Positions 1 to 64,000 of a DNA stretch of 64,000 nucleotides are shown piece by piece. A program made the position numbers and the translations under genes. The notes beneath the pieces are model-generated. The model saw nothing but the letters and a program-made list of their open reading frames with translations, did no database searches and was not told the origin of the DNA. This DNA is from Squalus acanthias. Taxonomy: Eukaryota. How positions within the stretch are numbered: position 1 is the stretch's first letter; each line of letters begins with the position of its first letter. The DNA lies in assembly GCA_030390025.1 (NCBI GenBank), contig CM059432.1, positions 54,748,001 through 54,812,000 on the forward strand, written 5' to 3'.

Positions 1-1453
1 TAGGATTCTCAAGTCAGGAAAAGCAATAACTCAGACGTGTCACGATGATAAAACTAAACTAAGTAAAGGGAAATAAACAGTGCAAGGTGATTTGTTATAA
101 GCACAAAGCAGAATAGGGTTAAACTGAAATTTGTTAGCAAATATTAAAGTTTTGGAAATAGGGATTGCATGCATTGATCGGTATTGATTAAATGCATCAG
201 CGGAATGATCGAGCTGTCCACAGAGACAGGGCTGAAAACTATTAAAGGTGTCACCATGATACAGCATCGAGGGTATAAACGGCAAGCAACGTCAACATAG
301 TTTGACTTTAATTCCCAAAGTGTCTGTGAATCCAACATTTTAGAACCTGGGGAAGGAAGACCTAACACTAATGTTAGCAGCTCACAGTTTTCCTGTTGGC
401 AAGACTCGTCTTTTTCTTTAGTGTACCCCAAGTGTTTGCTAGGGTTTCGTGCCTAACTCGTTTTAATATTGTATCAGCCCGTATCTCGGTGTAATCCAGA
501 GGGAAAATAGTGACAAAGTTGTCTCTGTTTTAGGTCATAAAGGTATCATCCAACATCTGATAATGTCCGAAGAACTTTGGTTCAAAGGTGACAACACCTC
601 TACCCTCTGTGTGCCCAGTTGTTTAATGCTGTAAAGTTCCACCTTTGAAACATTTAAAAGAATTGCATTGTATTCCCAAAAAAAGGTGACGCTTTTGGGA
701 CCCATTTAATGGCACTACAACTAGCTCTTTATTTCACTTGTAGATAATAGTGATATAATAAACCAGCTCCTGAATTGCTGTTTTTGGATTACTAAGAACA
801 TTAGCAAGAGCTGTTAACTCAAACCCTGGAACTTTACTTCCGCAGGATTTCTGCAAATTCAAAAGTGTTGAATGTCAATGAAAATAAGAGAGTTACATAA
901 AAACAGCAATACAGACTCCTTCATTCTAAATGCTTCTCACCGAGGGCATTTCAAGTGTTGTTCTCTTCGGCTTTCAAGCTGATTTTTCACACAGAGTACA
1001 TTGCAGGAGAGTTCTCTGAAGATGGTCTCTCATAGCTGTACTATTAGCTTCTCAACCATGGGTAGCCTTTCATTTATTTTAGGACACCAGTAAAACCACT
1101 TTAAAAATAAAACTTTCTTTTAGTGATTTGACCTTACATGAAATCAAAACCTGAAGTGGCCGATGTCATTCGGCTGGCTTCTTTGTATCAACCGAAGTCA
1201 AATCGCTCTAAACAGTTACGCATAGCGGAAAAAAGTAATCACAACATGAAACCAGGCACAAAAAGGTTGTTTGTTCACATTTCTTCAAGTTTTTTAGATC
1301 AACAATGTGATTTTAAGCATGTTAAATTATCGAAACGATAACTGTGTTTGGTATACTCGTTCCATACATGAAATACGACACCCACACAGGGCCATGATAT
1401 GTAATTGTAACCAGCACGTTCGTTTGTTTTTAAAAATCGTGTAAAAAGTCAAG

Positions 1454-1530
1454 CACGTGTTCTTGCACTGCCCTATAAACGAGTATATCTCCGGGCCGGT
1501 CTATAAAATACAACCTTGCACGATTCAGTC
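1454..1530 (+). promoter_or_regulatory. Possible Pol II core promoter
   Basis: CACGTG E-box (1454), TATAAAA (1502) and Inr-like TCAGTC (1525) in non-repetitive, CpG-retaining DNA; no downstream gene identified. Confidence 0.2.
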
Positions 1531-2054
1531 ACAAAATGCACATCTGAGTTCTCATAAATCCTTTTGCACATTTACTGTATACTGTCAGCGTCTTGAGGGG
1601 CAACGGATGATCATTTAGCATTTCCTGTACACATCCCTAAAGCAATTACGATGTGATTAGTTTTAAATTTGCAACAGCATTCCCACCCCCAGGTCCCGTG
1701 TGCCCGAAAATGCAAAGACGGGATCAGAGCTCCCCCGTGTGGCCAAAGAAGAATTCTGTGAATTGCCTCATGTGTTTTCAGCAAGATGCGGTTGCACTGA
1801 CGGTATAGATTAGTCATTCTTACTGAAAGAACAGAGCACAAACCCTCTCCAGTAAGAATCATTTCTAGTTACAGTACAATACACGATTTCATTCTCCGTG
1901 TATTGTTCATCACTTTCAACAGAAGCCCTCTGTGACTTAATTGACTCAATCGTTTTCTGTGCGGTAACTTGAAAGGATATTTGTCTCCGAAGGACGATGG
2001 CGTGCGTTCTTTTTTGTCCAAGTTTTGCTTTTTTGTTTCCAGTAGTAGTTGATT

Positions 2055-4205
2055 TTCTTTATTCTTCATTCCTGCGATGTGGGCGTCCCTGCAAGGCCAG
2101 CATTTACTGCCCATCTTTAATTGCCCTGAACAAGTCGTGGTGAGCCTTCTTCATTGAACTATTGCCCTTCCTGTGGTGAAGGTGCTCCTTCAATACTGTT
2201 AGGCAGGGAGTTCCAGGATTTTGACCCAGCCAGAATGAAGGAACTGCAATATAGTTCCATGCACCTGTCTAGGTGGTGGAAGTCACCAGTTTGGGAGGTG
2301 CTGTGGAAGAACTATTGGCAAGTTGGTGCAGTGCATCTTCTTGTAGCATCTTCTAGATGGTACACACGGCAGCCACAGTACATAAGAACATAAGATGTAG
2401 GAGCAGGAGTAGGTCATTTGGCCCCTCGAGCCTGCTCCGCCATTCAATAAGATCATGGCTAATCTGATCTTGGCCTCAACTCTACTTCCCTGCCCGCTCC
2501 CCATAACCCTTGACTCCCTTACCATTCAAAAATCTGTCTATCTCCACCTTAAATATATTCAATGACCCAGCCTCCACAGCTCTCTGGGGAAGCGAATTCC
2601 AAAGATTCACAACCCTCTGAGAGAAGAAATTCATCCTCATTTCCGTTTTAAATGGGTGCCCCCTTATTCTGAAATTATGCCCCCTGGTTCTAGATTCCGC
2701 CACGAGGGGAAACATCCTCCCTGCATCTACCCTGTCAAGCCCCTTCAGAACCTTATATGTTTCAATAAGATCCCCTCTCATTCTTCTAAACTTCAATGAG
2801 TATAGGCCCAACCTGCTCAACCTTTCTTCATAAGACAACCCCTTCATCTCCGGAATCAACCTCGTGAACCTTCTCTGAACTGCCTCCAATGCAAGTATAT
2901 CCCTCCTTAAATAAGGAGACCAAAACTGTATGCAGTACTCCAGGTGTGGTCTCCCCAACACCCTGTACAGTTGTAACAGGACTTCCCTACATTTATACTC
3001 CATTCCCTTTGCAATAAATGCCAACATTCCATTTGCCTTCCTAATTACTTGCTGTACCTGCATGCTAACTTTTTGTGATTCATGTACAAGGACCCCCAGA
3101 TCCCTCTGTACCTCAGCATTTTGAAATCTCTCCCCATTTAAATAATAATTTCCTTTTTTATTTTTCTTACTAAGGTGGATAACCTCGCATTTTCCCACAT
3201 TATACTCCATCTGCCAGATTTTTGCCCACTCACTTAGCCTATCTATATCCCTTTGGAGATTCTTTGCATCTTCCACACAATTTGCTTTCCCACCTATCTT
3301 TGTATCATCAGTAAATTATGTTACATTACACTCAGTCCCTTCATCCAAGTCATTAATATAGATTGTAAATAGTTGAGGCCCCAGCACTGATCTCTGCGGC
3401 ACCCCACTAGTTACAGTTTGCCAATCTGAAAATGACCCATTTATCCCGACTCTCTGTTTTCTGTTAGTTAGCCAACACCAGTAGGCCGGTGATGGAGGGG
3501 GGTGAATGTTTAGATTCGTGAATGAGGTTCCAATCAAGCAGAGTGCTTTCTCCTGTATGGCGTTGAGCTTCTTGAGTGTTGTTGCAGCTGTACCCATTCA
3601 GGCAAGGGACTTGTGCCTTGAAAGTAGTGAAGAGGCTTTGGGGAGTCAGGAACGGAGCTACTCACCACAGAATACCCAGCCTCTAACCTGTTCTAGTAGC
3701 CAAAACATTTATGTGGCAGGTCCAGCAGAGTTTTTGATCAATGGTGAGCCCCAGGATGCTGATGGTGGAGGACTTGGCAATGGTAATGCCATCAAATGTA
3801 ATGGCGAGGTGGTTCTATGAGTATGTATATGTCAGGCTGTTGTTTGACTAGTCTGTCGGACAGCTCTCCCAACTTTGGCACCAGTCCCCCAATGTTAGTG
3901 AACAGGACTTTGCAGGGTTGAATGGGCTGGGTGTGCCTTTGTTGTGTCCTGATTCGATGCCTAGGTCGTAGCCGAGTGGTCTGGCTGATTTTGTTCTTTG
4001 TATTCTTTGATGTGGTTTCATATATTTGAGTGGCTTGCTAGGCCACTTCAGAGGGCAGTTAAGAGTCAACCATGATGGTGTGTGATTGGCGTCACATATA
4101 GGTCGGACTGGGTAAGGATGGCAGGATTCCTTCCCTGAAGGATATTAGTGAACCAGTTGGGTTTTTTACGACAATCCAACAGTTTCATGGTCACTTTTAC
4201 TGATA
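2055..4205 (-). mobile_element. Decayed, internally deleted copy of the tRNA-headed LINE family (family B), split by a CR1 insertion at 2381-3478
   Basis: Reverse complement matches the 3' tail (GGGCAGTAAATGCTGGCCTTGC), the RT C-terminal region and the 5' core (CTGGTTCACTAAT..CCTT.AGGGAAGGAA) of the copy at 30206-33291. Confidence 0.8.
2381..3478 (-). mobile_element. 5'-truncated CR1 LINE (RT C-terminal part, 3' UTR, short-repeat tail)
   Basis: ORF 2482..3276 has CR1 motifs (RPHLEYCIQFWSP, RRMRGDLIETYK, FFSQRVVNLWNSLP) with [10 protein letters not shown] upstream; flanked by direct repeat CAGTA (2376-2380 / 3479-3483). Confidence 0.92.
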
Positions 4206-4464
4206 CCAGGAGCGTGAAATTGGTCTTGAGTGGTAGCACAAAACGGGTGATAACGAATCGGCAGCCCATTTTATACCTGCAGTGTAGGAGTTTAAGAATC
4301 TGTGGGCACTGGGCCCTGCAGCAGCACCCTCAGATATGCTTCATGCAGCATTCTTATTAGTCCTTGCACCTTGCTGTTACATAGGTAAGCTGTTCTTTTA
4401 AGCTATAGAATTCAGTTAACCAATAAAGTAAGAGCACTGGAAGCCACGCTGATATTTTATTTTA

Positions 4465-5440
4465 TTTCTTCACAGGATGTGGATGATTCCAGCAAAGCCA
4501 CATTTCATTTCCCTTCCCTAGATGTCCTAAGAGTGGTGGGCCTTCTCTTTGCACCACTGAAGTCCTTGTATTGATGGTGCCCCCATGATGGTGTTAGGCA
4601 GGGAATTCCAGCATCTTGACCAATTGTCAGTGAAGGAATGATGATATATGTCCAAGTTGTGGTTTGTGACTTGGAAGGGAACTTTAGAGGTGATGGTGTT
4701 CCTGTTTTATTGCTGCTGTTGGCGTTGTTGGTGGTAGAAGTAACGGCGCTGGGAAGTAAGCTTGGTGAGTTATTACAGTGCATCGTGTAGATAGTACATA
4801 CTGCAGCCGCATTATGCCGCTGGTGGAAGGTGTGGATATTGAGTCCAGTGGCAGGAGTGCCAATTGAGTGTTTTTTTGGATGGTGTTGAGTTTCATAACT
4901 GTTGTTGCAGCTTCATTCATTCAGCTGAGTGGTGAGTATTCCATCGCACTCCTGATTTGATCCTTATAGCTGCTGAAGACTATCTGAGGGGTCATGAAGT
5001 GAGACACTCATCACAGAGTGCTCTTGTAGCTACGGTGTTGATATAGCTGGTACAGTTAAGCTCCTAGTCAATGGTGACTCTCAGAATGTAGATGGTGTGG
5101 GATTCTGCAATGGTTATAGCATTAAAGGTCAGGGGAGCTTTCTTTTGTTCAAGGTGGTCATTACCTGGCATTTATATGGCACAAATCTACTTGTCACTTG
5201 TCAGCCCAAGCCTGGATGCTGTTGATGGATAGAAAATCACAGATGAAGCAGCTGCAGATAGTTAAGCCAAGGACACTATCCTGAGGCTGCAATGATTGCC
5301 CTCCGACAAACATGAATATCTTCCTGTGTGCCAGCTATGATTCCAGCCATTGGGGAGTTTTTCTCTTGACCCCCACTGACCTCAGCTTTGCTGGAGTTCG
5401 GAACCATACTTGGCCAAATGCCACCTTGCTGTCAAAGCAG
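4465..5440 (-). mobile_element. Old, decayed 3' portion of a family-B LINE
   Basis: Degenerate similarity to 32400-33290 on the opposite strand. Confidence 0.65.
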
Positions 5441-6060
5441 TATGTCCGTATGCCTACAAGGGGAGAGGGATTGTTAGATTTTGTTATTGCTAGTTCTAAT
5501 TGTGAGTAACAAAATAGATCAGGTAGATGAGTTAAAAGTGGTTGAGCACTTAAGAAGCAGTGACCATAATGTGGTGAAATCTAAGGTCCAAATAGAAAGG
5601 GAAAAGGTTAGTCCAAATATAAGGGCATCAGATTGGAATAGGGCAGATTTTAGAAAGAGCTAGCTGAGGTGAGCTGGAAAGAAAAATTGATACACAGAAC
5701 TCTAGATAACCAATGGGATATTTAAAAAAAGGAGATAGCAGAGTGAACGTACACCATTAAAAAAGGAGACTATTTCAAGTTTCAGAGTGCCATGGAAAAA
5801 TTAAAGAAAAATAAAATTGAAGAGGGCATATGATTAAAATAGGACAAAATATGAGAAAATAAGGAAAGCGGTTAAAAAACGGATAAGGAAAGCAAGGAGG
5901 CAGTATGACGAGAAAATCTCAAAAAATATTAAAACGAGCAGTAAAGCATTCTGCACAGACACGATAGTTCGATCTGTGCCATAAATTTCTATGATTCTAT
6001 GATTCAAATAAATCAGTAAAAAGAGAATTGCAAAATGTGAATTAGGATTCCTGAGAGAAG

Positions 6061-7133
6061 AGAAAAAAAAGACTTGCATTTATATAGTGCCTTCCATGAC
6101 CTCAGGATGCCCCAAAGCACTTTACAGTCAACTAAGTACATTTGAAGTGCAGTCACAGCTGTAATGTAGGAAGCACAGCCATCAATTTGTGATAATGACC
6201 AGATAATCTGTTTAAGTGATGTTGGTTGAGGGTTAAATATTGGCCAGGACGCCGGGGATAACTCCCCTGCTCTTCTTCAAAATAGTGCCATGGGATCTTT
6301 TACCTGAGAGGGCAGATGGGGCCTTGGTTAACCATCTCATCCAAAAGACATCGGCCCAAAAATTAGTGCCTCTACGCGAGAGTACGCACTGTGTACTCTC
6401 GCGTATTCTGTCTCCAATTGCCGGTTTTCTGCATGCACTGCGCATGCGCTGAAAACCGGCACTTGGTGAATTCAAAAGGGGGCGGTTCCTAGGTGAACCG
6501 CGTGCACGCTACAGGCTGCGCGCACGCAGTGCACTTAGTGCTTTGAACGTGCAGGTAAGCATGGAACATTTTAGACATAAAGAAAGGAGGCGTAAGACCC
6601 TCTTTTAACAAGGTAAGTAGTTAATTAAGTATTATTTTGAATTTTTTTTAACAGGTATATCTTTTTTAGAGACTTTAAAGACAGGTAAGTTTATTTTTAT
6701 AACTTTTTAAAAGATTTTAAATTTTTTCAAAAATTTAATTTTTTGTTTAAAATGGTTAATTTATTTAACTATACTTATTTTATGAATGTGATGGTTTTTT
6801 TTTTTAATTTAATTGAGGATTAGCTGTTCTTTTGTGGGGGTATAGATTCATAGCTTTCACAGCACTTATGTGAAAGCTATGAATGAAAGATGGTGTGCTG
6901 CCATTGGCTCTAACTGAGTCACGTGATCCCACAGCTCACACGAATTAACTACGCCTGTGGGATACGGAAGCCCTGCACAGCTGCTGTCCAGAACATCAAG
7001 TTCGTGCGAGCTCGGACTGAAAAAGCCAGCGCGCAGTGAGAGATCGCGGGGAGGCCTTACCCTCGCACGAAGGCTCCCTCACGAATTTTTGGGCCATTAC
7101 ATCCGACTGTGCAGCACTCCCTCAGTATTGCAA
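6061..7133 (-). mobile_element. SacSINE1/Deu-type SINE, partial, split by a MITE
   Basis: Reverse complement of the central and 3' parts of the SINE at 24984-25454. Confidence 0.8.
6353..7095. mobile_element. Harbinger-type MITE (743 bp)
   Basis: TIRs GGCCCAAAAATTAGTG / CACGAATTTTTGGGCC (15/16); near-TSD ATC/ATT; host SINE resumes after it. Confidence 0.85.
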
Positions 7134-8003
7134 GTTAGTAGAGGATAAATGGAAATTGGCTGGGATACTTAACAACTACTTCACATCAATGTTTACAAAA
7201 GAGAAGGATATTGGGGAGGCGATCAATCCTGAATTGGTTTAAAGCAAGATTAAATATTATAATAAATAAAAGGACAGGATTAGAGAAGTTAGTTCAGCTA
7301 AAGAAGGACCTGAACCTGACAGGACACATCCAAGGAGCCCGAAGGAAATGGAGGAAGAAATAATGGAGGCCATAGAAATTATATTTCAGGTTTCTATAGA
7401 GAATCAACATCTGCTTTCTAACTGTTGTTGGAGCTGCACCAAATATGGGCAGGCACATTCAAAGTAAGTGGTTAAGACAGGATTGCAAGTTATATTTCCA
7501 GTTATTGCTGCCATAGTAATGGACACAAGTAATGCCAGCATGTTACTGGCATCCAGCATTGCTGAAGGCCAGTGGAAGGTCCTTTAGGATTTTAATATTC
7601 GCCCTAAAGAGAGGATTGATTCATTCCTTCCCCATAAGAATTTTACATTTTGCTCATGGAAATTTAAGCTCCCTTTTGCTGAGCTGCAGGCACCCCCTCC
7701 TCCGCTACTGAAGGCACCTGAACCATCCCCCCCTTCCCAAGGATAGCTCCCTGGCACAGGTAGGGATCCTGCCAGGAGTCCACCAAAAATATTTTAAGTA
7801 GGCTGATCCTTAGACATTTGCTGGGGTCGGAACATACAACAATTGGGTGGGTGCAAAGCCCACTCTGCCAAAGCTGGAGGAAATTCTAGGTTAAGTTGAT
7901 GCACACTGGAAAAGTTTACAGTTATCAAATGATTTGGGTGTGATTATTGATCACTCAAAGTTTCTCATCAGTTTTGGACAGCCCCTTCAGGAAGGTATTG
8001 ATG

Positions 8004-8430
8004 TAGAAACATAGAAACATAGAATCTAGGAGCAGGAGTAGGCCAGTCGAGCCTGCTCCGCCATTCAATACGATCATGGCTGATCATCCAAATCCAGTAC
8101 CCTGTCCCTGCTTTAATCCCCACAGTACACATATCCCACCCTACCCCCCGTAACCCCACGTATTTAATTCCCCCTAACATATCCCATCCTATCCCCATAA
8201 CCCCACATATTTAATCCCCCCTAACACTAAGGGTCAATTTATCATAGCCAAATCAACCTAACCCGCACATTTTTGGACTGTGGGAGGAAACCGGAGCACC
8301 CGGAGGAAACCCACGCAGACACGGGGAGAATGTGCAAACTCCACACAGACAGTCACCCGAGGTCAGATTCGAACCCGGGTCTCTGGCGCTGTGAGGCACC
8401 AGTGCTAACCACTATGCCACCGTGTTGCCC
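8004..8430 (-). mobile_element. HE1-like tRNA-derived V-SINE with CR1-derived 3' tail
   Basis: Minus strand has A box TGGCATAGTGG, B box GGTTCGAATC and V-core GTGGGTTTCCTCCGGGTGCTCCGGTTTCCTCCCAC; tail matches CR1 3' ends at 14746 and 46115. Confidence 0.9.
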
Positions 8431-9005
8431 AGTATCAGTAATGGTTTAGAGAAGAGTGACAAGGACACTCCAGGACTTCAGATGCTAAGTTGTGAATATA
8501 AATTTAGAGAACTGAGCTTGTCTTTCTTTATTGGAGAAAACGAGATTGAAAATAATTAAGAGACAGGACTTTAAAAGGATGAGAGACGCGGATAATGTGG
8601 CCATAGGCAGTTACTTAACTTGCACTATAATTGTGAAACTGGAAAACTAAGTACAAAATTAGCAAGCCTGAGGTGAGATTGGAGATTAGACTAATTATTC
8701 CTATAAAGCAGTGGATATTGGAGTGAACTGTTAGCAAAAGTAGTTCATTCTGGATTGATTAATTTCCTTAAAAGAGGCATCATCTATTTAAGAAAGCGAT
8801 TGAAGAACAGACAGAAATGATCAAATATTGCATGGAGCACAATGGCCCACACAATGCTGGGTCCATGAGTGAAACTGGTCAGAGCTGTAAGTATGGATCA
8901 TAAAGTTGGATTGATAATCTGCAATTTTATCTGCTTATCTTTGGACATTAGGGAGAAAGTCTTATTTTCTTGAAGGATTATTTGCATTTGGGCTCTGTGA
9001 CCTGT

Positions 9006-9604
9006 GGGCGCAATTTTCATCCTACTCACCCAGCAGAGCCTAGACGGATGGGCAGTTAAAATGGCCCAGGTTGCTTACCCACCGGAAAGCTGCCTGGATC
9101 CCGCTGATTGTGATTTTCACCGAGGCTTATGGATGGACGGCTAGGCCGCCCGCTCAAAGCCTGCAGGGTCCTTCTTTAAATATGCAGATGATGTCATCGA
9201 GCCCCGACTGAAATTTTAACTCTGGCCTCGACTTTCCCACCAGGTGAAGGCCAGTCAGGACCTGCCAGGCAGAAGAAGAGGCCACAAAAGGTAAGTGTTA
9301 CACTTTCCTTTATGGGGCTAGGAGGAACAGGAGTGCTCCTTCGGGCCCCACAAGGAATGTTTAGGTTCTCCCTGCCCTGGAAACCCCCACCCTTCCCTAC
9401 CACGAGACCCACTTCCCCAAGCTTACCTGAGTTCCAGTGGGCAGGTAAGGACCGCCTGGTCAGCATCCACTTCTCGCCCACTATCTGCCCGTCCCACGTG
9501 AGAAGTGAACCCAGGGCATGTTAATGAGGCCCAGGAGTTAAAATAGCCCAGATCTATTTTCTTCTACTCCACCACTCACCTGATCGGAGTTAAAATCGGG
9601 GCCC
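9006..9604. mobile_element. Harbinger-type MITE
   Basis: Imperfect TIRs GGGCGCAATTTT / AAAATCGGGGCCC; near-TSD TGT/TGG; GC-rich subterminal regions. Confidence 0.6.
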
Positions 9605-11062
9605 TGGATTTGTTCTGGGCAGTTATTACCCGGTTTCAGAACTGGCAACTGGGAGTTACTGCTGAAGGGACAGTGCAAACAGAAATAAATCAGTGGAAAT
9701 ATTGATTCAAATACTATCTTCTAAGCAGATTTCTGATTTTATTTTACACCCCAATTTTTGATTCCACTTTTCTGGCCTTTGGAAGGGTAGTGAAATAAAT
9801 GTGGAATTAATGTTGCAAATCACCCTACATTTATAATCCAGATAGAATTTCAGCTCTATACCATAAAACTACCTGCAGAGATATGACTGCCAGTTTTCCA
9901 CCTACAAAAGCCTAATCAGGTGGACACATCAATATATGTAGCTTGTACTGTTAAATGAGTGCAACATGGAAAAAATGAGCACAAACAGATTTACATCATC
10001 CATCCAGATCAGATCAGAACTATGTATTCTTGTTAGAGTAATGGTTAGAAAAAGAAGTTCCACTTTTAAAAAAAAAAATTGCAATTGCTGGTGGTAATAA
10101 GGAATCTGTTGGCCTAAAATGACCTCTGATCAGACTATAGGGTAAATTTTGTGAGGGCCTGAAGGAGTCATGGGTTACAAAATCAGGTGCCCAAACTCAA
10201 GCACCCCATTCATGGACTGCCCAATTTCGCAACCTGATTAAAGTATTCAACGGATCATCCTCCGCCATTTCCGCCACCTCCAGCGTGATCCCACCACCAA
10301 ACATATCTTCCCCTCCCCTCCCCTTTCAACATTCCAAAGGGACTGTTCCCTCTGCAACACCCTGGTCCACTCCTCAATCACCCCAGCACCCCCTCCCATT
10401 CCCACGGCACTTTCCTGTGCAAGTGCAGGAGATGCAACACCTGCCATTTACCTCCTCCCTTCCCACTGTCCAGGGCCCCAAACACTCCTTCCAGGTGAAA
10501 CAGCGATTTACTTGTGCTTCTTTTAATTTAGTATACTGTATTCGCTGCTCACGATGTGGTCTCCTCTACATTGGGAAGACCAAATGCAGATTGCGTGACC
10601 ATTTTGCAGAACACCTCCGTTCAGTCCGCAAGGGTGGCCCTGAGCTTCTAGTCGCTTGTCACTTTAATTCTCTACTCCACTCCCACTCTGACCTTTCTGT
10701 CCTCGGCCTCCTACAATGTTCCAATGAAGCTCAATGTAAGCCCGAGGAACAGCACCTCATCTTTACAGCCTTCTGGACTCAAATTGAGTTCAACAATTTC
10801 AGATCATAACCTCTGCCCCCATTTTTTCGGACAGCAGCTGTTGATGATTCTGCTATTCCCATTTACGCCTCTTCTAGGCTCATCTTTTGTTTCTTTACTT
10901 GTCCCATTACCATCTCCTTTTGCCTTGCACCATCACCCCTCTTGCCATTCAATCTCTCCTGCCTTCCTCCCTATCACAGACCTTCCCCTTTATTCTTTCC
11001 TCCCCTACCCTCTTTCCCTGCCCCACACTTGCTTAAAACCTGTTATATCTCTAACTTTTTCC

Positions 11063-11095
11063 AGTTCTGATGAAAGGTCATCAACATGAAACATT
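11063..11095 (+). ncRNA. Degenerate minimal hammerhead-ribozyme core of the Penelope-like element (3' arm of stem I displaced to 19010-19013)
   Basis: AGTT-CTGATGA-[stem II region]-GAAA-CATT, then AACT after the insertion; minimal hammerheads are an established feature of Penelope-like elements. Confidence 0.6.
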
Positions 11096-11643
11096 GGCCG
11101 GAATATTCACATGGCAGAGCATGTGGGTTTGGGAGCGGGTCGGCAGTTAAAAGCGCTGAAATATGACAGCACGCTGGGAACCCGCCTTCATCCACCAACC
11201 TCCACATTTTACTCGGCACGTTTCGAAGCGTGCCACGGACCCACTCGGGAGAGGCAGGCAACCTTATTGATGTACTTAACCGTCCCTTGAGAGACTCTTA
11301 AGAACCTTTTTAAAGTGAGGTTTCATCTTTAACTGCTTGTGCATGGGATTCATGGATTTTGAGAACCTCGCCTGTGAAGGGAAGGCGGAAGCTCAGTGGC
11401 CATTGTGCTAGTTCATTAAGTGACAGCTGGAAAAAGCACATAAATACACACATCTTACACCTGCTTCCTTGCCTAAGGGAAAGGCTCTTGCTGACACCAT
11501 TTTGTACAGAGGTTTTGCTTTCAGGAGTTTGCAGGTAATTTCTGCAATTTCGGAAGCCACTCTCACCACATTGCAAGTCACTCTCACTACATTGGAGGAT
11601 TGTGCCTCTGATCTCCACTTTATCTAGCATCTATCAGATCAGC

Positions 11644-12861
11644 ATGGGTGTCGCTTATGCTGTTTCAACTTGAACCTCAGATTTGGACCAAGATGAGCCC
11701 CAGCACCAACCACACCAGCAGCAGCAGCAACAACACCAGCAGCCTTCTCCTCACTGACCTGATGCTCCACAGGAGAGAGGGGATCAGCACAGGGGTGCAC
11801 TGCGCCGGAGGCGATACCCCCAACACACGGTATACAGGCAGAGGATGAGCTTCCTGGACATGACTAAGCAGCAGTGCTTCAGGAGGCTCAGGCTATCGCG
11901 CCAGGTCGTGGCAGACATTTGTAGCTTGCTAGAAGAAGACCTGCTGCCCAGAGGACCTGGTGGACACACCTTACCAGTGGCTGTCAAAGTCACCACCACC
12001 CTCAACTTCTTCGCCTCAGGTTCCTTCCAGGGATCTGCAGCAGACATTTGCAGGATCTCGCAGTCGGCCGCCCACAAATGCATCACCCAGGTGACCAATG
12101 CCATGTTTCATAAGTCAGCCACTTATGTACACTTTGCCGCTGATGAAGCCAGTATGACAGAATGGGTGCTCGGCTTTGTGGCTCTGGCTGGCTTCCCACA
12201 GGTGCAGGGTGTCATCAACTGCACACATGTGCCCATCAAGGCACCCCCACATCACCCAAGAGTGTTTGTGGACTGAAAGGGCTTCCACTCCCTCAATGTG
12301 CAGCTCGTCTGCAATCACAAAAAGATCATCATGCATTTGTGTGCCAGATTCCCAGGGAGCTGTCATGACTCGTTCATCCTGCGCCAGTCCACCCTCGCTC
12401 TGCTCTTCGCACCTCCAAACAGACTTACCGACTGGCTGCTTAGAGACAAGGGCTATCCACTGAAGACATGGCTGATGACACCCTTGAGGAGGCCAAGCAA
12501 TGAGGCTGCGGAGCACTATAATCAAAGCCACATCATGACCAGATGTGTCATAGAGCAAGCAATCGGCATGCTGAAGATGTGTTTCAGATGCCTTGAAAGA
12601 TCTGGAGGAGTCCTTCAGTACACACCAGCCAGGGTCTCCAGAATCATTGTCGTATGCTGTGCGCTGCACAACATAGTGCAGCAGTGAAAAATGGAGCTGC
12701 AGGAAGAGCAAGGCGCAGAGGGCACAGCCTCTTCAGAGGAGGAGGAGGAGGAACAGGTGAAACATGAGGAGGAGGAACCTGAAGTGGAGATGGCACCAGC
12801 AGCGGCGCACATTGCTGCCTGGGAGGCCCGGGATGGCCTCATAATGGCCCGATTTAGTTAA
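11644..12861 (+). pseudogene. Harbinger DDE transposase pseudogene (HARBI1-like family); one frame, four internal TGA stops
   Basis: Motifs [62 protein letters not shown]; Gln-rich N-terminus and acidic C-terminus. Confidence 0.92.
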
Positions 12862-13156
12862 GTTGCACCAGTGCACCCATGTGGCTTCCAGATACTGTAC
12901 CAACTTCCCCCCCACCCCAACCCCACCAACACCAGAAAGCAGTCCTAAAATGACCAAACCATCCCACATACACCCATTGCTTGAGGTTAAGTAATGTTTC
13001 ACCATTCACTCCAAGTGACAAGGCCACTTCCCAGGTAGCAGGTAAAAATGGACAAGATGGGAAAGTGGTGCAAACATAATTTTACGTGCATCATAAATAG
13101 AACTGAAACTTAACACTAACATCTTGGCAAACATCCATGTGCATACCCTTGTGCAT

Positions 13157-16100
13157 CTACGATTGTGTCTTTTTTCTTCTCCAAGTGTTTCTATGAGGTG
13201 CAACCCGCTGTGGCTTCAGCAGAGGTAGAGGCAGGCTGCTCACTTCCCTGCTGTGACTGCTTCGAAACGTTTGGCCGACGTCCTCTGGGTTTTGGAGCCT
13301 GTGAGGGCCCCACCAAAGACTGCTCCTCCTGCAACTGTGCAGGGCCAGACTCGGCCATCGGGATCCGAGGCAGCATGAGGGGCTCTGACTGAGGGGGAGG
13401 CAATGGGTGAGATGTGTGAGCGTTTTGAGCAGAGCTCCAACTTCCCTGTGCCCTCTCACCATCATCCCTCTCATGAGCCACCCACAGTTCCCTGCTAGCA
13501 AGGAGCTGGAGAGCACCTTGCTGCACATCAGCGGGGCGATGAACGCCCAAGACTATGTTGCTATCCCTTCAGAGATGAGTTCAATAAGAGTCTGCAAGCT
13601 GTTGTTCACAGCAAGCATGTTCTCATTTGAATGGCGCATTAGCTGCTCCGTGCAGGTGGTCATCCTTTCCATGGAACAGCACGTCGTCGCCATCGCCTGC
13701 GATATAGTGCTGCTCATGATGGAGTTGGACTCTTTCATTCTCTGTACAATCGTGCACATTGCGGCTGGAAAAGCTGCCAGAGCCTTGTGCATTTGTTGCT
13801 GCTCCTCCAAGACCCCTGTGGTTCAGCATCTACATCCAGCTGAGCAGAGCTTGGAGCGTCCTGCGCCCTCCGGCAAGGACTCTCCACTGCTGTCCCTGTC
13901 TCCACCATCTGCTCTTGCTCACTTTTGATGTGTGAGACACCAGGTGACACCACTACTCTATGTCTCACAGGACCCACCAACGTATCTGCGCTGGTGCTGG
14001 GTGCGCATGGGTCTGGTAACGGCGCACCCTCAGAGACTGGAACGTCCTCTGAGGAGTCGTCTTCCTCCTCCGGCTGGACAGTGGAGGGGGGAGGGGGGGT
14101 ACTTGATGGACGTATGGGAGAGTAAAGAGATTAATTAGAACTCTTATGATGAGAATGTGTAACGTTACCATTATGCACATGATGATATTTCACTGGCCGC
14201 TGACATCAGTCACCATGAGTGACTGTTGTATGCCATGTTGGATATTTCATTCTGTCACCAGGTTGCTGGGAGGTCCCCCTCTCTCCGTCTCCCACCGCCA
14301 GCAACTCTGCCACTCCACTTAATTCCAGCGCCTCCTCCTCTGCTGGCGTCAAATTAGTATATATTGGAGGGCCACCTCCGGTTCTTTCTCTTTCTCTCCT
14401 GTTCTGCGCTCTCTTCTCCTGCATTCCCTGGAGAGAAAGAAGAGAACTTTGAATGAGAGTGATAGAATGAGTTTAAGGGATGGACGGGCTACATCTGTAG
14501 AGGGTGACTATGAGAGAGTGACATGACATTACCAAATGGCCTTCTTCTGTGGTATTACTTTCTAGGATTGCATTAGGATCAGGGTGAGTGTCAGTGGTGG
14601 ATAGTCAGATGGAGATGTGAGTCGGTGCATAGACAGAGAGGGATGGGAGCACCTGCAAGGTAGGTTGGTGTGAGGAGTGACCTGCAGGAGTAGGCTTGGG
14701 AAGGCAGAGTGATGGGGTTGGGGTGACAGGTACATCAGGATATAGAAACATAGAAACATAGAAGATAGGAGCAGGAGTAGGCCATTCGGTCCCTCGAGCC
14801 TGCTCCGCCATTCGATGAGATCATGGCTGATCATCCAAACTCAGTACCCTGTACCTGCCTTCTCCCCATATCCCTTGATACCTTTAGCTTTAAGAAATAT
14901 ATCTAACTCATTCTTGAATATATTTAATGACTTCGCCTCAACTACCTTCTGTGGTAGAGAATTCCACAGGTTCACCACTCTCTGGGTGAAGAAATTCTTC
15001 CTCATTTCTGTCCTAAATGGCTTACCCGTTATCCTTAGATTATGACCCCTGGTTCTGGACTCTCCGACCATCGGGAACATTCTTCCTGCATCTAGTTTGT
15101 CCAGACCTGTCAGAATTTTATATGTTTCGATGAGATCCCCTCTCATTCTTCTATACTCCAGCGAGTATAAGCCCAATCGACCCAATCTCTCCTCATATGT
15201 CATTCCTGCCATCCCAGGTATCAGCCTTGTGAATCTTCGCTGAACTCCTTCCATGGCAAGAACATCCTTCCTCAGATAAGGCGACCAAAACTGCACACAG
15301 TACTCAAGGTGTGGTCTCACCAAGGCCCTGTACAACTGCAGCAGGACATCCCTGTTCCTATACTCAAACCCTTTCGCTATGAAGGCCAACATACCATTTG
15401 CCTTCTTCACCGCTTGCTGCACCTGCATGCTTACTTTCAGCGACTGGTGCACAAGGACACCCAGGTCTCGTTGCACTTCCCCTTCTCCCAATCTATTGCC
15501 ATTCAGATAATAGTCTGCCTTTCTGTTTTTGACACCAAAGTGGATAACCTAGCACTTATCCACGTTATATTGCATCTGCCACGCTTCTGCCCACTTACCC
15601 AACCTGTCCAAATCATCCTGGAGTTTCTCGGTATCCTCCTCGCAGCACACACTCCCACCCAGCTTTGTGTCATCTGCAAACTTGGAGATATTACATTTAG
15701 TTCCCTTATCTAGATCATTAATGTATATTGTGAATAGCTGGGGTCCAAGGACCGATCCCTGCGGTACCCCACTAGTCACTGCTTGCCACTCAGAAAAAGA
15801 CCCATTAATTCCTACTCTCTGCTTTCTGTCCGCCAACCAGTTCTCTATCCAAGTCAATACCTTGCCCCCAATCCCATGTGCCTTAACTTTACACGCTAAT
15901 CTCTTATGTGGGACCTTATCAAAAGCCTTTTGAAAGTCCAAATACACCACATCTACTGGTTCTCCCTCATCTATTTTCCCAGTTACATCCTCAAAAAATT
16001 CCAGTAGATTAGTCAATTTACCTTTTGTAAATCCATGTTGACTTTGTCCGATCCTGTCACTGTTTTTCAAGTGCTCAGCTATTACATCATTTATAATGGA

Positions 16101-18708
16101 CTCTAGCATTTTCCCCAATACCGTCTGTAATTCCCCGCTTTCTCTCTACCACCCTTTTTGAATAGTGGGGTAACATTAGCTACCCTCCAATCCATGGGTA
16201 CAGTTCCAGATTCCATCGAATGTTGGAAGATGATCAGCAATGCATCTACTATTTCTAGGGCCACTTCCTTAAGTACCCTAGGATGTAGATTATCAGGCCC
16301 TGGGGATTTATCGGCCTTCAATCCCGTCAATTTCCCTAACACCATTTCCCTGCAAATACTGATTTCTTTCAGTTCCTCCCTTTCATCAGACCGTATGTTC
16401 TCCAACATCTCTGGGAGGTTATTTGTGTCCTCCTTTGTGAAGACAGAACCAAAATATGCATTTAATTGGTCTGCCATTTCTTTGTTCCCCATTATAACTT
16501 CCCCCGCTTCTGACTGCAATGGACCTACACTTGATTTCACTAATCTTTTTCTCTTCACATATCTATAAAAGCTCTTACAGTCAGTTTTTATGTTCCCAGC
16601 AAGCTTACTTTCATATTCTATTTTCCCCTTCTTAATTAATCCCTTTGTCCTTCTTTGTTGAATCCTAAACTGCTCCCAATCCTCAGGGCTACTGCTTTTT
16701 CTGGCCAATTTATATGCCCTCTCCTTGGATCTTATGCTATCCCTAATTTCCCTTGTTAGCCACGGTTGAGTCACCCTCTTTGTTTTATTCTTATGCCACA
16801 CTGGGATGAACAAATTCTGTAGTTCATCCATGCAGTCTTTGAATGTTTGCCATTGCCTATCCACCGTCAACCCCTTGAGTGACATTCCCCAATCAATCCT
16901 ACCCAATTCGCGCCTCATACCATCGTAGTTTCCTTTATTTAAATTCAGGACCCTAGTCTCTGATTCAACTACTTCACTCTCCATCCTAATGAAGAATTCT
17001 ATCATATTATGATCACTCTGACCCAAGGGGCCTCATACAACAAGATTGCTAATTAATCCTTTCTCGTTACATAATACCCAGTCTAAGATGGCCTGATCTC
17101 TGGTTGGTTCCTCAACATATTGTTCCAGAAAACCATCTCGTAAACATTCTAGGAATTCCTCCTCCACAGTATTTTTACTAATTTGGTTAGCCCAATCTAT
17201 ATGTAAATTAAAGTCACCCATGATGACTGCTGTGCCCTTACTGCATGCTTCTCTAATTTCCCTTTTAATGCCGTCCCCAACCTTCGTATTACTGTTTGGA
17301 GGTCTATATACCACTCCCACTAAAGTTTTCTGCCCCTTGTTATTTCTCAGTTCTACCCATACAGATTCCGCATCATCAGAGCTAATATCCTTCCTTTCAA
17401 TTGTGTTAATCCCCTCTTTAACCAGCAATGCTACCCCACCTCCCTTTCTTTTTTGCCTATCTTTCCTAAATATTGAATAACCCTGGATGTTGAGTTCCCA
17501 GCCTTGGCCACCCTGGAGCCATGTTTCTGTAATCCCAATCAAATCGTATTCATTTACCTCTATTTGCACAGCTAATTCATCCACCTTGTTCCGAATGCTC
17601 CTTGCATTAAGACACAAAACCTTCAGGCTTGTTTTTTTAACGCTCTCAGACCTATATGAATTATTATTTACTGTGACCATGTTTGATTTAAACCGTTGAG
17701 TTCTTTGCCTTCTACTTTTGTTTTTCTCCTTCCTGTCTTTAGCTTTTATCCTTGTTTCCCTTTCCTCTGTCTCCCTGCTCAGGTTCCCAACCCCCTGCCA
17801 CTTTAGTTTAAACCCTCCCCAACAGCACTAGCAAACACTCCCCCTAGGACATCGGTCCCGGCCCTGCCCAGGTGCAGACCATCCCGTTTGTACTGGTCCC
17901 ACTAGCCCAGAACCGGTTCCAATGTCCAAGGAATTTGAATCCCTCCCCCTTGCACCATTCCTCTAGCCACGTATTCATTTGAAATATCCTCCTATTTCTA
18001 CTCTGACTAGCACGTGGCACTGGTAGCAATCCTGAGATTACTAACTTTGATGTCCTCTTTTTTAATTTACCTCCTAACTCCCTATATTCTGCTTTTAGGA
18101 CCTCATCCTGTTTTTTACCTATATCGTTGATGCCTATGTGCACCACGACAACTGGCTGTTCGCCCTCCCCCTCCAAAATGTTCTGTAGCCGCTCCGAGAC
18201 GTCCTTGACACTTGCACCAGGGAGGCAACACACCATCCTGGAGTCTCGTTTGCGGCCGCAGAAACGCCTATCTATTCCCCTTACAATTGAATCCCCTATC
18301 ACTATAGCTCTTCCACACTTTTTCCTCCCAGCCTGTGCAGCAGAGCCACCCATGGTGCCAGGAAGTTGGCTGCTGCCGCCTTCCCCTGATAAGTCATCCC
18401 CCCCAACAGCATCCAAAGCGGTATATCTGTTTGAGAGGGGGATATAGTTGAGTGGGACATTGCACTCACCTTTCCTGACCTTATTAGATCATTAAATCTC
18501 TTCTGACACTGTATCCAGGAGCGGCTCACTACACACCTGCTGCTGACTTCTTGTGCGATCTCCAGCCATGCCCTTTTGGTTTCACTGGCTGGTCTCTTCC
18601 TACTGTTACCAGGGAATAGGACCTCCCTCTGTGCTCTGACTCCCTGGACCAGGACTTCCAGGGAGGCATCGAGAACCTGGGCGCAGCCTACTGGCGCTGT
18701 GACTCCAT
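13157..18708 (-). pseudogene. Harbinger Myb/SANT-like DNA-binding gene, 3 exons (18708-18470, 14418-14259, about 14112-13157), disrupted
   Basis: Exon 1 reads AAPRFS/DASLEVLV..REVLFP..AWLEIAQEV..RSWIQCQKRFNDL followed by a GTGAGT donor; exon 2 EKRAQNRRERERTGGGPP bounded by CAG/GT; stop and frameshift in exon 1. Confidence 0.82.
14746..18439 (-). mobile_element. Long CR1 LINE: partial ORF1 (SGNH esterase-like) and ORF2 (APE endonuclease and RT), frameshifted
   Basis: IVIGDSIVRG..VVVHIGINDI (17844..18416); CLNARSIRNK, ITETWL, MGDFN (17033..17680); [28 protein letters not shown]; (ATAGAAAC)n tail; GGATATAG on both sides. Confidence 0.95.
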
Positions 18709-19725
18709 CCTTCCTTGCACCCTCACAAAAGTTTTCGATAGATAAGAATAGCCACCTCTCCCAACCACCCGTAAGCCTCCTCCAACAACCTTCAACTGTG
18801 ATGAGTGCAAGGCTCCTTTAAAGGTGAAAAGCTGAAAACGTCATCAGACCCGCTCCAGTTAATTGGCTGGGAAACCCGCATAACTCATTCAATTGCTCCA
18901 ATTCAGTTAAACGCACAGTGCAGAACGCGCTGTTGAAAACTTCGTGATGGTGACCCGCGATGTGGCCCAAATGCACCCGCCCCGACTCTAAGGTAAAAAT
19001 TCCGGCATTAACTCTGTTTCTCTCTCCACAGATGCTGCCTGACCTGCTGAGTATTTCCAGCAGTTTCTGCTTTTATTTCAGATTTCCAGCATCTGCAGAT
19101 TTTTGCTTTTGTGTTTAATGGCCTGGCCCAAATTCTATAACTTTGGGCTCCACCCACAATGTGAGGTTCACCATTAAAAACTGGGTACTCTGGAGTGTTT
19201 GGGAGTTCACAGGCCTTTTAAAGTTTTTGAAGTTCTTTTTGTTTCCTTTTTTGCATTTTTATGTATTTTTAGCTGCATTTTGGTCCCTGTATTAGATGGC
19301 TTTGCTGGGAATGCCTCAATTTTTGGGTTATTCCCCACCACTCCATTTTTTCATTATTGTTGCATACCTTTGACATGTCACCTTACAAAGAGGTGAGGAT
19401 GAGCATTCCTTTGGGGCTTACAAAATGTGCTGCATAATTAAAATGAGGAAGAGGGGTTTGTGACAGGCCAGCAAATGAGGATGCAGTGACCGCTGAACCT
19501 TTCTGGCCACATCCACCACTACCCCGGGGCCTGCAACCTGGAACTATCAGAGGAATGATATGCCCGTACAATACCCCTCTCCCATGGGTGGATGGGCACT
19601 AGAGTTTCCAACTGACATGAGCAGGCGGGCACTGGAGATGCGCCCATAGTGAAGCTTGCACTTGCCTGTCCTATGTAAATGAGGTGCCCTTCCACTGACC
19701 CCACATACCCTAGTGGGTTCAGCAT

Positions 19726-19892
19726 CAATGATTCCTCTAAGCTGCGCGGCCGCACGACAATGGGAAAGGTCCCGCGCAGGCCGCTCACCAGCTTCGCCAT
19801 TGTAAGTACCCCGCATGCGCAGAAATTTAAAGGGACCACGCACTAAAAGAAACAGGCCGCACAGAACAAAGCGCAGCTTACAGGGAACGTTG
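19726..19892. mobile_element. Short hAT-like MITE (167 bp)
   Basis: Left TIR CAATGATTCCTCTAAGCTGCGC vs reverse complement of right end CAACGTTCCCTGTAAGCTGCGC; 8-bp near-TSD TTCAGCAT/TTCAACAC. Confidence 0.7.
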
Positions 19893-20887
19893 TTCAACAC
19901 TGGATGGCACTGTTGGGCATGATTCCACCATAACCACCAGGATCGTGACCAGGATCATGACCCAAGGAATTTCAAGTCCACACTTTTCTATATACAAAAC
20001 TGTGTTTGGAGCTTTGTCTAGAAGAAGTTGAAGACCTAGCTATCTGCTTATGTGGGTCTTCACAATCTAGTAAGACTCATGTATGTAGTACCCTTTGGCT
20101 ATAAGGTTGATTCATTGATAAATAAAATAGTTTCTTACATTTTGGAAAGTTATGCATATAACAACTACACCAAGTAACACAAAAGGAATTAATGCAAGTG
20201 CATTAATCGCTACATTAAAAATAGTGCACAGACCTAATCATGCCAAACCCATCTTTATAATCAATCTTAACTTCCCAGCAACAATCAAGGTAGATTTTCT
20301 ACTCTGCCTTTTTATTGATTCCTAATTGACACTCGAGGTTGGGCACCTGATTTCAGCTCCAAGAACAATGGTGCATGGAATTAGGAAACTTTTAGACTAC
20401 GCACAAACATTCCCAGAACATCAATGCTCAAGTCAGGCATTGTTTTCTCACTACCATTAAATCGGTTTCTCCCCAAAAAAATCACTATGAGCATGAAATT
20501 TTGGCTACATGATTGCAGCAACATGTGAACAGCATGACACAATGTCTACAGACTGAGTTCTACATAACTATGTGATTTACCTTTTTAAAATTGTATATAA
20601 CTTTGCTGAGTTTTTGTGCTCATCAAATTAAAGGATATTAATGTTGAGAATGGAAAACTTTTCCACCCAATTTTGTCAGGAATGAATTGCCCCAAGCATA
20701 ATGAAGAATGAAGTTCCCTTATTCTGCCCAATAATGTGCCTTAACCCAAAACTAAGGAGAGCACCCTATTGCTTCCATTTCCCTCAGTCATCAGCCTCGT
20801 CATTTCTACAAGTGAGATTTCCATGTGAGTAATTAACTGCACTGAGCTCTCAGAAGCTTAGGAACTGGGTTGAAAATGCCACAGCTG

Positions 20888-21080
20888 ATGTCAGCCTTGG
20901 ATCTTGGTAGCACTCTCACCTCTGAGTCAGACGGTCATGGGTTCAAGCCCCACTCCAGAAAATTGAGCACATAATCCAGGCTGACACATCAGTGCAGTAT
21001 TGAGGGAGTGCTACGCTATCGGAGATGCCATCTTTTAGATGCGACGTTAAACTGAGGCCCTGGGTGCCCTCTCAAGTTGC
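20888..21080 (+). mobile_element. SacSINE1/Deu-type SINE, 5' half
   Basis: Colinear with 24984-25180. Confidence 0.8.
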
Positions 21081-22431
21081 TACAGGGTACAGTAGTATAG
21101 TGATTAAGTTACTGGAGTAGTAACCTATCTCTCCCAATTTTTATTTCCATTGATATCACCCGTTTTACACTATCGCACAAAGTCAAGATCTACTCCATGG
21201 AAACGTATGGCACATGGGAATAGGATAAACTCCAAAATGGACTGGTTGTGCTAAATGGCCTGTTTCCCTGTTGTAGTTCTTGTGTAATTACATGTAATAT
21301 AGACCCACTGTTTTATGCTCTGATGGATTAGTGGACATGATGAAGAAATGCCCTCCAGCAATGATATACATGGAGAACCACAGGAGCAGTCAAGTGACAG
21401 TAATGTCAGCAACAGTTCTGGCCACCATGTAGCCCTACACAATTAGCTGCAAGCAACACCTCAGATGGCATGATTTCAGCAAAAAGCACTCCTGACACTG
21501 ATGCAGACACATCACAGTTAGTCACAGAAGCAGGTAGTCAACTTTATGAATCGCAGGCAGCTCTCCAATTGGCTCAACTGTCTTCCAACACTGCTACTTC
21601 CTCAGCTAGAGAAGCACATAGCAGCCAGGGGACATGTGTGAGCAATACACAGAGCTACACAAAGCACAAGGATCAACACAAAATAATGCATTGAAGATTT
21701 ACAGCATATGCACTCAAAACACTACATTCGCTCATTCACTAAATAACATGTTGTCACTTTTAATATATCTTGTGGTTTTCCATTCATGTATTGTGCAGTA
21801 AAAGATTAATTTTTTTAAAGTAAACCAAATTGAACATGCAGTTCCGTGCCAAACCTAAACAGATCAACTAACTGGTAGTTCCCTGCTTATGAATAGAAAG
21901 TTAAAGTAGTCAATTGCAGGTCTCAGTAGAAGCAATAAAGAATTAGCCCTTCCCCACATATCTCCCGGGTTGTAGTGGCTCATCTGCTGCAAGTGGCTTC
22001 TAAGAACAATTATATTTGTGGTCTTTTATGCCTAGTTACTGTAACTCATTCAAGTCCATGGTGAGACCTCTGTCCATGACAATATTGTGCATTATACTGT
22101 TACAATTTTCCTCCTCTTCATTGGGGCATATTGGATACATACCTGAGCCCATGAATCTGAAGCATAGTCTAAGCATCCCAAATGTTTGCTCACTGTGCAT
22201 CATTACATTTAATCTCTACTTGGTGCGCAGAGTTGTGCTAAGGTGTTGCCACCTATCTGTGCACCTTGTTGGCCATATCTCTAAGGGGCTAGCCCGCCAA
22301 GCTTCCTTTTCCTTCAAAAAGCTGCATCAGGTTTAATTACCTCAGAATGAAAGCATTGTGTATACTCCCCTGGAAGTATGCACTGATATGCATTATTTTA
22401 TGTTGGTGGTTACATACATTGATGATATAAT

Positions 22432-23321
22432 GGGGGAGAAATTCAGTATCGCCCCATTTGGGGCGCAATTATCGGCCGGGCGCAAAGATTAGCGCCTGGC
22501 GCTAATTATCGCCACCGACTGCAAACTTGACTTTTATCGCCCCTGGAGGTGATTGGAGCGCTAAATCAGGCGCTTCACACCTGTCTTAAGGCGCAAAGGC
22601 CGAGGAGCGAGGCGCTACCTCAGAGCGCTGGCGAAGCTCATGTAATGTCAGTCAGCAATGGAACACAGACACAATGGCCCCGGCCAGTTCTTAAAGGGCT
22701 GGTTAATCTTGCTTTCCATCCACATCCTGCTCATTGCAGCCTTGAATCTCGGCCTGGAGAGACCTGCACATCAAATCTGCTGGAAAGAACAATGGAGAGT
22801 ACCAGGCAAAGAGCTCAGAGTGCAGCCCCCACAATCTCTTCTAAATCGATACAAGGAATGGCAAATCAAAATGAACCTGCAAAGTGCTGCTCAGTACCCA
22901 AAACTCCTTCACACAACGTTGAAACTCTCCAGAAGTCTCTCTCTCTCTCTCAGAATGCGTAGTTCAAAAATGGCACCAACAATAAAAGGCAGGAAGCGGT
23001 CACCTTTAAATAGCGCTCCCCCTTTCCCTTCATGACTGGAGAACGCTCCCTTCAACCTGTCGTTGCTAGCGTCAGGCGGTAAGGCAGGGGGCGCCACTCA
23101 ATATCCGCTCCGGGGCGATACCGGGGCGTTGCGCACTTGACTGACGTCACGATCTGCCGGCGCAGGAGATCGTGGCGGTAGTGTTTAGCGCCGCCGCAAA
23201 ATGTCTAGTTAATTTCGCGAGCGGCACAAACTTCGCCGCGCCTGGGCGCTAGATGCTTTGCGCCCCATTAGCGCCCTCTTAAGGCTCTAACGGGAGGCGC
23301 AACCAACTGAATTTTTCCCCC
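22432..23321. mobile_element. Harbinger-type non-autonomous element (890 bp)
   Basis: TIRs GGGGGAGAAATTCAGT / ACTGAATTTTTCCCCC (15/16); exact TSD AAT; right subterminal region resembles the left end of the Harbinger at 51830 (GCGCCTCCCGTTA). Confidence 0.88.
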
Positions 23322-23629
23322 AATATCCCTTCTATTTATGTATGCCATTGGATTGTTGGTAAGCACATAAATTCTAGTCACCACTGCCCTCAACTTTTAT
23401 GCCACAGATTTCATCCAGGCATCTATGGGGACTTCAACAGGAGTCAGTTGGTATGCCCTCCACTGCTACATTGATGGGGAAGTGAGGAATTTTGTAAAAG
23501 TGCAGCTGCCTTTGTTGTTGCTGCTGGTGATCACTGCTGAAATGTATATAGGTGGGTGCAAGGTAAAGCAGGGCTTCCATTAACTGCTTAATGTAGCAAT
23601 TGAAGGCTTAGCAACTATCTTCTGTTAAG

Positions 23630-24347
23630 ACCCCTAATGGTGCCTGGAAGGAACATGTGGCATAAAAGTTGAGGGCAGTGGTGACGATTACTGCCATTGG
23701 TGATGATCCACAGTGTGGGTGGTTGACTGTCTGTGCAGGGGGTGAACACCAGTAGCGGCCTCCTTGCTGACAAAACCTCATCATGCATTGTTCCGTTGTG
23801 AAGTCCAGGTAGCTGTGTCTCTTGTGGTAGTTCCACAGTCTGGGATTTGTTCTGTGAATGGTGCACCTCCTATCCCCTCTGCATTCTTCATCTGAACTCT
23901 TTGCCCCTTCCCCTTCCCATTTACTCACATTTGATAACACCCAGAGAAAAGCATGGCCCTGAGAGAAATCATGAAGATGACTGGTGTAGGAAATAAAATA
24001 CCACACTCGTGCAGTATGTGATACTCTTCTGAGGTTAGGGTTAGGGCACATTTGTGGTGTAATTGGCGTTGGCATTTTAAACTTTTAAAATAACCAGGTT
24101 AATGAACACATTAAAATGGTACACATAGAAAATTCATATGAACACAGCAAAATATTTGTTACAAATATCACTGAAAGCAGTTTTACCCCCATTATTTGGG
24201 CAGACTGATGGATGCTTTGCCCTGCACCTGGCCTATGTTATACATGATTTGTGAGTGATGGATTTTGAGACTGGGTGATAAAGAGGAAAGCGTTCCATTC
24301 CCCAGCACTTTTATCCCTCACTTTGACAAGCACAAAATTTCACCCCC
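23630..24347 (-). mobile_element. Old Harbinger fragment (left end and transposase N-terminal part)
   Basis: ORF 23608..24075 contains SYLDFTTEQC..RF and VTTALNFYATCSFQ; TIR-like AAAATTTCACCCCC at about 24335-24347. Confidence 0.6.
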
Positions 24348-24353
24348 AAAAAT

Positions 24354-24980
24354 GGTTAGGAAATTAGTTAAGTTCTGTTTTCTCGCCCAAAATCGGCGAC
24401 ACGCTCAGAGCGCATGCCAGAAGACGGAGACCTGAGGCTCATTTGAAATTGAGCCTTGCGCCTCATCAGCATATTTCCAGCAAGCTGTGCTTTTCAGTGG
24501 TTGCTCGCCAGTTCTGAGAGGACCAATTTGGACCAGTTGCGACACCGGCAGCGGCACCTCAGGTAGGTCCGCAGGCGGGGGGAGGTAAACAGCCTGCAGT
24601 AGTGCTGTGGAGCCGTGAGGAGTACGCCTGTTCCTCCTGCCTCCATATCAAGGTAAGTTTAAAGAGTTAAAACTTACATGTTTGTTGGTGACCGCCAATG
24701 GTCCCTTTTAAGCCCTGCTGTTTAGGACTCTGTAGAAACTAAAAACCTGAGCGGAGACTGCAAGAGGGTCCTTAAACAGGCATAAGGCCCGTCATTGGCA
24801 TATGCAAGAGGCCTAATGCCTGTTTAAGGCGGCCGCCAGGGATGCCTGAATACCGTCAGAGCCAAAATGGCATGGGACATATTTCAGCAGCCCTTGGGGC
24901 GCGGGAAATAGCCCCACAAAATTGGTTATTTTTACCCCCATTTCAAGCCTGAAAAATGGGCACAATAAGGTCTCATTTCC
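24354..24980. mobile_element. Probable Harbinger-type MITE with a SINE inserted at its right end
   Basis: Starts AAT|GGTTAGGAAATT; GC-rich body like the 9006 element; possible TIR remnant and AAT near 25460-25471. Confidence 0.4.
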
Positions 24981-24983
24981 CTT

Positions 24984-25454
24984 GTGTCAGCTGTGGCTCA
25001 GTTGGTAGCACACTCGCCTCTGAGTCAGAATGGTTGTGGGTTCAAGTTCCCACTCCAGGGACTTGAACACATAAATCTAGGCTGACGCTCCAGTACAGTG
25101 CTGAGGGAGTGCTGCACTGTTGGAGGTGCCGTCTTTCAGATGAGACGTTAAACCGAGGCCCCGTCTGCTCTCTCAGGTGGACGTAAATGATCCCATGGCA
25201 CTATTTCGAAGAAGAGTAGGGGAGTTATCCCCGGTCTCCTGGCCAATATTTATCCCTCAACCAACATAACAAAAACAGATTATCTGGTCATTATCACATT
25301 GCTGTTTGTGGGACCTTGCTGTGCGCAAATTGGCTGCCGCGTTTCCCACATTACAACAGTGACTACACTTCAAAAGTACTTCATTGGCTGTAAAGCACTT
25401 TGAGACGTCCGGTGGTTGTGAAAGGCGCTATATAAATGCAAGTCTTTCTTTTCC
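24984..25454 (+). mobile_element. Full-length SacSINE1/Deu-type tRNA-derived SINE
   Basis: A box TGGCTCAGTTGG, B box GGTTCAAGT, Deu-type core (GATCCCATGGCACTATTTCGAAGAAGAG..CCTGGCCAATATT), L2-like tail AAAGGCGCTATATAAATGCAAGT. Confidence 0.9.
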
Positions 25455-26104
25455 TTTTTTTCTCCTCCAATTTTTTGAATAGAAATTAAAACAATGTTAT
25501 TTCTTCTTAAATGACTACTAATACAAAATACAATTCACTGCTTTTCTTTCTTCCCAATGAAGTAGTTATTAGTGTTTGTTAAACAGGAGATGTAGAATTT
25601 TGATGTGCTTTGTTAGTGCCCATTGGGAGTGTATGTTTTCCTCCAGACTTTGTACAACTGATATTTCTTGTGTGTTAAGGTCGCAAGAAAAAAAGATAAA
25701 ATTGTGATGTCTCTAAAAAGAAAATAAACACGCAGCTGGACTTAGCTTTCTGGGCTCTGTCGACAAATCTTCATAAAGCAACTGGTGAACACAAATTATA
25801 TATCTGTCCCTGAATTAATTTTGAATGTAGTCAGTGATAATTTGACAAGAAAAGCAATCAAATTGCGTTAATAATGATCCATATTTAGCCACTGCTATTA
25901 TTGCTGGGGATGATGCTAATCCTCCCTTTATGACTTCTTATCTTTTTTGTGCAACCAGTACTAACTCCAGTGATGGAAATAAAGACAATGATGAGGTTGC
26001 ATTGTATGATTGAATAGGTGCTGCACTGGAATGGGGCCTACCGAAAATGCTCGAGCCTCCATTTCAAACTGGAAGTCACTGATTTTGGCAAAAGCATTTT
26101 ACTA

Positions 26105-26245
26105 GCAAATAGCAAAATACTGCAGATTATGGAAATCAGCAACAAAAACAGAAAAAAAAACTGGAAACACACAGCAGGTCAGTCAGTATCAGCGGAGAGA
26201 ATATAGTTTACACTTTGGGTGCGTATCTTTCTTCAGGACTGAACA
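26105..26245 (-). mobile_element. Decayed Penelope terminal fragment
   Basis: Reverse complement resembles 11060-11095 plus 19010-19111, including a CTGAAGA remnant. Confidence 0.55.
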
Positions 26246-26554
26246 ATAAGAGAAAGACAGGCTTCTTAATAAGATCATAAAAAAGGAGGGCAATTTACAT
26301 ATGTTTGTATATATAAACAGAGAGGAAGCATCAGTGGAATGATGTAGCAGAACAACTAAATCAAGTAATGGAGAGAAAAATGTAATAAATAAAAAATATT
26401 AGAGAAACAAAGCATGTGTAATTAGCTAAGGAAGTGTGAGATCTGAGGAAAATGTGAGAAAGAGGGAAGATAGAAAAGATGGTAAACCTGAAATTAATGA
26501 AGTTTACTTTTGTAAAGTACTTGCAGCAATGTTACATTTAAATAACATCTGCCT

Positions 26555-26772
26555 AGTTTCCCAATGACTCAGCTGGTTTATCCACAGAATAGTTAAGCCA
26601 TACAGGGCAGGAAGGTCCTCGTGTTTGATGCCATGTTAGCTGATCTTAGCTGGGACAGTGGTAGGAGTAATACAATTGATCTCGATGCCTCTGAGTCATG
26701 GAGGGGAACAAAGGCAACTAGGGTTTTGCTAACTAGCACCACCTGCTGGAAGTTTATTTATGTGGCCATCAA
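26555..26772 (+). mobile_element. LF-SINE-like element, 5' part, decayed
   Basis: AGCCATACAG..CAGGAAGGTCC, GTTAGCTGATCT.AGC.GGG, TACAATTG and GGAGGGGAA blocks occur in LF-SINE order as I recall it. Confidence 0.7.
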
Positions 26773-28059
26773 GGGCTCGATTTTGCCAGGCCCGAGGAGG
26801 CGGGATTGGAGGCGTGTGAGGTGTTAAAATCGCAAAAAATGGCGGGCGGCTCCGATCCCGCCTCCAAGCAATTTTCCCAGAATCGGGGTTTCAGACCCCG
26901 TTTCCATCCCGCCTCCAAGAGGTGGGATAGGCCCTTAACAACCAGTTAATTGCCTCTATAATCCCATTTTGAGAGGCCTTTCTGATTTTAACACATTTCC
27001 CCCATCCTGCACGTCTCCTCTGGAACACGCCAGTTAATCCTGGCGGCCTCACAAGTGGATTGCTTACTAACAGCTGCAGCTCCACCATTAAAAAGGAGTT
27101 TTCACCAATGATCATTTGCAGGTGGCAGAACTTTGTTGTCTCAGGTCTGGGGGAACTTTTAGCAGGCCTACTCATTGTTGTGGAAGTTTGGAGTCTGACA
27201 CCCATCTCCAGTGTGACCTCCTGGGAAACCCCTCTCCCCACCTTGACTGAGCGTTTCCTCAACTGAAGCATATACCAGAAGCATGGGAACCATTTATTTC
27301 CTTTCCTCCTGGACATCAGATTCAGACAAAGACCAGCCGTGGCAGCAGCAGAACCATGAACAACAGCAGCCCCAACAGCAGCAGCAACAGCAGGAGCACC
27401 AAGCTGCTGCTCACCCACCTGAAGCTGCACAGGCCAGAAGGCGCCAGCACGCGACCACATTGCTGCCCGGGATGTAAGGGACGCACTCATGTTGGCCAGA
27501 TTTGCTTAGCCTGCACAATCAAACACTTTTGCCTCGCACCTTCTTACCAGAGCATCGACAATGGACAAGAACCTGCGGATTCCTATCACTCTGACCACCA
27601 TACTGACAATTGTAAGTCGCTCTAAGCCCTCAATGTGGAAGTCCCATTTGCGAAATGACACAGGCCACAACTTCAACAGTTTGCCATCAGAATTTTTTAT
27701 CACAACAAGCAACTGATGGCATTTCAAAAATAAACACAACATAACACCCAAGTGACTACTCTTGTGACTACTTGTGCATTATCTTCCTCTTAAGCGTGCT
27801 CCGACATGGTGCTTCCCCTGTGGCTACAGCAGATGTGGAGGCCCCTTGCTCACTTTCTTGCTGCTCCTGTCTCGACACCTTTGGCGGCCGTCCTCTGGGG
27901 TTGCGAACCTGTGAGGGCTCGGCAATGGTCTGCTGCTCCTGCGGCTGTGCAGGGGATGAGACGCCCATCTCAGTTGGGTGAGGACTCTGGTGGGGCTCTG
28001 ACCGAGAGCTTTGCAGTGGCATGGTCGTGTGAGCGCTTGGAGAGGAGCCCCCACTTCCT
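26773..28059 (+). mobile_element. Internally deleted Harbinger: left end, transposase termini only, 3' end of the Myb/SANT gene
   Basis: TIR-like GGGCTCGATTTT; Gln-rich N-terminus from 27283 joined near 27455 to C-terminal AARDVRDALMLARFA*; ORF 27768..28022(-) homologous to 13191..13550(-). Confidence 0.8.
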
Positions 28060-29257
28060 TGTTGTCTGCCACCAACATCCCTCTCATGGGTCTGAAGGGA
28101 TAATTACAAGTCCTAGCCCTTCTCGGGCTACCCCAGATCAGGCATATTCCCCAGACATTCACCTTCAACTAAAGTTAGCGGTAGCCGAATCCTAGAGACG
28201 CTTAATTGGGTCTAAAGGTCAGACTACCTCTCCCTAAAGGAAAGATACGACCTGAAGATGTTACCATCCTCCGGATAGCACTTTTAATAAGTTTAACTAG
28301 ACTGTAACCTTCCGGACATTATGAGGGTCCGGAAAACCCCCCAGAATTCTGCAACTCCTCACAGAAAAATGTACAGAAATTGAGTTCGCAAGTTTGATAC
28401 AGAAATACTCTGTGAGACAATTTAAAAAAAATATATAGATTTATTAAAGAACTGACATGTAGTTAACAGCTGTTGATTTCAATCGCAACTTTAACAGCCC
28501 AAAATACAAATAGCTTACATTTCTTATCAGAGATCCTTATTCTCAAATCTTAACTTCGTTACATTTCCACACTTCTACTTATTCTTAATCCAGAATATCC
28601 ACCAAAATCAAATACCTTGATTACCCGAGACTCAAAGAGTTGTAGGCCTACAGAGTGGTTCTGAAGGCAAGAATCGCTCTGCTCCTTCCAGCGACTTCTG
28701 TTTTCCCATTTGAAAAGCTCTATTTTTATACCTTTTTTTAGTGGTTTATCCTTTGAAGTTTTCTGCTGATGTAAGCTCATTATCTCTAGCCATACCTCTG
28801 TTGACTTCTTTCTATTCTTACTGTTAATTCAGCTGTTAGCTTGCAGAATTCTGTCTGCTGTATAGGCATTTCAAAACTTATCATAAAAAATAATGTAACA
28901 GCAGTATCTATTTGATGCCATTCTTAGCAAGGTCTTCCATTGATTCTTAATATTGGCTTAACTGCTTGTATTACAGACTTCTCGTCTCTTTGTGTTCCAA
29001 GTTCAACACATAAACAATGTGATTGCTTGGTACATCTATTGATGTAATATTTACAAAGTCTCCTGTTTGTACCTTTTACAACATGTAAATTAAAAACACT
29101 TCATCTAGGGTGTTCTTTGCATTTCTTAGCTACTTCAATTGGTTGTATATATAATTGTGTTTCCTGTTTCATTTGATGTTACTTTTACAAAGGCACATGG
29201 TTTTTTAATGTTCTGGTGAGAGATTTCAGTCACAACCTCTTTTGTGAACCGAAAACA
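28060..29257 (-). mobile_element. Probable solo LTR (1198 bp) without matching TSD
   Basis: Termini TGTT...AACA; on the minus strand TATAAAAA (about 28730) lies upstream of AATAAA (about 28440); sharp boundaries with Harbinger sequence on both sides. Confidence 0.6.
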
Positions 29258-29449
29258 TCTCACGCACCGGTCATCGCTGAAGTTGAGGTAAGGGAATTGC
29301 TCCCTGAAGACCATCGGTGGATATGGCCTCCTGCTGAGTGCCCTGATCCCCCTCCTCCATCTTCTAGCAGCTTGTCCTGCACTGTGTAGACTCTCTTCAT
29401 TCTCCTAGTCATTTTCAATTGCCAGAGGAAGCCCTGCCAGGCCACCCAT
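29258..29449 (-). pseudogene. N-terminal fragment of a second-family Harbinger transposase
   Basis: Translates to RRGIRALSRRPYPPMVFREQFPYLNFSDDRCVR, homologous to 52340-52649. Confidence 0.8.
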
Positions 29450-29498
29450 GTCTGGAAGCGACTTCTTTCAGCATAATATTTGTCTTTTAAAAGCCTAT

Positions 29499-29990
29499 GG
29501 GAGTTAAATTGGGCCGCTTAGTGCCCGTTTTCTTGTGGCCACATAAGGTTTCAAAATGTGGTCCAAGATGCACACACAGACTTCTGACGGGAAGTGCACA
29601 GGACGCCATCTTGGTTAAGGGGCTTGAGCGTCTGCACCTAATGACCGCCAACAGCATGCAGAGCAGGCAGATCATGACGCGAATCAGTGTGCAATGCTGA
29701 TTTGAAGCCACCGCTGCTGTTTTGGAAGTCCATGCTCCAGCCAATGCCCTGTCTTAACCTCACACAGCTGAACACAAGATTAAATGGCATGAAGGACCCC
29801 CCAGCAGCGCTATTTAAAGGGATTATGAAGTACATACAGGTTAGTTGCTGGATTATTTCTTCTGGCTGCTGGTGCAATTGTACACATTTTTGGAACTTTC
29901 TTAAACTTGGCTAGTTTTTTAGTACTCAACAGGGAGTGGTCTGGCTTACCTTGCAGTCCTCTTTGTGTCTCTTGTCAGACATATTACTAT
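29499..29990 (+). mobile_element. Left-end fragment of a Harbinger-type element
   Basis: TIR-like GGGAGTTAAATTGG; TATTTAAAGGGAT...CAGGTTAGT block similar to 52146-52190. Confidence 0.45.
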
Positions 29991-30205
29991 CTCTAGCTTT
30001 TTGAATCTGTTATTAAAAAGGATAAGGAAGGAATTACCCAAAACCGGCTACCATGGAATCATACTCTAGCAAGGATCCAATATCTTCAGGAGAGAGGACG
30101 AGGGGAGGAAATATTTTTCAATGTTATGCACTTCATAATAGCTGGTGCAAAGCAACTTTGGTGGAGATCTGGGAGAAAATAGATGGACATTGTATTCTTT
30201 CAAGA

Positions 30206-33200
30206 GGGTACGGTAGCATAGTGGTTATGTTACTGGACTAGTAATCCAGAGGACTGGACTAATGATCTGGAGACGGGAGATCAAATCCCACCACGACATC
30301 TGGGGAATTTAAATTCAATTAAATAAATCTGGAATAAATAGCTAGTATCAGTAATGGTAACTATGAAACTACCGGATTGTCATAAAAACCCATCTGGTTC
30401 ACTAATGTCCTTTAGGGAAGGAAATCTGCCATCCTTACCTGGTCTGGCCTATATGTCTCTCCAGACCCACAGCGATGTGATTCATTCTTAACTGCCCTTG
30501 AAGTGGTCTAGCAAGCCACCCAGTTGTACCAAACTGCTACAGAAAACAAAACAGACCACTCGGCACCGGCTTCGGACACGACAAAGGCACACCCAGCCCA
30601 GTCGACCCTGCAAAGTCCTCCTCTGGGGACTTGTGCTGAAATTGGGAGAGCTGTCCCACAGACTAGCCAAGCAACAGCCTGACAGAACCATGCAGGACAG
30701 ACCCACCAGAGGAGGCGGCACTGTGGTATACAGTCGGGAGGCAGAGGCCCTGGGCGTTGTCAACATTGACTCCGGACCCCATGATGTCTCATGGCTGCAG
30801 GTCAAGCATGGGCAAGGAAATCTCCTGCTAATTACCACCTACCACCCTCCCTTAACTGATGAATCAGCCCTCCTCCATCTTGGAAGAAGCACTGAGGGTA
30901 GCAAGGGCACAGAATGTACTCTGGGTGGGGGACTTCAATCATCGGTAGCACCACTACTGACCGAGCTGGCCACGTCCTGAAGGACATAGCTGTGAGACTG
31001 GGCCTGTGGCAGGTGGTGAGAGAACCAACACGAGGGAAAAACCTACTTGACCTCGTCCTCATCAATCTGCCTGTCACAGATGCATCTGTCCATGACAGTA
31101 TTGGTAGCAGTGACCACCGCAGTCATTGTGGAGATGAAGTCCCGTCTTCACACTGAGGACACCTTCCATCGTATTGTGTGGCACTACCACCGTGCTAAAC
31201 GGGATAGATTCAGAACAGACCTAACCTAGCATCTCAAAACTGGATATCCATGAGGTGTTGTGGGCCATCAGCAGCAGCAGAATTGTATTCCACCAGAATC
31301 TGTAACCTCATGGCCCAGCATATCCCTCACTCTAACGTTACCATCAAGCCAAGCGACCAACCCTGGCTCAATGAGGATTGTAGAAGAGCATGCCAGGAGC
31401 AGCACCAGGCATACCTAAAAATGAGGTGCCAACCTGGGGAAGCTGCAACACAGGATTACATGCATGCTAAACAGCGAAAGCAGCATGCTATAGACAGAGC
31501 TAAGCGATTTCACAACCAATGGATCAGATCAAAGCTTTGCAGTCCTGCCACATCCAGTCATGAATGGTGGTAGTCGATTAAACAACTAACGGGAGGAGAA
31601 GTCTCCATGAACACGAGTGCAAAAGACAAGGCTGAAGCATTTGCAACCATCTTCAGCCAGAAGTCCCGAGTGGATGATCCATCTCGGCCTCCTCCTGAGG
31701 TCCCCACCATCACAGAAGCCAGTCTTCTGCCAATTCGATTCACTCCACGTGATATATCAAGAAACTGGATACAGCAAAGGCTGTGGGCCCCGACAACAAC
31801 CCGGCTGTCGTGCTGAAGACTTGTGCTCCAGAACTAGCGGCACCTCTAGCAAAGCTGTTCCAATACAATAACAACACTGGCATCTACCCGACAATGTGGA
31901 AAACTGCCCAGGTATGTCCTCTCCACAAAAAGCAGGACAAATCCAACCCAGCCAATTACCGCCCCATCAGTCTACTCTCAATCATCAGCAAAGTGATGGA
32001 AGGTGTCATCGACAGTGCTATCAAGTGACACTTACTCACCAATAACCTGCTCACTGATGCTCAGTTTGGGTTCCGCCAGGGCCACTCAGCTCCTGGCGGA
32101 CCTCATTACAGCCTTGGTCCAAAAATGGACAAAAGAGCTGAACTCCAGAGGTGAGGTGAGAGTGACTGCCCTTGACATCAAGGCAGCATTTGACAGAGTG
32201 TGGCATCAAGGAGTCCTAGTAAAATTGAAGTCAATGGGAATCAGGGGGAAAACTCTCCACTGGCTGGAGTCATACCTAGCACAAAGGAAGATAGTTGTGG
32301 TTGTTGGAGGTCAATCATCACAGCCCCAGGACATCGCTGCAGGAGTCCCTCAGAGCAGTGTCCTAGGCCCAACCATCTTCAGCTGCTTCATCAATGACCT
32401 TCCCTCCATCATAGGTTCAGACATGGGGATGTTCGCTGATAATTGCACAGTGTTCACAACTCCTCAGGTAATGAAGCAGTCCATGCCCGCATGCAACAAG
32501 ACCTGGACGATATTCAAGCATGGGCTGATAAGTGGCAAGTAACATTTGCCCCACACAAGTGCCAGGCAATGACTATCTCCAACAAGTGAGAGTCTAACCA
32601 CAGCCTCTTGACATTCAATGGCATTACCATCACCAAATCCCCCATCATCAACATCCTGGGGGTCACCATTGACCAGAAACTTAACTGGACCAGCCACATA
32701 AATAATGTGGCTACAAGAGCAGGTCAGAGGCTGAGTATTCTGCAGCGAGTGTCTCACCTCCTGAATCCCCAGAGCCTTTCCACCATCTACAAGGCACAAG
32801 TCAGGAATGTGATGAATACTCTCCACTTGCCTGGATGAGTGCAGCTTCAACAACACTCAAGCAGCGCGACACCATCCAGGACAAAGCAGCCCACTTGATT
32901 GGCACCCCATCCACCACCTTAAACATTCACTCCCTCCACCACTGGCGTACCGTGGCTGCAGTGTGTACCATCTACAAGGCTTCTTCGGCAGCACCTCCCA
33001 AACCCGCGACCTCTACCACCTAGAAGGACAAGGGCAGCAGGTGCATGGGAACACCACCACCTCCAAGTCGCACACCATCCTGACTTAGAAATATATCACC
33101 GATCCTTCATCGTCGCTGGGTCAAAATTCTGAAACTCCCTCCCTAACAGCACTGTGGGAGTACCTTCACCACAAGGACTGCAGCAGTTCAAGAAGGCGGC

Positions 33201-33291
33201 TCACCACCACCTTCTCAAGGGCAATTAGGGATGGGCAATAAATGCTGGCCTTGGCCACGATGCCCACATCCCAGGAACGAATAAAATAAAA
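30206..33291 (+). mobile_element. Near full-length single-ORF APE-RT LINE (family B) with tRNA-derived 5' head; frameshifted
   Basis: Head with A/B boxes at 30214-30289; APE motifs (KLGELSHRL, GGGTVVY, VREPTRGKNLLDLVL, SSDH); RT motifs (NYRPISLLS, LDIKAAFDRVWH, GVPQSSVLGP, FADN); A-rich tail. Confidence 0.9.
30214..30289 (+). promoter_or_regulatory. Type-2 Pol III internal promoter-like region (tRNA-derived)
   Basis: A box TAGCATAGTGG; anticodon arm CTGGA-CTAGTAA-TCCAG; second arm CTGGA-CTAATGA-TCTGG; T arm GGGAGATCAAATCCC (GAGTTCAAATCCC in the copy near 57545). Confidence 0.7.
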
Positions 33292-35130
33292 GTACACATA
33301 ATGCTCTGGATAGACTGTAAATGTTAAGAACACAAGAAGCAAAGTCTTTGAAAAGGGTTAAGTTAAGGTTCTGAGCATAGCAGCTGCAGACATTGAGGTT
33401 AAGCCTAATATTTACCATTATGGCCTGCTAGCTATGTCAAATCATAAAATTGGTAGTGGATGGAATGACAAACAGCTTCCCTAGCTTGGCTAACTATGCC
33501 TCAGAACTTCTCCTGTGCCTGAATTTCCAACAATCCCACCACATTGATGGCCTTTGGAAGTTACTGCATTCCCAGCCTCACACTTGCCGAGCAGATCATT
33601 GGAGGCCATTATGTTGAGTGAGACCAGGCATATTGGTCACTTCAGTTACGGAAGTGGGACCTGCTTTAGAGTCTAGGCCTTGATTGTGGCCTGGACCCCC
33701 GAGATATGAGGTCATTGTTTTTTGTTATTGGTCCTCGAGGGAGCATTGGGGGACTGATTTATGGAGAGCGGGGGCCAGTGGCGGGGTAGGGGGGAGGGCA
33801 GTGGACTGCACCTTTCAGCTGGCCCGGTTTCTTCCACCACAGTATGCGGACTTTTTCAGTGAGTGGCTGCATTCCTAGTGGCGCAGGCAGCCACCCAAGC
33901 TATTACAATTAAGGGACCTCCCCTTGACCCCACAAACTTTGGCAGGTGCAGCCTCCGCAGATCTTCGGCCCCACTCTCTTTAGACTCTGGTCTTACCATT
34001 CTCTCTCAGGGCATCACAGCAGCAATAACTGTTGTACTTTTACATGAGGCAGGGGTCTGAAGGACTGAGCTGAACGGTAGGCTAAGCAAATAACCACAGC
34101 AGATGTCCAAAAGTGATATAGAAGAACGTGTACATTTCATAAAAGACAGTACAAGCAAGAAAGCAATTAGCAATTAGCAATTGTCCCTTGTTGTCCAAAT
34201 CTAGGCTTATTTAGTGTTTTTGCATTGTTCAGAATACTCAAGCTGTAGATTTTTTTAAATAGTTTAGCTTATTTGAGTGTTTAAACCATTGAAGTAATTT
34301 GTTTTGATTTCCTTTGGCAATAAAGCTTTTATTACTGGGGAGGCAGTGTTATGGAATGATGCAACTGTGTAAAATCTTTAAAAAATATATATTTGACAGA
34401 TCTGTGCAAAAGCCACATCGCAATAGTTTGCACTTGGTAAATCTGACACTTTCCCAGCAGCTCAGAACAGATGGTTCAAAACTAAGCCTGGCTGAAAACT
34501 TCCCTCAAACTATCACAGTGCACCTTTATCAGTTAATTTACTCCATTTTTTAAATGACTTCATAATATAAATTCCACAATTTCCCCTGGTACCCTTTCGG
34601 AGTTTGAGAATGAAGAAGATAGGTATGACAGACAGGCTTGGTTATTTACTTTTCCTGCATCCAAACAGAAGTACTTTTGCTGGAAAAGAAAACTAGCTGT
34701 GTAGAGAAATATTACATTTATGCTAGATCCCTCATGGCTTATTCAAAGCTTATCCACTTAAGTATGTTATTGGAGAAAGCTGGGTTCTCCTTCCTTCAGT
34801 TAAGACAAGAGTGACTTTTGCTATAGGGAGAAGGTGAGTTGATTCCCAGCACTGGAGCTTAGAGTCTCAGAACAAATTTGGATTTCACTGGCAAGGGCCT
34901 TCAGAGCATATATGCTTGGCAAATAACCTTCAATTTAGTCATCCTTATGAAATGTTTTACTGCTTTATGTGCTCTCTGTTATCTGGGGTCTTTTTACATT
35001 AAGTTTACCCCATCAACAGTGGGATTTTTCTTCAATGATATGTTACTTCTGATTCAGAGATAGCTCACTGTAAAGCATCAGTTTCGACCATGAGCTATTA
35101 TATTCACCACCTCCTCACTTTGCTCCTCTT

Positions 35131-35495
35131 CAACAACAACAACAACAACTTGTATTTATATAGCACCTTTAACGTAGTAAAACATCCCAAGGTGCTTCGC
35201 AGGAGCATTACCAAACAAAATTTGACACCAAGCCACATAAGGAGAAATTAGGGCAGATGATCAAAAGCTTGGTCAAAGAGGTAGGTTTTAAGGAGCGTCT
35301 TAAAGAAGGAAGGAGAGGCAGAGAGGCAGAGAGGTTTAGGGAGGGAATTCCAGAGCTTAGGGCCCAGGCAGCTGAAGGCACGGCCACCAATGGTTGAGTG
35401 ATTAATATCAGGGATGCTCAAAGAGGCCAGAATTAGAGGAGTGCAGATATCTTGGGGGGTTTATGGGCTGGAGGAGATTACAGAGATAGGGAGAC
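35131..35495 (-). mobile_element. L2 LINE 3' end with (TTG)n tail
   Basis: Closely similar to 45920-46110 plus 48073-48235 and to 60920-61023. Confidence 0.82.
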
Positions 35496-35824
35496 ATGTA
35501 AAAGAGTTAATGCCAGGCACGTATAAGAGTTACCCAAAATTATAAAACAATCACTTATTTCAGCAATTTAAAAATAAGTAAATTTTCTGCTCTCACAATA
35601 TCTAAACAGAAGCTGCATTACAGGCTTTGTATTCACGTGAACAGAACACAGCTGATCGCCCAGGGTTGGATTTAATTGGAAATGCATGGCGAGCACTTGA
35701 ACTGCATTGAGCCTCACAATTACAGTTCACTTAACGGAGAGTGGAATATCCAGCATGGCAGCTCTTAAAGAGATAATATTAATTGGAAGAAAAAGCACAG
35801 AATAAGGGCATGATTTTCTTCAAT

Positions 35825-37640
35825 GGGCCATAATTTGCTGTCAAAATAACAGGGAGGCTAATGGCACTCTCTGTTATTTATGCGCAAATGCTACGGCAAC
35901 TTTAGGCGAGGACAAATGTGCGGTTAAACACGGAAATCCAAAAGTTGCTGTCCGAGACATAAAAAACCTGCAAGGGGACATAGACAGGCTAAGTAAGTGG
36001 GCAGAGATTTGGCAGATGGAATACAACACTGGAAAGTGTGAGGTGATGCACTTTGGCAGGAAAAATCCTAGAGCAATTTATTATCTTAATGGCAAGAAAC
36101 TGGAGAGTACTGAAGTGCAAAGGGATCTGGGGGTCCTGGTGCACGAAACTCAAAAGGTTAGTATGCAGGTGCAGCAAGTGATTAAGAAGGCAAATGGAAT
36201 GTTGGCTTTCATTGCTAGGGGGATAGAATATAAAAATAGGGAGGTATTGCTTCAGTTGTACAAGGTATTGGTGAGACCGCACCTGGAATACTGCATACAG
36301 TTTTGGTGTCCTTACTTAAGGAAAGACATCCTTGCTCTCGAGGCAGTGCAAAAAAGGTTCACTCGGTTAATCCCGGGGATGAGGGGGTGGTCATATGAGG
36401 AGAGGTTGGGTAGATTGGGACTCTACTCATTGGAGTTCAGAAGAATGAGAGGCGATCTTATTGAAACATGTAAGATTGTGAAGGGGTTGGATCGGGTGGA
36501 TGCGGGGAGGATGTTCCCGATGACGGGTGAGACGAGAACTAGGGGACATAGTCTTAGAATAAGGGGCTGCTCTTTCAAAACTGAGATGAGGAGGAACTAC
36601 TTCACTCAGAGGGTGGTAGGTCCATGGAATATGCTGCCACAAAAAGCTGTAGAAGCTACAACATTAATTAAATTTAAAACAGAAATAGACAGTTTCCTAG
36701 AAGTAAAGGGCATTAAGGGTTACGGGGAGCGGGCAGGAATTTGGACATGAGTCTAGGTTCGGATCGGTCATGGCCCTGTGGGTAGTGGAGCGGGCCCAGG
36801 GACTGTGTAGCCTGATTCTGCTCCTATTTCGTGTGTGCAATTCTGTTAGATGCAGGAGATGGTTCTGTGATAGATAGTAGATTGGCGGTTAGGATCAGAT
36901 CAGCCATGATCTTATTGAATGGCGGAGCAGGCTCGAGGGGCCGATTGGCCTACTCCTGCTCCTATTTCTTATGTTCTTATGTTCTTATGAGATGCACTGC
37001 TCCACCATTAGCTTTGCGAAAACAGCATCTCACTGTCTGCCTCACCATTGAAATGCATTGAATGGTGTGAAGTTGCTGTATTTGTGCAGTAGATATGAAC
37101 TAAACTCACGCCAGAAAGTCCAGTCTTGTCAATTTCAGTCTAAGTGCACTTTTAACGATGTGATAAGTGTTAATTATTGCCAGTCAACCTCTCTGGCACT
37201 GAAAATGTTCTACTACAAGTGTGGACTCTCATTCCTTCAGGTTTTAATTGTTGGTGGAGATTTTTTAAATAAAACTTTTAAAAGTGATTTTTTTATTCTT
37301 CTGTCTTTTTTATTCTCTCCCTTGATCCAGTCTTTCTTTTCCTTTCTTTATTTCTCTTTCTGTACCTGATTTGACATTGAATTCACCCATTCTAATTTAT
37401 ACTTCCTTCTCAGTCCTTGCTCTGTTAATTTCAAAATCTTTCAATCAGAATGGTTAAGGAGATACACAGTTGCTTGTCCTGTTCACTCAGGTCCCAGATG
37501 CCCTGTTTCCCTCACTGTGATGTTATCAGCTCGCACTTTCAGCAACTTGCCATGCAAAAAATGTAAGAACTAAATGTGCAAGGCTAAGTGTAACTAACAA
37601 CAGACACCATTAGATTCACTCCTACAGCAAATAATGGCCC
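35825..37640. mobile_element. Harbinger-type MITE (about 780 bp net) hosting a CR1
   Basis: TIRs GGGCCATAATTTGCTGT / ACAGCAAATAATGGCCC (16/17); exact TSD AAT; inverted homologue at 39839-40618. Confidence 0.88.
35958..36988 (+). mobile_element. 5'-truncated CR1 with a doubled 3' UTR
   Basis: Open ORF 36016..36750 with CR1 C-terminal motifs; (TTCTTATG)n tail; flanking GAGA repeat. Confidence 0.92.
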
Positions 37641-38069
37641 AATGACAGTTTTACTGCCAGAAATGCAGGGGAACTGCACTTTCACTCACTAGTTTTACAC
37701 TACTGAGAACCAGCACAAATTTCCTCAGTGCACCTTCATTAGATAGGCATTGTGGGCTCCAGTGCTATTAGCAGACCCTATAGGGAGTCTGCCTCAGGAG
37801 GGAGAAGAAAACCCAATGCTGCTGCAGCATACTGAAAGGGCCAAAACAGCCATTTTGTGTCTGTAACAATGTTGCTTGCTGCAATGTCTGAGGCTGGTGC
37901 TTCTTCAGGACACCAAGCCCATAAACTTAAAGGCTCTTCAGTTACTGTATGTAATCTGGTAAAGAAGAACCCAGCTTTTTGGCCCCAAAGAATGGCAATA
38001 TTTTGGGAGCAGGCTCATTCCAGGGGGCACTTATGCATCAGGATCATGTCAGGTCCATGCTAATGACCT

Positions 38070-38660
38070 GAACATAGAAATACAGACAAGTTCAAGTCCA
38101 TTCAGGTGGAGTGCTCAGGTGTAGAGGAAAGAGGTAAATCAGTGCTATAGACTCTTGAGATGATGAAAGCATGGATAAGGGTTTCAACAGTGACGTGGGA
38201 TGAGGAAAGGGTGGAGTGGGGAACGTTACGGATGATGAAGTAAGTTATCTCAGTGATGGATCAGATATGGCGTTTAAAGCTCAATTCAGGGTCAAACAGA
38301 ACACCAAGGGTATGTATTGTCTGGTTCATCTTGAGCAATCAGTTAGGGATGGGAAAAGAGTCGGGAGCACATGTATGTAGTTTATGGAAGGAGTCGAAAA
38401 TGGACTCTAGCTTACCAATGTTCAGTTGGAAAGTCTGGCTCATTCACAACTTGATGCCAGATAGTCTGATCGAACACAGAGGACCATGGAATTGAGGGTT
38501 GTCGATACGTATAGAAACTTGGCTCTGGATAGTCTCTGAGGGGCAGCATGTAAATGAGGAAAAGGAGGAGCCGTAGGACATAACCTTGGGGTACTCCAGA
38601 GGTCACCAGGCAGGACAGGTGGAGAAGGCATTCGCTGGAAATGTGCTAATTATGGTGGAA
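38070..38660 (-). mobile_element. Old L2 RT fragment
   Basis: TSGVPQGYVLRLLLFLIYMLPL (ORF 38412..38606). Confidence 0.7.
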
Positions 38661-39838
38661 TATTAAGTACTCACTTACTAAAAGGACATGCCTGCTCTTT
38701 ATCGTCCATTTTACCACATCGTTCAAGTTAGAAAATCAGGAAATTGCACCATCAGGTAATCAACTTCATTCGCATAAGAATTGGGTGTTTAATGAAGATC
38801 TTGCACATGGAAATGAAAATCAGGCAGGTTCTATAGCGGGCAGATGATCCACTCTACCAGTTTACCGCCCAAGTCGTGATGGTGAAAATTACTCATATTA
38901 TCAGCCCCATAGAGAAAATATTCAGAATGTTTCATATGTCATAAGCTATTCCAAAGAAACTATGTTTTCATGTTGGTCCTTGCCCTGAAGTCGAAGAAAA
39001 TCTACATTCAACTGGAAAGGTAATGATCCAGATATTCCTGTTCCTCCTATGCACAAGTGCCAGCTACCTTGGCCCTTTCAGTATACTGCAGGGACCTGAC
39101 CTGAACTCAACTGTATTTCTTGTTTCAGGTTATTAGCATGGCCTCAGCATGCCCCTCGCGCAGGCCCTGAGAGGCATGCAGCAATGGAAATGACGGCTGG
39201 CTGTGGAGCCTTCTCGCTACTGTTCAAAAATAACAGCCAGAAGGCCTTTAGCCCTGAAAATCTTCTGCCTGGTGTTGCAAAATAAAGCATTTCATTCCAG
39301 GTGGCTCGAACTAGTGGTGCTCAGGCCCCACTCAGATCCTCCAATGTAAGCAGGGCTGAGAACAAAGCCTAATGCCTGCTTCTTAAGGGGGTGACTTCCA
39401 TTAGACACCCGACTGGATCCCTGGAGGAAAACATTGACATACTATTACAATGTCTGTAATTGTTGTAGGAGCAGAAGCTCCATCCTCCCCGCAAGACCAG
39501 TATAACGGTCTCTGCCATTTTTTCCTCTGCGCTGCACGCTCAAAATAGGTACACTTGGGACGGACAGCAGAGGAATATTGGGGCCAATATCATTAGTATG
39601 TTGGTACTTCTCCTTTTGAGGTGGATGTACTTTATTAAATAGTCTATATTTTGTCAACTATGTAACAGGTTTACTAATTTTATCATTTTTGGGATGGAAG
39701 AGGGAAGAGAACACCCAAAAATGCCAGGTATCACTGCTCTTGTTCATTTTAACACTCAGGATATTAGCAGCAGCGAGCTTACATCCTTATGATCAAAAAT
39801 AAAGAATACTTTGCAAATTATTCATGTGTGCAGATAAA

Positions 39839-40618
39839 GACCTGGATTTTGCGGTCAGCGGCGAACGAATGGCACCAGCCATTCATTACACTTCCACTTG
39901 CCCATAGTCTTTCTGTGGTCTTTTGCACTGGAACTTGCTGTGATTAGAAATACATTTCAGCGCAGCGCCTTCTACAGGGGATCTGGGACCTGTGTGAACA
40001 GGACAAGCAACTGTGTGTCTCCTTAACAAATCAAATTGAAGAATTATTAATAAGGCACGCAGAGTCTGAATCAGGAAGTGTAATTTAGGATAGTTAATTC
40101 AGTGTCAAATAAGGTACAGAAAGCGAAATAAAGAGAGGGAAAGAAAGATGGGATTAAGAGAGAGAGATAAAAGAGTCCGAAAGAAAAAGTTAAAAAAAGG
40201 TATTTGATTTTTTAAAATCTCCAACAATAATTAAAGTCTGAAAGAATGAGACTCCACGCTTGTAAAAGTTAATTTCCAGTGCCAGAGAGGTTGTTTGGCA
40301 GTAATTAAGATTTATCACGCTGTTAAAAATTTACTTACACTGGAATGGACAAGCCCTAACTTTTTCTGGCGTGTTTAGTGGATATCTATCACGTAATTAC
40401 CACAACTTCATGCCCTTCCATGTGTTTTAATGCCAAGTCTCTCAGCGAGATACTGTTATAGTGAAGTTTCTGGAGGAGCAGGACAACTTGGACAGCAACT
40501 TCCTGATTTCCGCATTTAACTGTGCATGTGCGGTCGCTGGAAGTTGCTGTCTGATTTATTCTTTAATAACGGTGTACACTGATAGCCTCATCATTATTAT
40601 TACCACAAAATCCAGGCC
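39839..40618. mobile_element. Harbinger-type MITE (780 bp), inverted relative of the 35825 element
   Basis: TIRs GACCTGGATTTTGCGGT / ACCACAAAATCCAGGCC; near-TSD AAA/AAT; colinear internal sequence. Confidence 0.82.
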
Positions 40619-40699
40619 AATGTATTTTAATCACAAATAACCTAACTTGAATCAGTCAAAACACTTACTTGTATAGTAACAATCAAGGTTTATAAGATG

Positions 40700-41112
40700 A
40701 TAAAGCCAGAATTCGGTTAGATGTTAGGAGATGGTACTTTTCCCAGAGAATAGTGGAAATCTGGAACAGGCTGCCGGCTCATGCGGTGAATGCCGATTCG
40801 CCGAATTCCTTCAAGCAAGAGTTGGACCTGTTTCTGGCTGGGGCTGAGATTACCTTGTACAAGAGGTAGGTACCATATAACATTAATCAGGGCCAGACAG
40901 GTATCCTGGAGTAATGTTGATCGCCTAAGCGGGTCAGAGAGGTATTTTCCAGACTTTCTTTCCAATTGACTTGGATTTTTATCTGATTTTTTGATTCTCT
41001 CAGAAGATCACATGGCGGGGTGGAGTATGTATATATTGTGATACACAAGGCATCACATTTTTGTGGAACAAGATGGATGGACCAGTAGGTATTTTCCTGT
41101 ATGATCCGTATG
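40700..41112 (+). mobile_element. 3' end of a third CR1-like family
   Basis: Matches 42900-43270 (GAATTCCTTCAAGCAAGAG.TGGACCTGTTTCTGG). Confidence 0.75.
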
Positions 41113-41234
41113 TTACCAGATGAGTCTGAAGGTAGAAGGTTAGCAAATGGGGCAGGGTATACAGTAGTAGAAAATGTTAGCAGAGGTTAAGAAGGCCAAG
41201 CGTCTTTAGGAGCTATACCTAAGAGTGGCACTAG

Positions 41235-41749
41235 TTCCTTACCTAAGGAAGGATATACTTGCCATAGAGGGAGTGCAACGAAGGTTCACCAGACTGGTCC
41301 CTGGGATGGAGCGTTTGTCCTATGAGGAGAGATTGAGTAGACTAGGCCTATATTTTCTGGAGTTTAGAAGAATGAGAGGTGATCTCATTGAAACATATAA
41401 AATTCTTACAGGGCTTGACAGGGTAGATGCAGAGAGGATGTTTCCCCCTGGCTGGGGAGTCTAGAACCAGGGGTCACAGTCTCATTTAGGACTGAGATGA
41501 GGAGAAATTTCTTCACTCAGAGGGTGGTGAATCTTTGGAATTCTCTACCCCAGAGGGCTGTGGAGGCTCAGTTGTGGAGTATATTCAAGACAGAAATCGA
41601 TAGATTTTTGGATATTAAGGAAATCAAGGGATATGGGGATAGTGCAGGAAAGTGGAGTTGAGGTAGAAGATCAGCCATGATCTTATTGAATGGCGGAGCA
41701 GGCTCAAGGGGCCAAATGGCCTACTCCAGCTCCTATTTCTTATGTTCTT
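41235..41749 (+). mobile_element. CR1 3' fragment
   Basis: PYLRKDILAIEGVQRRFTRL; CR1 3' UTR and tail. Confidence 0.9.
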
Positions 41750-41849
41750 AGCTCAAGGGACAAAGAGAATGGTCAGTCAAGGAATTATGATAGAAGAGGA
41801 ATTTAAGGACATGACACTGCACTACTTAAGGATTTTACAACATAGGCTC

Positions 41850-43830
41850 TTTTTTTATTTGTCCTCAGGGCCTGGCAATGCTGGCAAGGCCGCAATTATT
41901 GCACATATTTAGTTGCCCAGAGAAAGGGAAGGTCTCCTTGAACCAGTGCAGTCTTTATCGTGATGATTTTCCCACAATGGTGTTATAGGGAATTGCAGGA
42001 TATTAAACCAGTGACGATGAAGGAACAGCTATATGTGTCCATGTCAGGATGGTACGTGACTTGGAGGGGAGTTTGGAGGTGATGCTGTTCCCACAACATC
42101 ACTGCTCTGTCCTTCTGTGTGGTAGAGGTTGGAAGTGAGAAAATAATCTTGCTGAGCTGCTAACGTGCATCCTGTAAATAGTACATACAGCAGCCCCAAT
42201 GTGTCGCTGATAGAAGGGGTGGATATTGAGTCCAATGGTAGAGGTGCCATGAAAGTGAACTGCTTTATCTTGGCTGGTGTCAAGCTTCTTGACTGTTCAG
42301 GTGGATCTTAATGTGTTGGGAGATTGGGCTCATGACTGGCAAATGATGTTTAAGTTGTATAAGTGCAGTGTTATGCATGTGGGCAGGGTAAATGCTCAAC
42401 GTTCGTACACCCTTCAGGAAAAAGCATTAAAGAAGGTGGAGAAAGAAAGAGATCTAAGTGTTCTAGTGCATAGATCTCTAAAGGTACATGAGTAATACCG
42501 TGAAGCGATAGCTGGAGCAAATATAATGTTGGGGTGCATTCATAGGACAATTAATTATAAGACGAGGCATACTATTTTGTCCTTGTACAAGACCTTGGTC
42601 AGGCTCACTTGAAATACTGTGCCCAGTTTTGGTCTCTGCACATGGTGGGTGATATTGAGGCTTTGGAAAGGATGCAGAGGAGGGCCACTAGACTAATTCC
42701 CAGTTTAAAGCATCTTAGTTATCAAGACAGGCTAAAAGAGTTGCGACTCTACACTTTAGAGAAGCATAGACTTAGGGGTGATCTGATTGATATTTATAAG
42801 ATGATGAAGGGAATAGATTGTGTTCCAGTTGACAGTTTATTCCAATTAGATAGGTTAGGGAGGACCACGAGTCATTATTTTAAGTTGTATAAGGTCAAAT
42901 CTAGGTTCGATGTCACAGAGAATCGTGGACCTCTGGGACAGGCTGCCATCTCGTGCGGTGATGCTGATTCACTGAATTCCTTCAAGCAAGAGCTGGACCT
43001 GTTTCTGGTTGGGGTGGACATCACCTCTTACAAAAGGTAGGTACTTCAGGGAAGTCAGGGCCAGAGCGATCTCCTGGACTAGTTTCGATCGCCTAGATGG
43101 GTCATAGAGGAATTTCCAAGATTGTTTTGCCCTCAATTTGGCCTGGGTTTTTATCTGGTTTCTCGCCTTGCCCAGGAGATCAGTTTTGGGTGGGGTGGAG
43201 TGTATATATTGTGATAAACAAGGTATCACAATTGTGTGGGACAGCCTGGATGGCATTGTTCGTCATTGTTCGTATATTGCAACTACAGCCATCCAGATGA
43301 ATGGGGAATATTCCATCATTCTCTGACAGGAGTCTTGTGGGTAGGTGGATAGGCTTTGAGGGATCAGGAGGTGAGCCATTCATCAGAGTACTCAGCCTCT
43401 GCCCTGATCTTGTTGCCACAGTGTTGATATGAATGGTCCAGTTAATCTGTTAGCCAATGGTAACCCCCAGAATGTTAAGATGAGTATTGCCTGGTGTTTA
43501 TGCAGCAATGATGTTGCCTGCCACTTATCAACCTTAGCCTGGATATTGTCCAGGTTCCACTGTAGGTTGGCAGGGGTTGCTTCAATATCAGAGGAATTAT
43601 GAATGGAGCTGAACACCATACAATTTTCAGTAAACAGTCCCACTCCTGACTTTAGGATGAAGGGAATGTCATTGATGAAGCAGCTGAAGATGGTTGAGCT
43701 GAGGATGCTTCCCTGAGGAATTCTTGCAACAATGTCCTGGGCCTATGATGATTGGCCTCCAACAATACATGTCAGGAATGACTCCAGCCACTGGAGGGTT
43801 TTCCCTTTAACCCCCACTGACCACAGTTTC
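41850..43830 (-). mobile_element. Decayed family-B LINE 3' portion, split by a CR1-like insertion at about 42298-43270
   Basis: Degenerate similarity to 32300-33290 on both sides of the insert. Confidence 0.7.
42298..43270 (+). mobile_element. 5'-truncated CR1-like LINE (third family)
   Basis: YCAQFWS..LERMQRRATRLIP..RLRGDLI (ORF 42609..43040). Confidence 0.85.
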
Positions 43831-45919
43831 TCCAGAGTACAGTCACACCTCAGAGGAAAGCACAGGTGCAGGAAGGGGGGAGTGTGACTGTCAGTCAACA
43901 GGGTAAGGGGAACTGAGGGGAGATACAGGAGGTGGTCCCGCAGACACTGATCCTATCCAACAGGTACAATGTACTTGATACCTGTGAGGAAAAGGAGAAA
44001 GACTGCGGGGAGGACAGCCACAATGCTGACCTAGACACCGTGGAGCAGAGGGCTGTCCATAGGGGGGAGGAGCAGAATAGCAGAATATTAGTTATAGCAG
44101 ATTCAATAATTAGGAGGATAGATAGCATCCTCTGCAGCTATGATCGAGAGTCCAGAAGAATGTGTTACCTACCTGGTGCCAGGGTAAGGGATATCTTGAT
44201 TCAGCTGGCAAGGAATTTGGAAAGGGAGGGGGAAGATGCAGTTGTTGTGGTCCAAGTCAGGACCAATGACATAGGGAAGAAAAGGGAGGAGGTCCTGTTG
44301 AGGAAGTATCAGGAGTTAGGAGCTAAATTAAAAAGCAGGACCTCAAGAGTGGTAATCTCAGGATTATTACCCACGCCGCATGCTAATTGGACAAACAGAT
44401 CAGGATGGTGAACACGTGACTAAGGGAGTGCTGTGGGAAGGAGGGGTTTCATTTCATGGGACACTGGCACCAATACTGGGACAGGACAGAGCTGTACTGT
44501 TGGAAAGGGCTGCACCTGAACCAGCTGGGACCAAGGTCTGGGCAGAAAGGATAAATAGGGTGATAAAAAGGACGTTAAACTAATAAATGGGGGGGGGGGG
44601 CTCCATCAGAAATAAATAAGAAACATGTTAAGTTAAATGGTGTGAGAAAGACAACATCAGGGCAGAAGGACAGGTTAGGGTCTCTTGCTCAAATAAGAGT
44701 TTTATAGACTAACGCATATAAGAAATAAATTGAGTGAATTAGAGACTCAAAAACAGCTAGAGGGTATGACGTGGTGTCCATTACTGAGATATGGCTGCAA
44801 ACTGGTCATGATTGGGAGTTAAATATTCCAGGTTATAAGTTCTTTAGAAAGAATAGAGAAACTGGAAGAGGAGGAGGGGTAGCCTTATTGATTAAAGATA
44901 CTATTAAAACCGAGTATATAGGTAATTGAAAGCAATTAGCGGAGACTCTATGGTTACAATTGAGGAATAGCAAGGACTTAAAACTGTAATGGGAGCTGTC
45001 TACAGGCTCCTGATAGCAGCAATGAAGTGGCAGAATGTATTAATTCTGAAATTAGAGAGGCTTGCAGCAAAAGCAGAGTTGTTTTAATGGGAGACTTTAA
45101 TTTTCATATAGATTGGGAAGAACAGAGTAGCTCAAGTCAGAAAGGTAGTGAATTTCTTGAGTACAATCAAAATAGTGTTCTGGAGCAATGTGCTCTAGAA
45201 CCAACAAGAGGACAGGCCATATTAGGTTCAGTAATGAGTAATGACCCAGATTCAGTTGATAATCCAACAGTTTGGGAGCATTTATCTAACAGTGATCATA
45301 ACATGATCAAATTCAATGTTAGGTTTGAAACAGAGAAACATAACAGTTACTAAGATTTGGTACAGCTAACTTGAGACAGAGACTGATGACATCAAACTGG
45401 TCAAAACTGTTATCAGGTAAAACTACAGATGAACAGTGGGAGGTGTTCAAAAAAGAATTTAGCTTAATTTAGCTTAATACAGGACCAGTGCTCTACTTAC
45501 CAAATAAAACAGCCATGGTCGACAAAAGAGGTGATAATGATAACATAAAACTAGAGGAAAGAGCACACAAAAGTGCAAAGAATAGTGCAGATCCAGGGGA
45601 CTGGGAGAGATATAAAGAACAGCAAAAGAAGCCAAAAAAGATAGTAAGAGCTGCAAAAAGGGAATATGAACAGAAACCTGTGAGGGATATCAAGATTAAC
45701 ACAAAGTTTTTACAATTATATTAGAGTGGTCAAGAGTAATGTGGGGCCTTTAAAAACAAATGCGGGTAATATTGCAAATGAAAATAAGGAAATGGCAGAC
45801 TTGTTGAATAATTACTTTGTGTCAGTCTTCACAGTAGAGGAAGAGGATAACATACCTGACATTCCAAGGAAACTAATAATAAATCATGGACTGGATGTCA
45901 CTAAAGTTAATGTAAGCAA

Positions 45920-48409
45920 CAACAACAACAACTTGTATTTATATAGCACCTTTAACATAGTAAAACGTCCCAAGGCGCTGCACAGAAGTATTTTAAGACA
46001 AAAAATTGACACCGATCCACATAAGGATAATTTAGGGCAGGTGACCAAAAACTTGGTCAAAGAGGTAGGTTTTAAGGAGCGCCTTAAAGGAGGAAAGAGA
46101 GGTAGCGAGGTGGAAACATAGAAACATAGAAACATAGAAGATAGGAGCAGGAGTAGGCCATTCAGCCCCTCGAGCCTGCTCCACCATTCAATGAGATCAT
46201 GGCTGATCATCCAAATTCAGTACCCTGTCCCTGCCTTCTCTCCATATCCCTTGATCCCTTTAGTTTTAAGAAATATATCTAACTCCTTCTTGAATATATT
46301 TAATGAATTGGCCTCTACTGCCTTCTGTGGTAGAGAATTCCACAGGTTCACCACTCTCTGGGTGAAGAAATTCCTCCTCATCTCAGTCCTAAATGGCTTA
46401 CCCCTTATCCTTAGACTGTGACCCCTGGTTCTGGACTCCCCGGCCATCGGGAACATCCTTCCTGCATCTAGTCTGTCTAGTCCTGTTAGAATTTTATAAG
46501 TTTCAATGAGATCCCCTCTCATTCTTCTAAACTCCAGTGAGTATAAGCCCAATCAACCCAATCTCTCCTCATACGCCATTCCTGCCATCCCAGGTATCAG
46601 CCTGGTGAATCTTCGCTGCACTCCCTCCATGGCAAGAACATCCTTCCTCAGATAAGGCGACCAAAACTGCACACAATACTCAAGATGTGGTCTCACCAAG
46701 GCCCTGTACAACTGCAGCAAGACATCCTTGTTCCTGTACTTGAACCCTTTCGCTACGAAGGCCAACATACCATTTGCCTTCTTAACCGCCTGCTGCACCT
46801 GCATGCTTACCTTCAGCGACTGGTGCACAAGGACACCCAGGTCTCGTTGCACTTCCCCTTCTCCCAATCTATTGCCATTCAGATAATAATCTGCCTTCCT
46901 GTTTTTGACACCAAAGTGGATAACCTCGCATTTATCCACATTATATTGCATCTGCCATGCTTCTGCCCAATCACCCAACCTGTCCAAATCATACTGGAGT
47001 TTCTCGGCATCCTCCTCACGGCACACACTCCCACCCAGCTTTGTGTCGTCTGCAAACTTGGAGATATTACATCCAATTCCATCGTCCAGATCATTAATAT
47101 ATATTGTGAATAGCTGGGGTCCTAGAACCGATCCCTGCGGTACCCCACTAGTCACCGCCTGCCACTCGGAAAAAGACTCATTTATTCCAACTCTTTGCTT
47201 TCTGTCTGCCAACCAGTTCTCTATCCAAGTCAATACCTTGCCCCCAATCCCATGTGCCTTAACTTTACACGCTAATCTCTTATGCGGGACCTTATCGAAA
47301 GCCTTCTGAAAGTCCAAATACACCACATCCACTGGTTCTCCCTTATCCATTTTACCAGTTACATCCTCAAAAAATTCCAGTAGATTAGTCAAGCACGATT
47401 TGCCTTTTGTAAATCCATGTTGACTTTGTCCGATCCTGTCACTGTTTTCCAAGTGCTCTGCTATTACATCTTTTATAATGGACTCTAGCATTTTCTCCAC
47501 TACCGATGTCAGGCTTACTGGTCTATAATTCCCCGTTTTCTCTCTACCACCTTTTTTGAATAGTGGGGTAACATTAGCTACCCTCCGATCCATGGGTACT
47601 GTTCCAGAGTCTATAGAATTTTGGAAGATGACCAGCAATGCATCTACTATTTCTAGGGCCACTTCCTTAAGTACCCTAGGATGTAGATTATCAGGCCCTG
47701 GGGATTTATCGGCCTTCAATCCCGTCAATTTCCCTAACACTATTTCCCTACAAATACTGATTTCTTTCAGTTCCTCCTTCTCATTAGACCCTATGTTCCC
47801 CGACATCTCTGGGAGGTTATTTGTGTCCTCCTTTGTGAAGACAGAACCAAAGTATGTATTTAATTGGTCTGCCATTTCTTTGTTCCCCATTATAAATTCC
47901 CCTGATTCTGACTGCAAGGGACCTACGCTTGGCTTCACCAATCTTTTTCTCTTCACATTTCTATAAAAGCTTTTACAGTCAGTTTTTATGTTCCTCGCAA
48001 GCTTACTCTCATACTCTATTTTCCCCCTCTTAATTAATCCCTTTGTCCTTCTTTGCTGAATCCTATACTGGACAGGTTTAGGCAGGGAATTCCAGCGTTT
48101 AGGGCCTAGGCAACAGAAGGCACGGCCACCAAAGGTTGAGCGATTATAATCAGGGATGCTCAAGAGGGCAGAATTAGAGGAGCGCAGATATCTTGGGGGG
48201 GTTGTGGGGCTGAAAGAGATTACAGAGATAGGAAGGGGCGAGGCCATGGTGGGATTTGAAAGTAAGGATAAGAATTTTGAAATCGAGGCGCTGCTTAACC
48301 GGGAGCCAATGTAGGTCAGCGAGCACAGGGGTGATGGGTGAACGGGACTTGGTGCGAGTCAGGACATGAACAGCCGAGTTTTGGATGACTTCAAGTTTAC
48401 GTAGGGTGG
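45920..48409 (-). mobile_element. L2 3' fragment split by a CR1
   Basis: (CAA)n tail; LADLHWLPVKQRLDFKILIL; TSD AAGCAA (45914-19 / 48410-15). Confidence 0.88.
46115..48068 (-). mobile_element. Young 5'-truncated CR1 with an open RT domain
   Basis: RT motifs in ORF 46553..48247; one frameshift near 46553; close relative of 14746-18439; flanking TGGA repeat. Confidence 0.94.
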
Positions 48410-48697
48410 AAGCAAGAAAACAGTATTCGAAAAAATAATGACACGAAAGACTGACAAATCCCCAGGACCTGATGGTTTCCACCCCAAGGTTTTAAAGAAA
48501 GTAGGTGAGGAAATTGCAGCTGCTTTAGCTATAATCTTCCAAAGCTCTCTCAATTCAGGAATTGTCCATTTAGATTAGAAAATGCAAATGTAACTCCATT
48601 ATTTAAGAAAGGTGAGAGTGAGAAACTGGGAAATTTTAACTCTGTTAGTCAAACATCTGTTGTGGGTAAGTTATTGGAATCTATAATTAAGGACAGA

Positions 48698-50426
48698 GGC
48701 CGCAATTTAGCCTACCTCAGCGGATCCGGTGCGGCCGGGGTCGGTGGCGGGGTCTGACCCCGCTGCTGGCTCCAGCCCGCTCTGTGAAATGATTTCACGC
48801 TGATTGGGCTTGTTAAGCCCGCCCAGCGCATTGTCCGGCCAATTAAAGGAAGTGGGTCTGATGACATCACTTGATGACACATCATCAGCCAGTTCCCTTA
48901 AAGGGACCATGCGCAAATTGATTTTGACAGTTGTGCTGTCAGTATTCTACAGCATGAGGTGCTGCAAACACTGACAAGCACTGCACAGAGGTGCACGGCT
49001 GCACCCAGGCTCTCCCATGACTCCCTCCGTATGTTTATGGACGGAGTCACAGCACGCAAGGAGGTCCTCTTCCCTTCCCATGGGCGGAAGAGACCTCCCC
49101 AGGAGATCAACGCAGCCTGGTTGCACATTGCACAGGAGGACACAAGCAGAGATGTCATTAAGAGGACCAGACTGCAGTGGCGCAAACCTTTCAATGATCT
49201 CAACAGATCACGAAACTTTACTGCAAAGCCACACTCAACCTCATCCTGCTGTGCCACTCATCACATCCCCATCACTCTGCCTTCCCTACCCTACTCCAGC
49301 ACATCCTTACTCAGACCACTTACCTTGCACTGCCACCCATCCCTCTCTATCTACATTATCACTTCCCCATCTCACTAGCCACCCCTCACACTCATCCTCA
49401 TCCTAGTCCAATCATACCAAGTAACAACACACAAGGGTAAGCACTTGGATGTTTTAGCTAATGTTCATGTGAAGTTTCTGGTAATGTTCTGTCAAACATT
49501 GAAATCTTTATTTTCAACACTTTGTGTTCTTGGACAGATCTGTGTGCACCTTTGGAAATGGCTTAGTGAGTTGCAGTGAATGGTGAGACATAACGGTACG
49601 GTGTGGGGTGGTACCAACCTGGTGCATCATGTGGCAGCCAGGGTGTACAGCATCAAGTGAAGTAAATGTGGCTATGGTGAGGCCATCCCTGGTGTCCCGG
49701 GCAGCAATGTGGTCAGGTGCTGATTCCCTGTGTACTGTGCAGCATCAGTTGATTGCGGAGAAGGTTGGTGTTGTTGTTGGTGCTGCTGGTGTGCTTGGTG
49801 CTGCTGGTGTTGGGGCTGATCGTGGTGGGATTCTGAGGACCAAGGTGAGATAGTTTCAAGGGCACCGATGCTGATGGAATAGATGGCAGGTGAAGTTGAG
49901 ATGACAGAAGCAATCTGTCAATGGTGAGAAAAGTTGTTCCGATGAGATAACACTGGATACAGAGTTTGCTCCAAACATTTGCAAGCTGCATAAAGCTCAA
50001 TCTGTCTTCCAAATGCAGTAAGCAACAGCTTCTAACCTTGGAAAGTGAACAGCTATGAAATAATATTTTTTTAGAAATAGCTTTTATAGAACATTTGCAG
50101 CTGTCAAGTTAAGAAATCGTCCCATGCTGACAAAACTCCTGACCTCCTTACCTGACATGATCCCCGAGCAGTGGGGAAGCCTTGGGCGAACTCTTAAAAT
50201 CTAGAGGTGAGCTTAAAATGGTTTTTAAGTGCCTGTTAACAAGCTCTTAATTATCTAAATTCCCTCCCCCGCCACTTGGTGTCGTGTCTGTTCAGCGATG
50301 ACAGATCCTACATCTGGGAGACAAGCGTGGAGGCGGATTGAGAGTAGGTTCCCTACCCGCTGTCAAAAATTTCCCATCCGACCCGCCACCAAACGCGCCC
50401 GCTGACCCCCCTGAAAAATTCCCCCC
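48698..50426 (-). mobile_element. Internally deleted Harbinger retaining Myb/SANT exon 1 (+, about 48985-49215) and the transposase N-terminus (-, about 49690-49860)
   Basis: AAPRLSHDSL..RKEVLFP..AWLHIAQE..QWRKPFNDLNRS; ends GGCCGCAATTT / AAAATTCCCCCC; near-TSD AGA/ATA; host CR1 resumes. Confidence 0.82.
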
Positions 50427-52339
50427 ATAGTGACTGAACACTTAGAGAAATTTAAGCTGATTAGAGAGAACCAACATGGATTTGTAATGGGTAGTTCAAA
50501 CCTAATTGAATTTTTTGAGGAAGTAACTAACAGTCGTAGATAGGGAAATATTTATGGATCTAGTTTATATGGACTTCCAGAAGGCATTCAATAAGGTTCC
50601 ACATAACAGACTGTTAGCTAAAATTAAAGCTCATGGAATTGAAGACAAATTATTGACCTGGTTAAGAGATTGCTTAGGCGGTAGAAGACAGAGTGTAGGG
50701 ATAATTGGTATGTACTCGAATTGGAAGGAAGTGACTAGTGGTGTCCCAAAAGGATCTGTGCTGGGGCCTCAACTATTAACTATATTTCTTAATTACTTAG
50801 ATAACAGAATAGAGAACCATATATCCAAGTTTGCCAATAACACAAAAATTGGTGACATAGTAAGTAGTGTAGGCAGGAGCATAAAATTATAAAGGGGCAT
50901 TGATAGATTAAGTGACTGGGAAAAATTGTGGCAGATGGATTTCAATGCAAGTAAGTATGAGGTCATCCATTATGGACCAAAAAAAGATAGATTCAACTAT
51001 TTTTTAAATGGTGCAAAACTAGGAACAGCGGAGGTCCAAAGAGATTTAGGGGCCCATGTACACAGATCACTAAAATGTAGTAGCCAAGTACAAAAAGTAA
51101 TCAAAAAGGCTAATGGAATGTTAGCCTTTATAACTAGAGGGCGAGAATATAAAGAGCAAGAAGTTTTGCTACAGCGATACAAAGCCCCAGTTAGACCCCA
51201 TTTGGAGCATTGTGTACAGTTCTGGGCCCCGCAACTTAGAAAGGATAGATTGGCCTTAGAAGCACTGCAGCGCAGATTACCAGAATGTTAACAGACTTTT
51301 TATGCTGGTAGGGGAGTCTAGGACAAGGTGACATGACCTTAAAATCAGAGCCAGGCCATTCAGGAGCGAAGTTAAGAAACATTTCCTCACACAAAGGGTA
51401 GTAGAAGTGTGGAACTCTCTCGCACAAAAAGCAGTAGATGCTATCTCAATTAATCATTTTAAATCTGAGATCGATAGATTTTTGCGAGCCAAGGGTATTA
51501 AGGGATATGGAGCCAAGGCAGGTGGATGGAGTTAGCCATGATCTCATTGAATGGTGGAACAGGCTCGAGGGGCTGAATGGCCTCCTCCTGTTCCTATGTT
51601 TTGCTTTGTGCCATATTCAGTTGAATGCTGCCTTGTTGTCAAGGGCAGCTGCTCTCACCATGATGTTACAAATTGTGGTGTATAAAATTCTGCTGCGGCT
51701 GATGGCCCACAGCAACTCATGGGTGTCCAATTTTGAGCTGCTAGAATTGTCTTTTGTCTGTCCCACTTAGCACAGTGGTAGTGCCACATTATTCAACAAA
51801 GGATATCTTCATTGTGGAGATGAGACTTTGGGGGAAAAATCCGTCCCCTTAGCGCCTCCCGTTATCGATAATACCCTAGCAGATGGCGCTAACAGGGCGC
51901 TAGAGCATTATCGGCAGGGTGAGGCGAATCCAGCGCTGCACGCCAAATCCTGCCCCCTGTACCGCCGCCGGTAACAGTTATCACCGGGAGCCTCAACGCC
52001 AGGTGGGTCGTGATGCCAGTGAGTGTGCAATGCTCACTGACCACCTGATCTGCAAACTTGATTGTCGCCACCTACCTTAGCGCCTGGAGTAAACAGCGAC
52101 AGGGAGAGCTGTTGTGAAGCAGCAGGAAGCCAGTTCCAGGGGTGTTATTTAAAAGGATCATCAGTAATGACGCGCAGTTGTCAGGTTAGTGGAGTTTCAG
52201 TGGTTTCTTGTCAGTTTCACATAGTCCAACAGTTTCATTCAGTAATTTCAAGGTTATTTTGTATGAGGAGTGTTGTGGCAACTAAAAAGTAGCTACATTT
52301 ATTCTTTAAAAAATCAAACTGCTACACTTGGTTCCATTA

Positions 52340-54693
52340 ATGGGGGCTGTACTGGCAGTCGACCTCGCCCTCCAGGATCTACGGCGGAGGGAGCGGAGGC
52401 AGCGAGAAAGACTGGAACATGTGGCCAGAGGGAGGAGGAGGACCATCAGGGCTCTCAACAGAAGGCCTTACCCTCCGGGGGTATTCCGAGAGCATGTCTC
52501 CTACCTCCAATTAAGCAAGGAGCAGTGTATTAGAAGGCTCTGCTTCACCAAGGAGGTGGCCACAGAACTCTGCCATGTCCTGCAACCAGACCTCCAGTCT
52601 CAGATCAGTGCAACCACGGCTCTCACAGTGGCATCCAAGGTCACCGTTGTGTAAGCATCGGAGCAGGCCCCAAGTATTTGTATGATTGTTACTGCTGTTC
52701 GACCAGCAGCCTGTTTGGCCCAGTGGTAGGGGCGTGGTGCAGTTGGACCTAGAAGCACAGACACACCTGTGAGTTTCAATTTAACTATGGAAAAGACATT
52801 TGCTTTGGACAATGAGCGTCTCGATAGGTGATTTAACTGTGAATAGGTGATTTAACTTTGGACAATGAGACTTCGTTTTTTAATGGGTTTCGATGGATCT
52901 TCAATTGGATAAGACCATGATGCCAGTTTCGCTGGAACAATGAACTTCCTGGCCTCAATGGTAAACACTTTAACCTTGGGCAAAACACATCAGCAGTAAG
53001 ACTAAATCAAATCAAATATGTACCACAGGGAGGGGGAGACAAGATAAGGAATTGTCTTCCATCCCCCAGCCCTGTACATGTCCTGTGGTTTGGATTACTG
53101 GGTGTGTATTGTAATACAAGAGTTGGGGGAAGGCCCAGACTCGAAAAGGCGGGAACCAGACAAAGAAGGGTGATTTAAAAGACATCACTGCAATACACAG
53201 ACCTGGAATTAACTTTTAGGGTATACAGAGAAGGCAGCTTTGGCCATTTTTTTTCTCTCTCTCTCTCGCTTGCTCTAAACCACCATGAGCAACAAGAGCC
53301 TTGCCTTGCTCTTTGACTGTAGGAACGAACCTTGAAACTGGGTCTTGGATACTGCATCGGCGATACGGAACCAGGAGACACGCTCTACACGAGGAAGCAA
53401 CGAGCAAGAAAACGGACAATCGGGGTGAGCATTGTCCAAGCCCACGCATCCTTAAGACCACCGGTACTGTGTGAGGGGGTGTTGTGTGTCCCAACCAAGC
53501 CAGAGGGGCTTAGTGGGGAGGTTCTGTGTGTATTATATAGTGTATGTTCCGGGGTTTGTGGGACAAGTCCATGTTATACTCTGTATAGCAACACAGTGTG
53601 ATTTTAGGCGTCTTAACACGAGACAGGGGCCTGTTTGACGGGCCAAGTTGTGTTGTTGTACTGTTTGTTTTACGCCACCAGGCAATTTACGTACTGGAGG
53701 CGGGTGTGTGTGTTAACCTTATTAAACGGTTGAGTCCGAAAAGCTTGTCTGTGTTTCCAATCCTGTTCACCGTAATTCCTGTCGTATAGAACTAAGTAGG
53801 GGGGGGGGTGATTCGAACCACCAAGGCAAACCACCTACAGTTGCCCTCAATTTCTTCGTCAGCGGATCCTTCCAGCCTGCAAATGGAGACATAGCTAACA
53901 TCTCGCAGTTTACCATCCATCGCTGCATCCGGGAGGTCACAGAGGCTCTCTACAGTAGGAGAAGGGATTACATTTCCTTAGCCATCACCAGAGAGAAGCA
54001 GGACGAGTATGCATGTGGCTTTGCCAGGATAACGGGATTCCCCATGGTGCAGGGCACCATTGACTGCACCCACATGGCTTTGCGGGCACCGCATAACAAT
54101 CCTGAGATCTTCCATAACCGCAAAGGCTACCACTCACTTAATGTGCAGTTGGTGTGCGACCACAGACAGCGAATCCTCAATGTCAATCCTGGCAGCAGCC
54201 ACGATGCCTTCATCCTGTGCCAGCACTCTTCCAGGCACCACGTCAAGCTCGCGGCTGGCTGCTCGGAGACAAAGGCTATCCGCTCTCCACCTGGCTCATG
54301 ACTCCCCTCCGCAACCCCAACACTCCTGCCCAGCACTCATATAATGAGAGCCATGCTGCCACCAGGAACATCATCGAGCAGACCATCAGCCTGCTGAAGC
54401 AACTGTTCCGCTGCCTTGACCGCTCAGGAGGAACCCTCCAGTACTCAGCTGAGCGGGTGTCCCATTTTGTCATGGTGTGCTGCATGCTCCACAACTTGGC
54501 CATCATGAGGGCCCAGCCCTTGCCACCAGGGATTGCGGGGCCACCTCAGGAGGAGGACAAGGGACAGGAGGACGAGGAGGAAGAGGAAGATGAGGGCAGC
54601 CACTCAATAGACCTTCCAAAAAGGCGGTCCGTGATCGCCTCATCAGAAATTTATCAAAAATCAGTGAACACATATTTACAGCGAAAATATTAA
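52340..54693 (+). pseudogene. Harbinger DDE transposase pseudogene interrupted by a solo LTR and a frameshift near 54222
   Basis: Rejoined frame ..[59 protein letters not shown]. Confidence 0.9.
52650..53839 (+). mobile_element. Solo LTR (1190 bp)
   Basis: TGTAAG...CCTACA termini; exact 4-bp TSD GTTG; ATTAAA at 53721; removal restores the transposase frame. Confidence 0.9.
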
Positions 54694-56600
54694 CTATTCA
54701 CCCTTGTACAATCCCTTAGTGCCTCTCGTTACTGTGTCTTTGCCTACTCTAGTGCTCCTACGAAGTGTTGGCCCAGTGGCTGCGGCAGGGCTGGTGGAAG
54801 GCTGCTGAGTGTCCATGCGGGAGACTTCAGATGGCCTTGTAGGATGCCCTCAACCAGCTCTAGGCCTGGAAGGCCCGGCTGTAGACTGCACCACCTCAGC
54901 ATGGGCAGCAGCAGTCTGGGCTCGCTGGATGTCAGGCAGCAACAAGGGCAATGGTGGCGTGGCAGTGGTGGGAGCAGGAATGCTGTCATCCTGAGAGAGG
55001 ACAGCAAGTTCCTGCTCCACTGACTCACTGCCACTCACCCGGGGCAGCACTTCAACATCCCTAGCAATCTGTTGGAGCAAAGATTGCTGGCCTGCTGTGA
55101 CACCGTGAAAGCCTCGGTCGATGGTGTTAGACCCAGCCACGATGGCAGCAGTCAGAGCTTGCGTGGCATCAAGCTGAGACTGCATGAGAGCTGTCTGAGA
55201 TTGGATGCCACCAAGCATAAACTGCATTACAGCACTAAGACGTTGCGTCGCTTTTGCCTATGCTGCAATGCAAGCTGCCAGATCGCCCATCACACGCAGC
55301 ATCAGGTCTGGGTCGCCACGGTCTCTCTGGGAGTCTACCATCCTTTGCAGACTGGAAATGATGGGCTCCATGGTGTGCGCAGAGCCTTGTGCAATGTTGG
55401 AGGCGGACTCCTCCATGCTCCTTACCATTGCCGAGAGGCTCTCGGGCACCCTTGCCGTTGCACCTATCATCTCCGTGTTCATGCCCATCACCTTTCTTCT
55501 AAACGCTTCCCCATCGAGGTCCTCATCTGAGTCCTGTGCAGCAGAACTCGCACGCAAACTCGCCTTCCGGGGAGCTGGCCCCCGAGCTACCCTTTCCCCC
55601 TGGCCTTGCTATAGCCCACTCGTCCCCGGTGCCTCACCCTGTGCACATCCCGCTCCTATACTAGCCCCTAAAGAACGCGTAGTGCCAGTATCTGAGCTGG
55701 TGCCAGCGGGTGAGACATGCAGTGACGCGGTGTGTTCTTCCTCCTCCTCTTCTCCCGCCTCGCTCTCTATGAAGCCCTTAGGGACAGGCTGCTCAGGTGT
55801 TTGCTGATTATCTGAAAGTGTAAAGGCACAAGAGTTGGGTTTAGGTGAGGGAAGGGGGGCAGGAAGGGAGAAATGCATGCATACAGCATGATTAGCTGGA
55901 AAGTGCAAAACGCTTGTGAAGTGAGGAGGAAGTGGGATGTGAGAAGAAGGAGTAGGGATGAACACACCGTTGTTATCCCCAAGGGGGTCAATGTCGCCGG
56001 TGGCCATGGCGCCCACCACCTGGCGCCCAATAATCTGCAGCACTCTATTTTCCAGCACAGACAGTGGTTGGCTGTCGGCTTGTCCCCCATCTGTGCGCTC
56101 CTGCTCCCTCCTGTTGTGAGCCACCTTGGCCTGCAAGAGAAAGGAAAGTGTGTGAGTGAGTGTGGAGCAATGTGTTTGGGTGATATGCCTGCCATAGTTG
56201 AAGAGCTGTCATTGTGTGCAAGGTGTGAGATGTAGGTGTGAATGTTGGTAGGCAGAGATTGTTGGTGGGTCAGTGCTGGAGGTGTGGTGCTTTGGGCAGT
56301 GTGTGAAGATTGTGGTTCAGATGGTGGTATGCAGCATTTGTTGAAGCATTCACTCACCCTGACCACCCGAGTGAGGTTGTTAAATTTCTTCCTGCACTGT
56401 GTGTGGGTCCTGGGGACCACAGTGCTGCCCCAGACCTGCTGGGCTACCTCCCTTCACATGGCTCAGTAGACATGCAGCGAGGGCCTCCTGCCACTTGCTG
56501 GGTAGAGCACTACGCTCCGTCTCTCCACAGCGAACGCCAACACCTCCAATGCTTGATTGCAGAATCTGCGGGTTCTCTCCCTGGGGCATGGATCTGCCAT
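54694..56600 (-). pseudogene. Harbinger Myb/SANT-like gene, 3 exons (56600-56358, 56130-55968, 55811-about 54694), with stops
   Basis: RTRRFCNQALEVL..REVAQQV..RTHTQCRKKFNNLTR followed by GTGAGT; exon 2 AKVAHNRREQERTDGG; GT-AG introns. Confidence 0.82.
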
Positions 56601-57627
56601 GAGTACAGCTGCTTCAGTCCTCCAGCTCCTTCTCCTTGTCCTGCTTCTGTTTGCTGAGGCAGCTGCACAGCCAGCAATGCGGAAAATTAGGTTCTGCAGC
56701 TTCAATGAACCGCCCCTTTAAGTACTGAAAAAAGCCTGTGGTAATCATGACTTGCGATTAGACTGCACCTGATATTGGTCCACCAATGGTAACGCCAATG
56801 AGCTCGGCTTTAAGACTTGAATTAGGACTCCAATCATTTTTTTGAGCAGTGAGCATGAATTTTGCATGCAATCTAAAGCATTAATGCCTGACGCTAATTC
56901 TCCAACTTTTCTACTGACACCGGCCATTCGTGGGCTATAATGAATTTCTAGCCCTTTGTCTTCACAAAAACTTTGTGGTGGTCACTCCTACCAATTCTAT
57001 CATGGACAGATGTATCTGCAACAGGTAGTTTGATGAAGACTATATACCACTGTTCCCCCGACATACCCAGGGATGGTGGTGGAGGAGTATCTAATGTTAA
57101 CTGATAGATACGACTCTGAGTACAACAACTCATGCTGCTACTTGACCAGTCTGTGAGACAATTCTCCCAACTTGGGCACCAGTGATGAGGAGGACTTTGC
57201 AGGCTCGGCTGGGCTGACATTGCTTCAGTCTTGTCCTAATATGGTGCCTGGGTTGCTGCCGATGGGTGTATCCAAATTTTCCCTTATTTTTGAACTTAAT
57301 AATGCTTGTTTACAATTAAGTGACCTGCTAGGCCACTTCAGAAGGCATTAAAAACCAACCATGCAGTGTTGGACTGGAGTCACATGCAGGCCTGATCAGG
57401 TAGAAATGTCAGGTTCCCTTCCCTGAAGGACATTAGTGAACCTGTTGGGTTTTTACACCATTTAAGTTTTCATGAATGTTTTTCTCTATTTTTCTGGTGC
57501 TATTACCAGACTTATTGAATTAAATTTCACAACTTGCCATGGTGGGATTTGAACTCACAACATACCAAGGTAAGCGTGCTACTATCTGAGCCAAGCCAAT
57601 ACACAGCATTTTGGGGGAGAGTTCGGG

Positions 57628-58339
57628 AGAAGGGAGAATGCTCCTCTTGCCACTGTGTAAAGTATATTCCCACTTCAAATTTCAGCTTTCCGATGAGTTG
57701 AATAGCTCACAATAACACCTGGTTAATTTTTTTCTGTTCTTCCATTTCTCTGTCCACTTCTTAGATGTATAGCAACATCTCAGCCTTAAGCGGATTCCAG
57801 GCCAGTAACCTCGCTGCCCCTAATTTCTGGCCTTTGTTCTAAATATGGTGTACTCGCCCATTTCTGAGATATTGCATTGTGTTCAAACTTGATTTGTATT
57901 ATTTTCTCAATATTCCTTCTGAGGATGTCCTAATATGCATTTTGGTTGTGAAGTTTATGTCTTCCTACAATTTATTCTTTTACCACGCTTAACATTCTGC
58001 ATAGTTGTGATAAAATAAGTCATTCCCCCTGAGGATTGCTTCTGTACTTCTAATATGGACACCTTGTGAGTCCACTGAGTCATTCTCAAAATACATCATT
58101 GCACTTCCCTGATGAACAAAGTAACTTCTGACCATGTAATAGTAGAAATTAATCCTCCATCATCAGACAGGATCAATCACCCAGTGGCTGAATTTACACT
58201 CACGCTGATGAGTCATCTGAAACAGCAATATTCCTGATCTGGACACTCTGTATTTCCCACATCGTTGTCTCTAAGGAAAGCAGAAAATTGAAGTGGGAAT
58301 ATACTTTACACAGTGGCAAAGAGGAGCATTCTCCCTTCT
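57628..58339. repeat. About 64-bp inverted repeat pair (57628-57691 / 58275-58339)
   Basis: AGAAGGGAGAATGCTCCTC.TTGCCACTGTGTAAAGTATATTCCCACTTCAA..TTC.GCTTTCC present on both strands with about 3 differences. Confidence 0.9.
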
Positions 58340-58697
58340 TAACATGCATCAGCCTCCATGAGTCATTGAGGCCCATAACTTTCCTCTTGATTTTTAGTAG
58401 AAAGTAAGCATGCACTCAAATCCTACAAGAGGCAGCAGCAAACTCACAATAAACCTGTTTTCTCTAACTCTCCCCCTATACAAACTCCAAGCTGTCCAAA
58501 ACTCCACTCCCCACATCCTGTCCTGCATGAAGTCTCGCTCACCCATCACTCCAATACTAGTGAATGAATATTTCCAGAGGAAGGCTAGAGGTGTAAGGAG
58601 CCCTGCAATACCTCTTGCACACTGATTGTGTGCTATTAAATTCACTGAGGGAGAGATGACTGTAAACTGAAAACATGCTTAGTTCAGTGTATCATTG

Positions 58698-59840
58698 GAA
58701 CATAAGAACATAAGAATTAGGAGCAGGAGTAGGCCATACGGCCCTTCAAGCCTGCTCCGCCATTCAATAAGATCATGGCTGATCTTCGACCTCAACTCCA
58801 CTTTCCCGCCCAATCTCCATATCCCTTGATTCCCCTAGAGTCCAAAAATCTATTTATCTCAGCTTTGAATATACTCAACGACTCAGCATCCACAGCCCTT
58901 TGTGGTAGAGAATTCCAAAGATTCACAACCCTCTGAGTAAAGAAATTCCTCCTCATCTCAGTCTTAAATGGCTGACCCCTTATCCTGAGACTATGCCCCT
59001 AGTTCTAGGCTCTCCAGCCAGGGGAAACAACCTCTCAGCATCTATCCTGTCAATCCCCCTCAGAATCTTATATGTTTTAATGAAATCACCTCTCATTCTT
59101 CTAAACTCGAGAGAGTATAGGCCCAATCTACTCAATCTCTCCTCATAAGACAACCCTTTCATCCCAGGAATCAATCTAGTGAACCTTCGTTGCACCGTCT
59201 CGAAGGCAAGTATGTCCTTCCTCAGATAAAGGGACCAAAACTGTGCACAGTACTCCAGGTGTGGTCTCACCAAAGCCCTGTACAATTGCAGTAAGACTTC
59301 CTTACTCTTGTACTCCAACCTCCTTACAATAAAGACCAACATTTGCCTTCCTAATTGCTTGCTGTACCTGCATGCTAATTTTATGCGTTTCCTGCATGAG
59401 GACACCTAAATCCCTCTCAACACCAACATTTAATAGTTACTCACCATTCAAAAAATATTCTGTTTTTCTATTCTTCCTACCAAAGTGAATAACCTCACAT
59501 TTCCCCACATTATACTCTATCTGCCACCTTATTGGCCATTCACTTAACCTGTCTATATCCCTTTGCAGGCTCTTTGTGTCCTCCTCACAGCTTACTTTCC
59601 CACCTAGCTTTGTATCGTCAGCAAACTTGGATACATTGCACTCGGTCCCTTCATCTAAGTCATTAATATAGATTGAAAGTAGCTGTGGCCCAAGCACTGA
59701 TCCTTGCCGCACCCCACTAGTTACAGCCTGCCAACCGGAAAATGGCCCGTTTATTCCTACTCTCTGTTTTCTGTTCGTTGACCAATCCTTTATCCATGCT
59801 AATATATTACCCCCAACCCCATGAGCCCTTATCTTGCGTA
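58698..59840 (-). mobile_element. 5'-truncated CR1
   Basis: [16 protein letters not shown] (59437..59712), RPHLEYC (58980..59405), 3' UTR and tail. Confidence 0.92.
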
Positions 59841-59844
59841 GGTA

Positions 59845-60450
59845 AGGTGGGACTGGCTCCTTTTACCTTGGCAGACCTGGTAAGGTTGCAAATCTTTTTG
59901 CAAAACAACACAGCAGTATCTGTTGACACTTATTTCCCTGATTGGCTCCCCACCATTGCTGCTGCATTGCTGTCCTTGCTGCATGTCATCACAGAGGTCC
60001 AAATAAGGACCCCCCACTTCCCCCCCCCCCCACCCCCCCCCACCCCCCGCTGCTCTGTCCAACTTCAGTTAGAACCACTTCCATTGTCTCATCTGCAAAT
60101 CTAGAATGGCTCTTAATTGTTCTCCCAGATTTTCAGACATTTTCTTTTCAAGAGCTGCTGGAAATTTCAGATTTTGTTATGCCGCCCCTTTATAAGCTGC
60201 TGAAATTCTTTAAACCCTGCAGCAGCATACAAGTTTATGGCCCCACCACAGCGAGCTCTCAATGTCTGGCACTCCTAGCACTGGGAGCTCCTAAATTAAC
60301 TGACCCCTAGAAACTCTGGGGCCGGGGAGGGGGGTTTGGCCACCTGTCCGCCCTAACTTTGGTGTTTACGCCCTTTTTCCGGGCTTTCCCCAGCTTTTCC
60401 ACCACAGTTACAGCAAACGAGCAGGATAACCCCTGCATAAATTCATGCCC
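59845..60450 (-). mobile_element. Possible old Harbinger left-end fragment
   Basis: C.VLQKDLQP remnant like LCHVLQPDLQS at 52570; TIR-like AAATTCATGCCC. Confidence 0.35.
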
Positions 60451-60639
60451 ACAGTATCCTCATTCTACTGGATAGAATCATTTTGCTCCTCTCTACCAAT
60501 TCGAGTCTCTTCCACTTCATGCAGGCATTGCTCCACCTCTTGCTTGTATTATTGCTCCTTTACATCAGCCTCCAACTCTAATTTGCACTGCAGCTTTCCA
60601 GCTCTTTATATAGCATTATATAGATCTGACGGGAGATAG

Positions 60640-61023
60640 GAGATGGGCAGCAGTGTTTTAGGTCAGCTGAAATTTAGGAAGGGTGGAAGGTTGTAAGCTG
60701 ACCAAGAGAGCATTGGAATTGTTGAGTCTGGAAGTGAAAAGACATGTTTGAAGGTTTCAGTGGCAGGTGGCCTGAGGTAGAGGTGGAGGCAGGAAATATT
60801 ACGGAGGTGGACGTAAGCGGTCTTTATGATAGAGAGGATATGAGGTTGGAAGCTCAGCTCCGAACGGATAGGACACGAAGGTTGCAAACGGTTTGGTGCA
60901 GCCTCAGACATTGGCCGCAAGTTCTGTGTTGGTGTCAAATTTTTTGTCTTATAACACTCCTGTGAAGCGCCTTGGGACATTTTACTACGTTAAAGGCGCT
61001 ATATAAATACAAGTTGTTGTTGT
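60640..61023. mobile_element. Two L2 fragments in opposite orientation (60640-60915 minus; 60920-61023 plus with (TTG)n tail)
   Basis: ELSFQPHILSIIKTAYVHLRNI motif; L2 3' end. Confidence 0.75.
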
Positions 61024-62802
61024 TGTATGTCTGAGTTAGGGAATGGATGTTCTTACTTAAAAGTTTATGTTATTCCACAAGATAATAGGGTTCAAAGGCA
61101 TTTATTGGCTTTCTTGGGAATTAAGCACGCAATGATAACTATTATTATTAATAATTACACATGTACTTAGGGCCACACTTACGATACAAGACCCGACAAT
61201 TCACCGCATCACAGGTTTCGAGCTCAAAGGTTAACGCTGGCCAAGTCTTATCGAATTCTGAAGAATCTTTACTGACACCCCTCTTTTTACAGTTTTTTCT
61301 TCTAGTGCAGGTTATCAAAGGATGATCCTAGCCCAATTGCTAGACGGACGGTTCGAATCGCCCCCGCCTTACGAAAGTTCTATACCCGGGAATTATTATT
61401 CAGAGTGTAAATGAAATATGTCACGGACAGGAATGCTTCGGTGAAGAATCGTACTTATATTTATTTGGTCTAACATACACCGGCTAAAACATGCACTAAC
61501 GAAATCACTGTCTCTGTGGAGAATAAGATCCAGGTTACAAACAACATACATACAGTACACAACTGGGGACTATAACAAGCAGTAATTCCCTTGTTGCTAT
61601 GGTGGACTCTAATTCCACCCCTACCAATGAATTACCCAGTCACATAAGCCCCTTCGCCTGGCTGAACCAAACGAAGCTTCCACCCAAAAAGACTTCACTT
61701 CTGAGAAAATATCCGGCTTGGGACACTCGAGACCATGCTTACCACCACACACAGTCGGTCTCGATCGCTCCGCTCAGCGGCTTCTTCCTCTGGTACTTTT
61801 TCTTGTTAGGTCGATCTTGGTGGAGCGAGAGCGAGCGAGAGAGAGAATGGTGGGAAAGGATCTATCTTTATAGGAGTCTTGCTACCCCTATCTTTTCCGC
61901 CAATCTTTAAAATCCTTTTGTTTCTAAGCACTCCAGTGCTTTAGTCAGTGATGGGTCATCCTCAGACCCATGAGTATTCCGTGATTGGACTAATGGCCCT
62001 AAGTCTGGGACATATTTCGGTCTTTGTGTTGGGAAAAACTGGCTCCTCTTCGGTTGGCTAGGCTAGTGGGTTCATTGTTCTGCTTCTCTTATGAGATGGA
62101 AGTGAGAAGTGCTTTTGCATATTAGAGTGGCTTTCTAATAGGTTCAAGTTCAACGGGTGCCTCAGGGTCCTCAGCCCCTTCGTCAATGGCCCCCCCCCTT
62201 CCTTTTTCCAGGACTGTCGGGCGAACCCATACATTCTGGATGACTGACAGTTCTTTTGTCACAGCCAACTGCCATGCGTTCTCTGGAGTTTTAACAAACC
62301 AGTTTTTCATGTTCTGCACAGGGCGATCCCATCACAGGGAAAATACCCTCAGAAAAATCCCATAAAGTCCACAAAATATTCTCGACTGAGTCCATTCTTC
62401 AAACAAAGACTTTGCGATCTCTTCACCTCCTATACACCTTATCATGGCTTTCTCTTGACTGAATTGTCAATCAAATCATTCAACTGAAGACAATTACAGC
62501 GGCCCAATGCTTTAGTTATCACTTGACCAAATTCCTCAACAATACTCTCAGAGGAGTTGGCCATCCTAGCTCTCGAATGGATGCCACTATTAGCCTGTCA
62601 ACTATCTCACAGCTGCACAACTTATGAAGCTGATACAGCCGTCTCATCTAACAAAGGAAGTCTTATCGGCTAAAACACTGTCCTTGCTTTTCATTTCCAG
62701 TGAAATTAAACTGACATTTCCCACCTTCCAACAGAAACTCAGTTAACAGGCAAAAACCAGAAATTAAAGAAATTAATATAAAATAAATCATTATTTCTTA
62801 CA
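61024..62802 (-). mobile_element. Probable long solo LTR (about 1.8 kb; left boundary uncertain)
   Basis: Right end TTCTTACA, candidate left end TGTATG; minus-strand TATAAAAG (about 61870) then AATAAA (about 61460); shares a downstream block with the LTR at 52650; no TSD seen. Confidence 0.6.
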
Positions 62803-62909
62803 ACCTGGGCCTGCAGGTGGTGGTGCCGAACATACTGTCAGTGTTTGTTTAAACCTGCAGGTGGTGGTGCTGAGCTCCCTTTCAGCATTTGCTAGCTGTT
62901 ATTGTAAAT

Positions 62910-63580
62910 GGTTCCCTCTCCTTAGGTACTGTCCCCCTTCCGTTTAAATCTGCCGTAATCTGTCTTGATCAGCTTGCAACCTTCCACAGCTTCATAAGCT
63001 TCAGCTGACCTAAAACACTGCTGCCCATATCCTATCTCTCATCAGGTCCCACTCACCCATCACCTCTGTCGTCACTGGCCTACATTGGGTCCCAATCCCC
63101 CTCCTAAAAAACCCAGCCTCAACCCCCCTCTGTCCTTGCAACCTACCACCCCATCTCCAACCTCCCTTTCCTCTCCAAAGTCCTTGAACGTATTTTGCCT
63201 CCCAAATCCATGCCCACCTTTCCTGCAATTCCACGTTTGAACCCTTCCAATCAGGTTTCAGCCCCTGCCACAGCATTGAAACGGCCCTAATCAAAGTCAC
63301 AAGTGACATCCTCTGTGACTGTGACCGTAGTGCACTATCCCTCCTCATCCTTCTCGACCTGTCTGCAACCTTTAACACAGTTGACCACACCATCCACCTC
63401 CAACGCCTCTACTCCATTGTCCGCTTAGTGGGACTGCACTCACCTGGTTGCATTCTTATCTATCCGGTCGTAGCCTGCAATGGGTTCTCTTTCCGCTCCC
63501 GCACCATTATCTCTGGAGTCCCCCAAGGATCTATTTCAATTTCTCATGCTGCCCCTCGGTGACATTATTTGAAGTCACAG
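62910..63580 (+). mobile_element. L2 RT fragments
   Basis: SNLPFLSKVLE, QSGFSPCHSIETALIKV, LLDLSATFNTVDH, SGVPQGS. Confidence 0.8.
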
Positions 63581-63625
63581 AGGTATGGGATCATAGTGGT
63601 TGTGTTACTGAACTAGTAATCCAGA

Positions 63626-64000
63626 GGACCCCTCCCTCTGGCCTCTTACCCTCTCTAGATCTTTTCATTGCAAACTGCCGGCGTGACATCGGCCGTCTTA
63701 TTTCTCTGCCCCCCTCACTCACTCCAACCTATCTTCCTCTGAACTTGCAGCACTCCATTCTCTCAGATCCAACCCCAACATTGTCATTAAACCTGCTGAC
63801 AAGGGTAGTGCTGTTGCTGTTTGGCGAACCAACCTCTACTTAACGGAGGCTGAACGCCAACTCTCCGACACCTCCTCCTACCTCCGCCTGGAACATGACC
63901 TCACTACCGAACATCAAGCCACCGTTTCCAAGACCGTCACTGACCTCATCTCCTCTGGAGATCTTCCCTCCACGGCTGCCAACCTCATAGTTCCCCAACC
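63626..64000 (+). mobile_element. Penelope-like RT upstream region, runs off the window
   Basis: LRSNPNIVIKPADKGSAVAVW..Y..EAERQLSD..SY motif. Confidence 0.82.

Follow-up and report, generated by a model that had tools for sequence, protein, structure and literature searches.

A tRNA-headed Zenon LINE of Squalus acanthias lacks terminator-sized T clusters and may be an autonomous retrotransposon transcribed by Pol III

Under the textbook split LINEs are made by Pol II and SINEs by Pol III, and short non-coding RNA is taken to be all that Pol III makes. A 64,000-nt stretch of the 3.7-Gb Squalus acanthias genome (the window) raises the question of whether a protein-coding retrotransposon can also be a Pol III product: at 30206-33291 on the plus strand lies a decayed copy of an abundant 3.3-kb LINE that begins with a tRNA-derived head. 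Terminator-sized T clusters are missing from the sense strand of this family, and its ORF has no usable in-frame AUG. The answer we favor, with a probability of roughly 0.6, is that the element, by its sequence an elasmobranch Zenon (CR1 group) and so a member of a catalogued family, is transcribed by Pol III from its head and translated from a non-AUG codon. A fuller scenario, to which we give somewhat better than even odds, would make elasmobranch Zenon an autonomous coding retrotransposon whose 3.3 kb have been transcribed end to end by Pol III since before the shark-ray split, with its terminators purged, its uncapped RNA translated from a non-AUG start, possibly via a tRNA-mimicking hairpin where the conserved body ends, and SINEs arising from it by deletion. 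What is new here is the tRNA head and a cross-species contrast; the LINE family itself is already published. The parts of the element and two further copies in the window are as follows.

30206..33291, plus strand: decayed full-length elasmobranch Zenon LINE, subfamily A of two (majority alignment, subfamily split, 5' ends of published SquAca_Zenon-1/2/3)
30206..30297, plus strand: tRNA-derived head (Rfam RF00005, 21.1 bits here and 32.1 bits in copy L121)
30214..30224, plus strand: A box (sequence, with the box consensus that we assume)
30233..30270, plus strand: anticodon-like arm and its tandem duplicate; some copies have a single arm
30278..30288, plus strand: B box, mutated in the window copy (sequence, majority, published supplement rows)
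30298..30545, plus strand: conserved non-coding body common to the LINE and a 488-nt SINE (SINE alignment); not a Deu domain
30503..30519, plus strand: predicted small hairpin with a 7-nt anticodon-like loop; function speculative
30546..30605, plus strand: LINE-only linker, open in the main frame, with no in-frame AUG; partly deleted in the window copy
30606..33228, plus strand: APE endonuclease and reverse transcriptase (RT) ORF (Pfam RVT_1, Exo_endo_phos_2), broken in the window copy
33148..33291, plus strand: 3' tail common to the SINE, overlapping the ORF end; predicted stem-loop, then an A-rich end
3830..4209, minus strand: diverged copy (75%) with the body-to-ORF junction, cut before the head
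57130..57600, minus strand: copy of an older sister subfamily with degraded head, body and endonuclease start

First-look searches gave 10,289 candidates with the 5' 495 nt and 7,295 with the endonuclease region, figures that are not copy numbers. From 40 fetched copies (20 picked by the 5' part and 20 by the endonuclease, with two near-duplicates) and the window copy we built a column majority of 3.3 kb, to which the copies are 84-97% identical. It holds one 982-codon stop-to-stop frame, 938 codons of which run from the endonuclease motif onward, with 434 nt preceding the endonuclease. The window copy matches it at 94.2% over 3,065 aligned bases with 22 indels; 17 indels fall in the ORF and 11 of these 17 break the frame. 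The single APE-RT ORF that a sequence-only reading of this locus had proposed is thus seen in the majority, as is typical of Zenon, and broken in the window copy, as that reading's own frameshift caveat anticipated; its endonuclease motif begins at 30606, 400 nt after the element start, where it had been placed. Fold prediction for the 3' tail gives a stem-loop (z -2.4 against base shuffles), and all 20 copies having both ends finish A-rich, like the poly-A tails of Zenon. No target-site duplication was found in 15 of these 20, and the remaining five show only 6-9-nt matches, mostly far from the ends. None of the 150 best RT matches contains an intact ORF, the longest open frame being 615 aa, so the family may be dead in S. 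acanthias; intact Zenon ORFs are reported from two other species (3 of 612 and 1 of 1419; PMC13343379).

Zenon elements that lack ORF1 and end in poly-A are described from five elasmobranch species and from coelacanth and hagfish, with no exceptions to either trait (PMC13343379, GBE 2026, main text), and the published elasmobranch Zenons, 2.9-3.3 kb long with no ORF1 and a poly-A end, are the same family as ours. The lack of an ORF1, which had been offered in favor of Pol III, is real, but since it is a trait of the whole Zenon clade it carries no weight for the polymerase question. We compared the published consensuses with our majority by eye over the first 400 letters of each supplement row. 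SquAca_Zenon-1, -2 and -3 match it nearly letter for letter over this stretch, head included, and the SquAca_Zenon-1 and -2 variants mirror the two subfamilies found here; the LINE was therefore already known, its head being in print only as unannotated letters. The words 'tRNA', 'polymerase' and 'promoter' occur nowhere in the main text of PMC13343379 or in the preprint, and that main text does not discuss the head, the loss of T clusters, the missing start codon or a derived SINE. Even if the LINE is made by Pol II, then, the published Zenon consensuses carry an unremarked tRNA head. Consensuses from four further species (CarCar, RhiTyp, ScyCan and HypSab) show a related head, three of them with a perfect B box, and with differing spacers between the boxes. 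All seven published elasmobranch consensuses begin with the head, keep the A and B boxes and show no T4 in the visible 400 letters, whereas the two hagfish consensuses and the coelacanth one lack a head and contain T4 to T6 within the same span. This distribution supports the view that the head is an old trait, common to sharks and a ray.

Protein searches returned single-ORF relatives 32-47% identical from butterflies, a beetle, a protist and further assemblies, along with closer fragments from a shark and a ray; no relatives were found in viral contigs. In a FastTree tree of 65 sequences, which holds no named Zenon protein, the RT groups with invertebrate-type proteins, one of them from a butterfly, and stands away from the same genome's CR1 (37% identity). 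The canonical vertebrate CR1 pattern is likewise missing, there being no esterase ORF1 and only 30-37% identity to the CR1 in the window that does bear an esterase. In a literature search four of the element's sequence motifs matched no paper's main text, and no Pol III-transcribed autonomous LINE was described in the titles and abstract starts that the search returned, a set with most subscription journals outside it.

As had been claimed from the letters alone, the element starts with a tRNA-derived head; it combines an A-box-like sequence, anticodon-like arms and a mutated B box. The A-box-like TAGCATAGTGG at 30214-30224 starts at element position 9, as in a tRNA. Next come an arm that is anticodon-like (30233-30249), its repeat (30254-30270) and the B box at 30278-30288. 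The latter is mutated in the window copy but reads GTTCAAATCC in the majority and GGTTCGAATCC in three other sharks, the S. acanthias Zenon lineage being one letter off the consensus, and we take the A and B box consensus by which these boxes were called to be the usual one. Against the Rfam tRNA model the window-copy head scores 21.1 bits (E 0.053), below the 29-bit cut-off, and copy L121, which has a single arm, scores 32.1 bits (E 2.6e-5), above it. These scores appear only in narrow scans: an Rfam scan of the whole window returned no tRNA or IRES family. ARAGORN found no tRNA anywhere in the 64 kb and misses Zenon's own head too, which makes its blank on metagenome loci weak (only one unrelated minus-strand tRNA in 30 of 80 loci). 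Internal A and B boxes in a tRNA-derived 5' head are what a Pol III type-2 unit carries, and they point to probable transcription of elasmobranch Zenon by Pol III. Two further observations are neutral on the polymerase. Four contig-level runs from four organisms, of uncertain type, cover both head and ORF, but start, strand and polymerase are not readable from them; and LINE copies start with three G where SINE copies mostly start with four (extra-position G in 2 of 32 vs 19 of 30), which as a cap signature can be read neither way.

Runs of four or more T terminate Pol III, and interrupted T clusters do so too. The 3,086-nt sense strand of the window copy contains no T4, as the sequence-only reading had found by eye, and it does contain 16 runs of A4 or longer, nine of C4+ and seven of G4+; base shuffles predict 4.3-4.4 T4 (P 0.006-0.008). 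In the majority, exact TT occurs about as often as base shuffles predict (78 vs 83), which rules out simple UU avoidance, but T3 falls to 7 vs 16, T4 and longer to 0 vs 4, and windows with four T in five bases to 1 vs 12, with A, C and G runs of at least three not significantly low. When synonymous shuffles hold protein and codon usage fixed, depletion persists for T3 (5 vs 11.4, P 0.003) as well as for four-in-five windows (1 vs 5.8, P 0.007), and A, C and G are normal; T4 alone, the quantity for which a codon-preserving check had been proposed, is not significantly low by this measure (0 vs 1.9, P 0.11), nor under codon-order (P 0.15) or first-order Markov/dinucleotide (P 0.23) nulls. Codon choice shows the same trend, with C/T use at third positions passing from 188/134 through 35/5 to 2/0 as the resulting T-run lengthens (Fisher P 1.4e-4): T is taken in 42% of cases if it is isolated and in 12% if a run of at least three would result, with no such fall in CR1 (P 0.11). 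Phenylalanine makes up 1.9% of the protein, below all but four of 121 relatives.

The controls, though thin (one same-genome LINE family and 54 distant ORFs), lack this pattern. The young two-ORF CR1 of the same genome has six T4 in ORF2, T5 as well, and a TT observed/expected ratio of 1.09; it is also mildly depleted in four-in-five windows against synonymous shuffles (18 vs 24.3, ratio 0.74, P 0.018). Of the two sense-strand T-runs previously noted in the window's CR1 copies, the one at 36301 is real and the second lies at about 41605 rather than 41625. Among 80 metagenome loci, the 54 with an ORF of at least 1.8 kb (23-37% identical) are distant and mostly T-richer, and thus an imperfect control; none of them lacks T4, their TT ratio is 0.86-1.25 vs 0.69 in Zenon here, and their four-in-five ratio is at least 0.70 (median 0.96) vs 0.17. 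Within the family the majority and both subfamily majorities are free of T4, as are 17 of the 41 copies, and the T4 of genomic copies sit at scattered private sites, rising with decay from 0.05 to about 1 per kb. The T-cluster depletion is therefore real, specific to T and to runs of at least three, and missing from the controls, and it appears to fit selection against Pol III terminators, interrupted ones included, better than T poverty or UU avoidance.

How the ORF would be translated is a related question. The majority has eight AUGs before the endonuclease, none usable in frame. In 26 of 81 LINE copies an in-frame AUG-GCC-UAG mini-frame precedes the endonuclease motif by 132 nt; its AUG is in frame with the ORF in 50 of the 81 and keeps the same distance in two older copies, and the small hairpin overlaps this mini-frame in the family. 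Readthrough from the in-frame AUG can be rejected (TAG at codon 3 in 61 of 81 LINE copies, TAA at codon 9 in 62 of 81), as can initiation at an out-of-frame AUG in the linker, present in only 20 of 68 copies. Past the second stop the linker is open and reads similarly in the older subfamily, from which we infer non-AUG initiation there. An AUG is commonly missing in non-L1 LINEs, so its lack fits Pol III transcription without proving it. In dicistrovirus IRESs a hairpin loop pairs with a downstream motif, and the leader hairpin here could pair with a motif just downstream of it; an IRES-type pseudoknot is unsupported, however, since no covarying IRES-like structure was found (covariation term -0.21) and the pairing motif is mostly missing in the older subfamily.

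The alternative that best survives these data, though we consider it unlikely, is that the head is a 5' UTR serving Pol II: captured tRNA or SINE sequence would open chromatin or serve as an enhancer or internal promoter for Pol II, or would recruit both polymerases, the LINE mRNA would be capped with only the SINE made by Pol III, and T would be lost through composition or through avoidance of U-rich splice and 3'-processing signals. LINEs are generally held to be Pol II transcripts (PMC10886601, in the part drawn on here), Pol II can use some Pol III promoters, a point raised for U6 (PMC8223928, likewise in part), RTE-1_DAn and related LINEs with a tRNA-like sequence are mentioned with no claim about polymerase (PMC5786205), and the absence of T4 fails the stricter nulls. 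Such an account has to explain, however, why an ordinary two-ORF CR1 in the same genome keeps T4 and T5 and all 54 relatives keep T4, why the depletion spares TT and removes terminator-size and interrupted runs, and why three AATAAA hexamers stand in the first 360 nt of the majority. A capped RNA would moreover meet those eight upstream AUGs with no usable in-frame AUG before the endonuclease.

Less probable by far is that the head serves RNA processing and is no promoter: RNase P would cut a tRNA-like fold and so free the element from host transcripts that read through it, the role played by self-cleaving ribozymes in R2 and RTE. The 5' end does fall at about mature-tRNA position 1 (A box at +9), precisely so across copies, and ribozyme processing of LINE 5' ends is described (PMC5786205). 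But the acceptor stem is restored neither in the Rfam alignments, where L121 covers model positions 7-64 only, nor in the fold, the boxes are conserved whereas the arms vary, and the loss of T clusters would be left unexplained.

The copies themselves show that the head is the family's 5' end, inherited with the ORF, and that the ORF was under purifying selection while headed. Among 29 copies picked by the endonuclease, 13 reach the head (11 chain to positions 1-7, and in two the start of the head lies past a deletion of one arm) and 16 are cut at scattered positions 22-603; none has an alternative 5' end or extends upstream into shared sequence, such as the ORF1 whose presence would have spoken against the earlier claim, and their flanks have nothing in common but chance repeat pieces. 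Variants of the head co-segregate with those of the ORF (Mantel rho 0.52 over 29 copies; the highest of 500 permutations reached 0.19). When the copies are divided by their ORF variants, two subfamilies of 17 and 19 emerge, with four of 40 unassigned; each has head variants of its own, no T4 and a majority ORF without stops. Among shared ORF variants 40 are synonymous and 24 non-synonymous; for private changes the counts are 509 and 1,509. The older sister subfamily, about 72% identical, carries the head in four of seven aligned LINE copies, the other three being cut, and differs from the main one most at third codon positions (0.29 vs 0.19 and 0.17). Co-segregation, the shared synonymous excess and a headed older subfamily together indicate that head and ORF have long been copied as one selected unit, bearing out the earlier claim of a family trait as opposed to chance nesting. 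The two minus-strand copies first cited for that claim are less clear-cut: the copy at about 3850-4205 retains the junction of body and ORF but stops short of the head, and that at 57130-57560 has a degraded head, body and endonuclease start but belongs to the older subfamily. That headed LINE copies are recurrent by-products, of template switching to abundant SINE RNA or of nested insertion, with the true master having some other 5' end, is hardly credible: the SINE with the same head is indeed abundant, and 14 of 29 head-picked loci are the short form, but there is one fixed junction, head and ORF co-segregate, no other 5' end appears in 29 copies, and the same architecture recurs in the older subfamily and in five species.

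Returning to Pol III transcription from the head, we propose that an ORF1-less CR1-group Zenon of elasmobranchs long ago gained a tRNA-derived head, whose A and B boxes TFIIIC would bind. Pol III could read the whole 3.3 kb because it meets no T4, and would pass the A tail and, as happens with SINEs, terminate where the flank first offers a T-run. Low-level translation of this uncapped RNA would begin at a non-AUG codon shortly after the conserved body, and the protein would bind the 3' stem-loop and insert the element by target-primed reverse transcription. In the portion of PMC8223928 used here, TTTT is given as the Pol III terminator, and a Pol III-made reporter RNA is translatable, with higher output once TTTT is removed; against such a scheme, the passage of PMC10886601 that assigns LINEs to Pol II also has Pol III elements limited by processivity to less than about 1.3 kb. 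If true, elasmobranch Zenon would provide a natural example of a coding Pol III transcript, 3.3 kb long and retained in sharks and a ray alike, and a direct system for studying Pol III processivity, translation of uncapped RNA and the adaptation of coding sequence to terminators.

The same scheme offers a simple route to SINE birth, by deletion of the middle of a headed LINE, which would directly yield a Pol III SINE because the promoter is already there. Of 29 copies picked by the head, 12 continue into the ORF, 14 have the head joined to the 3' tail and three are fragments. A single junction defines the resulting 488-nt SINE family: all 40 scored hits span it, and the 39 non-query hits match at 92-95%. 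Positions 1-349 of the SINE majority correspond to LINE 1-345 at 96.8%, and positions 353-488 to LINE 3169-3304 at 97.8%. Among 11 diagnostic head sites the SINE shares seven with subfamily A and four with B, and one older copy of the SINE (L204) has the body of the older subfamily. The simplest reading of these matches is that the headed LINE underwent internal deletion repeatedly, continued exchange between SINE and LINE being a possible alternative. Either way the origin of a SINE body, which PMC5786205 leaves as an open question, could here be traced to the LINE.

Several known systems resemble parts of this arrangement. In Lepidoptera, Zenon and Persaeus likewise pair a single-ORF CR1-group LINE with a short derivative of its 5' and 3' ends; according to the sections of PMC6740152 used here, Persaeus has no tRNA homology and no Pol III promoter, whereas the shark deletion product is tRNA-headed and the head sits on the LINE itself. 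RTE-1_DAn and kindred elements are, as here, LINEs with tRNA-like sequence matching SINE2 heads, but they belong to the RTE clade, unlike CR1-group Zenon, and PMC5786205 does not give the position, function or T content of that sequence. Bipartite-LINE SINEs such as Bov-tA and CoeSINE4 also place LINE 5' and 3' parts behind a tRNA head, but those SINEs acquire the head once the deletion has occurred, and their LINE parts come from RTE and Vingi only (PMC5786205), whereas here it is carried by an autonomous CR1-group element. SacSINE1 and the other Deu-SINEs of cartilaginous fishes include a tRNA-headed shark SINE of similar length (PMC5499810, in the part consulted), from which the 488-nt SINE differs in head, body and tail. 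Identity with SacSINE1/Deu can be rejected: the Deu motif occurs in the window only at 21038 and 25139, there is no significant alignment to the 488-nt SINE, and neither the 5' part of Zenon nor the SINE has the SacSINE1 head, Deu domain or L2-type tail. SacSINE1 is present in the window as a separate element at 24986-25460, recognizable by its head (PMC5786205, supplement) and Deu motif.

Many short copies of the Zenon family, the elasmobranch CR1-group LINE lacking ORF1, carry private head-to-tail junctions (L063, L065, L067, L072-L074, L076, L086, L087 and L089), and these cluster at positions 298-343 and 3197-3236 of the majority, the column consensus of Zenon copies. The junctions reflect either further deletions within the SINE that joins the Zenon 5' end to its 3' tail or independent deletions of the LINE itself. 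Pieces of 9-25 nt between short direct repeats are often missing from family copies; in the linker preceding the endonuclease, for example, a deletion of 12 nt recurs.

Among the proteins related to the Zenon ORF, five form one subclade (P0013, P0017, P0030, P0045 and P0124) with a Phe content of only 1.5-1.8%, matching the low level of the Zenon family; their contigs, known for four of the five, span 3.4-3.6 kb.

The window also holds the following features:

10141-10809, plus strand, open frame of 222 codons
11758-12276, plus strand, DNA-transposon remnant
14742-18490, minus strand, young, near full-length CR1 whose ORF1 encodes an esterase (GDSL)
about 20889-21077, plus strand, Deu-type SINE with SacSINE1 head
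24986-25460, plus strand, Deu-type SINE with SacSINE1 head
53726-54693, plus strand, DNA-transposon remnant (DDE_Tnp_4 match at 54142-54690)
63582-63629, plus strand, Zenon head fragment of 48 nt, standing alone

The young CR1 shares 99% identity over 1.6 kb with 39 other scored copies, and the 1,002-codon ORF2 of its family is unbroken at several loci. The DNA-transposon remnants are presumably Harbinger-like, and the 222-codon frame, which had no match in Pfam, is Penelope-like in appearance. After the Deu-type SINE at about 20889-21077 comes a short stretch of Zenon head sequence, 39 nt in length, at 21085.
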